A stretch of 64,000 nt of DNA, taken from Candidatus Borrarchaeum weybense (GTDB lineage: Archaea; Asgardarchaeota; Sifarchaeia; Borrarchaeales; Borrarchaeaceae). Where the stretch lies: NCBI GenBank assembly GCA_019057385.1, contig JAHQJS010000004.1, positions 128,001-192,000 of the forward strand, written 5' to 3'. This document shows positions 1-64,000 of this stretch, piece by piece. The first letter of the stretch is position 1, and the number at the start of each line of letters is the position of its first letter. A program made the position numbers and the translations under genes. Under the pieces are notes generated by a model. That model was not told where the DNA came from, did no database searches, and saw nothing but the letters and a program-made list of their open reading frames with translations.

Positions 1-2
1 AA

Positions 3-239
3 CTCCGAAGTGTTGCTAGGATTGACCTTATTGTTCCTAATCTTGATGACATACTCCTGCTACTTGAGAATTTCCCAGGATTCGGTAAGGACTATTGGGC
101 ATATGTAGAAATCGAGCGATGGCGTGATAATCTTAAGAAAGAGTCTCCTGATAAAATAATAGATGAAGAAATGGCCAAAAATTTGGAATATAATGCTGTC
201 CGTTGGTTAAATGATTTTCGGAGACGCTTAAGAGAATAA
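3..239 (+). CDS. vps28: ESCRT-I Vps28-like protein, C-terminal part (5' truncated by window edge)
   Basis: Manual translation LRSVARIDLIVPNLDDILLLLENFPGFGKDYWAYVEIERWRDNLKKESPDKIIDEEMAKNLEYNAVRWLNDFRRRLRE* resembles the Vps28 C-terminal helical bundle; lies directly upstream of Vps22/36. Confidence 0.7.
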   Translation, partial: LRSVARIDLIVPNLDDILLLLENFPGFGKDYWAYVEIERWRDNLKKESPDKIIDEEMAKNLEYNAVRWLNDFRRRLRE

Positions 240-264
240 TCTTTGTTGTATGAGGTGTCCGAGC

Positions 265-987
265 ATGGGATTACATGATATCGAGAAAAAGTTGAAACTC
301 GAGCGAGATTTTAGGAAGAAAGGCACGGAACTCTTTTTTGCAGATTTGGGTAAGATGCTTACGTCTTTAAAAGAACTCCGAGGCGAACTAAAAAAGTTTG
401 AGAAAAAATATGCCAAGGAACTGAAAACTATACCTTCATACAGAGAGAAAGTTGTACGTATGCGTGAAGAATTAGGATTGCCTTTAGAAATAGGTGTTTA
501 TGAAGAAAAAGGTAAACCTAGATTGTTTGGTAAAGATAAATACTATGATAAACTTGGGCTAGAGGCCCTTGATATTCTTCAAAAACACAAAGAGACTTCT
601 GGAGGCATTATAAGCCTTGCAGAGATAGTTTTGTTGGTAAATAAAGAAACTCCAGGAGTTACTATAAGCCCTGATGATATAAATAAAGCGTTAAAGCGTC
701 TGGAAAAGGCAGATCTCGTAAATATATTTGAACTTAAATCTTCAGATGTAAAAATCGTTGAATTCATTCCAGTGGGCTTGAGCAGCGATCAGAACGAAGT
801 ACTTGAACTGGCTAGTATCAATGGTTGGACAACTCTCGAAGAGGTCATGATGGAAAAAGGATGGTCTAAAGAAAGATCTGAAAGAGTTCTTAAAGCTTTT
901 AAGGACGGCGGAATTGCTCGAATTGATTCAAGTTACGCAAGGGGTACAAGATATTATTTTCCTGGTTTAGGCGGCAGTTCATCATAA
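265..987 (+). CDS. vps22: ESCRT-II Vps22/Vps36 (EAP30) family protein
   Basis: YYDKLGLEAL, GGIISLAEI, ISPDDINKALKRL, LSSDQNEVLELA and C-terminal YYFP match the EAP30 tandem winged helices; GAGGTG RBS favours ATG 265 over 250. Confidence 0.85.
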   Translation: MGLHDIEKKLKLERDFRKKGTELFFADLGKMLTSLKELRGELKKFEKKYAKELKTIPSYREKVVRMREELGLPLEIGVYEEKGKPRLFGKDKYYDKLGLEALDILQKHKETSGGIISLAEIVLLVNKETPGVTISPDDINKALKRLEKADLVNIFELKSSDVKIVEFIPVGLSSDQNEVLELASINGWTTLEEVMMEKGWSKERSERVLKAFKDGGIARIDSSYARGTRYYFPGLGGSSS

Positions 988-1203
988 TTAATTTTACCTT
1001 TTTTTAGTCTGACAGGCTACTATGCCCCTTATTGATGTTTTAAATAATATGGAGTACGATATTCCCTTAATAGGTCCCCTTCAAAATGCACTAATCTAAC
1101 CAACCTAAATGCCTTTAACTATAGTAATAAAAAATGAAAACTATCTGAACACTGATAAAGGCTTCGTTTCTGCTGTATAATCGAGACTACTGCTAAATTT
1201 GCG

Positions 1204-3990
1204 GTGAAAAAAGTGAGCGATATGTTAACTGAGAAGAAATTTCACTTGATGACCGTTGAAGAAACATATAACACTTTAGGATCAAAAGATGATGGTATTA
1301 GCAATAATGAGGCAAAGGTACGTCTCGAAAAATATGGACTGAATGAGATTCAAGAAGCTGAAAAAACAAGTCTCATTAAACTTTTTTTTGCTCAATTCAA
1401 ATCATTTCTTGTTTTGATCTTAGTCGCAGCTGTAGTTATTTCATTTGTTTCTTCAATTTTCTTTGGAGGAGAGATTTTTGAATCTATAGCGATTTTTGTG
1501 ATTGTTTTTGCCAACGCAGTTTTAGGGTTTGTACAAGAATACCGTGCTGAGAAAGCAATTGAAGCATTGAAACAGATTGCAGCACCAGAAGCATTGGTTT
1601 TCCGAAATGGCATCGCGATGCGAATCCCTTCAAGAGAATTAGTTCATGGTGATATTGTTCTTCTTGAAACTGGTAATAAAGTTCCTGCTGATGTACGCTT
1701 AATAGAAGCTATTAATCTCACAATAGAAGAAGCATCACTTACTGGAGAATCTGTTCCTGTTCATAAAATTGTTCAACCTCTTGAAACGGATGTTTTGCTT
1801 GCAGATCGTAAAAATATGGCGTATTCTGGCACTACTGTTGCATACGGACGAGGAAAAGGATTGGTCATTGCTACAGGAATGACTACAGAACTAGGCAAAA
1901 TAGCTCAATTAATTCAAACAGCAGAAGACGAACAAACACCACTACAAAAACGATTAGATGTTGTAGGCAAATGGCTTGGTATTGGCTGTATTATAGCAGC
2001 CGCGATCGTTGCATTGACGGGATTAATTCGTGCACCTGCCATTACGCAACTTTTTCTAGTAGAACTGTTTCTTTGGAGTGTTAGTATAGCTGTAGCTGGA
2101 GTTCCTGAAGCTCTTCCAGCAGTTGTGGTCATAGCACTAACTGTTGGTGTACAGAGAATGGCGAAAAGGAACTCAATTGTAAGGAGATTACCAGTGGTGG
2201 AGACCCTAGGCAGTACGTCCGTTATTTGTACTGATAAAACTGGTACACTTACCAAAAATGAAATGACTGTTTCTAAGTTGTATACTAATTCAAAAATTAT
2301 AGATGTTACTGGTTCTGGCTACTCCCCAAAAGGCGAATTTTTCTTAAAAGGAACAAATATTGATCCGCTAAAAAATTCCGATTTAAAACTCCTCCTTCAA
2401 GTTGGAACTTTGTGTAATGATGCCCATTTACAGATCAATGCTTCAATGAAAGAGAAAAATCCCTCAACTGATGACTTAGAGTTATTTGGAGATCCAACTG
2501 AAGGTTCTTTAATTGTTGCAGCAGCAAAGGCTGGTATTACCCATGAAGAACTAAAAGAAGAAAATCCGAGGATATGGGAGATCCCTTTCACATCAGAAAC
2601 CAAATTCATGGCAACAGTTCATGCAACAAATCATGAAACCCTATTTGTTGGTGTAAAGGGAGCACCTGAGACCATATTGTATCTATGCAAGAACATTCTT
2701 GAGGACGACAAAATTATTCCCTTAACCAATGAAAAAAGGGAAGAAATTAGTAACGTTAATTTAGATATGGGTGCTCAAGCCCTTCGCGTTTTAGGAATGG
2801 CTTATCGCGAAATTCAAGATACCAAAATGGAACTTACTGAGGAGACTGTTTTAAAGGACTTAGTGTTCGTTGGCTTGCAAGGGATGATAGATCCTCCACG
2901 AGAAGAAGTCATTAGAGCTGTGGAGAGAACGAAATCTGCATGTATTCGCACTGTAATGATTACTGGAGACCAAAAACTCACCGCGACAACAATAGCAAAA
3001 GAAATCGGAATTCTTGAAAAAGGGGACTTAGTTCTTACAGGAAAAGAACTTGAACAAATGGATGAAACAGAGTTTAATGAAATCGTCGATAAGGTATCCG
3101 TTTATGCGCGTGTGTCACCTGAAAACAAGAACAAAATTGTCAATGCATGGAGGGAGAAGGGTCATATCACTGCCATGACGGGTGACGGAATTAACGATGC
3201 TCCTGCTCTGAAAAGGGCAGATATTGGCATAGCCATGGGAATTACGGGCACAGATGTAGCTAAAGAAGCTAGTGATATGATTCTCACTGATGACAACTTT
3301 GCTACAATTGTAGCTGCAGTGGAAGAAGGAAGGGGAATTTTCGATAATATAAAAAAATATCTTTCATATCTTTTACGAGGCAATGTTGGCGAAATCCTTC
3401 TACTTTTCATAGCCGCAAGTTTCTTGGCACTTCCAATTCCATTATTGGCGATTCAAATCTTATGGATAAACCTTGTAACAGATGGTTTTCCCGCTGTAGC
3501 CTTAGGCGTCGATCCTAACGAACCTGATATACTTGACCGTCCGCCAAGAGATCCCAATGAAAGTGTGTTTGATACGAGGATACGTCTGTTTGTTGTGGGG
3601 ATGGCGACACTGATGGTAGCTACTACTTTGCCTCTATATTGGTGGATGATTAATACAGGTGCTTCAGTCGAATACGCAAGAACTATGATATTCAGTCTTG
3701 TAGTGGCGTTCGAACTATGGAGTGCCTTTGCAGCTCGCTCTGAAAAATATTCTCTTTTTAAGATTGGACCACTCACGAACAAATGGCTTGTTATTGCAGT
3801 AGTCTCTTCCATTGCTCTACAAATAGTAGTTGTGTACGTTCCATTTCTCCAACCAGTCTTTCACACAGTGCCTTTATCCCTGATGGACTGGGTACTCATC
3901 ATTCTCCTCAGTTCCACCGCACTTATTAGCGTAGAGATCGCAAAATTCCTCAAACCTTATGAACAATTTGTCTGTGAAACTCCACCATAA
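1204..3990 (+). CDS. P-type IIA (Ca2+-transporting, SERCA-like) ATPase
   Basis: TGES, PEAL, DKTGTLT, KGAPE, GDGINDAPAL and WINLVTDG motifs. Confidence 0.95.
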   Translation: MKKVSDMLTEKKFHLMTVEETYNTLGSKDDGISNNEAKVRLEKYGLNEIQEAEKTSLIKLFFAQFKSFLVLILVAAVVISFVSSIFFGGEIFESIAIFVIVFANAVLGFVQEYRAEKAIEALKQIAAPEALVFRNGIAMRIPSRELVHGDIVLLETGNKVPADVRLIEAINLTIEEASLTGESVPVHKIVQPLETDVLLADRKNMAYSGTTVAYGRGKGLVIATGMTTELGKIAQLIQTAEDEQTPLQKRLDVVGKWLGIGCIIAAAIVALTGLIRAPAITQLFLVELFLWSVSIAVAGVPEALPAVVVIALTVGVQRMAKRNSIVRRLPVVETLGSTSVICTDKTGTLTKNEMTVSKLYTNSKIIDVTGSGYSPKGEFFLKGTNIDPLKNSDLKLLLQVGTLCNDAHLQINASMKEKNPSTDDLELFGDPTEGSLIVAAAKAGITHEELKEENPRIWEIPFTSETKFMATVHATNHETLFVGVKGAPETILYLCKNILEDDKIIPLTNEKREEISNVNLDMGAQALRVLGMAYREIQDTKMELTEETVLKDLVFVGLQGMIDPPREEVIRAVERTKSACIRTVMITGDQKLTATTIAKEIGILEKGDLVLTGKELEQMDETEFNEIVDKVSVYARVSPENKNKIVNAWREKGHITAMTGDGINDAPALKRADIGIAMGITGTDVAKEASDMILTDDNFATIVAAVEEGRGIFDNIKKYLSYLLRGNVGEILLLFIAASFLALPIPLLAIQILWINLVTDGFPAVALGVDPNEPDILDRPPRDPNESVFDTRIRLFVVGMATLMVATTLPLYWWMINTGASVEYARTMIFSLVVAFELWSAFAARSEKYSLFKIGPLTNKWLVIAVVSSIALQIVVVYVPFLQPVFHTVPLSLMDWVLIILLSSTALISVEIAKFLKPYEQFVCETPP

Positions 3991-4026
3991 AAAATTAAAT
4001 TAAAAGAACATAGAGTCTTTTACAAT

Positions 4027-5127
4027 TCAATTATACCTTTTCTTAAACAATTTTTTTCTAAAAACAAAGACTAGAGTTCCAAAAAGAACTATTACACCAC
4101 TTACTATCAGAATTGACAGAATTAAATTAGATGACATAGGATCCAGTTCAAGTTTTTCTAAATAGTACTCCATGGTTCGCCCAACTTTACTTAGACTTTC
4201 TCGGTCTACATTTTCTATAGTATCATTTGTTGTATGATGCCATTTGAAGAAATCGTATCCATCCTTACTCCTTTGTTGGATTATATCCACGGCTGGAATT
4301 CCAGCGTTGATGAAGGGGCGATGGTCATCTATTATCGACGATCCTGTCTGGTCTAAAAAATTCTCGCCGTAACCGAGTTCATTTGCCAAATCCCAAATCT
4401 TATTTGTTTGCTGGGAATCAGAAGAGCTTTCTTTGTGCAAATTCAAATTATAATCTCCCACGATATCTAAAATCACCGCTAATTTCATTCGATTTTTATC
4501 TGAATCAGAGAGACTTTTGACAAAATAAGTGCTTCCAATAATCCACCCACTCTGTCCACCTTTCCAACCAGAAATGCCTCCTTGGTCTTCTGCGTCGAAT
4601 AGAACTATCCAAACTTCATATCCTTCCGGGATAGATACGGTTCTTGCCAGTTCTAACAAAACCACAACCCCTGACCCGCCGTCATTTATTCCTGGAACTG
4701 GATCTTTGCGTTTAGTTCTATCGGGATCCTTATCAGCCCACGCTCTGGCATCATAATGTGCTCCTAGAACTATGATTCCCTTGGAATTATCATTTTGGTT
4801 AGATTTTTTGGCGATTAAATTATTGAGTGTGATGCTTGGACCGCTATGTGCCCAACTTTGAATTTCTACACTCCATAACGAATTTTCCAGTGTTTTTTTT
4901 GCATATGCTAGAAAATCTTGGCTGTTTTCACTTCCCGGAAGAAGAGGCGCCAACTGATCATATTTTTTAAGATGCTTAAATGCTACACCTGTATCAAATT
5001 CCAGATCAGGTTGACTTAATGCCTGTAACTGTTGAGTTTGGAAAGGGCAAATGATCGTACAGACTATCAGAAACGCAATACCGAAAGTCTGGAATTTGGA
5101 ATTAAAATACAAAAAACCACCAAACAA
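4027..5127 (-). CDS. M28 peptidase / glutaminyl cyclase family, membrane-anchored
   Basis: GAHYD, GINDGGSG, FDAED, DDHRPF and WHHT motifs; N-terminal signal-like segment and C-terminal TM helix. Confidence 0.85.
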   Translation of the reverse strand: MFGGFLYFNSKFQTFGIAFLIVCTIICPFQTQQLQALSQPDLEFDTGVAFKHLKKYDQLAPLLPGSENSQDFLAYAKKTLENSLWSVEIQSWAHSGPSITLNNLIAKKSNQNDNSKGIIVLGAHYDARAWADKDPDRTKRKDPVPGINDGGSGVVVLLELARTVSIPEGYEVWIVLFDAEDQGGISGWKGGQSGWIIGSTYFVKSLSDSDKNRMKLAVILDIVGDYNLNLHKESSSDSQQTNKIWDLANELGYGENFLDQTGSSIIDDHRPFINAGIPAVDIIQQRSKDGYDFFKWHHTTNDTIENVDRESLSKVGRTMEYYLEKLELDPMSSNLILSILIVSGVIVLFGTLVFVFRKKLFKKRYN

Positions 5128-5233
5128 GCAATTAATAGAATATTTGAAAGATTTTATTATTTGTAGATTTATGAAATCAAAAGCCTTTTTCTTTCAATTT
5201 GCGGGAAACTCTTGATATAACAGATTGCTTCTT

Positions 5234-6019
5234 TCAGAAACTGATTTCAATGGCTTTTTCATCGACCTTTGTTGCATATCCCTTCTTAACCATAATTCTC
5301 ATAATCTCATTGAGTTCCTTAGGTGGGATGGTACTGAATGACTGCTTCGCTCTCACAAGATCAATTAGGGTTATTACCCAGGAATCTTGGGCCCAGGCTT
5401 CTAGTATCCACTCGTAAATGATATCGGACCAAGCTTCCAGACTCTTCCAATATATTCTGAGTCGTGTTTCCTCTTTGCTTATCCACCTAGCGAGATCACG
5501 CGCGATTAAGAATTCCATGATGGATCTTATGTCTTCTTCTGAGAGTCCTCTTTTGATTTCGTCGTTGTAAAAGGGGTACTGATCCGTGAGCTCTAAGATG
5601 CCCACGATATGCTTCGTGAAATACTTAGCCCAGTCCAAAAGAAGGTTTCCCCAGTCTTCCTTCCACGATTCATAATGGTCTTTTTTTGAGTGAGGAGGAC
5701 ATGAAAACATCCATGGATGCGAAATCCATTCATATTTCTTTTGAAAATACTCTTTTGCCTGTGCCTCAGCGTCGTGAGTTTTAGCTTTTTCTAGCTCAAT
5801 TTCTGCGTTTTCAATCTCTTTTTCAAGTATTTCAATCTCTTTATCCACTACAGCAGTTATTGTTTCTTTTGGTTTTTTAACAGTCACTTTTTCTTTGGTC
5901 TTTTTTACTTTTGTCTTTGTCTTAACTCCTGTTTCTTCATGTATTTCTTCTTTCGGAGTTGATTCCTTGTCCTTTGCCGTTTTCTTTTTTTCTTTCTTTT
6001 TCACTGACAACTCTATCAC
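5234..6019 (-). CDS. vps25: ESCRT-II Vps25-like protein with Lys/Glu-rich N-terminal extension
   Basis: PWMFSCPP...WKEDWGNLLLDW, YPF and IYWKSLEAWSDIIYEW are Vps25 signatures; cotranscribed with vps4. Confidence 0.85.
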   Translation of the reverse strand: MIELSVKKKEKKKTAKDKESTPKEEIHEETGVKTKTKVKKTKEKVTVKKPKETITAVVDKEIEILEKEIENAEIELEKAKTHDAEAQAKEYFQKKYEWISHPWMFSCPPHSKKDHYESWKEDWGNLLLDWAKYFTKHIVGILELTDQYPFYNDEIKRGLSEEDIRSIMEFLIARDLARWISKEETRLRIYWKSLEAWSDIIYEWILEAWAQDSWVITLIDLVRAKQSFSTIPPKELNEIMRIMVKKGYATKVDEKAIEISF

Positions 6020-6028
6020 CAGAAGCGC

Positions 6029-7177
6029 CTAATCTGCCCCGAATTCTGCAAACCATTCATCAAATCTTAGTAGTTCACCAGAAGAAACGCTTGGTCTAAT
6101 TTTTTCCATAGCTAAGGTGAAGTCTCCTTTTGCTACATGTCGAACTTGAACACTTGTATCTGTTAAAGCACCAGCAGCATCTAATTCACGGACTGGCATC
6201 ATTATTGCCTCTCGGCATATAAGAGCAATATCTGCACCAGAATAGCCTTCCGAAAGCATAGCTAACTCTTCAAAGTTGACCTCTGGTGCGTGTTCTACAC
6301 CTTTAGTATGTATTTTAAATATTGCTTGGCGTGCTTCCAAATCAGGTAGGGGAACATAAATCCTCTTTTCAAAACGTCTTCGAAAGGCAGCATCTATTTC
6401 CCACGGAATGTTAGTTGCACCTAAAACAACAATCCTATCTTCTGCCTTGCTAGTAACACCATCCATAGCCTGCATGAGTTGTGTTTTGACTCTCCGAAGT
6501 GCATCGTGTTCGCCAGCAGCCCGTTCTGTGGCAATAGAGTCAACCTCATCAATGAATACCAGCGAAGGCATTTTCTCTTTTGCTGCTTCAAACAACTCCC
6601 TCACTAGTTTTTCACTCTCTCCAAGCCACTTGCTTATTATCGCTGCTGCTGAAACATTGAAAAAGGTTGCATCACATTCAGTAGCTACAGCCTTAGCAAT
6701 TAATGTCTTTCCACATCCTGGAGGACCAAAAAGCATAATACCCTTCCACGGTTTTCTAGCTCCCTTAAATAGATCTGGACGGACCATAGGCAGAATAATA
6801 GCTTCTCGTAACGCAGATTTAGCCGCTACTAAACCCGCTACATCATCCCATGCAACATTAGGTTTTTCTCCAACGATCGTCTCTTCGATTGCAGCCTCAA
6901 TTTCGTCCTCTGATTTATCAGCCTCACTGTCTACACTGACTGGTTTCTTAGCAATTTCTTTTAACTCAGTTGCGCGTGCTAAGTATTCTCTTGCTTTTCT
7001 ATAATAGAGGTTCCTCATATCTTTGCTTTGCTCAAGACCAATAAGCTTCTGAAGAACGGTAGCTGCATTTAGATAGTTAGTAATTGCTTCCTTATATCTT
7101 CGTGCCTGATCTAGTTTAAGTGCTTTCTTTGCATAGTTTGATGCTTGTTGGAGCATAGCTTGACTCATATTCGTCAC
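6029..7177 (-). CDS. vps4: Vps4 AAA ATPase (MIT + AAA)
   Basis: N-terminal MIT domain, GPPGCGKT, FIDEVD, SKWLGESEK, RRRFEKRIY. Confidence 0.95.
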   Translation of the reverse strand: MTNMSQAMLQQASNYAKKALKLDQARRYKEAITNYLNAATVLQKLIGLEQSKDMRNLYYRKAREYLARATELKEIAKKPVSVDSEADKSEDEIEAAIEETIVGEKPNVAWDDVAGLVAAKSALREAIILPMVRPDLFKGARKPWKGIMLFGPPGCGKTLIAKAVATECDATFFNVSAAAIISKWLGESEKLVRELFEAAKEKMPSLVFIDEVDSIATERAAGEHDALRRVKTQLMQAMDGVTSKAEDRIVVLGATNIPWEIDAAFRRRFEKRIYVPLPDLEARQAIFKIHTKGVEHAPEVNFEELAMLSEGYSGADIALICREAIMMPVRELDAAGALTDTSVQVRHVAKGDFTLAMEKIRPSVSSGELLRFDEWFAEFGAD

Positions 7178-7335
7178 CTTTCCGAATTAGCAGGGCATTA
7201 TATTTATCTGAATAATGAATGAACAACCATTCTAAAAAAATCTTTTGAAGTACTCTTAGAAGGATTCTTTTGAAATGTTAGAAATCTCAAAAAGTGGTCA
7301 AGTTAAACCGTTAAGGTCTTAACTGTGCTTATTAT

Positions 7336-8541
7336 TCATTTTATCTGGTCATTGAGAAAAACTTTAATAAACTCCTCACCAGTCAACTGCCCAAAACTAC
7401 CTCTGCTACAGGAGTCTTCAGTAAAAGTTTTGATATCGTCAGGTTCTTCATTTTTATCATAAATTAAGAAAGGAACTGGCTCACAGGTATGAGTTCTTAC
7501 ACTTATTGGGTTATAATGATCAGTTAGAACAGTTAATTTAATGTTATCCTTTAATTTCTTTAAAATTCTTCCAACAACCCTTTTATCAAAGTCTTCTATG
7601 CATTTGATTTTTAAATTCAAGTCTCCTTGATGAGATGCTTCGTCGGGTGCCTCAATATGAACGTAAACCAGGTCATAGGTTTCCAAGGCTTTTAGACATT
7701 CCTCTGCTTTTCCTTCGTAATTAGTATCATATAAGCCAGTCGCGCCGTCTACATCTATTACATTAAACCCCGCATAAATGCCTAATCCACGGATTAAATC
7801 AACAGCAGAAATCACAGCTCCTTTAATACCAAATTTTTCTTGAAACGTTTTCATAACGGGCTTTCTCCCAGGTGCCCACGGCCAGATCATATTTGCTGCA
7901 TTTTTGCCAGCGTTTACCCTCCTGATATTTACGGGATGATTCTCCAATACAGATCTTGATTGGATGATAAGGGTATTGAGAAGTTCTGCAGTTTTTTCGC
8001 CGCTGATATCCTTAGCTTTTACAAGTACATCCTTGAAAGGTGTTCCAGGGACATCATGAGGAGGTGTACATATTAAATCAGGGCTGTATTTGTGTTTTAA
8101 GATGAGGATGTGCCTGTAACTAACTCCTGGAAAAAATCTAATTTCCTCATTGCCAAGTTCTTTGGCGACTGCTTCGATTAACTCGTGGCTTTCTTCGCTT
8201 GAGATATGTCCTCCAGAATGGTTTTTAATTGTGTCATTTTCAACACAGATGGTATTACACCTAAAAGCAATATCTCTTTCATCAACGTTGATTCCCATTG
8301 CTGCAGCTTCTAGAACACCTCTTCCTTGAAAATTGCTTATGTCGTACCCCAGTATGGACATATTTGCAAGGGCGCTTTCTGGATCGGCTCCCTCAGGTAT
8401 TGTCACTAATTTACCACATTTCCCCATAGAGGCTAGTTTATCTAGGTTAGGAGTTTTTGCAACTTCTAAAGGTGTTTTATGTCCTAATTCCTCGATTGGA
8501 TAATCCCCCATGCCATCTCCGACAATTATTATATATTTCAT
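7336..8541 (-). CDS. apgM: ApgM-family metalloenzyme (cofactor-independent phosphoglycerate mutase / proposed homoserine kinase)
   Basis: GDGMGD, GRGVLEAA, EAPDEASH and TDH...TH motifs; located beside ask-asd. Confidence 0.8.
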   Translation of the reverse strand: MKYIIIVGDGMGDYPIEELGHKTPLEVAKTPNLDKLASMGKCGKLVTIPEGADPESALANMSILGYDISNFQGRGVLEAAAMGINVDERDIAFRCNTICVENDTIKNHSGGHISSEESHELIEAVAKELGNEEIRFFPGVSYRHILILKHKYSPDLICTPPHDVPGTPFKDVLVKAKDISGEKTAELLNTLIIQSRSVLENHPVNIRRVNAGKNAANMIWPWAPGRKPVMKTFQEKFGIKGAVISAVDLIRGLGIYAGFNVIDVDGATGLYDTNYEGKAEECLKALETYDLVYVHIEAPDEASHQGDLNLKIKCIEDFDKRVVGRILKKLKDNIKLTVLTDHYNPISVRTHTCEPVPFLIYDKNEEPDDIKTFTEDSCSRGSFGQLTGEEFIKVFLNDQIK

Positions 8542-8727
8542 TATATCGCCACGATATAACTGCTTGAAAGGAGCTGTTATGTATTATTTGCATTTTCAGT
8601 TTAAAGCCCTTCATTTTCTAATCCATACAATTCTTAAATATTATTCTCCCGATGAGACTGATGAGAAAAGAATACAAATGATGCATAAGGTATTTAAGAA
8701 TCAATTTTTTAGATGATAGCGATCTAA

Positions 8728-9009
8728 ATGGCACAGATCAAAATAACTTATTTTTCAATGCTTAGAGAAGTGACTGGCAGGCATGAGGAGGGCTTAGAAG
8801 TCGGCAATACTGTTCGTTCTGCTCTTCAAAAACTATTTGAGAAATATGGCGAAAGGTTGCGTAAAATTATAATCAAGGAGCAAGATATTCCTCATGATTC
8901 AGTAATAATCGCTTTAAACGGCAAATCGATCAAATATCTAAAAGGGCTTGATACGATATTGAATGATGGGGACAAATTGACATTCTTCTTTGCAGCTGGA
9001 GGCGGGTGA
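8728..9009 (+). CDS. MoaD/ThiS/SAMP ubiquitin-like protein
   Basis: 93-aa beta-grasp pattern (YFSMLRE, LNG, GLDTILNDGD) with C-terminal GG. Confidence 0.9.
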   Translation: MAQIKITYFSMLREVTGRHEEGLEVGNTVRSALQKLFEKYGERLRKIIIKEQDIPHDSVIIALNGKSIKYLKGLDTILNDGDKLTFFFAAGGG

Positions 9010-9124
9010 AATAAAATGGAGTCGGTCGTATTAGAAAAGTAAAAGTCAGCTAAGCAATTGCTTTACAAAAAGTTTAAAAGACTAAATCTACCACCGGGTA
9101 CCATCAGTTTCTGGGGCAAAATAC

Positions 9125-9211
9125 ATGATGATCTTAATGCAATCCACTTTCCTTACTAGTTCTTATCATGCTTTCTATAACTTCTTCCCAGGAACAACGA
9201 CGACGTACTAA
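9125..9211 (+). CDS. Putative leader peptide of ask-asd (MMILMQSTFLTSSYHAFYNFFPGTTTTY)
   Basis: 28-codon uORF with a run ACA ACG ACG ACG before the stop, followed by a hairpin and GGAGG-U5. Confidence 0.6.
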   Translation: MMILMQSTFLTSSYHAFYNFFPGTTTTY

Positions 9212-9308
9212 CGCACCCATCTTGTTTTGATGTGGCGTGTTGGAGGTTTTTGATGTCTATCTCTTATCAAAAATTATATCTATCAAAAAATAGAGGCTGA
9301 GGCAAATT

Positions 9309-10724
9309 ATGCGTGTTGTTATGAAATTTGGTGGCACTTCAATTGGTAATGGATCGAATTTCGGTCATGTAGCAAAAATCATCAATTCTTATGCAGAAAG
9401 TCATGAGACAATCGTATTGGTTTCAGCAATGGCAGGAGTTACCGATCAGTTAATTGACTGCGCAGAACGATCTCAAAAAGACATTACAAAAGAAGTTCTC
9501 AGAGATTTTATTCAAGAATTACTGAAAAAGCATCTAAAAGCGGCAGAAGAGAGTATCGATGATGAGTTCATCTTAAAAGAGGTCGAACAAAAACTTACTG
9601 AAACTCTCGAAGAATTAGAAAGAGTATTGATTGGCATCTCTTTATTAAAAGAGCTGAGTTCACAGGCTAAAGATAAAGTTATGTCTTTTGGTGAACGACT
9701 ATCGACACCAATTCTTTGGGGTGCAGTCAAGAACTTGAATATTCCTGTTGTGTATTTAACGGGATATGAGGCTGGAATTGTCACAGATGAACGCTTTGGA
9801 AACGCTCGACCTATTTGGAATATCTCCATTGAAAAAATTCAGAAAACTCTTGTGCCTCTTCTTGAACAGCGATACACAATAATTATTTCTGGTTTTATTG
9901 CAGGGACTGAAGATGGTCTTATCACAACTTTGGGACGTGGTGGTACTGATTTTTCTGCAGCGATAATTGGGACTTCCATTGAGGCTGATGAAATAATTTT
10001 TTGGAAAGAAACAACTGGTGTTTTAACTACAGACCCAAATCTTGAGCCAAATGCACAGACTATACCTTCTTTGTCGTATGCCGAAGCGATGGAACTTGCC
10101 TACTTTGGGGCGAAGATTCTCCATCCTAAATGCCTTCAACCTGTTATGGAGAGAGAAAACATTCTGGTTCGGGTCAAAAATACGTTTAAACCTGATGCAG
10201 AAGGATCAATAATAGTCCCCGCTACGGAACAGGTTGAAAATGTCGCAAAGGCAGTAAGTGTACTATTTAATGCTGGAATAATAGAGGTTGGAGGTGCTGA
10301 GATGATCGGCACCCCTGGAATTGCAGCTCATATATTTGGTGCCTTCGAGAAAGCTGACGCAAATGTTATAATGATTTCTCAAAGTAGTAGCGAAGCAAAC
10401 ATCTCTGTCGTTGTAAATCGCTCCGATATAAGAAAGACAGAAAAAGTGTTGAAAGAGACATTTGCTTATACAAACTATATCAAATATGTTCGAAGCGAAG
10501 ACGACATATGCGTCATTGGAGTAGTGGGAGAAGGTTTAAAGGGTACTCCTGGAGTTGCAGCTAAGGTTTTCCAAGCGGTTGCACAAAAAGGGGTAAACGT
10601 CCGGATGATTGCACAAGGATCATCAGAATTAAATATCAGTTTTGTTGTCAAGGAAAAAGACGGAGGCTTAGCTGTTAGGGCACTTCACGAGGCTTTCGAA
10701 TTAGGTGAGAAAATAATTAAGTGA
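9309..10724 (+). CDS. lysC: Aspartate kinase with two ACT domains
   Basis: MKFGGTS, VSAMAG, TTLGRGGTD, ELAYFGAKILHP and MIAQGSSELNISF. Confidence 0.95.
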   Translation: MRVVMKFGGTSIGNGSNFGHVAKIINSYAESHETIVLVSAMAGVTDQLIDCAERSQKDITKEVLRDFIQELLKKHLKAAEESIDDEFILKEVEQKLTETLEELERVLIGISLLKELSSQAKDKVMSFGERLSTPILWGAVKNLNIPVVYLTGYEAGIVTDERFGNARPIWNISIEKIQKTLVPLLEQRYTIIISGFIAGTEDGLITTLGRGGTDFSAAIIGTSIEADEIIFWKETTGVLTTDPNLEPNAQTIPSLSYAEAMELAYFGAKILHPKCLQPVMERENILVRVKNTFKPDAEGSIIVPATEQVENVAKAVSVLFNAGIIEVGGAEMIGTPGIAAHIFGAFEKADANVIMISQSSSEANISVVVNRSDIRKTEKVLKETFAYTNYIKYVRSEDDICVIGVVGEGLKGTPGVAAKVFQAVAQKGVNVRMIAQGSSELNISFVVKEKDGGLAVRALHEAFELGEKIIK

Positions 10725-10737
10725 CAAGGGATGTAAA

Positions 10738-11826
10738 ATGGATAAAATTAAAATAGGCGTATTAGGTGCTACGGGCGTTGTTGGACAAAACTATGTTCGA
10801 TTATTAGCAAACCATCCATGGTTTGAAATAGTAGACGTTGCCGCGTCACCCAGATCCGCTGGAAAGTCATATTATGACGCAGTAAAAAAGAAATGGCAGA
10901 TGATAGTTCCCATACCAGAAAACGTCAAGAATTTAATTGTCAGGGACGTGCAAGATTTTGACTCATTAAACCCGGAGATATCATTCGTATTCTCCGCAAT
11001 GACCCTTCCAAAAGAAGATACCAGACAAATTGAATTTGCGTATGCACATAAAGGAATTCCGGTAGTCAGTAATAGTTCAGCAAATAGACGGATAGAAGAC
11101 GTGCCGATGTTAATACCCGAAATTAATTATAAACACGTAGATATCATCCCAATCCAACAAAAGAACCGAGGGATTCTAAACGGCGGCTTTGTTGCTGTCA
11201 AGCCGAATTGTTCTCTTCAAAGTTACATGACTCCTCTTTATGCACTGGAACACGCTGGATATAAGATAGACAAAGTAATTATTACCACCTTACAAGCGAC
11301 ATCTGGTGCGGGTTATCCGGGTGTGCCTTCATTAGATATGGTGGATAATATTGTTCCTTATATTTCCGGTGAAGAAACTAAATCGGAAGAAGAACCGATG
11401 AAGATTCTAGGGAAAATTGGTGAGAAGGGAATTGAGAATTATGAAGATATTCAAATAAGTGTAACTTGTACCAGAGTCCCAGTTGTTGATGGTCACACCG
11501 CTTCAGTCAATGTTAAGTTCAAGGATAAAATCCCGACTCGTGAAGAGATTTTAAAAACCTGGAAGGAATTCAAGAGCTTACCTCAAGAGTTAAATCTACC
11601 TTTTGCACCAAAACAGCCAATCATATACATTGACAATGAAGACCGGCCACAACCAAGGAAGGACAGAGATAATGATAAAGGAATGGCAGTAACTGTGGGC
11701 CGACTTCGAAAGGATAATGTATTTGACTGGAAATTTGTAAGCCTAAGTCATAATACCGTAAGAGGAGCCGCTGGTGGCGGAATCTTAAACGCTGAATTGC
11801 TCAAAGCTAAAGGCTATATAAGATAG
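10738..11826 (+). CDS. asd: Aspartate-semialdehyde dehydrogenase
   Basis: GATGVVGQ, KPNCS, SGAGYPG, RVPVVDGH and HNTVRGAAG. Confidence 0.95.
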   Translation: MDKIKIGVLGATGVVGQNYVRLLANHPWFEIVDVAASPRSAGKSYYDAVKKKWQMIVPIPENVKNLIVRDVQDFDSLNPEISFVFSAMTLPKEDTRQIEFAYAHKGIPVVSNSSANRRIEDVPMLIPEINYKHVDIIPIQQKNRGILNGGFVAVKPNCSLQSYMTPLYALEHAGYKIDKVIITTLQATSGAGYPGVPSLDMVDNIVPYISGEETKSEEEPMKILGKIGEKGIENYEDIQISVTCTRVPVVDGHTASVNVKFKDKIPTREEILKTWKEFKSLPQELNLPFAPKQPIIYIDNEDRPQPRKDRDNDKGMAVTVGRLRKDNVFDWKFVSLSHNTVRGAAGGGILNAELLKAKGYIR

Positions 11827-11943
11827 GGGAAATCTCTTCTTAATGACCTTTCATAGCAGTCTTATCTTTTTTTATGACGACAAAAATAATTCTGACAAGA
11901 ATGAGAACAAAAAATAATAATAAGCAGTGTACAGTAACTTATT

Positions 11944-13107
11944 ATGGATCAAAACTCAAAAGACAATATAACGCCTGCTCTACAGTATGGAGGACAGGAT
12001 TACTTGTCAGAAACAAAAGACATGCCTGAAACTACTGAAGCTAGAATAATACGGCTTCTGTATGAATTAGAGGATAAAAGTTCAAGTTTAAGAGACGATG
12101 TTGCCTATTTGCTTCGCACTCTTGCAAAACGACGAAAAGAAATCAACATACTGATTAATGCGTTGAAACATGAAGATAGTATTATTCGAAAAAACGCCGC
12201 GTATATTCTTGGGAATCTTAGAGATCCTCTGACTGTTGAGCCACTTATTGAAGTATTAAATGATGAGGATGCGAATGTTCGAGGCGAGGTGGTTAGAACC
12301 TTAGGCGCAATTAGAGATGATCGCGCTATAGAGCCTTTAATCAAAACATTAAATGATGAATGTCGAGAGGTTCGGGGATGGGTGGCTTCAGCGTTAACTA
12401 AAATTGGTTTTTCAGCAGTAGACCCTCTTATTGCAGCATTGGATGAAGATAACAATAATATTCGAATGAATGCGACATGGGCACTTGGTCATATTGAAGA
12501 TAGTGCTGAAAAAGCTGTGGCACCGATCACAGGTGTACTTGATGATGAAAACGATGAGGTTCGTTTCTATGCAGCAGAAACATTAGGAATATACATGGAT
12601 ATAAGAACCGTATTAACCTTGCTTGATTCATTGAGAAACGATCTTGATGAAAGTGTTCGTTGGAAAATCATAGAGGCGTTAGGATTTATCAAAGATAAAA
12701 GAGCCGTCAAACCCTTAACTGAAGCGTTAGCAAATGAAGATGCAGGAATCCGTCGAAAAATTGTAGAAGTACTTAGTTTTTTAGGAGATAAAGGCGCAAT
12801 TGTGGAATTGCTCAATTCTTTAAAATATGATGAGGACCCGGGAGTTAGATGGCGTGCAGCAGAATCATTGATGCATCTTGATGAAGAACTTGCAATTGAT
12901 CCACTAATTGTAGCATTAAATGATGAGGACGCAGGAGTCGTAAGAAAAGTTGTGCAACTACTTGGACGAATTGGAGATCAACGCGCAATCCAGCCGCTTA
13001 CTGAGATGAAAAAAGAAGAACTCGATATAACTATTTTTAAAAGAGTCGAAGAATCCTTAGATAGCATTACTAAAAGAATTGGCTTAATATCTCAGGATAA
13101 TCTCTGA
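11944..13107 (+). CDS. HEAT/PBS-lyase repeat protein
   Basis: Repeated LNDED..VR..AA..LG.I.D.RA..PL units. Confidence 0.9.
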   Translation: MDQNSKDNITPALQYGGQDYLSETKDMPETTEARIIRLLYELEDKSSSLRDDVAYLLRTLAKRRKEINILINALKHEDSIIRKNAAYILGNLRDPLTVEPLIEVLNDEDANVRGEVVRTLGAIRDDRAIEPLIKTLNDECREVRGWVASALTKIGFSAVDPLIAALDEDNNNIRMNATWALGHIEDSAEKAVAPITGVLDDENDEVRFYAAETLGIYMDIRTVLTLLDSLRNDLDESVRWKIIEALGFIKDKRAVKPLTEALANEDAGIRRKIVEVLSFLGDKGAIVELLNSLKYDEDPGVRWRAAESLMHLDEELAIDPLIVALNDEDAGVVRKVVQLLGRIGDQRAIQPLTEMKKEELDITIFKRVEESLDSITKRIGLISQDNL

Positions 13108-13145
13108 CCATTTTCGAGTCTAAGCAAATTTTAAGAATCGTTTCT

Positions 13146-14528
13146 GTGGTAGGTGATAGATTGAATTTAATGGCAGAAGTTGAGAATGAATATATCAACC
13201 GGACGCAAAAATCTCAGAAGATGTATCAACTTGCAAAAAATTTCCTTCCAGGAGGAGACGCACGAACAGTCACCTTTTTTGAACCATATCCTGCCTTTAT
13301 TGTAAAAGGTAAAGGATACCAACTTCATGATATTGATGGGAATAACTATACTGATTTTCTGAATAATTATACCTCATTGATACACGGACACTGCCATCCA
13401 AAGATCATTAAAGCGATTAAAGAACAATTGGAAAGTATTCAAGCAATTCACGCCCCAACTGAATATCAAGTCAAATTTGCCGAAATAATTAGTGAAAGAT
13501 TTCCTTCGGTAGATAAAATCCGTATCATGAATTCTGGCACTGAAGCAACCATGAATGCGATACGGTTGGCAAGAGCATATACCGGCAAAGACAAGATTTT
13601 AAAGGCTGAGGGTGGCTATCATGGTACTCATAATAATGCGCAAATAAGTATCCATCCCCATTTGGAGGATTCAAACCCTTTAAATCACCCAAAAAGTATC
13701 CCTGAGAGCAAGGGTATTCCAAAGAGCGTCCTGAAAGATGTTGTAGTTTTCCCCTTTAACCATCAACAAATTACTGAAAATCTAATCAAAGAAAATAAGA
13801 AAGACTTAGCTGCCGTAATTGTTGAGCCGGTAATGGGTGCTGCAGGCATTATCTCTCCAAAAGACGATTATTTGAAGTTCTTAAGGGAAATAACCAATGA
13901 AAATGACGTTCTCCTGATTTTTGATGAGGTAATAACTGCTAGACTTAGCAGAGGTGGTGCACAACAGTATTTCAATGTAATTCCTGACATTACTGCATTT
14001 GGAAAACTGTTTGGGGGTGGCACACCAATTGGAGTGATTGGCGGAAGAGATGAAATTATGATGCTGTATTCTCCGGAGAGAACAGAATTCTTAAGCCAAT
14101 CAGGAACATTTAATGCTAACCCTGTCACATTAGTTGGAGGCATAGCAACATTGGACTTATTGAATGATTCAGCGTACACACGATTGAATTCTTTAGGAAA
14201 CTCATTAAAAGATGGCATTTCGGATACATTCAAAGAATTTGGAATCAATGCTCAAGTTACTGGAGAAGGCTCACTTCTGAACATGCATTTCACAGAAAAG
14301 GAAGTCATAGATTATAGAAGTGCCTCGACTTCTAATGTGGAGCTCTGTTCGTTATTGTACCTATCAATGCTTAATCATGGGATATGGATAGCTCCTAGAC
14401 TGTTGTCATGTATTTCGACACCGATGTCAAAAAAAGAAATTGAGTCATTTCTTGAGGCATTGAGGACCTCCTTGAATAGGATGAAGCCATTTATCAAAGA
14501 GTTTGCTCCTCATTTAATTAAGAACTAA
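13146..14528 (+). CDS. Class III aminotransferase (glutamate-1-semialdehyde aminomutase-like)
   Basis: NSGTEATM, GGYHG, IFDEVIT, FGK and SGTFNANP. Confidence 0.9.
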   Translation: MVGDRLNLMAEVENEYINRTQKSQKMYQLAKNFLPGGDARTVTFFEPYPAFIVKGKGYQLHDIDGNNYTDFLNNYTSLIHGHCHPKIIKAIKEQLESIQAIHAPTEYQVKFAEIISERFPSVDKIRIMNSGTEATMNAIRLARAYTGKDKILKAEGGYHGTHNNAQISIHPHLEDSNPLNHPKSIPESKGIPKSVLKDVVVFPFNHQQITENLIKENKKDLAAVIVEPVMGAAGIISPKDDYLKFLREITNENDVLLIFDEVITARLSRGGAQQYFNVIPDITAFGKLFGGGTPIGVIGGRDEIMMLYSPERTEFLSQSGTFNANPVTLVGGIATLDLLNDSAYTRLNSLGNSLKDGISDTFKEFGINAQVTGEGSLLNMHFTEKEVIDYRSASTSNVELCSLLYLSMLNHGIWIAPRLLSCISTPMSKKEIESFLEALRTSLNRMKPFIKEFAPHLIKN

Positions 14529-14626
14529 TGCCCTTTAGGTTGAGATGACTTTGAAGAAATTTAGAGGAGTTGAAATATTATAAAATCATAAATCTTATGA
14601 TATTATATTTGCGTTTTTACTGTATT

Positions 14627-14740
14627 ATTACAAAAGAATTAATAGACTCATAAGGATTGAAATTTGGCGGTAAGGATGGACGTGACTTTATTGTATGCTA
14701 ATTTTACAAAAACGCTTCTTTAAGCCATAAGGATTGAAAC
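14627..14740 (+). CRISPR. Mini-array A: two degenerate repeats and one spacer
   Basis: attacaaaagaattaatagactcataaggattgaaat and ttacaaaaacgcttctttaagccataaggattgaaac both keep the TAAGGATTGAAA(T/C) end of the main repeat; spacer about 40 nt. Confidence 0.75.
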
Positions 14741-14885
14741 ATCGCCGATATCTAAAAGAATGAGATTTTTTAATTGAACTGAAAGTACGTATGTTAAACT
14801 TTAAGTCATGCAGGGTCTAAGCATGGAAATGAAGGTCTCTCTTCTGTGATGATCTGGAAAATTCTGAGAAAAGCCTTGACTAAAA

Positions 14886-16334
14886 TTAATATTTCAAAAT
14901 GAATTCCTTCCTTTCGTTCCAGAATACATCTGGATTCCGTTGTTTGCCATACCCTAACCATTTATCGATTTTTACCCATAAGCGGTTCAACAAGGGAAAA
15001 TGTTTAATAAAAAATCGTGCGACACAATGTAACGAATGACGACTTTTCGTAAAGGGGCAAGAGGTGATGCAGACACTGCAGTCATTTCCATTGATTGTCC
15101 AGAAGTGATAGCAGGTCTCAGCGTTCACATACCATTTCAATACGCCAGGATTGTTTGATATAGTGGGACCTGACCACGATGGATCTCTTTCATAACTGAT
15201 TGACTGAGAGGGACAGGCTTCTGCGCACCGTTTGCATGTGCGGCAAAAATCGAGTGCTCCAAAATTGATTGATTTGTCCGGTACGAGGGGAAGATTGGTC
15301 AAGACTTTGCAGATTCTCACATTAGATCCAAATTGAGGGGTGATTAGTAACCCATGACGACCATATTGCCCTATTCCTGCATCAATGGCCATGGGCACAC
15401 TTAATCCAATATTATTCCCCGCCGGTATGGCATCATAGCCTAAGCCTCGGATAAACTCAGCAAGGCATGCTTGGATGAATGCCATGCGCGAATAACCATT
15501 GCCCGTCGCAAAGGCACCAGGGAATGCAGGGGTAGTTTGCAAAGCTTCTAGATCCATCTCAACGGCGACAACAATGGCGTTTTCAATATGATCGGGAATA
15601 TTAATGGGGTTTCCTTGTCTGTCGTGGGTATATAACCAGTCACGGTTGAGTTTGCAAACACCCACTAGTGCTGCCCCAAAGGCTTTTGCAGCCTGCTTCA
15701 CGATCTTTGTCATATTGTGGGGATCATCAATTATGACTTTTATGTCAGCGGGTTTTTCAAGTTCTACATCAAAACGTGCATCAATGGAGGCATTCAACTT
15801 CTTCCATGAAAAAGCTTCAGTAAAATGATCATAAACTGTCCAAGATGCTGAACTCAAAGCCTCATCAATTCTTGAATACCCTTTCTTGTTCAGGCGAAAA
15901 ACTTCTTCAAGATGAGCATGAACTCCAACTTGGTAATCTGCAAAACTAGGATCATTAAGCATCCGGGCAAAAATGATATGTTCCTCAGTGAAGGGACGGT
16001 AAACGCTGTGGTTGATAACGTAAGGACTTTGCTTCCAATGGTTCAAGTCCTCTGAAAGAGTCAAATCCTGTGTAGATTGCCGAGGTTTTACGATTTCGAC
16101 GCAGTAATCGATTGCTGCCATTGGACAATTGTCTAAACAGCGTCTGCAACTTCCACAGTTTCTAGACTTAATAATTGGCTTTCTGGTCTCGTTCGAGATG
16201 AAGATTGGACGGTGAATCGTAGACCGTTTTACAACTGGACATACATCTACACATTTATAATGGCAGCATTCTGGATCGCATTTTGTGTAGTCAACGCGGA
16301 TTTCTCTTTTGGTTTGTTTAGTTGTCGTTTTCAG
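14886..16334 (-). CDS. rdhA: Reductive dehalogenase with N-terminal RLI-like 2x[4Fe-4S] domain; probable CTG start
   Basis: AFGAALVG, AIDAGIGQYGRHGLLI, FCRTCKRCAEACP, KWY...C...W and CSVCITSCPF; the frame stays open upstream of ATG 16121 through CDPECCHYKCVDVCP...CGSCRRCLDNCP to CTG 16334. Confidence 0.85.
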   Translation of the reverse strand: MKTTTKQTKREIRVDYTKCDPECCHYKCVDVCPVVKRSTIHRPIFISNETRKPIIKSRNCGSCRRCLDNCPMAAIDYCVEIVKPRQSTQDLTLSEDLNHWKQSPYVINHSVYRPFTEEHIIFARMLNDPSFADYQVGVHAHLEEVFRLNKKGYSRIDEALSSASWTVYDHFTEAFSWKKLNASIDARFDVELEKPADIKVIIDDPHNMTKIVKQAAKAFGAALVGVCKLNRDWLYTHDRQGNPINIPDHIENAIVVAVEMDLEALQTTPAFPGAFATGNGYSRMAFIQACLAEFIRGLGYDAIPAGNNIGLSVPMAIDAGIGQYGRHGLLITPQFGSNVRICKVLTNLPLVPDKSINFGALDFCRTCKRCAEACPSQSISYERDPSWSGPTISNNPGVLKWYVNAETCYHFWTINGNDCSVCITSCPFTKSRHSLHCVARFFIKHFPLLNRLWVKIDKWLGYGKQRNPDVFWNERKEFILKY

Positions 16335-16554
16335 TCACTCCGATATATGAGCTACTTGTTTTTTGCTTAGGGTTTTATCAATTGCTTTTAGACATTATTA
16401 GTTTCATACTCATGTTCTCTATATCGAATATCTTATGACGGTTTAGGTATTAAGCTTAATAACTGTTTGCACGTTCAATAAGAACGCTATTTACAAAAAA
16501 TAGAGCCTCTTAGATTGACTAAAGAAAAAAAACTATTGATTTTTTTATCTTTTC

Positions 16555-16953
16555 TACGCAAGAAGTCCCCCCAACTTATTGGGGGGATGAATTGAGGTCT
16601 GACGTTGCTCACACAACCCTTTCTGCGAGCATAGGGGGTGGTGTACCCAACCTCGGGTGGTGTTTTAATGACGGGTACTCGCTAGTTCCGCCGCTCCCAA
16701 CATCAGGGGAGTAGGTTCTTTTCTCCAAGGTTATCAGTCAGTACTCTACGATGATCACTGAGAGTTTCCTCTCTGTTTAAACCACCATTTACAGAGCACG
16801 GGAATAGAGAGGCATTCCGTGGTGTGTTCTTGAACTCTCCTGATAACGTAGATACCGTAATAGGTGTTTCATCACGACTTCCCTTAGGTTAATCAACCAA
16901 TTACTCTCGATTCTCACGGAACAAGTCCCCTAACATGTTAGGGGGTGATTGAC
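16555..16953 (-). mobile_element. Non-autonomous IS200/IS605-type element carrying a HEARO/omegaRNA-like scaffold, no ORF
   Basis: Minus strand reads GTCAATCACCCCCTAACATGTTAGGGGACTTG...CTACGTT...CACCACGGAATGC...GCTCTG...TAAACAGAGAGGAAACTCTCAGTG...AACCTTGG; second terminal hairpin CCCCCCAATAAGTTGGGGGG; GC-rich versus flanks. Confidence 0.8.
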
Positions 16954-16981
16954 GTTTCTTTTATACACATCTAAAAAAGAA

Positions 16982-17099
16982 TGCTTAATCCTTAATTATT
17001 AGGTAAGGAATTCTTTTGCAACTGAAAGCGAAAATCGTTGAAAAACCAACCTATCAAATCATCTTTCAATCCTTATTAGGTAAGGAATTCTTTTGTAAT
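16982..17099 (-). CRISPR. Mini-array B: two variant repeats and one 40-nt spacer
   Basis: Repeat 17063-17099 (ctttcaatccttattaggtaaggaattcttttgtaat) and an insertion-bearing repeat at about 16982-17022. Confidence 0.85.
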
Positions 17100-17357
17100 C
17101 TACTTTCATTTTGCTTTATAAATTCCTCTATTATTGTGTTTAATATTTATCTTCTTCAGACATCTCAAATGTTTAATTAATTGCTTCTTTACAGGTTTTA
17201 ACTGATAACGGAACTAGCAATACATAACTCTTTCTTTTTGAGAAACCTCTTCTTTTAACACTTTTTCTATCCAAAAAATGGCAAATAATGAAAATAGAGT
17301 ATTTTAGTAAATAAAGAAATCTGCCACTTTCTCCTGAAAGGGTTCCTGCAGATTAAA

Positions 17358-18866
17358 TTAAATTTGAATTCTTGTGCCTTCGCCACCGTGCATGGACTTT
17401 CTAACACGGATTTGAGCGACTATTGGTGAGCGTACACAAACACCGGAAATAGTAGCAACGCCTTGAGGAAGAAACGGCAATCGATCAATGTCTTCATTTG
17501 AGCCAAGATTCAGAAAGGGTCTTACATAGTCAAGATCGGTTTTTGAATCAATTCTGAGCACTATTTTAGAACCACATTGGCTTAAAACATCTTTGTCCAA
17601 ACCGACTAGGCGCTGACTTGTGACACAGATGCCCAGTCCAAATTTCCTCCCTTCTCGTGCAAGACGTCTAAGCATTTTCTTACTATAACAGTCTAGCGCT
17701 TGCGGTGCGAAGCGATGCGCCTCTTCAATAATTACAAAACACGGTGGAACAAGATTCCTTTTCCTTGCTAGAAATATTTGTTTCATTACGATCGCAGCAA
17801 GTATTTGACGCACCCGTTCATCAATATCCTCTGAAAGGTCGATGATACATAACACACCTGGTTTAACTAACTCTTGTATATCAATTCCTTTTCCAAGAAT
17901 ATTCAATTCCTCAATTAAAAAAATACGTCGAATTACTGAAAGCGTTGTACGTGAATTGAATTTCCATTCCTCTGCAGTGGTTTTGATAGTATCCACAAGT
18001 TTTTGGATATCATAATCTTCAAGTTGTTTTAGTTTTTGTAGAGCAAGATAGAGAAGGTCCATTTGTGTTTCTGACATTGTAGTGATTTCAGACAATGCCT
18101 CTACGTCTAAGTCTTTAAGACGAATCGAAAGTTCATTTGTTTTAGTATTTCTTTCACGTGGAGGTGTATAAACCTTAGTGGGGTATCCTTGCGGATTAAC
18201 TCCAAAAAACTCCATTCTATGGAGTTCTTCCTGATTTGTACGCCGTATGGAGTTATATTCTCCGTGTGGATCTATGATTATAACTGGAATATCATGTTCA
18301 AGCAATTCTTCAATTATTACACCATTTGTGTAGGATTTACCACTTCCTGTTGAGCCTAATACCGCAAGATGGTATTTTACAAGTTTCTCTATGTCTGTTA
18401 CAATGTTAATCGGTGTAGGACCACGCATTTTACCGATATAAAGGCCATTAGAAGTTAATCCTAAGAACTTGCTTAGGAGTGACGTTCTTGCAGAGTATAT
18501 ATAATCGCCTGGTTCTGGAGAAATTTCAGGTGGTAAACGTTTATCATTTTCTAAGACACCGACAATATGTACCCGTGCCATTCGCCATCGCCCAATTCTG
18601 ACGGGTAATCGAGCAGAAATCTTTAATGAACGTTCTAAATGATCACGAACAAAATTAGGATCGTTATAATACGCATTTGAGGCTTGTATTAAATAGACGC
18701 GTCCAATGATGACTCGTGTGCCTACAGGTACTTCAACATAAGACCCTACTGGAAGATCGACCTCATCTTTTATTTGAAAATGAAATTCTAAGTGGTTTGG
18801 AGTGCGTCTATCACTCATTATTATACCAAGTTGACACACCGTGTCATCTTCAGTATGTTTTTCCAT
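17358..18866 (-). CDS. herA: HerA/FtsK-family ATPase (HAS barrel + HerA core)
   Basis: Walker A GSTGSGKS, IIDPHGEY, Walker B IIEEAH, REGRKFG and SQR; N-terminal beta-barrel. Confidence 0.9.
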   Translation of the reverse strand: MEKHTEDDTVCQLGIIMSDRRTPNHLEFHFQIKDEVDLPVGSYVEVPVGTRVIIGRVYLIQASNAYYNDPNFVRDHLERSLKISARLPVRIGRWRMARVHIVGVLENDKRLPPEISPEPGDYIYSARTSLLSKFLGLTSNGLYIGKMRGPTPINIVTDIEKLVKYHLAVLGSTGSGKSYTNGVIIEELLEHDIPVIIIDPHGEYNSIRRTNQEELHRMEFFGVNPQGYPTKVYTPPRERNTKTNELSIRLKDLDVEALSEITTMSETQMDLLYLALQKLKQLEDYDIQKLVDTIKTTAEEWKFNSRTTLSVIRRIFLIEELNILGKGIDIQELVKPGVLCIIDLSEDIDERVRQILAAIVMKQIFLARKRNLVPPCFVIIEEAHRFAPQALDCYSKKMLRRLAREGRKFGLGICVTSQRLVGLDKDVLSQCGSKIVLRIDSKTDLDYVRPFLNLGSNEDIDRLPFLPQGVATISGVCVRSPIVAQIRVRKSMHGGEGTRIQI

Positions 18867-18882
18867 AGCTCTCTATCCTATA

Positions 18883-20298
18883 TCACTTTTCTTGAGATAG
18901 CTCTCCCATTTGTGAGATATATTCTTTATATCCCAATCGAAAAGAACTGTCAACGATTTTTGATATAGATGTAACTAATTTCCGAGACAAATCTTGCGCA
19001 ATAACCATACTGCTGGGCCCATAGATAGAGCCTTGCATCTCTGGAACAAATAAAGTATATGCATAGTTCGCAATTTTTTCCTGTTCTGTAACAGGGTCAT
19101 CTAGACTTAGAAATTCTAATCGAATAACATGAGGATCTCTTTTAAGATAGAACTCGTATAAATTGTCTATATCTGGCCTCCCCTTCTCTTTTCTCCTTTT
19201 TACTAAACAAGTTAGATCGCGGTCGCGCAGTAGATTATGAAATAGATAAAAATCGCCACTATCTTTGAGATTGGGAAGTAAAGCAGCCTTTATACTTTTT
19301 GTGAAAATATTATCTTGTGGTTCCCTCACCACACCAACCCATAAGATGTTCTTTTTTTCGCTTTCTTGTTGTATTTTTAAAAATAACTTATAAGCACTAT
19401 TCCTAAGTTCCATCAGTTTTCGGCTTTGTACAAAAATTCCATGTGGGAAAAGTGATCCGTTATGAAACAAAATCTCTAACTCATCGCCCCACTGATCAAT
19501 AGTCTCTAAATCCGCTTTATAATGTTGAATTTTCTCAAGAAATCGTGCTGCAATCGAGCGTCCTGCACTTAATAACTCTGGGAACTCGCTGACTAATTCA
19601 TAAAATGGCTCATCGGCAGTAAAAGGATCATTACCTGAAAAAGTTTCTGTGCGAGGATATTCTATTACTTCAGATTTGTTATGAATTAGCATATTTTTCT
19701 CAAAATATCCTATATACGAAACAGAACTTAGATATGTGATTGTAAAAAAGGCGAAATCATATAAAGTGATATCATTTTTTTTACGGATTGCAGATGAACC
19801 TGGAACATAAATATTGTCTAACATAACATTTTTTGCCATCTTTTGCATTATTATTGTCTCACCTATCAAATCGTCAAATGGAGGCGCAGAATTTGATAAC
19901 AGAGGATAAAAATCCTCTGCATATTCGTAGGCAAAATTTGCTTTCTCTATAACTTTTCTCACTTTGTCTGCAACAGGTTTTGTTTTTAAAATTGAGATGT
20001 ATGCTGGAGAAAAGAATTTAGTCAATTGTAACTGATACGGCTCAATATCTTGGACGTTTATAGCGGATTCTACAAATTCTAAATCTACATCGTACGTTCC
20101 ATGCCCTTTATAAGATAAAACGCCGAGAACAGTTAGATCGTCAATATAATCTCTGATTAAACGCTCAGATAAATCAGCGCGTTCAGCCAAACTTTTTACA
20201 TTAACTTCTCCTTCTTCCAAAAAGAGGTTTGTGCAAGTATTGATCAGAAACATGAGTCGAGCTTTGTATGTTGAACCTGTGCGTCCCATGATTTTCAC
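18883..20298 (-). CDS. wHTH fused to a NurA-like domain with degenerate active site
   Basis: N-terminal VKSLAERADLSERLIRDYIDDL wHTH; NurA-positioned motifs read PGS (for DGS), HNGSL (for DGSL), VGVVRE (for VGVVK) and VIAQDLS (for LAHELA); sits directly upstream of herA. Confidence 0.65.
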   Translation of the reverse strand: MKIMGRTGSTYKARLMFLINTCTNLFLEEGEVNVKSLAERADLSERLIRDYIDDLTVLGVLSYKGHGTYDVDLEFVESAINVQDIEPYQLQLTKFFSPAYISILKTKPVADKVRKVIEKANFAYEYAEDFYPLLSNSAPPFDDLIGETIIMQKMAKNVMLDNIYVPGSSAIRKKNDITLYDFAFFTITYLSSVSYIGYFEKNMLIHNKSEVIEYPRTETFSGNDPFTADEPFYELVSEFPELLSAGRSIAARFLEKIQHYKADLETIDQWGDELEILFHNGSLFPHGIFVQSRKLMELRNSAYKLFLKIQQESEKKNILWVGVVREPQDNIFTKSIKAALLPNLKDSGDFYLFHNLLRDRDLTCLVKRRKEKGRPDIDNLYEFYLKRDPHVIRLEFLSLDDPVTEQEKIANYAYTLFVPEMQGSIYGPSSMVIAQDLSRKLVTSISKIVDSSFRLGYKEYISQMGELSQEK

Positions 20299-20299
20299 C

Positions 20300-20328
20300 G
20301 AAATATATTTCCAATATAGATATATATA
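20300..20328 (-). promoter_or_regulatory. TATA box and palindromic operator GAAATATATTTC of the nurA-like/herA operon
   Basis: Minus strand TATATATA-N9-GAAATATATTTC; same arrangement at 24615-24643. Confidence 0.65.
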
Positions 20329-20432
20329 CTCAATGCTTGCTTAAATAAATTGTGCGTTTTTAGATTGGTATAGAAGTATAAGAAAAGAAATTACATGATG
20401 CATTATACATTGGTTGAGAATAATCTAATTTA

Positions 20433-23400
20433 CTTTCAATCCTTATTACTTAAGGAATTCTTTTGCAACCAGAAACAAAATGGACTATCTATGATCGAAC
20501 TAAGTGAAATTTCAATCCTTATTACTTAAGGAATTCTTTTGCAACCAAAATGAATGAATTAACATCTCTTGAACTAAAATATTGATTTCAATCCTTATTA
20601 CTTAAGGAATTCTTTTGCAACAAACAAAATGAGAAATTATGAGAAATTTTTGAGCACTAAAATTTCAATCCTTATTACTTAAGGAATTCTTTTGCAACTC
20701 ACTCATTCAACCAACTCCTATTTTTATAGGTGCTTTAATTTCAATCCTTATTACTTAAGGAATTCTTTTGCAACATCTCCAGATAATCGCGATTCCCCGG
20801 TTGCCATCTTGAATTTCAATCCTTATTACTTAAGGAATTCTTTTGCAACTGTACCTGGTACATTTGGAAGCTTTTTCCAGGTAATATCAATTTCAATCCT
20901 TATTACTTAAGGAATTCTTTTGCAACCTATAGCAGAAACATCAGGTACTACTACTCCTGGTACTCCTACAGAATTTCAATCCTTATTACTTAAGGAATTC
21001 TTTTGCAACAAAAGGAGGGGATAACATTAGAAAAGAGATTGTAGTTGTATTTCAATCCTTATTACTTAAGGAATTCTTTTGCAACTTAAAAGTAAGACTC
21101 CCCCCCAGATGGCCTCTAACGTTGATTTCAATCCTTATTACTTAAGGAATTCTTTTGCAACTAATTGCATGAGAACATCATTTCACGCGCCAACAGCATC
21201 TTGTATTTCAATCCTTATTACTTAAGGAATTCTTTTGCAACTTAATTTTGCCTTAAATGGTTTAGAAAGACTTCTATCACAATTTCAATCCTTATTACTT
21301 AAGGAATTCTTTTGCAACTAGCTCATACGGTCTTGCCACTGGAAATGGTGATTTATGAAAATTTCAATCCTTATTACTTAAGGAATTCTTTTGCAACATA
21401 TCCTCATGGTACTGTTCGGTACGAGCATCGCCGTGATTTCAATCCTTATTACTTAAGGAATTCTTTTGCAACGCGATTTAATTACACAATTACAAAAAGT
21501 ACATAATGAAAATTTCAATCCTTATTACTTAAGGAATTCTTTTGCAACATTTTTGAAACTAACGAAGATACGGTATAATTCTATTTATTTCAATCCTTAT
21601 TACTTAAGGAATTCTTTTGCAACGAAAATCATACAATTAGATTAGTAGTAGCAAAACCCTAATTTCAATCCTTATTACTTAAGGAATTCTTTTGCAACAT
21701 TCCGCCAAAGATCCCGCACTTCCGATTGTAAACAAATATTTCAATCCTTATTACTTAAGGAATTCTTTTGCAACGGAGGACGTGAGCAGCGTCCCCCTCA
21801 TTGGTGATGAGTATTTCAATCCTTATTACTTAAGGAATTCTTTTGCAACCATGAACCATAAAATAAAAACAAAGCATTGGATTAATGATTTCAATCCTTA
21901 TTACTTAAGGAATTCTTTTGCAACGCAATCGAGAAATTAGATCGCTATGAAGTAGTAAAACTAATTTCAATCCTTATTACTTAAGGAATTCTTTTGCAAC
22001 CTCAAATACAAATCAATGTATGAAGTGTCTAACAATTGAATTTCAATCCTTATTACTTAAGGAATTCTTTTGCAACGTATCTAATTCATGTTGGAGGAGC
22101 TTAAAGGCATCCTTTTTATTTCAATCCTTATTACTTAAGGAATTCTTTTGCAACTTAGCGTCATTAATCTCGTTACCCATACCATAACTGAAGATTTCAA
22201 TCCTTATTACTTAAGGAATTCTTTTGCAACTAAAGAATGAATGAACAGCAAGCGAAAGCCTGTTTAAATTTCAATCCTTATTACTTAAGGAATTCTTTTG
22301 CAACCCAGAGTGCGTGATTACAACACCATTCAGTATTTACTAAATTTCAATCCTTATTACTTAAGGAATTCTTTTGCAACTATCCGGTTAGATATCCCTA
22401 CTTCTGGTAGTGGATGGAATTTCAATCCTTATTACTTAAGGAATTCTTTTGCAACTGTGAGGAGGAAAAAAATGGCAACTAAAATCTGTACAAAAATTTC
22501 AATCCTTATTACTTAAGGAATTCTTTTGCAACTACTGTAGTTGAAGCGTTTCTACACTTATTATTGTTTTATTTCAATCCTTATTACTTAAGGAATTCTT
22601 TTGCAACCTAAGTTTCTAAGGTAGGATAGTTCATAATGTTCTTTTATTTCAATCCTTATTACTTAAGGAATTCTTTTGCAACTCGGTAGTTGCCCAGATA
22701 TCGATGGGCGCGCTTTATGACACATTTCAATCCTTATTACTTAAGGAATTCTTTTGCAACTTTACAGACACAAACTGGAGATTCACCAACAACCAGAGAT
22801 TTCAATCCTTATTACTTAAGGAATTCTTTTGCAACCTAAGTTTCTAAGGTAGGATAGTTCATAATGTTCTTTTATTTCAATCCTTATTACTTAAGGAATT
22901 CTTTTGCAACTCGGTAGTTGCCCAGATATCGATGGGCGCGCTTTATGACACATTTCAATCCTTATTACTTAAGGAATTCTTTTGCAACTTTACAGACACA
23001 AACTGGAGATTCACCAACAACCAGAGATTTCAATCCTTATTACTTAAGGAATTCTTTTGCAACGTAACTATACGCAATATGCATCTGATTTCAAATTATC
23101 AATTTCAATCCTTATTACTTAAGGAATTCTTTTGCAACACTTGTTTTCATGGTTTTCATACATTCTACATGGATCCAAATTTCAATCCTTATTACTTAAG
23201 GAATTCTTTTGCAACCTTGTTTTTTCATCCTGCGAGATTAGTATATAATGTTAAATTTCAATCCTTATTACTTAAGGAATTCTTTTGCAACTTTGGTGGT
23301 AGTTGTACCTATAATCTCTACGTACTTGAATTTCAATCCTTATTACTTAAGGAATTCTTTTGCAACTTTGTTGGAAATTTTCCACCAAGGAACTCGAAAT

Positions 23401-24129
23401 AATTAAATTTCAATCCTTATTACTTAAGGAATTCTTTTGCAACTTGTTTATAATCATAGTTCTTATGGCGAGATCAAGATAATTTCAATCCTTATTACTT
23501 AAGGAATTCTTTTGCAACGATATCCATTCATGAACAATACTTCGAGTTTATCTTTAATTTCAATCCTTATTACTTAAGGAATTCTTTTGCAACATGAGAT
23601 AAAAAAGAAACGAGAAGAAGAGGAAAGACAAAAAATTTCAATCCTTATTACTTAAGGAATTCTTTTGCAACCCGAAGGAAAGTCTCCGTAGTCTCCAGAT
23701 CCACTACCAGTATTTCAATCCTTATTACTTAAGGAATTCTTTTGCAACTTTCTCAACGCGCTTTTTATACGTCGCCTTTAACTCTTATTTCAATCCTTAT
23801 TACTTAAGGAATTCTTTTGCAACGAACGACAGAGCAAAAAGCCCTATTGTTAGCAACGAAAGAATTTCAATCCTTATTACTTAAGGAATTCTTTTGCAAC
23901 TCCGCCAGATTTTAGGAGAAAATTAAAACTTCTTAGAGAATTTCAATCCTTATTACTTAAGGAATTCTTTTGCAACTTAATTGTAAATTCGATTCTACAA
24001 AGACCTGCTGCTTTTATTTCAATCCTTATTACTTAAGGAATTCTTTTGCAACCTAAGATAAACTCAAAACCAATATCTGAATATGTTGTATGATTTCAAT
24101 CCTTATTACTTAAGGAATTCTTTTGCAAC
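20433..24129 (-). CRISPR. CRISPR array, 49 repeats / 48 spacers; repeat GTTGCAAAAGAATTCCTTAAGTAATAAGGATTGAAAT (37 bp)
   Basis: Direct repeats counted by hand, spacers about 37-46 nt; orientation from the ATTGAAAT 3' handle, the variant trailer repeat at 20433 and the leader beyond 24130. Confidence 0.99.
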
Positions 24130-24600
24130 CCTAGTTTATATTGAAGATAAGATAGGTAAAAAACCTTATGGTGCACCCTTTTCAGAGGCTGTTTGTGCTG
24201 GAGGGGCAATTGAGCTCTTCTTTATAAATACCAGCAGAAAACGCTCTCCAGGGAAGCCTTTATGACATTGCTCCTTTGGGTATGACACTGCCATTTTTGC
24301 TGGTCGTGCTTTTGATCACCTCCTTATAAATACCAGCAGAAATAGCCCTTTATAAAGGCTCTAAAAAAGTGCAAAATCGAGCGGCAAAGAGTTCAGACTG
24401 CACACTAAGAAAATTAAAGGAAAATCAACTGATTTTAACACCTAAGAGGTTGCTATCTACCATTTTATTAAATAATGCTACTTAAAACACATTTAAAATT
24501 CATTAAATCCTTTTGCGCCTCATATGAATACTATGAATAAAGAAGCCGACGTATTTTTGCCATAAACACCAGTTCCCAGTTAAATGATACTCACAACTTT
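24130..24600 (-). promoter_or_regulatory. CRISPR leader with internal direct repeats
   Basis: Non-coding; TTATAAATACCAGCAGAAA at 24222-24240 and 24324-24342; TATGACA(T/C)TGC occurs twice. Confidence 0.75.
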
Positions 24601-24614
24601 TATCGAGCGAAGAC

Positions 24615-24643
24615 TTTATATAGCCATTATGGAAATATATTTC
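24615..24643 (+). promoter_or_regulatory. TATA box and palindromic operator GAAATATATTTC of the DUF2797-cas1-cas2-cas4 operon
   Basis: TTTATATA-N9-GAAATATATTTC upstream of ATG 24679. Confidence 0.65.
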
Positions 24644-24678
24644 TATATAGTACCTATATTTCAATAAGTTGTGATCAT

Positions 24679-25590
24679 ATGCTTCAAATATTTCCCAAAC
24701 TCAATCTTGCACAAACTCAAGCAAAAAGTGACTTGCGTATAAACAATTATTTCTGGAAAGAATTTATGGATTTTTATGTGCCTTGCCTTTATATGAAAGC
24801 AGGATATCACCACTTTTCCTGTATATTGCATGGATCGCTCTATTTTAACCTCGGTAAACAGTTTTGTGTTAATTGTGGTGTTCATATCGCCCCTCATACC
24901 TCTCTATCTCTTTGCAATGCATGTTATCAAACTAAAGATACGGCACATCTTCTCTGTATTTTAAAGGGAGCTGGTGCCCCCTATGCCAAACTTTGCGATT
25001 TAGAGAATCCACCTTGTCACGATCTTTACAGAATAGAATCATTTTGCAAAACTGAACACATAGTATACATCGGAAGATTTGGATCACTTTTCAAAGTTGG
25101 TGTAACACGGAATTCACGGAAAGAAAATTCGGGTATCCATTCAAGGTTCTTAGATCAGGGACTTGATGAAGCCTTCATCATTTCTCAAGAACTTACACTT
25201 CCAGAAGCGCAAAGACTTGAAGCGAAATTATCTACGCTTCTAAGAATTCCCAAGTGGATCAGCTTCCCAGAAAAAGTGGAAAACATCATAAAAAATGCTA
25301 AAATGAATGATTCTTCAGATAAAGACGCCATTTCCGCAAAAATGAACTCAATTAGAACAATGCTGACCAAATTCGTACCAGAAGAGGCTGTTTCTCACGC
25401 TATTGTTGATCGCGCATATATGATTGGATACATCCACACTGATTGTCTTGAATGGATCTCACGACCCGAACAGTTAGAAGGAGAAGTAGTTGTAGCTAAA
25501 GGAAATGTTTTGATTACGCGACTTGGCTCAAATTATTTAGTTTATGATTTGGCCAAACTTCAAGGGCGAGAAATATTACTCGGAGGCTAA
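24679..25590 (+). CDS. DUF2797-like protein (Zn-binding Cys motifs + GIY-YIG/T5orf172-like core)
   Basis: CVNCG...CNAC, C...HIVYIGRF...FKVGVTR...RFLDQG...EAQRLE and GEVVVAKG match the DUF2797 pattern; stop is 2 nt before the cas1 ATG. Confidence 0.75.
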   Translation: MLQIFPKLNLAQTQAKSDLRINNYFWKEFMDFYVPCLYMKAGYHHFSCILHGSLYFNLGKQFCVNCGVHIAPHTSLSLCNACYQTKDTAHLLCILKGAGAPYAKLCDLENPPCHDLYRIESFCKTEHIVYIGRFGSLFKVGVTRNSRKENSGIHSRFLDQGLDEAFIISQELTLPEAQRLEAKLSTLLRIPKWISFPEKVENIIKNAKMNDSSDKDAISAKMNSIRTMLTKFVPEEAVSHAIVDRAYMIGYIHTDCLEWISRPEQLEGEVVVAKGNVLITRLGSNYLVYDLAKLQGREILLGG

Positions 25591-25592
25591 AT

Positions 25593-26615
25593 ATGATCGT
25601 CTTCGTCTCAGATCACGGGTCAAAAATTGGAAAACATGGTGAACGTATAAAAGTCACATCGCTTACTGGTGAGAAAAAAGAATATTCCGCTGTAAAAATC
25701 TCAGAGATTGTCATCGAAGCCAATGTTTCTATAAGTTCTCAAGTTCTCAAACTTTTAGCTCGACATGGTGTTCCTGTTCTTTTTGTTGGCAATCATAGGC
25801 CTTATGGCATTTTCCATCCATATGTCTCTCATGGGACAATTCTGACACGAAGAGAACAACTAACTGCGTATCATGATCAAAGAGGCACAAAAGCAGCCAT
25901 TGCCTTCGCTAAAGCAGCCATTCAAAATAAAGCATTCTTTATCAACTCACTCTTAAGAAATCGAAAGAAAACTCAACCAGAATTAGCTCAATCTTTAGAA
26001 GAAACGTATGAAAAAATAATCCAATTATCTAGTCTTGTGGATAACCACAAAGGTCATGTTGATATGATTAGAAACGCTTTGATGGGCATCGAAGGTAAAG
26101 CTACCGATTATTACTTCGAACAACTTAAAAAAGTGATACCGGACGACTTTCGTTTTAATGATCGAAATCGACGGCCTCCTCAAGATCCTGTAAATTCATT
26201 GCTCAGTTATGGTTACTCTGTATTAAATACTCGTGTGCTCTGCTATGTGATCTTAGCTGGACTTGATCCATTTTGTGGCTTCTTACATGCAGATCGATCT
26301 GGGAAACCATCTCTTACTCTTGATATCATCGAAGAATTTCGCCAGCCTATCGTAGACAGGATCGTGCTAAAGCTTGTTACCAGACGCATGATTGACCCCA
26401 ATAAAGACTTCGAAAAGAAAGATGGTATGTGCTTTATGTCTCAAAACGCTAAAACAACTTTGCTTGAAGCGCTGTTCGAGCGCTTTAGGACTTCAGTAAA
26501 ATATCACGATAAAAACGTGAAATTTGAAAATGTGATCTTTAAACAGACACGGCAACTTGCTGCATTCTTCATGCATCGTATTCCTGATTATGTACCGTTT
26601 ATCCCAGGGTGGTAA
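25593..26615 (+). CDS. cas1: CRISPR integrase Cas1
   Basis: MGIEG, RRPPQDPVNSLLSYGY and GFLH...SLTLDIIEEFR. Confidence 0.97.
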   Translation: MIVFVSDHGSKIGKHGERIKVTSLTGEKKEYSAVKISEIVIEANVSISSQVLKLLARHGVPVLFVGNHRPYGIFHPYVSHGTILTRREQLTAYHDQRGTKAAIAFAKAAIQNKAFFINSLLRNRKKTQPELAQSLEETYEKIIQLSSLVDNHKGHVDMIRNALMGIEGKATDYYFEQLKKVIPDDFRFNDRNRRPPQDPVNSLLSYGYSVLNTRVLCYVILAGLDPFCGFLHADRSGKPSLTLDIIEEFRQPIVDRIVLKLVTRRMIDPNKDFEKKDGMCFMSQNAKTTLLEALFERFRTSVKYHDKNVKFENVIFKQTRQLAAFFMHRIPDYVPFIPGW

Positions 26616-26902
26616 CTATTCCCGATCAAATTGTCACTTATGATATCCCTAATGACTCCTTAAGAAAGAAGATATCCGATAAATTGCTCGATTACGGCCT
26701 TTCCCGAATTCAATTCAGTGTCTTTCAAGGACGCCTCAGCAGGAATATGATCGAAATGCTGGCGATTGAAATAAAGGAATTGTTAGATAAACAAGATGGG
26801 GACATCCGTATCTTCACAATTTGCGGAATTTGCCTGAAAAAGACTCTTCTCATCACCAATAACCCTACTCCAGTTAAAGGAGGCATCTTGCAAGTATGTT
26901 GA
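26609..26902 (+). CDS. cas2: Cas2
   Basis: VTYDIPND, YGLSRIQFSVFQG and ICGIC. Confidence 0.95.
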   Translation: MVTIPDQIVTYDIPNDSLRKKISDKLLDYGLSRIQFSVFQGRLSRNMIEMLAIEIKELLDKQDGDIRIFTICGICLKKTLLITNNPTPVKGGILQVC

Positions 26903-27477
26903 TATCAAAAAGTCTCTGGTTCACTCCAGAAGCCGTCCGCCAACATGTGTATTGCCCTCGAATTACATACTTTAGATATGTAGATGATACTTCTGTGCAA
27001 ATGACGATAAAAATGAAAAAAGGCGTAGATGACCACGAAAAAACGTTACGCGGAAAAAATACTTCTAATAGAAGAAGTAATGTTATCCGATATTATAACC
27101 TTAGACTGGAAAACCCGTATTTCCGCTTGTATGGCTTGTTAGATGTTGCAGAAGTAAAGGATAGTGAAATATATCCCGTAGATCGAAAAACTGGTAAAGC
27201 CCCTGAACATGGAGTTTATCGCCCTCATCGATTTCAGTTAGTTGCAGAAGCGTTTCTCATAGAAGCTAATTTCGGAAGAGACGTCTCTAAAGGAGTTATT
27301 GAATATAGGAACGCAGGGAGGAGAGTGGTAATTCTCTCTATAAAGGATAAATTAGAGTTCATAAATATATTAAATAAAATGAGACAAGTTGTTTCTCAAG
27401 AAAAATTACTGAAACCAACTCCTCACCTCAGAAAATGCACGGATTGTGAATATTGGAAAAAATGTAGAAGAGTTTAA
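26896..27477 (+). CDS. cas4: Cas4
   Basis: YCPR, GLLD...PVDRK, QL and C-terminal CTDCEYWKKC. Confidence 0.93.
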   Translation: MLISKSLWFTPEAVRQHVYCPRITYFRYVDDTSVQMTIKMKKGVDDHEKTLRGKNTSNRRSNVIRYYNLRLENPYFRLYGLLDVAEVKDSEIYPVDRKTGKAPEHGVYRPHRFQLVAEAFLIEANFGRDVSKGVIEYRNAGRRVVILSIKDKLEFINILNKMRQVVSQEKLLKPTPHLRKCTDCEYWKKCRRV

Positions 27478-27722
27478 ATAAAAAATCAATAAATATCACT
27501 TGAAGGCTTATATTGAATATAATGAAACAATTATCTCTCAAGAAAAAACTATGATAATTTAAATAGTTGATAGACAAATTGTCACAGAAAAGCAATGACA
27601 TATCTGCTTCCGCAGAGTACTGATGACGAACTTTAGGTATACAAAACTCTCATGTGGGCGGGGGGTTACTACGATTTTCAAGCATCAACGCTATTGGAAT
27701 CACATATAAAGGTGAGAAATTG

Positions 27723-29525
27723 ATGTTAAAACCAATTAGAGAGTTAGGAAAATATCTAAGAGACAATAAAAATTTGAACCAACTTCAGATTTTAACTGAA
27801 TCATCTAAACTTAAAAATACAAAAAAGATGATTTGCGTAGTTTTCAGTAAAGAAGAAGAGGGACTTGCTTTTGATAACGTTTATATCGAAGATTTCGATC
27901 AAGAAAAGGCGGAAAAAATACTTTACAGAACCTTTAGGCATGCTCGATATGATGCCACATTAACAGCGAAAATAACTAAACCCGATATGATTGAGAAAAG
28001 ATGGACTCTGTGGTTTGGTAAATATTTTGAGAAGTTTAAAGATGTTTTTCCAGAACTTGATTCATTAAAAGAAGCAGTCGAATCAAATAAAGATAAACTA
28101 ATTGAAGAAATTTCAGAAAAATACACGTCACTTGATAAAACAGAGAAAAGGGGCTGTCTTGTTACTATCAAGATAAAAGAAGGACGCAATGAAAAATATT
28201 TAGCAGATATTCCAGAATTTATTGAAATTTTTAAAACAACATCAATGGAGGATTTTTATTACAAGCACAAAGTAGAGTCTATAGGTGAAGGTACCTGTTG
28301 CTTGTGTATGAAAAATGAAAAAGTGATTCCAGCTTCGCCTTTTCCAGTTTTTACTGTAGATAAAGAAGGCTTCGCATATGGTTTTGATCGGGCAAATTCT
28401 TGGAAACAATTACCTATTTGTATAGAATGCACATTGGATTTGCAAGCTGGTAAGGGTTTTTTGAAAAACAAGCTCTCATTCATTCTTTATGGGTATCAGT
28501 ACTTTGTTATACCACATTTTATATTCAAAGAAATTTCAAGCGAAATAATCGATGAAATAGAATATAGGGGACGCAAAGATTATAGAAATGGCTTACTTAA
28601 TGCAGAGGAAGATATTTTGGAGGAAATGAAAGAAAAAGGCGATATATTGAATTTAATATTCGTTTTCTGTAAACCAAAACAGCAATTTTTTGACATTATA
28701 CGATACAGCGAAGATGTTTCTCCATCCTGGATAAAGAAGATGTATGATGATTTTGATGCTACTAATCGAAAAATGATTTTCAAACAAAAAAATTTGAAAG
28801 TAATATTGGGGGATAAATGGTCAGAGGGTTTCAGAAAGGGACAATGGGCTGGTAAAAGCATTAAAAATTTGAATTTATCAGGTATAGTTAAAACATTTTT
28901 CCCGACTAACTTTATTGATATCTTAGGAAATATTTTAGACCAAGAAAAAATGCACGACTATTATTTACTAAGTTCTTTAATAAAGCCGATAAGGGAACAA
29001 CATGGGCAAGGTAATGAATGGAGTGAGAAATTACTCACTCTTAAATCATTTTATTTATTTAACTTTCTTTTAGATTTGAATTTGGTTCATACAAGTCATT
29101 TTAAAAGCAAGCAATGTAAAGAGATGAACTTTATGAAAGAAACAAAGTATAGGCGATTAGAGGAATTTTTTAATGAATTCCAGAACGCCTTTGACACATC
29201 TGATAAGAAGGCAATTTTCTTAGAAGGTGTACTTGTGAATTTTCTTTTAAGCGTGCAGTATGCACAACGAGGATCAACGCCATTCAGAAAAAAGCTATAT
29301 GGACTAAAACTAGATAAAAGAAAAATTAAAAGACTTTTACCAGTAATTATAGAGAAGTTCAGAGCATATAACACCGCGTATCCCAATTTGGAAGCGTTAA
29401 TTTCGAAATATTTTGTTGAAGCCGATGAAAATGGTTGGAAGGTATCAGATAATGAATTAGGTTATTATTTTGCGCTTGGATTAAATCTTGGAAAATTTTT
29501 TAAAGGAGGTGATAAGCTTGAGTGA
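27723..29525 (+). CDS. cas8b: Cas8b (Csh1/TM1802 family) large subunit, type I-B
   Basis: MLKPIRELG start after GGTGA RBS, CCLC...FTVDK.GF...PICIEC; C-terminal Cas11-like FLEGVLV...YYFALG. Confidence 0.93.
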   Translation: MLKPIRELGKYLRDNKNLNQLQILTESSKLKNTKKMICVVFSKEEEGLAFDNVYIEDFDQEKAEKILYRTFRHARYDATLTAKITKPDMIEKRWTLWFGKYFEKFKDVFPELDSLKEAVESNKDKLIEEISEKYTSLDKTEKRGCLVTIKIKEGRNEKYLADIPEFIEIFKTTSMEDFYYKHKVESIGEGTCCLCMKNEKVIPASPFPVFTVDKEGFAYGFDRANSWKQLPICIECTLDLQAGKGFLKNKLSFILYGYQYFVIPHFIFKEISSEIIDEIEYRGRKDYRNGLLNAEEDILEEMKEKGDILNLIFVFCKPKQQFFDIIRYSEDVSPSWIKKMYDDFDATNRKMIFKQKNLKVILGDKWSEGFRKGQWAGKSIKNLNLSGIVKTFFPTNFIDILGNILDQEKMHDYYLLSSLIKPIREQHGQGNEWSEKLLTLKSFYLFNFLLDLNLVHTSHFKSKQCKEMNFMKETKYRRLEEFFNEFQNAFDTSDKKAIFLEGVLVNFLLSVQYAQRGSTPFRKKLYGLKLDKRKIKRLLPVIIEKFRAYNTAYPNLEALISKYFVEADENGWKVSDNELGYYFALGLNLGKFFKGGDKLE

Positions 29526-30540
29526 ACTAAACAGAACAGAGATTGTGTTTTTGTATGATGTAATGTATGCAAACCCAAATGGAGACCCAATGGAAGAAAA
29601 TAGGCCTAGAATTGATGAGGAAACTAGTATAAATATTGTGACCGATGTACGATTGAAAAGAACAATACGGGATTATTTCCTGACATTGATTGGCAACGGA
29701 GATGAAAGGCTTAAGGGGCAAGACGTTTTTATAAAAGAGGTAAGAGACTCAGAGGGGTACCTCTACGATGCAAAGACAAGGGCCAAAGATTTTCTAAGAG
29801 AGGAAGAAGAAACATTTTCGGAAATAAAAGAAAAACTTAAAGATGAAATTTGCTCTAAATGTATAGACATTCGACTTTTTGGAGGCGTAATTCCGCTAGA
29901 GTTTAAGATCAGTAATAAAACTGAAAAAGGCTCAATAACTCTAACAGGACCAGTACAATTTAAATTTGGGAGATCACTTCATCGCGTAGAGGTAAAATAC
30001 ATTCAAGGAACCGGGGCGTTTGCTTCAGATTATTCAGAAACTAAAAAGAGCACGCAGTTCACGTTTAGAGAAGAGTATGTTCTTCCATATTCACTGATTT
30101 GCTTCTACGGTATTATAAACGAAAATGCTGCAAGAACAACTAAATTAACTGAGAACGACATAAACCTGCTTTTGGAAGGCGTATGGGATGGGACAAAGAA
30201 TTTAATTACTAGATCAAAGGCTGGACAAGTGCCAAGGTTTTTATTGAAGGTCGTTTACAAGGAGACCAATTTTCACAGAGGCGATTTAGATAAAATGATT
30301 AAATTGGTGTCCGAAGGAGAAGAAGAGAAGATAAGGGATATCTCTGAGGTAAAACTGGATATTTCAGAGTTGGTGAGTACACTAAAAGAATACAAAGAGA
30401 AAATACACAGAATAGAGCTTAAGGTTGATAATAGAGCAATATTCACAACAAACGGACAAGATTTTACAAGTAACGAATTAAAAACGAAATTAAAAGAGAT
30501 AGGACTTCAAGAAAATCAAATTGGAGAATTAAACTTCTAA
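29518..30540 (+). CDS. cas7: Cas7 (Csh2), type I-B
   Basis: NPNGDP..NRPRID, TDVRLKRTIRD, DIRLFG, TGPVQF and TRSK; TTG start after GGAGGTGA. Confidence 0.95.
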   Translation: MSELNRTEIVFLYDVMYANPNGDPMEENRPRIDEETSINIVTDVRLKRTIRDYFLTLIGNGDERLKGQDVFIKEVRDSEGYLYDAKTRAKDFLREEEETFSEIKEKLKDEICSKCIDIRLFGGVIPLEFKISNKTEKGSITLTGPVQFKFGRSLHRVEVKYIQGTGAFASDYSETKKSTQFTFREEYVLPYSLICFYGIINENAARTTKLTENDINLLLEGVWDGTKNLITRSKAGQVPRFLLKVVYKETNFHRGDLDKMIKLVSEGEEEKIRDISEVKLDISELVSTLKEYKEKIHRIELKVDNRAIFTTNGQDFTSNELKTKLKEIGLQENQIGELNF

Positions 30541-30550
30541 GGGTTGAATT

Positions 30551-31270
30551 ATGGTAAATAGAATACTAGTATTTGATCTCTGGAGTGACTTAGCACACTT
30601 TAGAAGGATAGAAACTACGACATCTCCTCTTACCTATCCTTTTCCTACGGGAACTACAATAGCCGGTCTTCTTGGGGCCATCTCAGGTCTTCCAAGAGAT
30701 TCATACTATAATTTGTTTTCTAGGGAAAGTATCGAATATTCATTTCGAATTCTGAATCCTATAAAGAAAATTGTTATTCCAATCAGCATAGTAAAAACAG
30801 ATGATCCTAGTTGGATCTATTTGTGGAAACTTAAAGATCCTAGGACACCCACTCCATATGAATTTGTAAAAGATCCAAAATACAGATTGTATATACATTT
30901 TAAAACTTTAAAGCTTGAAAAGACGTATAAGACGTTAAAAAACCTTCTAGAGAACCATCAAACTATTTATACACCTTACCTTGGCATTAGTGAGATGATT
31001 GCTAATTTTAAGTTTATTGGAGACATAAAAGCCATCCCGATTCAAATTGAAAATAAACCTGAGTATTTACATAGCGTAGCGAGTATAAAAACTATCAAGA
31101 TAGTTCCAAAAGAAGGAAAATATGGAAGAGAAACAATACCTCTCTATATGGATAATGAAAGGATCGTTCTCGAATATGGTACTGTTATTTACGAAGCAAA
31201 CGGTAAACCGCTCAATTTTTGTGACAGCACTATTTATGATGTAGATGGTGAAAATGTCTCCTTTCTTTAA
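30551..31270 (+). CDS. cas5: Cas5, type I-B
   Basis: FDLWSDLAHFRR...SPLTYPFP and YTPYLG. Confidence 0.95.
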   Translation: MVNRILVFDLWSDLAHFRRIETTTSPLTYPFPTGTTIAGLLGAISGLPRDSYYNLFSRESIEYSFRILNPIKKIVIPISIVKTDDPSWIYLWKLKDPRTPTPYEFVKDPKYRLYIHFKTLKLEKTYKTLKNLLENHQTIYTPYLGISEMIANFKFIGDIKAIPIQIENKPEYLHSVASIKTIKIVPKEGKYGRETIPLYMDNERIVLEYGTVIYEANGKPLNFCDSTIYDVDGENVSFL

Positions 31271-33716
31271 ACTTAAATCACATTCAGATAAATTACTTAA
31301 AAAACATTTAGAAAACGTGGGTAGGTTATCTAAAGAAATAGTTAACTCAAAATCAATAGAAACAAGGGAAATCCTTGCTGAGGTTGCGTATTTAATTGGA
31401 ATAGTTCATGATTTCGGTAAATCTACTTCTTACTTCCAAAAGTGGTTAAACAACGGGGAAAGAACAAAATACGCGCAACATGGCTTTCTGTCCGCGCTAG
31501 TTGGATATCTAGCTGTTAGAAATTTTCTATCAAATATTCAAAAACTTGATGAATTATGGTTTCTGCCTGGGATAGCTTGGATTGTAATAAATAAACATCA
31601 TGGGAATTTAAGAGATATCCTTAACAAAGAGGCTTTGAAATTAAAAAATGAAGAGCAATTAGAGCTTATAGGCAAACAATTAAAAGATATTCTTAATAAT
31701 TCAGCAACTGAAGTTGATGAGTTTTACAAGTTGTTGGGATATTCAGAAATTTCAAAACTATTAAACGAGATAAGAAAATTCAGGCAACTCGCACGAGAAA
31801 TATACAAAGACATTAAGAAAATGTGCATGAGTAGTTTTAAAGAAATTTCTCTTAAATATTATTTTTGGACTCTCTTCTTTTACTCGATATTACTCGATGT
31901 TGACAAATTGGACGCTTCTAGAAGAAGTGATCTCCCAGAAAGGATGGATATACCCAGCGATATCGTTGATTCATACAAAAAGATTAGGTTTAAAGAACCG
32001 AAGACGAAAGTGAATATTATACGAGAAAAGGCCTACAATGAGGTTATTTCAAAGATTGATGAAATCGATCTGAATCAAGAGAAAATTCTCCCAATAAATT
32101 TACCTACTGGATGCGGCAAAACACTAACTGGTTTATCGTTTGCCCTTAAATTGAGAGAAAAAGTAGCGAAGCAACTCGGTTTTACTCCTAAGATTATCTA
32201 TTCCTTGCCATTTCTTAGCATAATCGACCAAAACGCTAAGATTTTTGAGGATATTCTAAAACTTAAATATGGAAAAATTCCTTCCAATTTATTCCTAATA
32301 CATCATCACCTTGCAGATATTGAGTATAAAGAGATTAGAGATGGCGAATTAGATATTGAAGAATTAAGCAGGTCTTTATTGCTTACTGAGGGATGGCATT
32401 CAGAAATAGTAATAACCACTTTTGTCCAACTATTCCATAGTTTGATTACAAACAAAAACAGAGCAACAAGAAAGTTTCATAACATAATCAATTCTATAAT
32501 TATCCTTGACGAGATCCAATCAATTCCGCATAAATATTGGCTTCTAATTAACAAAATCTTAAATTATTTAGCAGAGAATTTTAATTGTTGGATAATCTTA
32601 ATGACTGCTACTGCACCACTTATTTTTGGATATGATGAAATCAAAGATCTAGTTACAAATAGAGATGAATACTTCAACATTTTTAATAGAGTTATCTTCA
32701 CCTTCAACTTAAACCCCATAAACTTTGAAGACTTTAAACATGAAATCTTTAACAGAATATTGAATGATGACAGCAATATGTTGGTTGTATTGAATACTAT
32801 TAATTCGTGTAAAGAGTTATACGAATTTTTAAAGGAAAAAATCATGCAAATTCAAAAGGAAAAAAAGAATATCGAAATAGATGATGATGGCATTGTCAAT
32901 TTTCTGGAAATTGAACTAATCAACCTATCTACTCATATTCTTCCAAATTATCGGTTAAGAAGAATAGACAGAATCAAAGATAAAGACAACAAAAAAAGAA
33001 AAATAATTGTAACAACTCAGTTAGTCGAAGCTGGAGTTGATATCAGCGTAGATGTAGTTTACAGAGATTTTGCTCCTTTAGATTGTCTAATACAAACTGC
33101 TGGACGATGTAATAGAAACAACGAAAAAGATAAGGGTCAAGTTAATATTGTTGTTTTGAGGGACGATAAAAGACCTTATAATTCATATATTTATGATCCG
33201 ACTCTCATAAACGCAACAAAAGAAGTTATCAGAAAATTTGGCAAAATGGTTCAGGAAAAAGATTTTGCTTTAAATTCTGTTGAAAAATATTATAAACTCA
33301 TGACAGAACGCGGATCTAAAGACGTGTCTAAGAATTTATTTGAGTCGCTTACTAAGATGGACTTCTCAGAAATATCCAAGTTTAATTTAATACAAGAAAA
33401 GTTACCCTCAATTTCTATATTTGTCGAGATCGATGAAATTGCTGAAAATGTTAGGGAGAAAATGGAAGATATTGTTGAAAATAAAAAAGAAAAATTTGAA
33501 CTAAAACTAGAATTGTTAGAATTAAAAAAGCAAATAGCACAATACACAATTCAAGTGGGATTCTCTAAAAAGCTGGAAAATATGATCTTAAATCTGAAAC
33601 CTATTGATAATCTAGAAGAATTTAGATATATCAAAAAGAGCAAGTTGAAAGAGTATTACGATATAGATTCAGGCATCAAAACTAAAGATGCTGGAATTTC
33701 TGGTTATATAGTGTAA
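31245..33716 (+). CDS. cas3: Cas3 (HD nuclease + SF2 helicase)
   Basis: HL, HDFGK, HHG, PTGCGKT, DEIQ, TAT and QTAGRCNR. Confidence 0.97.
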   Translation: MVKMSPFFKLKSHSDKLLKKHLENVGRLSKEIVNSKSIETREILAEVAYLIGIVHDFGKSTSYFQKWLNNGERTKYAQHGFLSALVGYLAVRNFLSNIQKLDELWFLPGIAWIVINKHHGNLRDILNKEALKLKNEEQLELIGKQLKDILNNSATEVDEFYKLLGYSEISKLLNEIRKFRQLAREIYKDIKKMCMSSFKEISLKYYFWTLFFYSILLDVDKLDASRRSDLPERMDIPSDIVDSYKKIRFKEPKTKVNIIREKAYNEVISKIDEIDLNQEKILPINLPTGCGKTLTGLSFALKLREKVAKQLGFTPKIIYSLPFLSIIDQNAKIFEDILKLKYGKIPSNLFLIHHHLADIEYKEIRDGELDIEELSRSLLLTEGWHSEIVITTFVQLFHSLITNKNRATRKFHNIINSIIILDEIQSIPHKYWLLINKILNYLAENFNCWIILMTATAPLIFGYDEIKDLVTNRDEYFNIFNRVIFTFNLNPINFEDFKHEIFNRILNDDSNMLVVLNTINSCKELYEFLKEKIMQIQKEKKNIEIDDDGIVNFLEIELINLSTHILPNYRLRRIDRIKDKDNKKRKIIVTTQLVEAGVDISVDVVYRDFAPLDCLIQTAGRCNRNNEKDKGQVNIVVLRDDKRPYNSYIYDPTLINATKEVIRKFGKMVQEKDFALNSVEKYYKLMTERGSKDVSKNLFESLTKMDFSEISKFNLIQEKLPSISIFVEIDEIAENVREKMEDIVENKKEKFELKLELLELKKQIAQYTIQVGFSKKLENMILNLKPIDNLEEFRYIKKSKLKEYYDIDSGIKTKDAGISGYIV

Positions 33717-33750
33717 GAGGGTATTTTTGTCATTCATAACGCTCGATTTG

Positions 33751-34581
33751 TTATCCCTTGTTTCGGCTATACTGCATTCGAGAATAGTTTATTACACCGA
33801 GACCTGCAGTCCTTTTGATGCCTACATTGCTGTACTCTCCAAAATTTCCTAATACGTCCAACCATAGTGCATAAGGATCTTCAGAATTTCTTACAACGTA
33901 ACTACATCGGCCAGTACATCCAACAAAGGGAATACCTTTGCCTAGGTTGACCTCTCTTGTTACCAAGTCATAATCCCTTGCATAAACATTATTTGATACA
34001 AAAGAATGTAATTGATCCACGTCAACTTTTGTTTCTGGAGCATATTTATTCCACAGATTCGCTAAATTTGAGAAGAGTAGCCTTGGCTCAGGAAATATCA
34101 AAGGAAACTTTACTCCTATCAAACTGAACTGAGTAGGTGTAACGAATGAGAACCCAAAGCGAGTAACTTTTTTAGCAGCTTCTACGAGTTCTTGATATGT
34201 ACACCTATTAATCTGAATATTCACAAGACTGAAGAAAACATCGTTTAGTTGTACCCGAAGAGGTTTATCGCTAAAAAAAATATTTATTAATAAATTGACA
34301 AGCTCTTGGTCAAAAAAACTCATGGGCATAGTGAAAGTTGTGCCTTCCTTTATCTCTATTGCACCAGTAATCCTTTTTCTACGAAGATCTTTTGAAAAGA
34401 GTGCCCCGACACAATAAGGGCGAATATTTGATGTGTCATGTAATTTTTTCGCTAAGGTTATATTTTGCGATTTAATCAGATCCAAAAATGCTGCTCGAAA
34501 GAGGTGGCCAATAAACGGTGGTAGTACTCCCTCTGTGTTTGCCATAAGAAGAAACTTAATTCGTGTAATCAATGTTATCAC
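33751..34581 (-). CDS. cas6: Cas6 endoribonuclease
   Basis: FVTPT, PEPRLLF...WN and the G-rich loop GEYSNVGIKRTAGLG. Confidence 0.93.
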   Translation of the reverse strand: MITLITRIKFLLMANTEGVLPPFIGHLFRAAFLDLIKSQNITLAKKLHDTSNIRPYCVGALFSKDLRRKRITGAIEIKEGTTFTMPMSFFDQELVNLLINIFFSDKPLRVQLNDVFFSLVNIQINRCTYQELVEAAKKVTRFGFSFVTPTQFSLIGVKFPLIFPEPRLLFSNLANLWNKYAPETKVDVDQLHSFVSNNVYARDYDLVTREVNLGKGIPFVGCTGRCSYVVRNSEDPYALWLDVLGNFGEYSNVGIKRTAGLGVINYSRMQYSRNKG

Positions 34582-34760
34582 TATTAACTAATATCCAACT
34601 AATGTAGGGAATATAAATTTCATTTAAATAAGCCTATTCGCCTTTAACTTTTTTCATATGTAGTTTGAATCCTTGCCACCTAATTACATACTACAAACCT
34701 CATTACATATATAGATTAAAGACAAAAAATAGATGATTTTATAAAGCAGGATAAAAGTAG

Positions 34761-34947
34761 ATTTTAAAAGAATTCCTTAAGTAACAAGGATTGAAAGGAT
34801 AGAGTTATTCTGATCAGGGAAGAAGACGCGCCTGAATTGCAAAAGAATTCTTTACCTAATAAGGATTGAAAGATTTCTAAAGTTTCAAACATTAATTTTG
34901 CATCTTCTGCGTCGCAAAAGAATTCCTTACGTAATAAGGATCGCCAG
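34761..34947 (+). CRISPR. Mini-array C: three variant repeats and two 38-nt spacers, divergent from cas6
   Basis: Repeats at 34761-34797, 34836-34872 and 34911-34947 (last one with a degraded 3' end). Confidence 0.9.
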
Positions 34948-34990
34948 ACTTTTGATTCTGAAACGAAAATGGCATTTCCATCAATGGTAT

Positions 34991-36061
34991 TTATTTCTCA
35001 ATGATTGTCTCCGAAATCTTTGTACCAAAATGCCGGCCTCCTTCCTCAGCATGAATTAATATCGTGTCTCCTGTCTTAAGATTAGTTACTGATATTGGTT
35101 TCCCGCTACCATCGACTAGGCGGATAGTTTCAGCATTTTGCAGAAGTATTTTATAAACCGTTGCATTATATTCAGCTTCCACCAAAAGAAGTGGTCTACT
35201 CTCTATTTTAGAACGGCCTACAATGACAATACGTGCGGTACCATCGTTTTTAACAGCCAAAATTTCGTTTCCCGCCTTAATTTCAGATAAATATTTCGTT
35301 TTTTTGTCCTTAGCGAGTATATATGAATGAACTGCGCCAGCATTTACCCGAAAAGGTCGTGTTTCTACATAAGGACTCTCAACGGTTTCACTATGAACTA
35401 AAAAATATCCTCCGCTTTGTGATCCGACTAACATTCCTTCTCCTAAAGATAACATTGAACATGTATCAATACATGCCCTGTCGCCCATGCCTACCTCTTT
35501 TATGGTAATAATCTCGGCTTTAGAGAGTGCGATCTTTATTTTATTCACGTCTTTCAGTAAATCTGCAGCGTTTGTTATGTCACTAAGTATATCAGGCTTC
35601 AGTAAAATCCCATCAGCACCTTTTTCTAAAATCTCTATATTCAATTTCGCTTCAGCAATATCTTTGGAAACCGCGATAATTTTGCAATCTTTGATTTCAG
35701 CGATCAGATTTTCAAGTGGGATAATTTTCCATTCGGTCCCTTCAACTATTACCGCCTGTGCCTTTTTAGAGGCTTCAACTACTCGTCGTTCATCTTCTTT
35801 TGAATTAATGATGATATATGGGACGGTATGGTCGTTTATGCCCTTGATATCGTCATCAGATAAAATTTCTACTAATTTAAAATCGGCATCGGTCCCTCCG
35901 AGGGTTGTAATACTCCCTAATTCTTTCACTTTACTTGATTCTCCTTCTTTGACCATTATTTTGGAGGCATCTGACTCTAATGACTTGGTGATATACTTCT
36001 TACGTTGATTCCAGTCGAGATCTTTATGAGCAGCATTTATCCAGAGTTCTTTTGCATTCAT
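34991..36061 (-). CDS. aroB': 3-dehydroquinate synthase II (archaeal AroB')
   Basis: WKIIPLENLIA, GMGDRACIDTC, RPFRVNAGAVH, LQNAETIRL and GRHFG; ATG 36061 after GGTGA. Confidence 0.95.
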   Translation of the reverse strand: MNAKELWINAAHKDLDWNQRKKYITKSLESDASKIMVKEGESSKVKELGSITTLGGTDADFKLVEILSDDDIKGINDHTVPYIIINSKEDERRVVEASKKAQAVIVEGTEWKIIPLENLIAEIKDCKIIAVSKDIAEAKLNIEILEKGADGILLKPDILSDITNAADLLKDVNKIKIALSKAEIITIKEVGMGDRACIDTCSMLSLGEGMLVGSQSGGYFLVHSETVESPYVETRPFRVNAGAVHSYILAKDKKTKYLSEIKAGNEILAVKNDGTARIVIVGRSKIESRPLLLVEAEYNATVYKILLQNAETIRLVDGSGKPISVTNLKTGDTILIHAEEGGRHFGTKISETIIEK

Positions 36062-36066
36062 TACTA

Positions 36067-36183
36067 TCACCAAAATATGTTTAGAAACCAAATATTTGGA
36101 AAATATGTTGAGGCGGTAGTCGCTAATTCTTTAATTTCTTCAAATTTTCCTTCTAATTGCAGGATAATTTGTTTATCCGTCAA
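36067..36183 (-). CDS. 38-aa intercistronic ORF (AroB'-like N-terminus with an aromatic-rich tail)
   Basis: TTG overlaps the aroA' stop and follows a GGAGGT RBS: MTDKQIILQLEGKFEEIKELATTASTYFPNIWFLNIFW*. Confidence 0.45.
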   Translation of the reverse strand: MTDKQIILQLEGKFEEIKELATTASTYFPNIWFLNIFW

Positions 36184-36962
36184 ATTTTCACTACCTCCAG
36201 CGTCTCATCAACTGTCCATCCGTCATACACAATTTTTACAATCGCTTGGACTATCCCTGTCGGATTATTGTGTTGAAACACATTTCTGCCAAAAGTAAGC
36301 CCCATACAACCAGATTTCATGGCACCTTCTACCATCTCAAGCACTGCTCTATCATTATCCGCCTTTTCACCTCCAGCGATAACTATTGGCACAGGACATC
36401 CACGAACAATATCTTTGAAAGTCTCTGGCGAACCCGTATAATTACATTTTACGATATCAGCGCCCAATTCAGCGCCAATTCGTGCAACCATAGCGATATT
36501 TTTGGGATCTAATGGATCTTTCACGTTTTCTCCACGAGCATACATCATTGCAATCAAAGGAATTTGCCACTGATCACATTTATCTGCGAATTCGCCGAGT
36601 TTGAGTAGCATCTCTGGTTCTGTTTTACAGCCTATGTTGATATGCAGACTGACCGCATCAGCACCGAGCCTTATAGCTTCTTCAACTGATCCTGTCCTGA
36701 CCTTTTTGTTTGAGTCTGGTCCCAAAGAGGTGCTTGCAGAAAAATGGGCAATGAGCCCGCAATTCGGGACTGCTTTTAAAGATCGTATGATACCTTTATG
36801 AAGCAAGACAGCACTTGCACCGCCTTCCACAACCTTAAAAACAGTTTCATCCATATCTACTATGCCTTTCACAGGCCCTAGACTCACTCCATGATCCATT
36901 GGTATAATGATTGCTTTACCATTTTTTAAAATTCTATTTAATCTAACTTCTTTTCCGTTCAT
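36180..36962 (-). CDS. aroA': 2-amino-3,7-dideoxy-D-threo-hept-6-ulosonate synthase (AroA')
   Basis: PMDHG, AMMYARG, ELGADIVK and GRNVFQH (DhnA-type aldolase); next to aroB'. Confidence 0.92.
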   Translation of the reverse strand: MNGKEVRLNRILKNGKAIIIPMDHGVSLGPVKGIVDMDETVFKVVEGGASAVLLHKGIIRSLKAVPNCGLIAHFSASTSLGPDSNKKVRTGSVEEAIRLGADAVSLHINIGCKTEPEMLLKLGEFADKCDQWQIPLIAMMYARGENVKDPLDPKNIAMVARIGAELGADIVKCNYTGSPETFKDIVRGCPVPIVIAGGEKADNDRAVLEMVEGAMKSGCMGLTFGRNVFQHNNPTGIVQAIVKIVYDGWTVDETLEVVKI

Positions 36963-36987
36963 AATCTTACCCCCTATTAATTTTTTA

Positions 36988-38223
36988 TTAATTTGGCAAG
37001 TTAAGGGCTTCTTTTACTTGTTTAAGTGCGCTTTCTCTCTCGTTCCAGTTTACAAAAACCCGGATATTTGAGTTTATAGTGAGAAAACCATAGAGGTTCA
37101 TTTCCGTAAAGGGGTAACTTATCCGCTCAATAACACCCGGCGTAGTCTCAAGATCTCGTCCACTAATCGTTATAAGTGCTAAATCATTATGATTGGTTAT
37201 TGCCTTGCCAATTTTGGCTTCGATCATTTTTTTATGAAGTATCTCAACTAAAGAACCAGAATCTGTTTCAGGGATAGTTGCATAGAATATTACAGATCCA
37301 CTCTCTAGCGATGCACCGACAAGTTCGCATCCCATCTGTTGTATTTCATCGATAAATAAGTGGATATTTTTGGCTTTAACGACCTCTTTGCCGATTATAG
37401 TAATCATCTGTAGCCTTTGATTGAAAAGCGAGGCATGAAGGTCAGGGAATACCGCACCACTAATAATCGTTCCTCCCTCAGAGATATGTCCGTTAGAGAA
37501 TCCAACAATGCGGATATTCATGTCTTTTGGCTTAAATCTCAATGCTTTATTATGGATGACTTTTGCTCCTGCGGAAGTTAAGGACATGACCTCTTCAACA
37601 TCCAAATGTTCTATAAGCGCTGTTTCATGGATCTTCTTAGGGTCACCTGAAAAAACGCCCTCCACATCTTTGACTAAAATCACTTCAGAAGCGTTTAAAC
37701 AGTTACCAAGTATCACCGCAGTCGTATCCGCACCACCGCGTCCTAATGTCGTGATTTTATCTGTAATTCGGTCCTTGCCTAAAAATCCTGGAATAACAGG
37801 GACTTTATTTTCAGCAAGAAGTGGCAGGATGTGTTCTTGTATCGCCTGCTGCGTTTCCACCATATCTGGCTCAGCATCTCCATGTCTTGAATTCGTGTAG
37901 ATGGGCCACGAATCAGAAACAGGATCAATTAAAGCAGCATCCATATTTTTGCTAGTGAGTGAACTCATCATCAAACGTGCGCTTGTGCGTTCGCCCATAG
38001 CGAGAATATCATCCATCTCATGTAATTTAACTTTTCCGTTGGTGCAAGATTGTGCGAGCGAGAGGAGACTGTCCGTCATGCCGTTCAAAGCCGATACTAC
38101 GACTACAAGGCCTTTTACCTGAGCAAGTTCATTAAGAATGTGATCAGCAGCCTGTCCTATTGCTTCACCAGAGCCTAGACATGAACCTCCAAACTTTACC
38201 ACAACGATAGAATCTTTAACCAT
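36988..38223 (-). CDS. Second aspartate kinase, first gene of the aromatic operon
   Basis: VKFGGS, GERTSAR, TTLGRGGADTTA, KDVEGVFSGDP and GAKVIH. Confidence 0.92.
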   Translation of the reverse strand: MVKDSIVVVKFGGSCLGSGEAIGQAADHILNELAQVKGLVVVVSALNGMTDSLLSLAQSCTNGKVKLHEMDDILAMGERTSARLMMSSLTSKNMDAALIDPVSDSWPIYTNSRHGDAEPDMVETQQAIQEHILPLLAENKVPVIPGFLGKDRITDKITTLGRGGADTTAVILGNCLNASEVILVKDVEGVFSGDPKKIHETALIEHLDVEEVMSLTSAGAKVIHNKALRFKPKDMNIRIVGFSNGHISEGGTIISGAVFPDLHASLFNQRLQMITIIGKEVVKAKNIHLFIDEIQQMGCELVGASLESGSVIFYATIPETDSGSLVEILHKKMIEAKIGKAITNHNDLALITISGRDLETTPGVIERISYPFTEMNLYGFLTINSNIRVFVNWNERESALKQVKEALNLPN

Positions 38224-38253
38224 CAAAAAACCTCCAGAAAATCGCTTTATCCG

Positions 38254-38310
38254 CTAGAAGCGGAAATAGCTATAAAAGCTAAAGCTAGTAAAATAACTCC
38301 AAGAGGGCAT
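38254..38310 (-). CDS. Putative aromatic leader peptide MPSWSYFTSFSFYSYFRF
   Basis: 18 codons, 9 of them Trp/Tyr/Phe; hairpin over the stop codon; stop about 30 nt upstream of the ask ATG. Confidence 0.6.
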   Translation of the reverse strand: MPSWSYFTSFSFYSYFRF

Positions 38311-38522
38311 TGCATATGCGTCAGAAAACGAAGAAAGCTTGTATTCTAGTTCTTTAAATAACATTTCATTCGAAAGCCAAGAGGTGTAACCTAAGCAATC
38401 CAATGGTGTCATCTTAGTAAAAATTAGTCCTCCGCACCACAGACACCTCTCATGCGAAACAATAGGCAACACCCTATTTTATATTAGTACGCTCTCTATT
38501 TCATATCTATCTTATAAACCTT

Positions 38523-39056
38523 ATGTTGGTTAGCTTTGGAGAGCTAATTATTCTGGTGGTGAGCTTTTTAAAAATCGAGTTAGAAGTTGAACTTACTGAC
38601 AAACCGGGAGAACTAGTAAGGTGTTTAGAACCCATATCTGCTCAAGGAGGAAATATTTTACAAGTTATTCACCATAGGTCATTAGATGTTGGAAAAGGAG
38701 TAGCACCTGTTTCAATTCATTTTGAAGTTGAAAACATCGATGTGATTGAAGATATTAAGAATGCCATCGAGCAGCAGGGTGTGCATGTAGTAAAATGGGA
38801 ACAAGAGTTTGTAGGGTTCAAGAAAATTGTGCTTCTTATCGGACATGTTTTTCAGAAGGATATCACAGATACAATTATTCGTCTTCTTGACAGTGGTGTT
38901 TTAGTGAATGAAGTTAATGCAAAAATCACGCAGAAAGAGGAAGTTTCAACCGTGAAGTTTTCGATTGTAGGTGATACCGAACAGAAGATTCAGGAAGCCA
39001 TGAAGCTTTGTAAAGAAATCTCAATGGAAAAAGGGCTATTCCTAATCAGAGGTTGA
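38523..39056 (+). CDS. ACT-domain protein (regulatory partner of homoserine dehydrogenase)
   Basis: LTDKPGEL...PIS..GGNI..VIH and LIGHVF..DITDTI; overlaps the hom start; true start probably a later GTG. Confidence 0.85.
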   Translation: MLVSFGELIILVVSFLKIELEVELTDKPGELVRCLEPISAQGGNILQVIHHRSLDVGKGVAPVSIHFEVENIDVIEDIKNAIEQQGVHVVKWEQEFVGFKKIVLLIGHVFQKDITDTIIRLLDSGVLVNEVNAKITQKEEVSTVKFSIVGDTEQKIQEAMKLCKEISMEKGLFLIRG

Positions 39057-40069
39057 AGTCAATGAATATTGCGTTAGTAGGTTTTGGAAGTGTTGGAAAA
39101 GGCGTTGCACAAGTATTTTCAAAGAAACAAGATCATCTAAGACAAAAATATGATCTTTCCTTTTCATTTAAGGGAATCTTCACAAGTAAAGGCGCATTCT
39201 TAGATCCAAATGGATTAGATTTGCAGAATATATTGAACACAAAAGATCTAACTGCTCACCCTTCATGGAAAAAAGATCTATCTTTCATGGAGTCTATCGA
39301 TGATCTTGATGTGGACCTTGTAATCGAAGTTACGCCTACAAATATCGAGGATGGAGAGCCAGGAAAGTCGCATATAATCTCTTCAATAAAGAAAGGATGT
39401 GATGTTGTCACAGCAAACAAAGGTCCTCTTGTTGTAGCTTTTAATGAACTTACACAACTAGCTCAACAAAATGATTCTATTTTAAGATATGAAGGAAGTG
39501 TAGCAGGCGGAATCCCCGTATTTAATTTAGTACGTAAGTCCTTGCAAGGTAATACCATTCATTCGCTAAAAGGAATTTTAAACGGTACATCTAACTTTAT
39601 TCTCACTCAGATGACCTATGAAAGAACGTCTTTTAAAAGCGCATTAAAAACGGCCCAGGAGTTAGGATATGCAGAGGCAGATCCCACATACGATGTCGAA
39701 GGTATCGATGCTGCAAGTAAAACCGTAATACTAGCGAATGGGCTATTTGGCATGAATAAAGGTATCGATGATGTTTACATTCAAGGTATCACTAAAGTGA
39801 CTCCAGAAGCTATTGAACTCGCTGGCAATGATAACTTTCTCATCAAACATATCGCATCCATTGAAGATGGACAAATTGAGGTTGCACCAAGACTCATTCC
39901 AGTTACTTCCACTCTTGCGGTGAATGGAACGCTCAATGTAATATCACTGCAAACAGATCTTGCAAAAGAAATAACAATTATTGGTAGAGGTGCGGGTGGT
40001 GAGGAAACCGCAAGTGCAATATTGAGCGACGTTATCAATATTCATTGTGCACGAACTACTCTATCCTAA
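39053..40069 (+). CDS. hom: Homoserine dehydrogenase
   Basis: GFGSVG, VTANKGP, GILNGTSNFIL, GYAEADPTYDVEG and GAGG.ETASA. Confidence 0.95.
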   Translation: MKSMNIALVGFGSVGKGVAQVFSKKQDHLRQKYDLSFSFKGIFTSKGAFLDPNGLDLQNILNTKDLTAHPSWKKDLSFMESIDDLDVDLVIEVTPTNIEDGEPGKSHIISSIKKGCDVVTANKGPLVVAFNELTQLAQQNDSILRYEGSVAGGIPVFNLVRKSLQGNTIHSLKGILNGTSNFILTQMTYERTSFKSALKTAQELGYAEADPTYDVEGIDAASKTVILANGLFGMNKGIDDVYIQGITKVTPEAIELAGNDNFLIKHIASIEDGQIEVAPRLIPVTSTLAVNGTLNVISLQTDLAKEITIIGRGAGGEETASAILSDVINIHCARTTLS

Positions 40070-40070
40070 C

Positions 40071-40150
40071 GTGAACTACCATCTAACAAGTTGAATGATT
40101 TCCTGAATCATTCATCTCTCAGTGGAGCAGATAAAGTTAGGGCTCGTCAA
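40071..40150. mobile_element. Possible degraded IS200/IS605 end remnant
   Basis: gtgaactaccatctaacaagttg...ttcctg resembles IS605-type termini and the hairpins of the 16.6-16.9 kb element. Confidence 0.3.
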
Positions 40151-40182
40151 CAACTTTGTGAAAAATAAAAAATTGAAGGAAA

Positions 40183-40289
40183 ATGAAAAAAGAGCATATG
40201 TTATAATAAGAATTGAAAGTAAAAAGAAGAGAACGGATGAGAAGAGCCTGTTATTTCAATCCTTATTACGTAAGGAATTCTTTTGCAAC
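40183..40289. CRISPR. Solitary repeat D (40253-40289, minus strand) facing an inverted degenerate repeat (40183-40219, plus strand)
   Basis: atttcaatccttattacgtaaggaattcttttgcaac differs from the main repeat at one position; taataagaattgaaag lies in the opposite orientation 33 nt away. Confidence 0.75.
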
Positions 40290-40291
40290 CT

Positions 40292-41830
40292 CTAAAAGAG
40301 GTCTTCCTCGCTTGTTCTCTTCCTCTTAAGACCTTTCGCCGCTCTTGCGCTTGGAGCCGCAGCCTTTTCAGCTATTTCAGCTTCTTCTTCATCAATCTCA
40401 GCAGCTTGATCCTCTAAGACATTTAACGCTTCTTCTTGGAATTGAATACCATCTTGTTTCGCAAGTGTTTCTTTAAGTTCCTTCAATCTTTCTTTAGCTT
40501 CTTCCGTTTTCCCTTCGTAATAACTCCCACCTGCTGCTTGCACCACATTTGTAGTAACAACTCTTGCATCATATGCTTTATTAAATTCAACTTCTTCTTC
40601 AACCACTGCTGAACGTGAAGTCAATACTCGCAATCTTTTGTTTCCTTCTGAATCAATATATGTGACCTGAGCTTGTATAGGAACTTCTTTTTTCTTGACC
40701 TCTTCTTCTGCTGTCTCTAGTTTCTCTAGTTCAAAGAAGACTTCTCTGTCTTCAGTAACAGCACCAACTTTCATAGGTGCAGGTGTAGTAAATGTTGTAT
40801 CTGTTACTACTCTTATGTTCACATCTCGACCTAGATATTCCCTCTTTCTTAATTGTTCAAATGCCTTTTGTACCTCAGCCATCGTAACGTAAAATATGTC
40901 TCCTCCAGTTTCGTCTGCTAATCTACCGAGTACGTCCAAAGCCAGTCTGCTTGAATCGTCTTCTGCCGCAATTCCCACAACTTCGCAGTTGACCTGTTTA
41001 TCAATACATTTTTTTGCCATCTCTTTGTAGAACTTCTTTCCAGTAGCTGAACTTTCTAAATTGCCTAATCCCTCATTAGCTAGACCATCAGTAAGCAAAA
41101 TCAATCTTCCACCACCATCAACCCGCCCTAGAAGAGTTATTCCTCCAAGGAGCGCTGGACCCAATGAAGTATAATTTAAGGGTCTAAGTTGAGAAATCGT
41201 ACTTATCCATTTCTCGGCAGTGTCAGATATGGGTGAAAAATCGAGTTTTGTTTTAGTAAACGCTTTTTCTATACCATTTATTGAATGCAGTACATCTCCT
41301 TCTAGTTCAAGTACTTTTTCACCATTTGCATTAAAGAGAAACACTTCTGTGCTAAAAGCTATTAAAGTAAAACGTGAATGTGGAGCATTCATCTTAAGAT
41401 CTTTTAGCGATTGAGTTAAAGAATGCTTAACCGCCTCTAGTTTTCCATCATCCATTGAGCCAGAGACATCTATAACGGCGACAATATATTCCTTTGTTCC
41501 AGTTCCGATTTTGGTTTCTACTGTGATATCATCTTCTGGTTTCTTTTCAATGATCCATTCAATATCATCACCAATATCTTCTGGTAATGTAACATCAGCG
41601 GCGATAATATTCAGGGTTCCGCAAAATTCGCAATTCCAACTGCGACCTAATTTGGTCGTCTCAATTAAACTGGCTTTAGTCAAGATACCTCCGCAACTTG
41701 TACAGACAACAGGAATCCCTTCTATAACCTTCTCTTTTTTCTTTAAACTATGAAAGTCAAGCGATGTTACGTAGGGTAGTTTTGTATCTTTGCCTTTCTT
41801 CAGAACATTGCCAAAGCTTTTTTTAAACAA
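40292..41830 (-). CDS. Sec23/Sec24-like Zn-finger + vWA protein
   Basis: CTSCGG...WNCEFCGTLN, MIDAS DVSGSM, TSLGPAL and LLTDGLANEG; TTG 41830 follows GAGGT, whereas the ORF track starts at 41965. Confidence 0.75.
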   Translation of the reverse strand: MFKKSFGNVLKKGKDTKLPYVTSLDFHSLKKKEKVIEGIPVVCTSCGGILTKASLIETTKLGRSWNCEFCGTLNIIAADVTLPEDIGDDIEWIIEKKPEDDITVETKIGTGTKEYIVAVIDVSGSMDDGKLEAVKHSLTQSLKDLKMNAPHSRFTLIAFSTEVFLFNANGEKVLELEGDVLHSINGIEKAFTKTKLDFSPISDTAEKWISTISQLRPLNYTSLGPALLGGITLLGRVDGGGRLILLTDGLANEGLGNLESSATGKKFYKEMAKKCIDKQVNCEVVGIAAEDDSSRLALDVLGRLADETGGDIFYVTMAEVQKAFEQLRKREYLGRDVNIRVVTDTTFTTPAPMKVGAVTEDREVFFELEKLETAEEEVKKKEVPIQAQVTYIDSEGNKRLRVLTSRSAVVEEEVEFNKAYDARVVTTNVVQAAGGSYYEGKTEEAKERLKELKETLAKQDGIQFQEEALNVLEDQAAEIDEEEAEIAEKAAAPSARAAKGLKRKRTSEEDLF

Positions 41831-42107
41831 TCTGTTTACCTCTTTTTGTTTCCAGTATTTTAATCCTCGGTTAAACAAGTTGTTAAATGTTACGTAATTG
41901 AAGAGTGCCTCTAAAAAACATATTGAAGTCGCTCTTTTAGCTCGTTGATGATCTTTCTCTTTCACGTTCTATATCTTGCAAAAAACTCTTATGTAAACGT
42001 GCACGAAACATTCAAAAATCGAAATGTTAATTTCGAGATGATTAAGATCGATCATTCAGAGATTCGTTAAAAATACATAACTAAACAGACTCTGATAGTG
42101 TATCAAA

Positions 42108-43460
42108 ATGATAATGCTTCATTCTACTAACCTTAATGCTCCGCAGGTGGATTTCAAAGAGGCAATCCTCACAGGACAAGCCCCGGATAGAGGATTATAT
42201 ATGCTAAATGAAATTCCCAGGCTAGACGATGCAGAAATGTTCTCTTTCAGCGATTTAGAATTAACACAAATTGCTTATAAGGTCCTTTCAAGAATTATTG
42301 GAGATTTGATCCCGAAAGAGCAGCTGGAAAGCATTATAAACAGTGCCTTAAATTTTGAAATTCCCATACATTATGTTAGCAATCACGATTACATGATGTA
42401 TATAGACCAAGGACCGACATGTAGTTTCAAAGATGTTGGAGCTCGTATGCTCGCAAGATTAATGGAATACTTTCTTGAAGTTGAAAATAAGAATGTTATA
42501 ATAATCACAGCAACCAGTGGGGATACAGGAGGGGCGGTTGCTCAAGCTTTTTACGAAATGAACCGAATTCAGGTCGTTGTACTGTACCCAAAGAATGAAG
42601 TAAGTAACTTGCAAAGAAAACAAATGACTACTTTAGGAAAGAATGTTACTGCAATAGGAATCAATGGGAAGTTTGACGATTGTCAGAAATTTGCAAAAAA
42701 TGCATTTGCTGATAAGGATCTAGATCTTAATTTAACTTCAGCAAATTCAATTAATTTTGGACGACTTTTGCCACAAACTCTCTATTATTTTTTGGCCTAC
42801 TCACGTGTAGCAGAAGACTTAGGTGAAAAAGTAATTTTCTCTGTGCCTTCAGGAAATTTTGGAAATTTACTAGGAGGGTTAATTGCTTTTAGGATGGGAT
42901 TACCCGTTAAGAAATTTATTGCTGCCGTGAATGAAAATGACGAATTTCCTCGCTATGTAAACAGCGGAACCTATCAAAAGGTAGAGCCCTCAAAAAACTG
43001 TCTCTCTAGTGCAATGAATGTGGGCCATCCATCAAATCTTGCACGTCTCATTGAAATGTATGGAGGTCAGATTGACGAGATAGGAATAGTTCACAAAGAT
43101 CCAGATCTTGAGAAGATTCGTGATGATATTTATACGATCTCCATAACTGATGAACTAACTAAACAAACAATTAAAGGTTTTTATGAATCATATAGTAAGA
43201 TCATTGAACCCCATGGTGCTGTTGGCTGGGCGGGTCTTCAAGCATATAGAACAGATACTCCAAAAGATAAAAATGTCAAATCAATCTCAATAGAGACTGC
43301 AGATCCAGCTAAATTCCCAGAAGCAATTGTATCATTGATAAATATAACCCCAAAATTACCTCAATGCTTAGAAATAATTAATCAAAAGGAAGAGTTCCCC
43401 AATCCCGTAGAAATCAATACATATGAAGATTTCAAAAAATATCTGCAATCAAATTATTAA
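42108..43460 (+). CDS. thrC: Threonine synthase
   Basis: GPTCSFKD, ATSGDTG, SANSINFGR, PSGNFGN and ETADPAKF. Confidence 0.95.
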   Translation: MIMLHSTNLNAPQVDFKEAILTGQAPDRGLYMLNEIPRLDDAEMFSFSDLELTQIAYKVLSRIIGDLIPKEQLESIINSALNFEIPIHYVSNHDYMMYIDQGPTCSFKDVGARMLARLMEYFLEVENKNVIIITATSGDTGGAVAQAFYEMNRIQVVVLYPKNEVSNLQRKQMTTLGKNVTAIGINGKFDDCQKFAKNAFADKDLDLNLTSANSINFGRLLPQTLYYFLAYSRVAEDLGEKVIFSVPSGNFGNLLGGLIAFRMGLPVKKFIAAVNENDEFPRYVNSGTYQKVEPSKNCLSSAMNVGHPSNLARLIEMYGGQIDEIGIVHKDPDLEKIRDDIYTISITDELTKQTIKGFYESYSKIIEPHGAVGWAGLQAYRTDTPKDKNVKSISIETADPAKFPEAIVSLINITPKLPQCLEIINQKEEFPNPVEINTYEDFKKYLQSNY

Positions 43461-43471
43461 AAAAATTAAAA

Positions 43472-43486
43472 GCCGAAACTTTCGGC
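43472..43486. terminator. GC hairpin between convergent genes
   Basis: Inverted repeat gccgaaactttcggc next to an A/T tract. Confidence 0.4.
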
Positions 43487-44155
43487 CTAGAAGATTTTTC
43501 TTACCAATTCTACGGTGTCATTATCCATGTCATATTTTACTAAGTTAGCACCCGCCAAATCATGGATTGAATGAAGTACGATTGCAGGCTGGAAACCTCC
43601 CGCTTTCACGATTTCTTGTCGTGATAGTTGAGGTTTGTCACCATGAAGCATGAAAAGAATTCTCACATGTGGCTTACCTTGGAAGACCTCTTCGAGCAAC
43701 ACAATATATACACTTAAAATTTCGCGAATGTTTATTGCGTCGTCCTGCTTGGCAGATAGTTCTTGATACATTCCAGAGAGCTTTTTTAGTTGATCTTGCA
43801 CCGCGAGATACTCTTCTTTCATTTTTGCATCTTCTGCTGCTGCTTTCTGTTTTTCATTCCGTAATTCTTCTAACTTAACGCTTACTGCGTTTAGTTCATC
43901 ATCTTTATTTTTAACTTCTTGTCTAGCAGACTCAACTTCCTGCTTAATTGACTCGATTTCTTGCTTTAATCGATTTTTCTCTTCTTCACTATTTCGAAAC
44001 TCTGTATCTTTTTGTGCTGCTATGTTGTTCATTTCGTCGATTTTTTGGGTAAGTTCCATTAATTTCGTCTTATTTTCTTCGTCAGCAATAGCTATAGATT
44101 TTTGTAAGGAATCCTTTAACTTCTCCAGAAGTTCTAATGATTCATTAAAACTCAT
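43487..44155 (-). CDS. Coiled-coil protein with C-terminal wHTH-like domain
   Basis: Long heptad-rich region followed by GKPHVRILFMLHG... Confidence 0.7.
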   Translation of the reverse strand: MSFNESLELLEKLKDSLQKSIAIADEENKTKLMELTQKIDEMNNIAAQKDTEFRNSEEEKNRLKQEIESIKQEVESARQEVKNKDDELNAVSVKLEELRNEKQKAAAEDAKMKEEYLAVQDQLKKLSGMYQELSAKQDDAINIREILSVYIVLLEEVFQGKPHVRILFMLHGDKPQLSRQEIVKAGGFQPAIVLHSIHDLAGANLVKYDMDNDTVELVRKIF

Positions 44156-44183
44156 AAGACATCCCTCTCAAACCCAAAGATGT

Positions 44184-44507
44184 TTATAGCACGAATATGA
44201 AAGATAGGCTGAACAGAAATATGCCAAAAATCCATGCGACAATCCAATATTTCAAAATAGTTCGTTGATCTTCTTCTGGCGACTCTATCGTTCGTAATCG
44301 TAATGCGAGCGTTACAATCATCAAGTATAGAAGTATCCAAATGGACAGAAACACATCGATAGTGATATTAGTCCCTACGAGTGCAAGTGCAAGTGCGATA
44401 TCTATTACTAGAAGCACACCAAGGGAAATAAAAGTCACGTCCATTATTTTTGCATATTTTGGTTGTGCCCCCCAATTTTTCCGTAACTTTCCGAAAGTGC
44501 TTGACAT
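44184..44507 (-). CDS. Small three-TM membrane protein
   Basis: Three hydrophobic segments; GAGGTG RBS. Confidence 0.75.
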   Translation of the reverse strand: MSSTFGKLRKNWGAQPKYAKIMDVTFISLGVLLVIDIALALALVGTNITIDVFLSIWILLYLMIVTLALRLRTIESPEEDQRTILKYWIVAWIFGIFLFSLSFIFVL

Positions 44508-44594
44508 ATTTCCACCTCTTTATAGCACATCTTCACAATTCTAATTTAAAAACCTTACAATTATTTATAAAACAGCAGAATAGTTGATATACTT

Positions 44595-46100
44595 CTACGT
44601 TTTATGATAATCATCAATTCTCCCGGCTTTCATGAAGGAGGAAGAACCAGCCTTAAGGTTATCGGGCTGTGCGCTCGTCACCGAGTTCAACACATACTTC
44701 ATTAATACTGCTTTTTTCAGTATTTCGGCAGTCTTGAAGGACGTTATCCCGCTGTGCTCAAAGAGGTCATGGATCATCGACCAGCTACGGTAAGGACTGC
44801 CCTTTTTCAAATGAGGCTCTATAAACTCCTCAACTTGTGAGAGCACCCAATTGTAGACGGCTAGAAATGCTTCCTTGAAACCCAGCCCTCTTCGAGCTAT
44901 TACATAACTTGCTAAGTGATGGGTTGACAAATTATGTAATCCTGAATAGGAGTATCTGCCGATGATAGAGGTATATCCCGGGAATACCTTTCGAAAGGAC
45001 ACACCGCGCTTTTTGCATTTTCGCTCTAACAGTTGCAGGGCGGTGGTCTTCATATTGCTTAATTTTCGGTTGCGTTTTGTATTATAGGAAAATTCTTGCT
45101 CGAATTGTAAGTCCTCGACCACGATTCCCTTGCCCTTATTGATGCAGTAATTGACGATTTTATCCATTTTGTAGGAAATATAATCATTACGTTTGTCGGT
45201 TCGATAGTTGTGCAGGTTGTTAAACGAGATGCTATGATAGGAGAGTAAATTACCGTGTGTATCCACATTGGTTAACGCCGCAAAATTATAGTTAAAATCC
45301 AAGCCGATGGCGCCATGTTCGTAGCCGTAACGTGGTGGCGGCTCTGGAATCTCATAGGACACATGGACAAAATAGCGAGTTTTCCCCTTGAAGAACTTTC
45401 TTTTGACGGTCACCGTGTATTTGTCAGCATTAAGAATCTGCTGAAACCATTTTTCCTGTACTAGGTTTACGGACATAGGAATGATCAGCCACTTGCGTCC
45501 CTTTTGCTTGGAAAAGGTGCGTATCTTGACGGTTTTATCGGGCAATACTTTGAGGTTCACGTTCTTCAATCCTTGTTGCTTCTTTCCGATGCAACTGAAG
45601 GATGAGTCCCGTCGTATCCTGAACTCTTCCCTACTTATGGTGTCGCGTATTCTCTGCCTGAATAATTTCTTGGTGCCGAATACTACGGGTTCGAGATGTA
45701 AATTGTGTAGTTTCGCCATGATCGAGGATCTGCGGGCGTATAAGCCCTTCAATCGTCTGTCATGTGTGTTTTGCTCCTTTATTTTGTTGATTTTTTTGGT
45801 AATGACTGTTAACTGCTGTGCCATGCGTTTGCGTTGTTTTTTTAGCCAGGTCTTTTGTGAATCCAGTTTCATCTTGTTATCAATCAGGATGGTGTTGACA
45901 TAGGGGTTGTTATGACATAGCCCCATCAAACATTGTTGGATGGTTTTGCCTTCACCGAAGCGTGTTGCCATGTAGTCTTCGCCATGAAACAACAGATTAT
46001 AGCCGATGCGTTTCATACGGTTATAGCTAGTGAAGATCTCATGGAGCTGATGTTCTTGTGCCTCATCGGGATATATTCTGAATTTGACGGTCTGTATCAT
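44595..46100 (-). mobile_element. tnpB: TnpB-related RuvC protein (long archaeal type), no adjacent TnpA
   Basis: FRIYP N-terminus, GLDFN, IVVEDL, PGYTSIIG and HHLASYVIARRG; GGAG RBS before ATG 46100. Confidence 0.88.
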
Positions 46101-46424
46101 AGTGATCGACTGCTCCTTTATCTTATAGTAGGCTTTATTAATAAACCCCGCACTTTTAGGAGTACCTCGCACTATATCGTGTCTCTGAGCATATCGGTCA
46201 CAGAAAATATTAGTTATAGCTGCTGCTACTCTATGTCGATGAATCCTTCTTAATGAGTATCGGCTTTACACTGCTTGATCTGCTGAAAAAATGGATTGTA
46301 ACCAATGGAGGAGGACTACAATGCCTGTAAAAAACGTATGGATCATAACGCGAACGTGCATTGACTTTTTAATAAAAATAGTTAATCTCAACTATATATT
46401 TAGTAAAAGAAGATATAAAAGGGG

Positions 46425-46485
46425 TGCATTCCCCTCCGTCACTTTCCTCCAGAAGTTTATAAGGAAAGATCACCCGTTTGAACTT
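46425..46485 (-). promoter_or_regulatory. Eukaryote-like SECIS element
   Basis: GUGAU-CUUUCCUU-AUAAACUUCUG-GAGGAAAG-UGAC: RUGA/GA core, 8-bp helix and apical AAA, about 20 nt after the stop of a UGA-containing ORF. Confidence 0.8.
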
Positions 46486-46494
46486 ATAATCAGA

Positions 46495-46878
46495 TTATAT
46501 CCTGCAACTACCATATCCGGCTCTCACGGGTCGGCTAACGTCAACAATATACAATTGTTTTAAGCCCCAATTACCACGTACATCGACTCGCACTTTGTTA
46601 GGAAGGTATGATTCCACTCTTGGTCCCATATAAAGATTCAGCCCGTTATTTTTTCCAATTACAGTAAATTGCTTGTGTTTTTTTAATTTCTCTTCGTCAA
46701 CCAGACTTGCCTCAGGCGAGATGAACGTTCCAGATCAGGAAGATGAGACATTGAGCCAAAGAACCAGTGCAACTTTTGTGTCATTAGATTGTTTTGTTTG
46801 TTTTGTTTGTTCTGAGAGCCATTGTGTTGCCTTATCAGTTAAAGAAACCTCTAATAGAGCCACCTCACTATGTTTCAT
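46495..46878 (-). CDS. Selenoprotein candidate (HesB-like / CC-Se-motif fold), in-frame UGA at codon 48
   Basis: MKHSEVALLEVSLTDKATQWL...LVLWLNVSSS-U-SGTFISPE...GLNLYM...VRVDVRGNWGLKQLYIV...GSCRI*; TGA at 46737-46735; SECIS follows. Confidence 0.78.
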
Positions 46879-47013
46879 GTTTGTAATTGTCCATAATTAT
46901 GACATTGTTATATCAATGGTCTCTTCTTAGTGATTAAAAGGTGACGAATCTGGCAACATCAAGATCCATTTTCTTCAAGTATCTCTAATTAACTAGTTAA
47001 TGCCTCTTTTCTG

Positions 47014-47592
47014 CTACAATGGATATGTTTCACTCCATTCGAAATCTGTGTCAAATTGCGCTTGCGTGAGTTCCCCATCAATTTCGAAGACAGTACAATA
47101 AAAACGATTTCCGCCCTGAGAAGGTTTTTCATCTTCCCATCTATCAATTTTAAAGGAACTCATAAACAACGTGTCGTTAAGTTTAATACGAAGTATTATT
47201 TTGTAATCTCCACCAACAGAGAATGTATATTTGATGTTTAAAAATTCACCTTGTGTGCTTGTAAGTCTTACTGTTACAGGACCGCTTTGAAGAAGAAGTT
47301 GAGTTCTAAATTCATCGTTTTGATCGTTGTCTATGCTTAAATCGTAATCTCCAGAATAATCAGCATCGAAGTATTCAATGATCTTCTGAAAATGTATGTA
47401 TTCAAAGTTAAGTTCAGTTTCAGGGTACTTTCGAAAGTAGAAATAGGGTTGATTTCTTGAATAATAGAATACAAAAGTATCCATTTGATAGCTATTAGAA
47501 TCGGCAATTAGTCTATCATTGATTGCAAATGCTGGTACGCTTAAAGACAAGAGAAAAATCAACAAAAATAGAGAAAGTGCATTTTTTTTCAT
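47014..47592 (-). CDS. Secreted hypothetical protein
   Basis: Signal peptide MKK...AFA. Confidence 0.7.
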   Translation of the reverse strand: MKKNALSLFLLIFLLSLSVPAFAINDRLIADSNSYQMDTFVFYYSRNQPYFYFRKYPETELNFEYIHFQKIIEYFDADYSGDYDLSIDNDQNDEFRTQLLLQSGPVTVRLTSTQGEFLNIKYTFSVGGDYKIILRIKLNDTLFMSSFKIDRWEDEKPSQGGNRFYCTVFEIDGELTQAQFDTDFEWSETYPL

Positions 47593-47875
47593 ATATATTG
47601 CCCCCTACAGCATGTGGAACTTCTCTTTCTTATTTTCATCTGTTTTTTCTTGAGAGGTTTATGCTAAATATCTCTGTGCATATATTTATAGCTAACTAGC
47701 GGATACCTTTCAATACGTAGGGGGAAATTTATCAAATTTATTTCATTTTGATAGAAAAACAGAGTTACATAGCTTTGTTTTGATTTTTTCAAATAATTTC
47801 TTACGCGAATGTCTAAAAGTGTCGCACATTATCTCAGTCTACACTCTGAGACTCACAGTAAGTCAATTTTAAATA

Positions 47876-48070
47876 CTATCTTTGAAAAACAGTTTCTCGG
47901 CGTACAGATCCATTGCAATCAATTTTTAGGGATAACATATGGTCACCGTGATCTAATGATTTTGTAAACAGTCCTCCATTTTCTAAAGCGTGGTTTATGT
48001 CCTCTTGTGAGAAGGGGATCATTTCTAATCGTTTACATTTTTCACAATAGCTCATCGCAAATTTGTCCAT
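47876..48070 (-). CDS. Small Zn-binding protein (CxxC...HGDH...D.NG.VR), a pattern seen in Asgard proteins
   Basis: CEKC and HGDH motifs. Confidence 0.65.
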   Translation of the reverse strand: MDKFAMSYCEKCKRLEMIPFSQEDINHALENGGLFTKSLDHGDHMLSLKIDCNGSVRRETVFQR

Positions 48071-48418
48071 CTTTAATCATCTTTATACCGTTGATCTAAT
48101 AGCAGTATCATTCCTGTGTCATTTTTTACAATAATTATTCATAAACCTAAGTAAAACGGCAAAAGCCGCATTCGAAACAATGTTGTTTCCTTGTAGTTAT
48201 TTCGTTAACAGATCTTCCAATCACGTATTTAGAAATCGTATTTAAAGTCAGCGAATTTTATCTGTTCATTTCATATTAGAAAAAACCACTTGTATCAGGT
48301 AATTATCCAACGAAAAGTTATCAGATGTCATGCTGATAATGAAAAAATTCATTTCTTTCAAGATACAATGTATTTAGGGAACTTGATGATTTTTACATAA
48401 TTTATTCTAAGCAGCTAT

Positions 48419-48913
48419 TTGGATTGGATGGATTCTATGAGCGGTTTTGTCGTTATAAATACTCTTCAATATGATAAAGAATTGGCCGAATTGCTTGAAG
48501 TCTTTATCAAATCCTTTAAAGACTATTTTCTAGAAAACGAATTACATCTTAAGGCACAGCAATTCGAACAGGCAATCCATCATGCAATTGAGTCATCAAA
48601 TGTATGCGAGATCTTTGTAGCCAAAAAAATGAATGATATTATCGGTTTTTCTTGTATTATTCAAACTAAACCTCAATTCTGGTATCTGGGGCCATTTGCC
48701 GTCCTTCCTGAATATAGACGACAAGGTATTGGGAAAATTCTGATAAATAAAGCAATAGACTTTGCACAACACAATAATGGTGGTACTATTTCAATTGTTA
48801 CCCGCTGGTATAATGAGGCAGCAATTCAATTTTACAAAAACCTAAACTTTTATATCGATTCGGAATACGTCCACAAGGGGCATAAAATCGTAAAAATGAT
48901 ACTAGAACTCTGA
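48419..48913 (+). CDS. GNAT acetyltransferase
   Basis: VLPEYRRQGIGK and NEAAIQFYKNLNF. Confidence 0.9.
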   Translation: MDWMDSMSGFVVINTLQYDKELAELLEVFIKSFKDYFLENELHLKAQQFEQAIHHAIESSNVCEIFVAKKMNDIIGFSCIIQTKPQFWYLGPFAVLPEYRRQGIGKILINKAIDFAQHNNGGTISIVTRWYNEAAIQFYKNLNFYIDSEYVHKGHKIVKMILEL

Positions 48914-48919
48914 AGAACG

Positions 48920-49714
48920 TTAAATAAGCCCAGAAAACGAGATCTGTGGCAAATCTTCACAGAATTTTCTTGCTTCTCGAATTATTGCGTTTAAGTACAG
49001 CCATTTAAAGGCGTAGACTACTCCCGGCATCCACTGCGCTTTTGTGGAATCAAATCTCATTTGAAAATCTTTTGAAGTCACAGAGTAAGTGACCGGAAAC
49101 TCAGGTATGGGCTTAAACGTAATGCTCCATCCCTCTGATAGCTCGGTAAATTCACCACCTAGGTTACTGGCGACTTTTTCTGCGACATCTGGCGTGATTT
49201 GTTGCACAACATGAATTTTCTTTTGATCTACAGGTTGATTTTCAAGAATCTGAGCTCCTAAATGTTTCTGCTTTTTTGTCCATAGGAACTCTGCTTCTTG
49301 AGCCAACAGGCAAATAAAAACAGTAGACAGTACAATTATTTCCTCAGCTGGGTAAATTTCCGCTGATCTGCGATTAAAATATACAAAAAAATCCCTCCCA
49401 AATTCCTCATCTTCAACGAATAGACACAAAATCTGTAAGTTTGGAAGAGGTTTAAAAGAAACTGTCCATTTTACGCTCTCATATGGTCTAAAATTCTCAG
49501 TCATACCTCCAAGTTTAGCCGCAAGGATTTTTATTTCGTCGGTATTGATTCTTTTAATAATATGCATGCGTTTCTTACCGTAACTGAGCACCCTGTTTTG
49601 CCAACCGCTCCCCGCACCAAATTCTTTCGCACCTAGATCAATGTATTCTGAACCGCTCAAATGTACTACCTCATAACTTACAGGATGATGTTTCTGGTAA
49701 CGTACTATCTCCAC
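48920..49714 (-). CDS. DUF3786-like protein, paralog 2 (true start probably a later GTG)
   Basis: FKPLPNL...DEEFG motif; similar along its length to 49671-50399. Confidence 0.6.
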   Translation of the reverse strand: MEIVRYQKHHPVSYEVVHLSGSEYIDLGAKEFGAGSGWQNRVLSYGKKRMHIIKRINTDEIKILAAKLGGMTENFRPYESVKWTVSFKPLPNLQILCLFVEDEEFGRDFFVYFNRRSAEIYPAEEIIVLSTVFICLLAQEAEFLWTKKQKHLGAQILENQPVDQKKIHVVQQITPDVAEKVASNLGGEFTELSEGWSITFKPIPEFPVTYSVTSKDFQMRFDSTKAQWMPGVVYAFKWLYLNAIIREARKFCEDLPQISFSGLI

Positions 49715-50399
49715 TAATTATTCTTGCCTCTCTGACCACTGCGTTTAAATATAGCCATTTAAAGGCATACACTACTTCAGGTATCCATTGCGCCACATCC
49801 ACATCGAACAAAATACGAGTTTTATTTCCCACTTCATAAGTAATGGGAAGTGTCGCAATTGGTGTAAATATTAAATTCCATCCGCCTGATATTTCGTTAA
49901 ATTCTCCACCTAACTTGTTGGCGACCTGTTTTGCGACCGCTGGTGTGATATTTTTTAATACAGCAAGCATTTGATTTATATCACGCTTTTCCATAATTTG
50001 TGTTCCTAATCGCCTACGTTTGTTTGTCCATAGGAATTCAGCTTCATGAGGGAATAAAGTGATATACGCCAAACTGAAGACAAGAACATCTTCCACAGGG
50101 AATTTTACAGCATTTCTATTATAGTAAACGTAGAACTCGCTCCCAAATTCTTCATCTGAAACTAAGAGAAACAGGATCTTAAGTTCCGGGAGAGGCTGAA
50201 AGGATATTGTCCATTCTGTGTCGTATAGTTTAAAATCTTCAAAAGATGCTCCAAGTTTAGTTGCAATCTTCTTGGCATCTTTAGATGTTATCTTTTCAAG
50301 AATTTCCATCTGGTTCTTCGCTACGCCTAATAGTTTTGGATGCCAACCACAGCCAGACCCAAACTCCGTAAGAGTGATATATTCACCTGATTTACTCAC
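49671..50399 (-). CDS. DUF3786-like protein, paralog 1
   Basis: FQPLPEL...DEEFG motif; internal two-fold repeat. Confidence 0.6.
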   Translation of the reverse strand: MSKSGEYITLTEFGSGCGWHPKLLGVAKNQMEILEKITSKDAKKIATKLGASFEDFKLYDTEWTISFQPLPELKILFLLVSDEEFGSEFYVYYNRNAVKFPVEDVLVFSLAYITLFPHEAEFLWTNKRRRLGTQIMEKRDINQMLAVLKNITPAVAKQVANKLGGEFNEISGGWNLIFTPIATLPITYEVGNKTRILFDVDVAQWIPEVVYAFKWLYLNAVVREARIISGDSTLPETSSCKL

Positions 50400-50493
50400 T
50401 TCTGCGTCACCATGTATCTAATTTTTTGATATGATTTATTAAGGTGTTTGTTCGTGTATTTCTTAGTTAAACATATGAACGGAGGATACTTGG

Positions 50494-50865
50494 ATGAAGA
50501 AAATGCTACGATCGCGTGCAGGAGCATCAGCAATTCCTATTATCATCTTGATACTCGTTATTGCTGGTGTAGGTGCCGCGATATGGGGCGGAGGTCTCTT
50601 CTACACGACTGAAATCAGTAGAATTCAAGCAGATCCGACTGGCTGGGACGGAAAATCAGTTTACGTTAAGGGGAAAGTCACTGGTACTATCGACTTTTTT
50701 GGCTTCCATGGCTTCGCAATTGACGATGGCACAGATGCAATTTACGTTGACTGGTCAGGTGTCCTTCCATTAGTTGGAGACACGGTAATCGTACATGGAA
50801 CTGTTCACAAACTTGTTACTATAGCTTATATTGAAGCAACATCCGTCAGAAACGCTTGGTTCTAA
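50494..50865 (+). CDS. Membrane-anchored OB-fold protein
   Basis: N-terminal TM helix; V.VKGKV...FAIDDGTDAIYV...GDTVIVHG. Confidence 0.75.
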   Translation: MKKMLRSRAGASAIPIIILILVIAGVGAAIWGGGLFYTTEISRIQADPTGWDGKSVYVKGKVTGTIDFFGFHGFAIDDGTDAIYVDWSGVLPLVGDTVIVHGTVHKLVTIAYIEATSVRNAWF

Positions 50866-50997
50866 GTTCTTTCACATCCTCTTTTTTTTTAATAGTGCAA
50901 ATTATAACCAAACTGATTTTGTAGCTAAAACAAACTCTCTTTTAAAAATTCAGGAGGTACAGGGAGGTTTAATTAATCTAAAGAAAATGAAGAGCGA

Positions 50998-52830
50998 TTA
51001 CCCTGCTCCACCACCACCGCCGCCACCACCGCCGCCACCTCCGGCTCCACCACCTCCAGCTCCTCCACTACTGCTGGGCATAAGAGTAGATGAAATATCA
51101 CTTACAAAGGAATCAAATGTGGCGGCAAAGGAGTCAAGCATTGCACCCACTTGTGGAACAGTAAAGTTTGAAAAGTCCGAATCGGCTCCATAAGTGTGTC
51201 CGTACGCAGGATGATGATAGTAGTACCAATATGGCCAGTACATTCTTCTAGTTCCTGTTTCCGGATAACGACGTCTTTTTACACACGATTTTATCCATTT
51301 TGAAACATTTAAGCCAGAAATGAAAAGCCACGGCAGATATTCGTCTAAGTATTTCATAGCTTCATAAGGTTCACGCATCTTTTTAATTCGGTTTGCTTCC
51401 CGTTTCACATTTCTTAAAAAGAATTTGAATTCTTTATTCATCATTGCCCCGTGTTCCGTCCGATTCGCCATGAAATTTCCTATTACGATACCAATAAGAC
51501 CACTCGCAAGCACTAGAGTTCCTAACAGAGCGAGTCCTACAGTTCTAAAAAAGAATAGTGAGAATACAATAAAAAATCCTGCTGCCATAACAAAAAACGC
51601 GAATTTTTGATATGTTGCTTTAGTCGCGCTATAAGTCGTGGGAAGTAATTGCTGAAGATGCAATTCCTGTTCTATCTCCTCAAGTGCTTCTGCAAATCTA
51701 TCCGGATTCATAACTTCAATACGGGTTTTTTTGTCATACTCGTAGATGCTAACCGTTCGCAACACATGCCAATCAATCTTTGTTAGATCATCAGGTAAAG
51801 TCTTTCTTCTAATGGCATTATATCCGTCGTCTGTTAGGCGTAGAAACGAATCTGATCCATATTGCCAAAGTTCAAGATAGCCTTTTTTGGCTAAATAGAA
51901 AATTGTAACAAGGACGCCATTCATAGTAGCTCCTTCACTGCGAAGACTTTCCACAATAGCAGGATGAAGTTCTCTGGGAGGATTAAGACCAATGGCTTGT
52001 TTATTGACAAAAACAGGGGGATCTCGTCCCCTGAAGAGATAAATTGCTGCATATATACCACTAAAAATGACAAAAAAGATGACTCCAATGAGCCAACCAG
52101 TTCTGTTGAGATACTGTCTCCAGGAAAAAGGTTGCTCTACGGTAGAAGGGAACTGAACTATGATCTCGTAGGATGTGTTAGGTGGCAAATAAGAGTCGTA
52201 ATACACATCTACAACAGATTTCCCATTATTCTCTGAAATAATAACTGTAGATTCTGAACGGATCTTGTCAGGTATCAGTATATCTTCCGTAGTGTATGTT
52301 TTTGGAAGAATCACCTGAATATGCACATTGTAAATCGGTACATCCCAATCACTTCCAATTGCTTGCCAATCCACTATATCGTAATTATCCTCGTAACTTA
52401 TTGCATTCGTTACAGTGTATGTGAGAATAAACGTACGCTCCACAGGTTGCGAGCCGACATAGACCCGCTCATAATACCATGTGATTTCAATCTCATCAAA
52501 ACCCTTAGCAACGGAAAATGTCCCTGCTTCTTCATCAGAAGCTTCTATATAGGCTTCACTACTGTCGCCATAGACTTGTATGTTTTTAATCTCATCAAAT
52601 CCACGGTACGGGATCGTACGATACGCAAAACCGAAATCGCCACTTAGAAAACGGAATGTTATTTGTTCTGAGATGTCTAACGATGCATCTTGGTTTACTG
52701 TAATTGTTGTTTCATAGCCCGATAAATCGTATGTACCCGCGGCATAAGCATTGTTACTAATTGTTGCTGTAAGCAAGGGCACGAAAATAACAAAAAGAAA
52801 TATAAACTTCAAAAGACTTTTTTTCTTCAT
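50998..52830 (-). CDS. DUF2207 membrane protein
   Basis: DASLDISEQITF, WQAIGSDWDVPI, PP.ELHPA and a Gly-rich C-terminus. Confidence 0.88.
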   Translation of the reverse strand: MKKKSLLKFIFLFVIFVPLLTATISNNAYAAGTYDLSGYETTITVNQDASLDISEQITFRFLSGDFGFAYRTIPYRGFDEIKNIQVYGDSSEAYIEASDEEAGTFSVAKGFDEIEITWYYERVYVGSQPVERTFILTYTVTNAISYEDNYDIVDWQAIGSDWDVPIYNVHIQVILPKTYTTEDILIPDKIRSESTVIISENNGKSVVDVYYDSYLPPNTSYEIIVQFPSTVEQPFSWRQYLNRTGWLIGVIFFVIFSGIYAAIYLFRGRDPPVFVNKQAIGLNPPRELHPAIVESLRSEGATMNGVLVTIFYLAKKGYLELWQYGSDSFLRLTDDGYNAIRRKTLPDDLTKIDWHVLRTVSIYEYDKKTRIEVMNPDRFAEALEEIEQELHLQQLLPTTYSATKATYQKFAFFVMAAGFFIVFSLFFFRTVGLALLGTLVLASGLIGIVIGNFMANRTEHGAMMNKEFKFFLRNVKREANRIKKMREPYEAMKYLDEYLPWLFISGLNVSKWIKSCVKRRRYPETGTRRMYWPYWYYYHHPAYGHTYGADSDFSNFTVPQVGAMLDSFAATFDSFVSDISSTLMPSSSGGAGGGGAGGGGGGGGGGGGAG

Positions 52831-53089
52831 TTTTCTGTCCTCAATTTCAATTTCTGGAGATTTACAGGCAAAACTCGGACGTTCATTGCCGCAGTTTGCA
52901 GAAAAACAATTATAACACGCAAAAATATTATTTAAATCTTTGCTCGCTTTATTTCGCTTATTAAATGTCTAGATACCATCTTTATATTCCATAAACTACA
53001 ATGAAACAATCAGTATCATAATTAGCATAATTCAAAACTAGTATAGTTCATTCTAAAAATGATGTAAAAACAAGGAGGCATTAAGTAAA

Positions 53090-53878
53090 ATGGATGAAGC
53101 AACAATCGAAATGCTTGCTAATGAAGTTCTCAACGCAGAAGATACGCGTGAACCCTTAAAACTGTTTACTGAAAGGTTTGATATTACCATTCAAGACTCG
53201 TATCAGATCCACCTACGAGTTGTTGAAAAGAAAAAAGCGCGTGGAGAGCGAATAATCGGTAAGAAGATCGGACTTACCTCAAAGGCTATGCAAGAATTAC
53301 TCGGAATCGACGAACCCGACTATGGATTCATTATGTCCACCAATATAGCTGGTGAAGGGACTATTTCCATGAAAGAGTTGATCGAACCAAAGGCAGAACC
53401 TGAAGTCGCATTTGTTTTAATGGATGATTTACAAGGTCCTGGTGTAACTGCTGCACACGTACTGGCTGCCACAGCGGGTGTATTGCCTAGTATCGAAATA
53501 ATTGATAGCCGATTTGCGGGCTGGGGAATCAAAATACAGGACTCTATCGCAGATGGCGCAAGTATAGGACGTGTGATTTTTGGTGCTGGTGGTCTTACCG
53601 ATGTATCGACACCAGGTCTCGACTTGAGATATCTCGGTCTTGTTCTTGAAAAGAACGGTGAAGTAGTGGAAACTGCTGCTGGTGCTGCTGTCTTAGGGAA
53701 TCCCGCTGAATCTGTAGCATGGTTAGCCAACAAACTCTCAGAATATGATATCATTCTTAAAGCTGGTGAAGTAGTGATATCAGGATCTTTAACGAAAGCT
53801 CTTCCTGTTCAAGCGGGAGATCATGTTAGAGCAACGTTTGGTCAACTTGGATCTGTAAGCATAAAATTTGTAGAGTAA
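53090..53878 (+). CDS. 2-keto-4-pentenoate hydratase-like FAH family protein
   Basis: GKKIGLTSKAMQ, EPEVAF, EIIDSR and GNPAESVAWLAN. Confidence 0.9.
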   Translation: MDEATIEMLANEVLNAEDTREPLKLFTERFDITIQDSYQIHLRVVEKKKARGERIIGKKIGLTSKAMQELLGIDEPDYGFIMSTNIAGEGTISMKELIEPKAEPEVAFVLMDDLQGPGVTAAHVLAATAGVLPSIEIIDSRFAGWGIKIQDSIADGASIGRVIFGAGGLTDVSTPGLDLRYLGLVLEKNGEVVETAAGAAVLGNPAESVAWLANKLSEYDIILKAGEVVISGSLTKALPVQAGDHVRATFGQLGSVSIKFVE

Positions 53879-53897
53879 TAACTCAGTTTGAATAATA

Positions 53898-54701
53898 ATG
53901 AACAATGATTCCTTAGAAGATGCATCAGAACTATCGTATATTGATGCACACTGTCATATCGGCCATGATATCGATGGTACTCGACAAACAGCCGAAATAT
54001 TACTTGTAAAAATGGATCAGTGTGGTATTGACCACGCTATTATTTTTCCTTTTAATGAGTACCTCCAACGCGACTGTTTCAAAAGAGCAAATACGTTAAT
54101 TGCTAATTTAATGAACGACCACCCTGAGCAGTTCACAGGGTTTTGTAGACTTGATCCACACAGCCCATTAGCAATCGCTGAGTTGAAGCGTTGTGTGAAT
54201 GAACTAGGATTAAGAGGCATAAAACTACACCCACGCGCTCAAAATCTTGACATCGATGCGCTATACATGATGCCTATATTTGAACTAGCAGAAAACTATG
54301 ATATGCCGATTCTTATCCATACTTCAGGGATTGTGAAGGGCATAGATCCAATAAAATCTGCTAATATTGTACATAAATTTCCGAATGTGAATTTCATTAT
54401 GGGTCATAGCTACAAGGCGCATTACGGTATCACTAGCAATGATTCAAATTCTTCTTCTGCTTTTAGAGAAATACTTGAACTTGCATATCAGCAAAAAAAT
54501 GTATATTTTGAGACCTCTTTCTTGCCAACGGCTTATCTCGAAGAATTAATCGAAAAAATTGGCGCTGGTCAAGTGGTTTTTGGTTCAGACTCCCCCTATG
54601 GAGACCCATGTTGGGAGAAATTAACTATAGAAGCACTTGACATTCCCAAAAGTGAAAAAATAAAGATTTCTAAGACAAATATCTCACTATTAATCGAATA
54701 A
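53898..54701 (+). CDS. Amidohydrolase_2 family protein
   Basis: DAHCH, GIKLHP and FGSDSP. Confidence 0.9.
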   Translation: MNNDSLEDASELSYIDAHCHIGHDIDGTRQTAEILLVKMDQCGIDHAIIFPFNEYLQRDCFKRANTLIANLMNDHPEQFTGFCRLDPHSPLAIAELKRCVNELGLRGIKLHPRAQNLDIDALYMMPIFELAENYDMPILIHTSGIVKGIDPIKSANIVHKFPNVNFIMGHSYKAHYGITSNDSNSSSAFREILELAYQQKNVYFETSFLPTAYLEELIEKIGAGQVVFGSDSPYGDPCWEKLTIEALDIPKSEKIKISKTNISLLIE

Positions 54702-54733
54702 GCCATTTAAAAAAAGAAAGAAGAAAATTATTA

Positions 54734-55960
54734 TTATGGAAGAACGCCCTTTGCCATTTCTTCGAATTCTTCGTTGGTAAGGATTCTTTTGTTCTCAATT
54801 GCAAAATCCTTAACTTTAGCTAAGATTTCTAGCGCTTGTTCTTCTGTAGGTTCTGGTAAACCCAACTCTTCAGCTTTTATGAGAATCGATGGTAAGCCTG
54901 ACTTCTTTCCAAGCACGATGCGGACATCTTCCTGCCCGATCGCTTTTGGTAGAATTGGATACATCACAAGAGGCATGCCTTTTTCCTTCAAGCGCTTCCA
55001 CCAACCAGCAACTATTCCTGATTCCGTAACAAAGAAGTTGTCTCCAACAATTGGTTTTGCTGGTGGCATTTTTACGTTGGTGCGTTCTTGGACAAACTTT
55101 GACATTTCGTAGAGTTTTTCGAATTTGATTTTTGGCATATCCACGCCATAGAGCATCCTTAAGGCTGCTAAAATCTCTTCAAGAGCGCAATTTCCGAGTC
55201 GTTCGCCGATTGCATTCACCGTTGTGTGCACAACTTCAGCGCCAGCCTGTAGACCTGCAATAGAGTTTGCTACCGCAAGGCCGAAATCGTTATGCATGTG
55301 CATTTCGACAGGCTTCTTTATTCGTTCGCTTATCTTTTTTGTGAGATATCGTGTAGCTTCAGGAGTACACACACCAAACGTATCTACAAGTGCCACGGAA
55401 TCGGCATGTCCCTCGGCACTAACCTTCTCTAGAAGATTCAAATACCAATCTACATCAGCACGAGTTGAATCGATGCAGAAAAAGCATGTATAAAGACCAT
55501 GCTCACCAGAATACGCTGTTGCTTCAATTGATTTTCTCAGTGCTGTTTCTAAATCCCAGGCGTATGCATGTTCTATGATATGATCGGAACTTGGAATTTC
55601 CATGATGACGCCATCGACGTCGCACTCAAGCGCCAGATCAACATCACCTTTCATGCAACGCGTGAAGGCGAATGTCTTAGCATCTACCTCTTTTGCGATA
55701 GCCTTAATTGCCGCCTTATCATCTGCCGATACTGCCGGCATACCTGCCTCAATTCTATCGACACCTAATTCCGCTAATTTGTGGGCTATTGCAAGTTTGT
55801 CATCTTTTCTGAGAACAATGCCTGCCTGTTGTTCTCCATCTCTTAGTGTAATATCCTCAAATTCAATATTCTTAGGGAATTCTACTTTTGTCTCTTCAAT
55901 GAAATTATAGGGGGAAACCCACCATTTATCAGTTTTCCAAGGTTCTGCCATATTTCTCAC
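54734..55960 (-). CDS. LeuA/homocitrate-synthase (DRE-TIM) family protein
   Basis: TLRDGEQ, HMHNDFG, GERLGN and LGKKSG. Confidence 0.88.
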   Translation of the reverse strand: MRNMAEPWKTDKWWVSPYNFIEETKVEFPKNIEFEDITLRDGEQQAGIVLRKDDKLAIAHKLAELGVDRIEAGMPAVSADDKAAIKAIAKEVDAKTFAFTRCMKGDVDLALECDVDGVIMEIPSSDHIIEHAYAWDLETALRKSIEATAYSGEHGLYTCFFCIDSTRADVDWYLNLLEKVSAEGHADSVALVDTFGVCTPEATRYLTKKISERIKKPVEMHMHNDFGLAVANSIAGLQAGAEVVHTTVNAIGERLGNCALEEILAALRMLYGVDMPKIKFEKLYEMSKFVQERTNVKMPPAKPIVGDNFFVTESGIVAGWWKRLKEKGMPLVMYPILPKAIGQEDVRIVLGKKSGLPSILIKAEELGLPEPTEEQALEILAKVKDFAIENKRILTNEEFEEMAKGVLP

Positions 55961-56002
55961 CTAATCTAGGTTTAATGAGGTTTGTAAAGATGTATTTTAA
56001 CT

Positions 56003-56479
56003 TCAAATAGCTTTGGTTTGCATACTAAGATTCTGTACTTCAATCGGAATGCATTTGTCAATTGATTTTGTGATATGACAATATTCAACACTCAACTCGA
56101 AGCATTTTTCACCGAGTCGTTCCTCGCCTTCTTCAACCAGCATTTCAGCATTTACTACAATTTTTGTTAGCCGATATGCTCTCACTGTTTGTACAAAATC
56201 CACATTTCCAGCAGCCTTTAATTTGAATTCAATGGGCTGAAATTTCATCTTTCTGCAAAAGTAACAGAAAGTCGTGGTAATGCACCCAGCAACGGAAGAC
56301 ATGAAAAGTTCATCAGGACATAAAGCTCTAGAGTTGCCGCCCCAATCCGTTGGAGTATCAAATTGTACCTCATAACCGCTATGTGTGGCAGTGAGTTTTC
56401 CGCCGGTTTGGTGGTCCCATGCGGAAACAACTTCAAAGACTAAATGTTCAGGATCGGTAGTTTTTGCCATTTCATCCAC
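56003..56479 (-). CDS. OsmC family protein
   Basis: PDELFMSSVAGC and YCHITKS. Confidence 0.88.
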   Translation of the reverse strand: MDEMAKTTDPEHLVFEVVSAWDHQTGGKLTATHSGYEVQFDTPTDWGGNSRALCPDELFMSSVAGCITTTFCYFCRKMKFQPIEFKLKAAGNVDFVQTVRAYRLTKIVVNAEMLVEEGEERLGEKCFELSVEYCHITKSIDKCIPIEVQNLSMQTKAI

Positions 56480-56618
56480 CTCAAGTTATTGTTTTTTTTA
56501 AACAGTTCAATTACAGCTAACATTTGTTGCACATAAACCTTATAAGGATGATTCATCTGCCTTTTGAAGCACACGAGAATAGAATCTGTCTATCTCTCTT
56601 CCAGAGGAGTCGATCAAA

Positions 56619-57932
56619 GTGGATATTGGTATTTATCCCCCACACGCCAACGTGCTAGCAGCGGTTCAATTGAAGAAATTCAAGGATACTGCAAAATGGC
56701 TAAATGATCATACGCTGTTCTATAAGACCAAATTTAGGAAAGCCGATGTGGATCCTACAGATATCAAGAGTCTTGATGATATCAAAAAACTGCCGTTCAC
56801 TACTAAAGATGAACTGAAAGCTCTTCCTAATAGCGAAATTTGCTGGCATCCTGAACTTACGCTTAGAAAACACACCTCTTCAGGGACAACGGGCATGCCT
56901 ACTGCATCATGTTTTATCGATGTTGACTTGAAGGTAATGGGCACACTTGGGGCCCGTTCGCTCAAGCTTTGCGGATGCGAGGAAGGGATGACACTTCAGG
57001 TCAATTATGGCTATGGCTTCTTTACAGGAGGGTTGATTTTTGATGAGGCGGCACGACGTCTTGGCATGAAAATATTGCCTCAAGGTGCTGCCCCAATCGA
57101 CCAGTGTATTGCTGCTATGCAACGTTTTCAGCCAGAGGTATGGTGCTGTACCCCTACTTACGCCAAACGGGTTTGTTACTATATAGGTGATAATGGGGTC
57201 GATATTTCTTGGCGTATCGGCTCTCACGGGGCTGAAGTATGGACAAACGAAACGAGAAAACTAATTGAAGAGGGTTTAGGACCAGATTATAAGGCATATG
57301 ACGTTTTTGGACTATGTGAAAAAGGAGGACCATTTGTCGGGCATGAGTGTACTGCTCAGGATGGTACTCACATCTGGACAGATGTATTTTACATGGAAAT
57401 ACTAGATGAAAATGGCGAAGATGTTAGTGAAGGCGAAATTGGTGAACTAGTATTATCCCATATCTATACTGGAGGCTACTCGACGATTAGATACCGCACT
57501 GGAGATAAAGTCAAACTTGTCGCAGAAAATGATTGTGTTTGCTTTGCATCTGGCTATCCTCGTATACAAATATTGGGAAGAAAAGTTAAGGACGAATTTA
57601 AAGTTGGTGGAACGTTTTTAATCCGCTCTGATCTCGAAAATGTAGCAGTTAATACAACAAGAAAACTTCACGAACTTTTTGGGGCTGAAGTTGGAGAATT
57701 CAGAGTAGAACTTTCATCTTTAGAAGGAACAACAGATGTACGTTACTGCGTAGAGCTGACTGATCCTGATAATGAAGAACAGAAAAGCGTAGTTAAAAGT
57801 GTTGTCCGTGACATATCACGTCACATGATCAACCGTAGTTTCCCTGTAAAAGTTTGTCCTATGGACACTTATGAAAGGAGCCTAGGAAAAACAAAATTGA
57901 TCGTTGATAAGAGAAATGAAGAAACTCAGTAG
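56619..57932 (+). CDS. Phenylacetate-CoA ligase family protein
   Basis: LPFTTK, TSSGTTG, YGYGFFTGG, FGLCE and RYRTGD. Confidence 0.88.
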   Translation: MDIGIYPPHANVLAAVQLKKFKDTAKWLNDHTLFYKTKFRKADVDPTDIKSLDDIKKLPFTTKDELKALPNSEICWHPELTLRKHTSSGTTGMPTASCFIDVDLKVMGTLGARSLKLCGCEEGMTLQVNYGYGFFTGGLIFDEAARRLGMKILPQGAAPIDQCIAAMQRFQPEVWCCTPTYAKRVCYYIGDNGVDISWRIGSHGAEVWTNETRKLIEEGLGPDYKAYDVFGLCEKGGPFVGHECTAQDGTHIWTDVFYMEILDENGEDVSEGEIGELVLSHIYTGGYSTIRYRTGDKVKLVAENDCVCFASGYPRIQILGRKVKDEFKVGGTFLIRSDLENVAVNTTRKLHELFGAEVGEFRVELSSLEGTTDVRYCVELTDPDNEEQKSVVKSVVRDISRHMINRSFPVKVCPMDTYERSLGKTKLIVDKRNEETQ

Positions 57933-57986
57933 AGTACAAAAATTTTGATAAATAAATCGCTGAAAATGAGGTTAGGCAGTTTTGTC

Positions 57987-58541
57987 CTAATTTGTTTTTT
58001 CTGTAACTTTTTCCGCCATAGCAAAGCCAACTTCAAGCGCCCGTAAGTTTATAGTCTTATACTTTGTTGGCACCACTTCAAGCACAGCTTTCCCTATTGT
58101 ATCCCTCGAAACCACTTCTGTCAGGCCGACTAAGAAGCCGAGCATAATTATGTTAGCGACTACCTTGTTTCCAAGATCTATTGCAGTATTAGTAGCTTGG
58201 ATTCCAATTTTTCTAATTGATTCAGATTTTAGCGTTGCTTCTTTCACTAATCCCTCATCGTAAATGAAAATGCCGTTAATTTCAATATCATCAATATATG
58301 TATCTACTGCTTCTTGGGACATCGCCACAAGAATATTTGGTTTTGTTACGTTCGGAAAGATTATTTCGTGAGGGCTAATTTTTACCTCAGAACTGGCTAA
58401 CCCGCCTCGTGCTGCTGCCCCATAATTTTGAAATAGCGAGGCGAATTGATTCTCGTATAAGGTAGCTGCACGTGCCAAGATAACGCCCGCGGTGATTGTC
58501 CCTTGTCCACCAGATCCTGCAAAGCGTATCGATAGTTCCAT
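57987..58541 (-). CDS. 2-oxoacid:ferredoxin oxidoreductase gamma subunit
   Basis: AGSGGQG, YGAAARGG and NIIMLG. Confidence 0.9.
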   Translation of the reverse strand: MELSIRFAGSGGQGTITAGVILARAATLYENQFASLFQNYGAAARGGLASSEVKISPHEIIFPNVTKPNILVAMSQEAVDTYIDDIEINGIFIYDEGLVKEATLKSESIRKIGIQATNTAIDLGNKVVANIIMLGFLVGLTEVVSRDTIGKAVLEVVPTKYKTINLRALEVGFAMAEKVTEKTN

Positions 58542-58631
58542 CCGAAAAAACTCCCTAAAAACAACTTTACATACGTCAACATATACTTTTTAACCTTATC
58601 GATATTATTGAACTTAATTGGAGGAGCTTCA

Positions 58632-59063
58632 ATGGTTCATATAAAGGACTTCCTTTCAACGAATATAGGCACTCGTGAAATCATGAATAAAAAAAAGTTG
58701 CTTTTATATGGTACATGCATGGCTGAAAAGCATCCCAACATTTTAGAAGAGTATGCTGAAGGAAGAGTAGCTTTAGCGGTTTGTCTAGAGAGAGATCACC
58801 TGAATATGGTAGCTTTCAAGCTTGCAACAATGGTAAAGAGTGCAAACTTAGAGGAGGTTGCGGTCTTAACCGTAGACGGCTCCCCTCATTGTGTTCAATT
58901 ACATCAAACTGTTTCTGAGGTCAATAGGTTATTTGATGACCCTCCGTCTACCCGTTATTTTGTAGTAGAGCATAGTAAAATCCATGAAGTAGATGAAAAA
59001 ACAGTAAAAACCTCTCGATTCCTATCAAAAATCGAGAAGTTATTGAGAAAAGGAAGCAAATAA
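58632..59063 (+). CDS. Conserved Cys-containing ferredoxin-associated protein
   Basis: GTC, VCLE and TVDGSPHC motifs; GGAGG RBS before ATG 58632. Confidence 0.65.
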   Translation: MVHIKDFLSTNIGTREIMNKKKLLLYGTCMAEKHPNILEEYAEGRVALAVCLERDHLNMVAFKLATMVKSANLEEVAVLTVDGSPHCVQLHQTVSEVNRLFDDPPSTRYFVVEHSKIHEVDEKTVKTSRFLSKIEKLLRKGSK

Positions 59064-59133
59064 AAAAAGGTTTATATGAGAGGCAGTTGTGTTTTAATTA
59101 GATACAGATTCTATTATTGCAGAGAACGGAGGC

Positions 59134-59481
59134 TTGCTTATGGGAAAAGTGGAACGGCTCGCTAAAAAACTAAAAAATTATTTAGCAACTGATGAAAATA
59201 TTCTTTATGTTGCAGATACCTCTCCTTTTAAGGATGCAGTATATCCACCACAACTTATCGTAACAACGCAGAGGCTTATTTTTCGTATTCCTAAGGCGAT
59301 CGGTCAACAGCTTGAGGATTACCCCTATGAGTCAATAGTTAATCTCCAGATCGACGAGGGATTAATGTTTTCAAATATCATCATTAAAGCACCGGGTGTC
59401 GAAAGACTTGTCGAAGGACTTTCGAAGAAAGAAGCACAAGAAGTCATGAAATATGCAAGAGAGGCGCAAAAAAGCCAGTAA
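59134..59481 (+). CDS. Bacterial-type PH-domain protein
   Basis: DENILY...IVTTQRLI...YPYESI. Confidence 0.75.
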   Translation: MLMGKVERLAKKLKNYLATDENILYVADTSPFKDAVYPPQLIVTTQRLIFRIPKAIGQQLEDYPYESIVNLQIDEGLMFSNIIIKAPGVERLVEGLSKKEAQEVMKYAREAQKSQ

Positions 59482-59605
59482 TTATGATTGATTACATTAA
59501 AAATAAATCGTTATAACCTTTTGATTTTTTCATTTTAGTACTAAAAATTCGTGAATAGTAGTTTAAATCAGCCTTATAAGCTATGTAACTGTTACTACAA
59601 TTTCT

Positions 59606-60706
59606 TTGAGTGTGAATACAATGGAAGAATGGAAAAGCGAAAATCCCCCTGCACTCACGTTTGATAAATTCATAAGAACGGCTAGATTACTGAGCCCCAT
59701 GAAGGATTTCGAACTAGATGAACAAGAAATAGAATTCCGAAAGCATCCTTTATTAGATTACTGGTGTCGAATAAATTTAGGTAGGAGTCTGCGCGTTAAG
59801 CAAGCACATGCACCTTCAGATTATGATGACACCATTCAAGAAGTAATTAAAAGGACACATGAAAAATGTTTCTTCTGTCCTGAGAATCTAGAAACGACGA
59901 CGCCAAAATTCCCCCCAGAAGTTGCACCTGAAGGACGCTTAAGAAAAGGAAAGTTTGTTCTTCTACCAAATTTATTCCCGTTTGCAGAACATCATGCAGT
60001 CGGAGTTTTATCGGAAGACCATTTTCTTGGGTTAAACGAAATTACAAAAGAACTGCTTGAAGACAGTTTCAAGGTCAGTGTAGCTTATTTTGACCGTATT
60101 TTCAAATTGAATAACGAAATGAAATTCTGTTCAATAAATATGAATTATATGCCACCCGCTGGTGCTTCTATCGTGCACCCACATGTACAGATCACAAGCG
60201 ATATAAAAGGGTCTGGAAAACTGCTTGAAATCCTTTATAAAAGCAAAGAATATCATAAAGCGCATGGTACAAACTACTGGATAGATTTAGTAGGAACTGA
60301 GAAGTGGTTAAAAGAACGATTTATAGGTACAAGCGGAGCAGTTTCATGGTTGACGAATTATGCGCCAATGGGAAAGAATGAAGTAATTGGCATTGTAACG
60401 CGTCCTATATCTCATTTTCGTGCATTTGATGAAACTTTAATTAGCGATTTTTCAGAAGGACTTTCAAAGATCTTTACAGGGCTATGGGAGAAACGACATG
60501 TTCGCAGTCTTAACCTTACAATATATTCTGGTCCTATTGATGTTGATGTAAGCGAATATTTTCGTGTTCATGTAAAACTGATTTCTAGACCAGTTTTAAG
60601 ACCATTTTATACTGGAGATACAGCTTTTATGGAAAACTTCTATGCTGAGCCTATCATTGAAACAGCACCCGAAGATGTAGCAAGTGATTTGCACAGTATT
60701 TGGTGA
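59606..60706 (+). CDS. galT: Galactose-1-phosphate uridylyltransferase family protein
   Basis: CFFCP, PNLFP and GASIVHPHVQ. Confidence 0.85.
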   Translation: MSVNTMEEWKSENPPALTFDKFIRTARLLSPMKDFELDEQEIEFRKHPLLDYWCRINLGRSLRVKQAHAPSDYDDTIQEVIKRTHEKCFFCPENLETTTPKFPPEVAPEGRLRKGKFVLLPNLFPFAEHHAVGVLSEDHFLGLNEITKELLEDSFKVSVAYFDRIFKLNNEMKFCSINMNYMPPAGASIVHPHVQITSDIKGSGKLLEILYKSKEYHKAHGTNYWIDLVGTEKWLKERFIGTSGAVSWLTNYAPMGKNEVIGIVTRPISHFRAFDETLISDFSEGLSKIFTGLWEKRHVRSLNLTIYSGPIDVDVSEYFRVHVKLISRPVLRPFYTGDTAFMENFYAEPIIETAPEDVASDLHSIW

Positions 60707-60709
60707 CGA

Positions 60710-61637
60710 TATGAATCAATCAGTTCTAAAATCTAAGTTTATTGGTGCTTTAATCGGCACTGCCATTGGTGATGCAATAGGTATGCCGTATGAAGGTTTG
60801 ACTCATCAAGAAGTCAATGCAACATGCACTCTACCGCTTGAGATGCAGGACGGAAGGTTACCTAAAGGCAGTTACACTGATGATACGGAATTAGCGATTG
60901 GTATCGCTGAATCACTTATCACAAACAAAGGACTCGTTGATAAAAATCACATACTTCAAAGATTTATTGAGAATTTTGATAGAAAACGAGGTTATGGTTT
61001 TGGAACAATATCAATCCTTCAAAAAAAGGCAAATGCCAAAACACTTTTCGGAACGGGTTCTTATGGAAACGGGGCTGCTATGCGTATAGCACCAATAAGT
61101 CTCGTTTATTATGATACTCCTACAAATCTTTATGAAGCAGTTGCCAAATGTAGCGAAATTACTCACGCGCATGTCTTAGGAATAGAAGGTGCTCAAATTC
61201 AAGCCCACGCAATCGCAATCGCACTTAGATCGATCCAATCGACACATTCACTAGATGCAACTGAATTCGTTAATGAAATAATGGGTATAGCAAAACAAGA
61301 TGTATACAAACAAAAACTTCACAAGATTTTAAATCTTTTAAATGAAAAAGGCGATCACCAGTTAGTTATTGACGAATTAGGTAATGGTGTCGAAGCATTT
61401 AACTCAGTTCCTTCAGCGGTTTACTCATTTCTATCGAATTTGAATAGTTTTGAGGATGCAGTAACATATGCAGTTTGTTTAGGTAAAGACACTGATACTA
61501 TTGCCGCGATGACAGGTGCAATTGCTGGTGCTTATTTAGGCGTTGAGGCGATACCAAGCGAATGGATTGATTGTTTAGAAAACAAGGACTTTATTAAAAA
61601 CCTAGCTGAACGAATATTTCACCTAAAGTCTACTTAA
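60710..61637 (+). CDS. ADP-ribosylglycohydrolase
   Basis: GDAIG, TDDTE, GNGAAMR, ITH and DTDT. Confidence 0.92.
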
Positions 61638-61659
61638 ATACTACAAAAAAGAAATATGA

Positions 61660-61773
61660 AGCCCCGAGTGGGATTTGAACCCACGACCAACAGCTTACGA
61701 GGCTGCCGCTCTACCAACTGAGCTCTCACTTCTCCGATACGCTATACAGAGATACCGAGGCATGTACCGGGGC
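61660..61773 (-). tRNA. tRNA-Thr(CGT) with a 41-nt insert (61724-61764) between positions 9 and 10
   Basis: GCCCCGG-TA | insert | GCTCAGTTGGTAGAGC-G-GCAGC-CTCGTAA-GCTGT-TGGTC-GTGGG-TTCAAAT-CCCAC-TCGGGGC-T. Confidence 0.88.
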
Positions 61774-61873
61774 GTGATATATCTACGCTTCAAGTGAGTG
61801 TATTTTCTATTTTAAAATAAAAAAATTGTCATTGCAAAGAATCTGATGAAAAATAAAATGGAATGAATTTATG

Positions 61874-63109
61874 TTACAGGCAATAGCTGCTGTATATTTT
61901 ATTTTCGTTCATTGTTTGAGGTGCTTTCTTCTTCCTAGGGCGTTTATTATAACTATCTCGTTCGAACCTTAAGCGCTTAATCTTTGGTACTTCTAGTTTT
62001 TCTATAGGCAAATCATGAATCATTATTCTTTGAAATGAATCAAAGTCTCTCTCTGATAATAGCGAAATCGCCTCGCCTTCGGCTCCCGCTCTTGCTGTTC
62101 TTCCAATTCTATTTATATAGTCTTCTGGGTTTTGGGGGATATCATAGTTTACAATATGGCTGACATCGTCAATGTCTAGACCCCTACCCGCGACATCTGT
62201 TGCCACTAACACCTTAAATCTTCCAGCGTGAAAGTCTCTAATCACGCTGTTTCTTCTTGCTTGACTAAGTCCTCCGTGTAATGCTGAAACCTTTCCGGAG
62301 AGACCATTATTCTGTAGATTTTTGGTTATAAGGTCAACTTCACGTCTTGTATTGCAAAATACAATAGCTTTGTCTTTTCCTGTTTTTTTCAGAAGATGAA
62401 CTAGCAATGAAAACTTCTTTCGAAAATCTACTTCAAAATAGCTTTGTTTCAGTAGGGAATCACTCACATGTGTTTCTGTCTGAACGAACTCCAAATTATT
62501 TGAAAATCTGTTAGCTAATTTTAATATATCGTTTGATAACGTTGCGCCAAAAAAGAGCATTTGCTTTTCTTCTGGCAATGCACGAATCGCAGTTTCGACA
62601 TCTTCAATGAAACCCATGTCTAACATTCTATCAATTTCGTCTAAAACGAAGATTTTTATGTTACGTAAGTCTAGCGTTTCTCGCCTTATATGGTCAAGAG
62701 TTCTTCCAGGTGTTCCCACGACGATGTGAGCTTTCCTCAATTTTCTAATCTGGGGATCTAGAGAGACACCGCCATAGATACACGCAATATTTACTCGCAT
62801 AAATCTTGAAAACTTCACAAATTCTTCAGCAATTTGCTGAGCTAATTCTCTAGTTGGTGACAAAACCAAAACCTGAGGTTTGGTAATTCTTTCATCGATT
62901 TTTTCCAGTATTGGAACTGCAAATGCAGCGGTTTTACCAGAGCCAGTCTTTGATTGACCTATCACATCAAAACCCTTTTGAATTAGAGGGATCGTCTCTA
63001 TTTGAATTTCAGTTGGTTCTTCAAGCCCATAGATACTAAGGGCCTCTACAATTTTTTGTTCTATATTTAAATCGCTAAATTTCATAATAACAGCTCTAAT
63101 TATAATCAC
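61874..63109 (-). CDS. DEAD-box RNA helicase
   Basis: Q motif, TGSGKT, PTRELA, DEID and RIGRTAR. Confidence 0.95.
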   Translation of the reverse strand: MIIIRAVIMKFSDLNIEQKIVEALSIYGLEEPTEIQIETIPLIQKGFDVIGQSKTGSGKTAAFAVPILEKIDERITKPQVLVLSPTRELAQQIAEEFVKFSRFMRVNIACIYGGVSLDPQIRKLRKAHIVVGTPGRTLDHIRRETLDLRNIKIFVLDEIDRMLDMGFIEDVETAIRALPEEKQMLFFGATLSNDILKLANRFSNNLEFVQTETHVSDSLLKQSYFEVDFRKKFSLLVHLLKKTGKDKAIVFCNTRREVDLITKNLQNNGLSGKVSALHGGLSQARRNSVIRDFHAGRFKVLVATDVAGRGLDIDDVSHIVNYDIPQNPEDYINRIGRTARAGAEGEAISLLSERDFDSFQRIMIHDLPIEKLEVPKIKRLRFERDSYNKRPRKKKAPQTMNENKIYSSYCL

Positions 63110-63274
63110 ATTTAATTTCGTGATTTTTTATGGTAAGAAAAGCAGTCTTTTAAGAACTCGTTTGTCGGCTCTTTTGATAGCCTTTCTTCAATCTCTGAAA
63201 AGTAGGGTGTTTTTCCTAAAACTTTTCTTGAACATTTAAACCAAAGACGTTCTCTTTTAAAAAACTTTTCTTCA

Positions 63275-64000
63275 CTACAAGATTTTTTTTCCCTTAAAAT
63301 GAAGAATCAAGTCTTGAATTTTTCTTTGGAATAGGAACACGACACTTATAAGAATTCCAATTAGATACAGGAATAAGCCGGTATAAAATTGCTGGATTAC
63401 TGTCGAATCTGAAGCACCATCCCACTGAACTTCTATATTGCCATCTTTATAGTCATTAATACGATATATACTAATATCTGATTGCTTATAAACCTCCACG
63501 AATAAGTTTTTCCAATCATTGAATTTTTCTAATCCTTTTGTTGAATAAACCGCGTTTTCCATTCTACCAACATAGGCATATCCGATATCGTATTTTTGAA
63601 TGATTTCCTTAATTTGATTTTGATCTAAACTTGTATAAAATGCATCAACATCATTTATTCGGTCATTGACATCCATCTTATACTGGGACATGAACCTTGG
63701 ATTTGCAAAAACAATTTGTCTATCAGCGAAAACAGCGATTTCATAGAAATCATAATTACAAATGAATATTGCATCGTCTTCGGTATTTTCTTGTATCCAT
63801 TGCATCGCATTGATTTCATCACGCGACACATAGAAATCTGGAGTGGAATAGTAAATAGACATTATTACGGATAAAACCGAACTCAAAGCGAGCAATGATA
63901 TAATAGTAATCCCTATCGTACTTTTTGTGATGCGTGGAAAAGAATCAAATCGCGTTAGGCGTATCTGAATTTCCTGTATAAAAACAACAAATCCCTTGCC
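63275..64000 (-). CDS. Membrane protein, C-terminal part (5' truncated by window edge)
   Basis: AMQWIQENT...DAI and YDIGYAYVG..E domain typical of glycosyltransferase-like membrane proteins. Confidence 0.6.
   Translation of the reverse strand, partial: GKGFVVFIQEIQIRLTRFDSFPRITKSTIGITIISLLALSSVLSVIMSIYYSTPDFYVSRDEINAMQWIQENTEDDAIFICNYDFYEIAVFADRQIVFANPRFMSQYKMDVNDRINDVDAFYTSLDQNQIKEIIQKYDIGYAYVGRMENAVYSTKGLEKFNDWKNLFVEVYKQSDISIYRINDYKDGNIEVQWDGASDSTVIQQFYTGLFLYLIGILISVVFLFQRKIQDLILHFKGKKIL

Follow-up and report, generated by a model that had tools for sequence, protein, structure and literature searches.

The window analysed here is a stretch of 64,000 nt from the genome of Ca. Borrarchaeum weybense, an Asgard archaeon. 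It contains ask (9309-10724, +), which codes for an aspartate kinase (NF004938, 590.9 bits), followed by asd (10738-11826, +; NF006416, 468.4 bits); both genes were assigned with Pfam and NCBIfam models. The 5′ neighbour of ask is a ThiS/MoaD-family gene (8728-9009), and the intergenic region between the two (9010-9308) carries all elements of the leader described in this study. ask and asd are presumed to be the genes controlled by this leader. A HEAT-repeat protein gene adjoins asd (11944-13107, +) and was listed with the eukaryote-signature-type genes of the window, a Vps4-like gene (MIT, AAA and Vps4_C; 6029-7177, −) and a Sec23/24-like gene (trunk and beta-sandwich; 40292-41965, −).

The leader is preceded by a putative BRE/TATA-like promoter box (ACAAAAAGTTTAAAAG, 9065-9080, +), recognised by its sequence, with the TATA-like part starting 52 nt 5′ of the ATG of a short reading frame, uORF1 (9125-9211, +). 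uORF1 comprises 28 codons and a stop codon, and its peptide contains six Thr (four of them consecutive), four Phe and three Tyr residues and begins with MMILM. The 3′ end encodes Pro-Gly-Thr-Thr-Thr-Thr-Tyr-stop, with the codons ACA-ACG-ACG-ACG-TAC-TAA for the last six positions; the four Thr codons (9194-9205, +) represent the putative regulatory run. A Shine-Dalgarno-like GGGG (9113-9116, +) is part of S1 (GUUUCUGGGG, 9107-9116, +), the 5′ strand of a helix, P1, that appeared in single-sequence as well as in alignment folds. The 3′ strand of P1, S2 (CCCAGGAAC, 9187-9195, +), covers the Pro-Gly codons and extends into the first Thr codon, and it adjoins a pyrimidine-rich UUCUUCC. A hairpin (9208-9243, +) contains the stop codon; it consists of a 5′ arm (9208-9221, with the UAA at 9209-9211), a loop (9222-9228) and a 3′ arm (9229-9243). 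GGAGG (9242-9246) followed by T5 (9247-9251, +) can be read as a U-tract or as Shine-Dalgarno sequence and spacer of a second, doubtful reading frame, uORF2 (15 codons, 9253-9300, +, ATG at 9253). The TGA of uORF2 (9298-9300) is located inside the Shine-Dalgarno region of ask (AGAGGCTGAGG, 9292-9302, +). Counted from T5 to the start of ask, the module ends 58 nt 5′ of ask-asd. An earlier sequence-only reading of this DNA had proposed a uORF with four consecutive Thr codons before ask-asd, and the translation of 9125-9211 agrees exactly with this description.

Positions 9256-9291, between the U-tract and the Shine-Dalgarno region of ask, are as conserved as the leader in the ask-linked copies and carry repeated TATC-A5 motifs as well as a TATA-like TTATAT (9276-9281). 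TTATAT is found 33-34 nt 5′ of the ask ATG, also in the divergent copy L215, and ask might therefore possess its own promoter. The whole stretch may be a second promoter or an operator. At the other side of the module, an inverted repeat (AAGCAATTGCTT, 9051-9064) is located just 5′ of the TATA-like box. It could terminate transcription of the ThiS-like gene or act as an operator. L217 has a different inverted repeat (TAGCA-N5-TGCTA) at this position, and none is present in G002 or G003.

An Rfam cmscan of positions 8500-9800 (E up to 10) yielded only four weak snoRNA-like chance hits and no Thr_leader (RF00506), and no tRNA is present in the leader region. The sequence AUGAUGA at 9125-9131 resembles the C box (RUGAUGA) of archaeal C/D box sRNAs. 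This assignment was rejected, since the only Rfam hit was SNORD81 with 17.9 bits (gathering score 50, E 5.1), most relatives carry AUGAUCC, and a D box (CUGA) is missing from the expected place. A metabolite riboswitch was rejected as well, because nearly all positions inside P1 are variable and no Rfam family matches there.

To the rarity of the codon run we can attach numbers. At least four consecutive Thr codons occur in only 22 of the 41,608 ATG-started sORFs of 15-45 codons in the whole genome, so that a chance placement of such an sORF directly before a Thr-pathway operon is unlikely (rough estimate of the probability below 0.01). ACG is the rarest Thr codon of the genome (14%). A genome-wide scan for sORFs with amino-acid runs upstream of long ORFs returned 131 candidates, and none of the 10 downstream genes that were checked is linked to amino-acid synthesis. 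Since run-bearing sORFs upstream of long ORFs are common, the single sequence does not carry weight here, but the comparative data do. A frame with 12 Thr codons at contig C4:1118294 (L245) turned out to be the wrong frame of an acidic small protein.

The comparison is based on a covariance model, with which we collected 15 complete leader copies (14 distinct sequences) as well as two that are truncated. All relatives are MAGs of one Asgard genus, labelled Borrarchaeota/Promethearchaeota. The leader is present in all four genomes of the genus, with two copies in one of them, and further copies stem from contigs coding for aspartate kinases that are 76-93% identical; the nearest aspartate kinases outside the genus are 47-50% identical. 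Identity to the window was 61-92% for the leader and 51-84% for the third codon positions of ask, with the higher value for the leader in every pair (e.g., 79% versus 51% for G002 and 82% versus 51% for L213). The leader is therefore under selection.

The promoter-like box is found at a distance of 52-58 nt in 13 of the 15 copies, among them one of the copies linked to a homoserine kinase gene (see below). In the other two a repeat element is inserted at this place. This GC-rich repeat of about 120-170 nt occurs in two size classes and separates the TATA-like box from the leader in one ask-linked copy (L215, 255-500, +) and in one homoserine-kinase-linked copy (L213, about 1550-1800, −). At least 40 matches to it were counted in G000, the genome of the window (e.g., contig C4:1163959-1164123), and likewise in G004, and 11-17 in the partial MAGs. 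The repeat contains a conserved TTTATATA and has no Rfam match. The GC-rich block before the L215 leader was considered as a riboswitch, which is ruled out by its identity with a repeat of at least 40 copies per genome. A pattern scan of metagenomes for the leader core did not find the leader at any of at least 120 loci, among the matches listed, which were chance matches and copies of an unrelated repeat. Dozens of contigs from four related metagenome samples (loci L093-L212, e.g., L093 2741-2830) carry this repeat of about 85 nt (AACAATATTACGTACGCAAGCAGGAAC...GTGATGTGGCGTATTCCTCCGCCCAATAGCAGCCCG).

The reading frame of uORF1 is open over 28-30 codons in all 14 distinct copies, and only two indels, each of 3 nt, fall within it. 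L213 has lost the first ATG, and as the next in-frame codon is also ATG, the start is shifted by just one codon. Parsimony on the tree gave 122 substitutions; when these were placed randomly, all copies remained free of stop codons in 5.4% of the simulations. All copies end with Pro-Gly-(Thr/Met/Ser)4-5-Tyr-stop, the run of the relatives consisting of 4-5 Thr codons with Met or Ser at single positions. For the run, 13 changes were inferred: eight third-position changes, each synonymous within ACN, four from ACG to ATG and one from ACG to TCG. The sequence-only reading had proposed to compare Asgard ask leaders for a conserved Thr run, whose absence or loss of frame in orthologues would refute it; within this genus the run is present and in frame in 14 of 14 distinct copies, with synonymous changes at third positions. 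The excess of third-position changes gives a binomial estimate of about 0.03 and frame maintenance a p value of about 0.05, both to be read with the copies being kin from one genus and hence not independent. As (ACG)n is a triplet repeat, indels of 3 nt in the run are expected from slippage anyway. Statistical support for coding of uORF1 is thus modest.

Evolution of the peptide body is close to neutral, with 18, 21 and 20 of 28 columns variable for the three codon positions and pN/pS of about 0.6-1. A sequence that is not conserved outside the last eight residues fits a leader peptide and not a functional micro-protein. These data also bear on the amino acids that might be sensed. The proposal that the peptide composition mirrors further end products is not supported for the aromatic amino acids and Ile. 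Phe and Tyr codons never form runs but are dispersed over a U-rich stretch whose sequence is free to change. The case of Met is divided. The N-terminal MMILM, which the proposal had cited, is not conserved (MIL.., MIR.. or MSP.. in relatives), but ATG is found inside the run in four copies; parsimony suggests about four separate ACG to ATG changes, and L216 has an ATG in an extra codon of its run. Thr and Met both derive from homoserine. Judged from the codons of the run, Met is a plausible second sensed amino acid.

The Shine-Dalgarno-like GGGG begins 12 nt before the ATG in 13 of the 15 copies. GGGG is enriched at −15 to −6 before genes of the Ca. Borrarchaeum weybense genome, and the GGGG of the leader falls into that zone. 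GAGG or GGAGG at −15 to −6 is the norm before genes of this genome, as is initiation led by a Shine-Dalgarno sequence, and AGAGG in the Shine-Dalgarno region of ask is kept in the 13 ask-linked copies that could be read through to the ask start. Frame, codon run and Shine-Dalgarno signals, each modest alone, together favour the view that uORF1 is translated.

Folding of the 66-nt stretch 9195-9260 gave −20.8 kcal/mol with z = −3.07, and 2 of 200 dinucleotide shuffles were as stable. The stem begins at C9208, the third base of the Tyr codon, includes the stop codon and ends at G9243; of GGAGG, only the first two G belong to it. This bears out the earlier description of a hairpin that starts at the stop codon and overlaps GGAGG. 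Over the 14 distinct copies 95.9% of the hairpin positions are paired, compared to 43-53% in slid controls. Three pairs are changed on both sides (A-U/G-C once, C-G/U-A twice), and the five cells with changes on both sides compare with 1.9 in shuffles, a value reached by 7 of 500 shuffles. These compensatory changes indicate constraint at the RNA level. Unlike the 5′ arm, the 3′ arm hardly varies, a hint that it may have a second role. Helix P1, in which S1 pairs with S2 just before the Thr codons, was obtained in a 221-nt fold and in the alignment fold. Its pairing reaches 96.8% across the 14 distinct copies, and all changes affect just one side of a pair. An outer helix, P0 (CAUCA/UGAUG), was dismissed, as it shows no compensatory changes and does not covary. 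For an antiterminator, we folded the 15 copies without the 3′ arm and with the footprint of a stalled ribosome, and no conserved alternative partner appeared.

A second copy of the leader connects the module to another step of the pathway. An ApgM-family gene at 7336-8541 (−) is a proposed homoserine kinase gene: it reaches 540.2 bits with TIGR02535 (cut-off 446.3), the other two of the three ApgM paralogues do not pass this model, and no canonical thrB above cut-off is present in the genome. In Ca. Borrarchaeum weybense this gene has no leader. In two relatives its orthologue is preceded by a second leader copy, at 160-324 (−) in G002 (L006/L014) and at 1382-1546 (−) in L213. The duplicated module comprises ORF, hairpin and U-tract; the promoter box is kept in G002, and in L213 the repeat element is inserted at this place. 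The homoserine-kinase-linked copies do not have the 50-nt stretch that lies between U-tract and ask. In the tree they group with the ask-linked copy of G002, which suggests that the leader was duplicated onto a second gene of the same Thr pathway. The link to Thr synthesis that had been drawn from ask-asd is thereby strengthened.

Other genes of the pathway lack the module. In the window hom (39053-40069) and thrC (42108-43460) are without such a leader, which we count against a role in Thr sensing. A covariance-model search of the own genome recovered only the one copy, and no Thr-run leader was seen in the region upstream of thrS in this genome. Upstream of ask in 78 other archaeal and bacterial lineages, Thr-run sORFs were not above background (5 on the gene strand versus 1 on the opposite strand), and none was convincing. 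A second amino-acid-kinase-family gene of the window (412 aa, 36988-38226, −) is probably another aspartate kinase; it is divergent from an ACT-domain gene (38523-39056, +) that forms an operon with hom. Its start region (CTGGAGGTTTTTTGATG) matches positions 9240-9255 of the leader, with an identical 15-nt GGAGG-T6-G-ATG at its start (38226, −). The upstream regions of ask and of this gene have nothing in common beyond these 15 nt, and a leader similarity was therefore rejected. GGAGG followed by a T-run occurs 62 times in the genome, 12 of them before long ORFs, and hence does not mark start regions exclusively.

The anatomy of the module, its conservation, the codon-level pattern of the run, the covariation of the hairpin and the link to two Thr-pathway transcription units are direct observations from the aligned copies. 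We consider it probable (roughly 0.6) that the leader is a ribosome-stalling sensor for Thr, and probably Met, that acts in cis before ask-asd. Translation of uORF1, stalling, direction of control and output step are what we infer from the sequence features, as follows. A transcript from the conserved TATA-like box would carry GGGG and the ORF of 28-30 codons, of which only three things should matter: the frame, the start, and the last codons, Pro-Gly-(Thr/Met)4-5-Tyr-stop. With charged tRNA-Thr or tRNA-Met in short supply, a ribosome would wait on the codon run, where it would cover S2 and, in the hairpin, the 8 outermost nt of the 5′ arm, so that neither P1 nor the hairpin could form. If the footprint extends about 15 nt 3′ of the P site, as in bacteria, a ribosome whose A site is at the last Thr codon would shield the RNA up to about position 9215, and a ribosome at the stop codon would shield the whole arm. 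With good supply the ribosome would reach the UAA and leave, and P1 and hairpin would fold. Because the footprint would cover both S2 and the 5′ arm, these structures could form only after departure of the ribosome, that is, by relief of direct occlusion. The folded hairpin would then switch off ask-asd. In some relatives it would act likewise on the homoserine kinase gene.

The conserved structures would also fit a 5′ leader RNA made of P1 and hairpin that is the target of a trans-acting factor such as a protein, the ORF being incidental. In that case the factor would bind to the ACN repeats, which are conserved and single-stranded and lie between P1 and hairpin. Conservation of P1 and hairpin, covariation of the latter, conservation of 3′ arm and run at the nucleotide level and the modest statistical support for coding are all in agreement with such an RNA. 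We nevertheless regard it as unlikely: about 70 nt inside P1 vary freely and yet never gain a stop codon or a frameshift, variation in the run is periodic (3 nt) and falls on third codon positions, start codon and Shine-Dalgarno-like site are kept at fixed spacing, and no Rfam family matches.

The promoter-like box before the leader and the hairpin and U-tract after the ORF could likewise delimit an independent small gene for a micro-protein or small RNA, with its own promoter and terminator, while ask would be transcribed from TTATAT at 9276-9281, which is present also in L215. This possibility appears quite improbable to us. The lack of peptide conservation outside the last eight residues speaks against a micro-protein, the module was co-opted before a second gene of the same pathway, and the conserved Shine-Dalgarno region of ask would fall upstream of a transcript started from TTATAT, although the use of such sites is the norm in this genome. 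That the region acts at the DNA level, through transcription-factor operators, or is conserved without any regulatory role, with ORF, run and hairpin as by-products, could be argued from the 50 nt between U-tract and ask with their TATC-A5 motifs and leader-like conservation, but is very doubtful given the compensatory hairpin changes, the open frame with its codon-level run pattern, and the homoserine-kinase-linked copies, which retain the leader and not the 50-nt stretch.

If the leader is a ribosome-stalling sensor, three routes from the hairpin to expression of the downstream genes can be envisaged, and there is no clear winner between termination and translational control. The hairpin could favour release of the transcript at the U-tract directly 3′ of it (attenuation). 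UUGGAGG followed by U4-6 is present in all copies, with U5-6 in most, a doubled tract in three and U4 in L215. A scan for bacterial-type terminators finds none, because the U-run begins 3 nt after the stem. Termination by archaeal RNA polymerases takes place at oligo-U and is not known to require a hairpin, and an effect of hairpin melting on termination is therefore not evident. Alternatively, or in addition, the hairpin could bury the first G's of the GGAGG of uORF2, with a relay through the stop codon inside the ribosome-binding site of ask. uORF2 is open in 10 ask-linked copies. It has lost its ATG in L214, and neither L215 nor the homoserine-kinase-linked copies contain it. It is thus missing in 4 of 14 copies overall, shows no coding signature, and was rejected as an essential part because it is not universal among the copies.

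A third route would be long-range masking, with the run covering the start of ask or, in the linked copies, of the homoserine kinase gene. Such pairing is seen in 10 of 15 minimum-energy folds, and in 11 of 15 copies the duplex ranks within the top 1-9% when set against 1,683 background start regions. Pyrimidine-rich codons immediately before the run pair with the start region as well or better, and the strongest predicted duplexes with the ribosome-binding region of ask involve the pyrimidine-rich stretch UUCUUCC. Since other leader windows pair at least equally well, pairing of the run is suggestive but not specific, and we did not retain it as the mechanism.

Attenuation by leader peptides is a bacterial mechanism that depends on coupled transcription and translation. 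Like thrL (Rfam RF00506), trpL, hisL, leuL and pheL, the ask leader has a short ORF rich in codons for an end product upstream of a biosynthetic operon, and a GC-rich hairpin and U-run between leader ORF and first structural gene. thrL is multivalent for Thr and Ile, and the sequence of its leader peptide is itself unimportant; the corresponding pair in the ask leader would be Thr and Met. The host is an archaeon, no Rfam family matches, and there is no 2:3 antiterminator. The run is located at the very C-terminus and abuts the stop-containing hairpin, so that a stalled ribosome would occlude it directly, the U-run is separated from the stem by 3 nt and would also serve as spacer of a ribosome-binding site, and the leader's own Shine-Dalgarno-like site is paired, in P1, with the codons just before the run. 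The earlier comparison with thrL of bacteria is consequently valid only as an analogy: a conserved antiterminator was not found, the scan for bacterial-type terminators was negative and a Thr_leader match is missing.

Among systems without a classical terminator/antiterminator pair, the closest mechanistic parallel is provided by the leaderless polycysteine sORFs of mycobacteria, translational attenuators driven by a stalled ribosome (bioRxiv 10.1101/834739). These, as well as leaders of the ermC type, share with the ask leader the codon run at the 3′ end (for an end product) and the potential to pair with the start of the next gene. In the ask leader downstream pairing is neither specific nor universal, and it differs from the polycysteine sORFs also by having a 5′ UTR and a Shine-Dalgarno-like site instead of being leaderless, by the amino acid and by the domain of life. 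A full-text literature search retrieved no report of leader-peptide or ribosome-mediated attenuation in Archaea. As far as can be judged from sequence comparison, our data support the view that the ask leader resembles a leader-peptide attenuator in its predicted working, is not a member of the thrL family, and represents a kind that, by this search, is unreported in Archaea.

Two further sORFs with C-terminal runs, both present in the genome of the window (G000), may be of the same type, and the first of them we count in favour of the sensor reading. A candidate Arg leader of 31 codons that ends with (CGA)7-TGA (G000 contig C7:791280-791375, −; L240 2281-2376, −) has a GAGGTGG Shine-Dalgarno site and is located about 200 nt upstream of a gene for a LysX/ArgX ligase (TIGR02144, 322.5 bits); it is kept in G004 with (CGA)5. 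Its last Arg codons and stop codon can pair with AUCGUCGU about 25 nt downstream. It is similar to the ask leader in size, in the position of the run and in having a pathway gene as neighbour, but has no sequence similarity to it. An sORF of 28 codons ends in nine Ser codons (G000 contig C5:143216-143302, −; L244 1717-1803, −), with a counterpart in G002 (L242 47-133, −). The codons are a mixture of TCG, TCA and TCC in G000 and eight TCG followed by TGC (Cys) in G002, and third-position changes in the run are synonymous. The ORF is followed by a T7 run and, at a distance of 63 nt, by the start of a ComB-family (2-phosphosulfolactate phosphatase-like) gene.

By their predicted features the Arg-run and Ser-run sORFs fit a common design with a C-terminal run and about 28-31 codons. 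This Asgard genus may use a family of ribosome-stalling leaders (for Thr/Met, Arg and perhaps Ser) as a general means to sense amino acids, an idea to which we give somewhat less than even odds. The shared design would comprise 28-31 codons, a C-terminal run of rare codons, a stop codon inside a hairpin and no bacterial-type antiterminator.

If the Thr/Met leader works as proposed, archaea too would read amino-acid supply through the ribosome. The ask leader provides a concrete RNA with which the response of archaeal polymerase and ribosome to a nascent hairpin can be addressed, and its non-bacterial design makes coupling-dependent regulation in archaea directly testable with reporters. We know of no transcription factor for this pathway in uncultured Asgard genomes, and the leader would aid the annotation of regulation in these genomes. 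Should the leader family exist, it would be the first attenuation-like mechanism described in Archaea, and this in the closest prokaryotic relatives of eukaryotes.

Follow-up and report, generated by a model that had tools for sequence, protein, structure and literature searches.

Does an archaeal operon for aromatic precursor synthesis gauge the supply of aromatic amino acids by having a ribosome read a short leader peptide, as operons of bacteria do? The question is raised by a locus in a 64,000-nt stretch of Asgard genomic DNA (the window, to which the positions of the locus refer), in which the short open reading frame MPSWSYFTSFSFYSYFRF stands ahead of ask, aroA' and aroB'. Leader-peptide attenuation is a textbook bacterial mechanism which needs coupled transcription and translation, and pheM-pheST, thrL, trpL and hisL are well-known ribosome-mediated transcription attenuators. 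A preliminary description of the locus proposed that the same kind of control operates here at the level of transcription. Comparison with related sequences supports the reading as leader-peptide attenuation, with an output that may be transcriptional, as first written, or translational. We consider it probable, judging from sequence comparison and predicted RNA pairing, that the leader is a ribosome-stalling sensor of aromatic supply which tunes ask-aroA'-aroB', and that its output would be the unmasking of the Shine-Dalgarno sequence (SD) of ask.

The features of the locus are collected in Table 1. Sequence inspection and family matches confirmed that a leader in which nine of the 18 residues are Trp, Tyr or Phe begins at ATG 38310 ahead of an ask-aroA'-aroB' operon, and the succession of SD and U6 described earlier was found as reported. 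The spacer between the leader stop and the ask start codon measures 30 nt. On the other side, an ACT-domain gene and hom are read away from ask-aroA'-aroB' in the divergent direction. Among 539 relatives of ask at E <=1e-80, the closest is 82% identical and labelled Promethearchaeota, that is Asgard; the GTDB class of the host, an uncultured organism, holds six species only.

Table 1. Features of the ask-aroA'-aroB' locus, further leaders in the host genome and leaders ahead of the same operon in deep archaeal lineages. Peptide C-termini, preceded by two dots, are given up to the stop codon unless dots follow.
Feature	Position	Strand	Remarks
Leader ORF MPSWSYFTSFSFYSYFRF	38254..38310 (ATG 38310-38308, TAG 38256-38254)	minus	57 nt
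Aromatic tract within leader	TGG 38301-38299 to TTC 38259-38257	minus	
Ribosome-binding site of ask	SD GGAGG 38235-38231, then U6 38230-38225	minus	invariant in ten same-genus sequences
ask, aspartate kinase	36988..38223 (ATG 38223-38221)	minus	411 aa
aroA', ADH synthase (2-amino-3,7-dideoxy-D-threo-hept-6-ulosonate synthase)	36180..36962	minus	TIGR01949, 336.9 bits, cut-off 299
aroB', 3-dehydroquinate synthase II	34991..36091	minus	PF01959, E 1.3e-128
In-frame extension 5' of the short leader	38311..38412	minus	52-aa ORF from ATG 38412
Hairpin A, UCCGCU / AGCGGA	38250..38264	minus	stop codon at junction of loop and 3' arm
Helix B, GCUUCUAG (38261-38254) with CUGGAGGU (38237-38230)	38230..38261	minus	last leader codons and stop against ask SD
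CCCUCUUGGAG, candidate 5' anti-SD	38297..38307	minus	codons Pro-X-Trp-Ser; nearly invariant
Near-palindromic TATA box TTTATAAG	38511..38518 (38518-38511)	none	kept in every relative covering the site
Thr leader ..FPGTTTTY	9125-9211		ahead of the other (canonical) ask
Trp leader ..SWHPWHSWRWQ			ahead of trpB2
Arg leader (CGA)7			ahead of lysX/argX ligase
Ser9 leader			ahead of comB-like phosphatase gene
Leaders of L007 (two in tandem) and L071 (labelled Heimdallarchaeota)			..FYMYSYCYSYTY, ..YSYRYSYTYRV (..YSYCYSYTY, ..YSYTYRV)
Leader of L031/52/53 (Bathyarchaeia)			..FQAYFFYYGP
Leader of L047-49			..SWRFYSFSYFFYN (..WRFYSFSYFFYN)
Leader of L050/54			..FYDSFEYYYYFS (..FEYYYYFS)
Leader of L051			..FCYFGSYFTTY
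Leader of L074			..AYSWPLYGYSW
Leader of L070 (Terraquivivens)			..GYSYYRYSELDASL (..GYSYYRYS..)

The preliminary description cautioned that U-rich RNA encodes Phe, Tyr and Ser by default. The host genome contains 778 windows of 18 residues with at least nine aromatics (six frames, 4.18 Mb, 37% GC), and composition by itself therefore says little. A sharper score considers any uORF that has a start codon and ends 15-120 nt before a gene, and counts the aromatic residues among its C-terminal 12. Scores of at least 7/12 occur at three of 1940 upstream regions of the genome (0.15%) and scores of at least 6/12 at 1.2% of them; the leader at 38310 reaches 7/12 and its relatives 7-9. No homologue was found in a protein search with the 72-aa ORF, and Rfam 15, searched for known RNA families such as T-boxes and riboswitches, returned no match with E <=1 over 38150-38600. 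The upstream motifs are found nowhere else in the genome and so do not represent a DNA regulon motif. The 16-mer TGGAGGTTTTTTGATG ahead of ask is found before an ordinary gene at another site of the genome as well; it is thus a normal strong ribosome-binding site (RBS), which may double as an oligo-U terminator. The pattern TGGA[AG]GTTTTTT?GAT was tried as a signature of attenuators and rejected: it occurs four times in the genome, three times in leaders and the fourth time as an ordinary RBS.

Conservation carries more weight. Ten same-genus sequences, with ask 75-82% identical, were drawn from GTDB genomes, JGI metagenomes and other public assemblies, and the leader frame is retained in every one of them together with 9-14 aromatic codons. 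Positions of the tract that change switch among TTT, TAT and TCT, and the two indels in the tract (3 and 12 nt) are both in-frame. Invariant or nearly so are CCC-N-TGG, the last four codons TAT TTC CGC TTC, the stop codon, the SD and the U tract, which is U6-7 and unchanged across the ten. Over the 300 nt upstream, identity to the relatives amounts to 77-80%, as against 41-54% at the 4-fold degenerate sites of ask, and this region must therefore be under purifying selection. As judged from these substitution patterns, selection in the genus acts on the leader, on its frame and on its aromatic bias.

The candidate start codon of the short ORF is ATG in three sequences, GTG in five and GCG in one at a contig edge, L004 being cut before the start, and in the host genus no SD lies ahead of it. 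The out-of-frame ATG at 38315 that the preliminary description pointed to does give a 22-aa ORF, but its frame is not conserved, as relatives lack the ATG and the stop shifts. The longer frame from ATG 38412 is open in six of seven sequences. Its reading as a conserved small protein of 52 aa was rejected: substitutions in its first 36 codons are spread over the three codon positions without bias (7/11/8, 6/6/8 and 8/7/6), non-synonymous changes far exceed synonymous ones and in L064 the frame is lost through a 4-nt deletion. RNAalifold predicts a helix involving the extension that pairs 38451-38443 with 38387-38379 and follows a GC>GU>AU path, and 38311..38412 is probably a structured part of the 5' leader RNA and not the coding sequence of a conserved protein. 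As to the promoter, the box TATTTAAA proposed at first is present at 38360-38353, but as a promoter it is not conserved in relatives. Some 290 nt upstream of ask, where the ACT-hom and ask operons diverge, there is a conserved TATA element, TTTATAAG, which to judge by its position and conservation probably serves as promoter for the leader transcript.

The region ahead of ask-(asd)-aroA'-aroB' was also inspected in deep archaeal lineages, in which ask is only 36-43% identical. Six lineages, and two more with weaker cases, carry unrelated small ORFs in which Phe, Tyr and Trp cluster at the C-terminal end or close to it and which stop 42-84 nt before ask. Together with the ten same-genus sequences, these show the frame and the aromatic codons kept among relatives, on which the preliminary description had staked its reading. 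In most of the other lineages GAGG or GGAG lies 7-12 nt ahead of the leader start. Codon choice varies by lineage, with UAC/UUC in some and UAU/UUU in others, so that what the leaders have in common is an amino-acid class and not a nucleotide motif. A score of at least 6/12 is reached by six of 14 lineage groups, which under a conservative null of 1.2% has a probability of about 1e-8, a figure that overstates independence because the lineage groups are related. Six lineage groups have the same operon without an aromatic leader. Among these, the operons labelled Frey/Jord and Loki have a 31-nt element repeated twice in place of the leader, and Rfam gave chance-level matches only at the Frey-type upstream element.

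How such a leader could act on ask is suggested by the RNA structures predicted at its 3' end. The pairing UCCGCU/AGCGGA over the stop codon, noted in the preliminary description, is found in all ten same-genus sequences (hairpin A); it has 6 bp in this genome and 9 bp in the majority of the relatives. In the host genus it is not statistically unusual (local z about -1); in L007, L071 and L047-49 the stop-codon hairpin is unusual, with z of -3 to -4.7, and the same design appears in L007, L071, L031/L052 and L074 as well as in the Trp and Arg leaders of the host. Helix B, formed by the end of the leader and the SD region of ask, comprises 8 bp with three G:U pairs and a 16-nt loop, and ends directly at the U tract. 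It is in register in all nine sequences tested (the register was checked by script, as MAFFT misplaces the UAG/UAA column), is also recovered by RNAalifold, and contains one compensatory change, a single event, from G:C here (UAG / CUGG) to A:U in the others (UAA / UUGG). With an energy of -10.0 kcal/mol in this genome and of -6.0 to -8.4 in the relatives, it is only mildly unusual (p about 0.03-0.07 for a prespecified segment). Hairpin A and helix B both need the same GCU bases and would be mutually exclusive; their energies are modest, and for several relatives the prediction favours hairpin A.

Other pairings that had been put forward fared less well. That of GCUUUUAU with AUAAAGC exists in this genome only, the relatives having GGGAUGCAGC there. 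The 5' pairing of CCUCUUGGA with the SD is present here but weakly kept in relatives, and the 3' end of the leader is the better-conserved competitor for the SD. The candidate 5' anti-SD segment, CCCUCUUGGAG, forms a good pairing with the SD in the MFE fold of this genome alone, and a weaker one in relatives with U or A as the middle base. In L047-49 and L070 the last leader codons likewise pair with the SD. The predicted probability that the SD is unpaired amounts to 0.13 here, 0.06 in L002 and 0.54-0.68 in L062 and L003. When the whole uORF is masked, predicted SD accessibility rises in six of 13 usable sequences (L001, L002, L047, L049, L050 and L070); single-ribosome masks in equilibrium folding gave no consistent opening of the RBS.

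The last leader codons and stop are predicted to pair with the SD of ask, so that stalled ribosomes would unmask it. With dense Phe, Tyr and Trp codons, the transit of a ribosome would depend on the supply of charged aromatic tRNA. With no ribosome on the leader, GCUUCUAG would pair with CUGGAGGU and keep translation of ask low, and another block of pyrimidines, CCCUCUUGG, may mask the SD in the same way. Under aromatic scarcity, ribosomes would dwell or queue on the leader and cover the anti-SD segments, leaving the SD free. The genes so controlled supply the archaeal dehydroquinate route with aspartate semialdehyde. Hairpin A would compete with helix B for the same bases, and some transcripts may in addition end prematurely at the U6 that adjoins helix B. 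Derepression of translation by ribosomes that stall or queue, as demonstrated for the poly-Cys sORFs of mycobacteria, is the favoured output because of helix B, the SD pairing in L047-49 and L070 and the results of masking the whole uORF. In this model the sign of the response is correct wherever in the tract the ribosome stalls.

A genome-wide leader scan with family checks places the aromatic leader in a wider set, as Thr, Trp, Arg and Ser leaders were found in the host genome ahead of matching genes (Table 1). The Thr leader is conserved in three congeners, among which its Thr codons change synonymously. A feature common to the Trp, Arg and aromatic leaders is a hairpin that holds the stop codon in its loop and has the regulatory codons as its 5' arm, the same layout as segments 1:2 in bacterial attenuators. 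Two candidates of the scan were discarded as false positives, namely a Leu-rich uORF ahead of a TnpB-like gene and an Arg-rich frame which proved to be lysW read out of frame.

The main rival to an output by SD unmasking, or else an extra layer on it, is classical transcription attenuation, in which the leader would sense aromatics, the transcript would end at U6 with helix B or hairpin A as the stem, and a ribosome stalled at the 3' end of the leader would block the stem and cause read-through. Archaeal RNA polymerase terminates at oligo-U, and archaeal termination may not need a hairpin. The invariance of U6-7 in ten sequences, the position of helix B against the U tract, the hairpins of L007 that are followed by U5 and U4GU4, and the U5-U7 tract that lies between leader and gene in all five leaders of the host (for Thr, Arg, Trp and Ser at a good distance ahead of the start codon) all fit such a scheme. 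Against it, runs of T5 or more are very common in the genome (48,072 occurrences of TTTTT), the U6 here is at the same time the spacer between SD and ATG in a 16-mer that precedes an ordinary gene as well, and in L047-49, L031/52 and L074 no U run of at least five separates leader and ask. Between leader and ask no intrinsic terminator was found, only the weak 8-bp helix before U6, with its G:U pairs and long loop. With close coupling, moreover, a ribosome that has reached the stop codon would block the stem too, and read-through would then go with a plentiful supply of amino acids, the reverse of the sign required. We hold termination at U6 to be unlikely as the main output.

It is harder still to credit an untranslated structured RNA or protein-binding leader, for instance TRAP-like on UAGC, of which the aromatic frame would be a by-product of a U/A-rich repeat. 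This improbable reading would account for the four UAGC motifs in the tract, for Ser being always AGC or AGU beside U-ending codons, for the UAUAGCUAUA palindromes that return in L007, L047 and L070, and for the covarying helix in the 5' part of the leader and the missing SD before the short ORF in the genus. TRAP, on the other hand, binds 9-11 evenly spaced (G/U)AG triplets separated by 2-3 nt, and the UAGC motifs here are four, irregularly spaced (7, 9 and 15 nt), with none in L031/52 or L050, where a cluster of Phe and Tyr exists without such repeats. Indels that stay in-frame, the SD and start codon in other lineages, the absence of an Rfam match and the synonymous changes in the sister Thr leader argue in the same direction. 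Least probable of all, and already disfavoured by the comparative data, is a chance ORF in a promoter or operator region common to the divergent ACT-hom operon, with conservation due to DNA-binding sites. The intergenic region is indeed common to two divergent amino-acid operons, and aromatic-rich windows are common in the genome; yet lineages that lack the divergent arrangement have the ORF too, the conserved block extends to the start of ask, far from the conserved TATA box, the upstream motifs are unique in the genome, and the low probability under the null across the (related) lineage groups counts against chance.

Set beside known systems, the leader has much in common with the pheL/thrL/trpL class of Escherichia coli: a short ORF precedes a biosynthetic operon and is packed, towards its C-terminal end, with codons for the end products, a hairpin with the regulatory codons in its 5' arm is located at the stop codon, competing pairings are predicted, a U run stands ahead of the structural gene and one genome has several amino-acid leaders. 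The pheL-pheA leader peptide of that bacterium is a ribosome-mediated transcription attenuator (reviewed in PMC3082878). The differences are that the host is archaeal (Asgard, with relatives in Thermoproteota), that the operon belongs to the archaeal aspartate-semialdehyde/DKFP route and not to the DAHP-based genes, that the leader mixes Phe, Tyr and Trp and has no canonical GC-rich terminator, and that in the host genus its stop lies only 30 nt from the gene and its 3' end is predicted to pair with the gene's SD. For an output by RBS unmasking there is a bacterial precedent in the poly-Cys leaderless sORF attenuators of mycobacteria, a 'Cys ribulon' that was demonstrated experimentally (bioRxiv 10.1101/834739). 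As in that system, several loci per genome appear to be under leader control; unlike the Cys ribulon, which is bacterial, leaderless and Cys-specific, the leader described here is predicted from sequence, and its duplex is short and rich in G:U.

Among the papers searched, bacterial attenuators were described, but no leader-peptide attenuation in archaea. What the present locus would add, extending the known repertoire, is a leader in an Asgard genus, its association with an ask-aroA'-aroB' operon and a leader tail predicted to pair with the SD. On balance we lean, by a modest degree, towards the broader view that archaea including Asgard run a general ribosome-sensed leader-peptide system for at least aromatic amino acids, Thr, Trp, Arg and Ser, similar in logic to attenuation in bacteria but with an output suited to the archaeal machinery (unmasking of the SD, termination at oligo-U in the absence of a classical terminator, or both), and with an aromatic leader that is ancient or has repeatedly evolved across Asgard and Thermoproteota. 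If this is true, ribosome-based amino-acid sensing reaches into the archaeal domain, and the leaders would offer a concrete means of studying 5'-UTR control, and the coupling of transcription to translation, in the prokaryotes most closely related to eukaryotes. The ask gene linked to the aromatic leader would then be the paralogue dedicated to aromatic synthesis, the other ask standing behind a Thr leader, and the simple sequence signature of these leaders may serve to annotate such regulators in metagenomes.

The canonical aspartate kinase (ask) of the window, a 471-aa protein encoded at 9309-10724 (+), is preceded by a Thr-rich leader that is kept in three congeners (G002, G003 and G004), its Thr codons varying synonymously. 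This leader is followed on its 3' side by a hairpin and then by GGAGG-U5-GATG, with which a second and likewise conserved mini-ORF, MSISYQKLYLSKNRG-stop, begins; the end of the latter coincides with the ask Shine-Dalgarno sequence. Leaders rich in Trp, Arg and Ser are found elsewhere in the genome, each with a U6-U7 tract on its 3' side. A TTG-initiated uORF, LSFYRYTFYFLY-stop, lies 28 nt upstream of a second TrpB-like gene (L067; G000:C6:804470-805780), and this upstream region is among only three in the genome with at least seven aromatic residues in the 12 C-terminal positions. The uORF is nevertheless ambiguous, as an ATG ORF in a different frame overlaps it. The Leu-rich uORF ahead of the TnpB-like ORF was rejected as a false positive of the leader scan.

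Coordinates of leaders and other features in the window and elsewhere in the genome (G000)
Feature	Position	Strand	Context
Thr-rich leader, MMILMQSTFLTSSYHAFYNFFPGTTTTY-stop	window 9125-9211	+	upstream of gene 9309-10724
Near-palindromic TATA box, TTTATAAG	window 38511-38518		between divergent ACT-hom and ask-aroA'-aroB' operons; conserved
525-aa ORF	window 44598-46172	-	weak TnpB-family match (E 3.9e-11)
Trp-rich leader, ..SWHPWHSWRWQ-stop	C5:117790-117981	-	84 nt upstream of trpB2
Ser leader, nine Ser codons at its end	C5:143216-143302	-	63 nt upstream of 2-phosphosulfolactate-phosphatase-family gene
Arg leader, (CGA)7 at its end	C7:791280-791414	-	197 nt upstream of LysX/ArgX ligase

The ask-asd-aroA'-aroB' operons labelled Frey/Jord- and Loki- (L005, L035-L038 and L072) are without the aromatic leader; about 60-190 nt upstream of their ask an element of ~31 nt, AGGTGTGGTnnTTTGGTGATGCCCTGCCAAT, is found in two direct copies, with no match in Rfam. 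A second ask paralogue, with no aroA' after it in the locus, is present at a further six loci (L039, L041-L045); a conserved mini-uORF, M(W/R)MDYFF.., lies about 80-120 nt ahead of this paralogue.

For aroA', identity within the genus is 87-92% (L002, L003 and L004), while the gene next to it on the 3' side shares 80% identity with the aroB' of the window in L002 and only 38-42% in L003 and L004, which suggests that DHQ synthase II has been replaced or is paralogous. The TATA box may possibly serve as a bidirectional promoter for ACT-hom and ask-aroA'-aroB'. The ACT gene probably starts at a GTG, giving 162 aa, and the relatives' annotation has this same start and length. In the 5' part of the aromatic leader (window 38379-38451, -), the motifs of which are unique within the genome, GAGAGGUGU is predicted to pair with ACACCUCUU in a helix that shows a GC>GU>AU path, and a 39-nt element, GAGAGGTGTCTGTGTTGTGGAGGNCTAGTTTTT, is tandemly duplicated in four relatives (L002, L046, L064 and L066). 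This 5' part may constitute a second regulatory layer.
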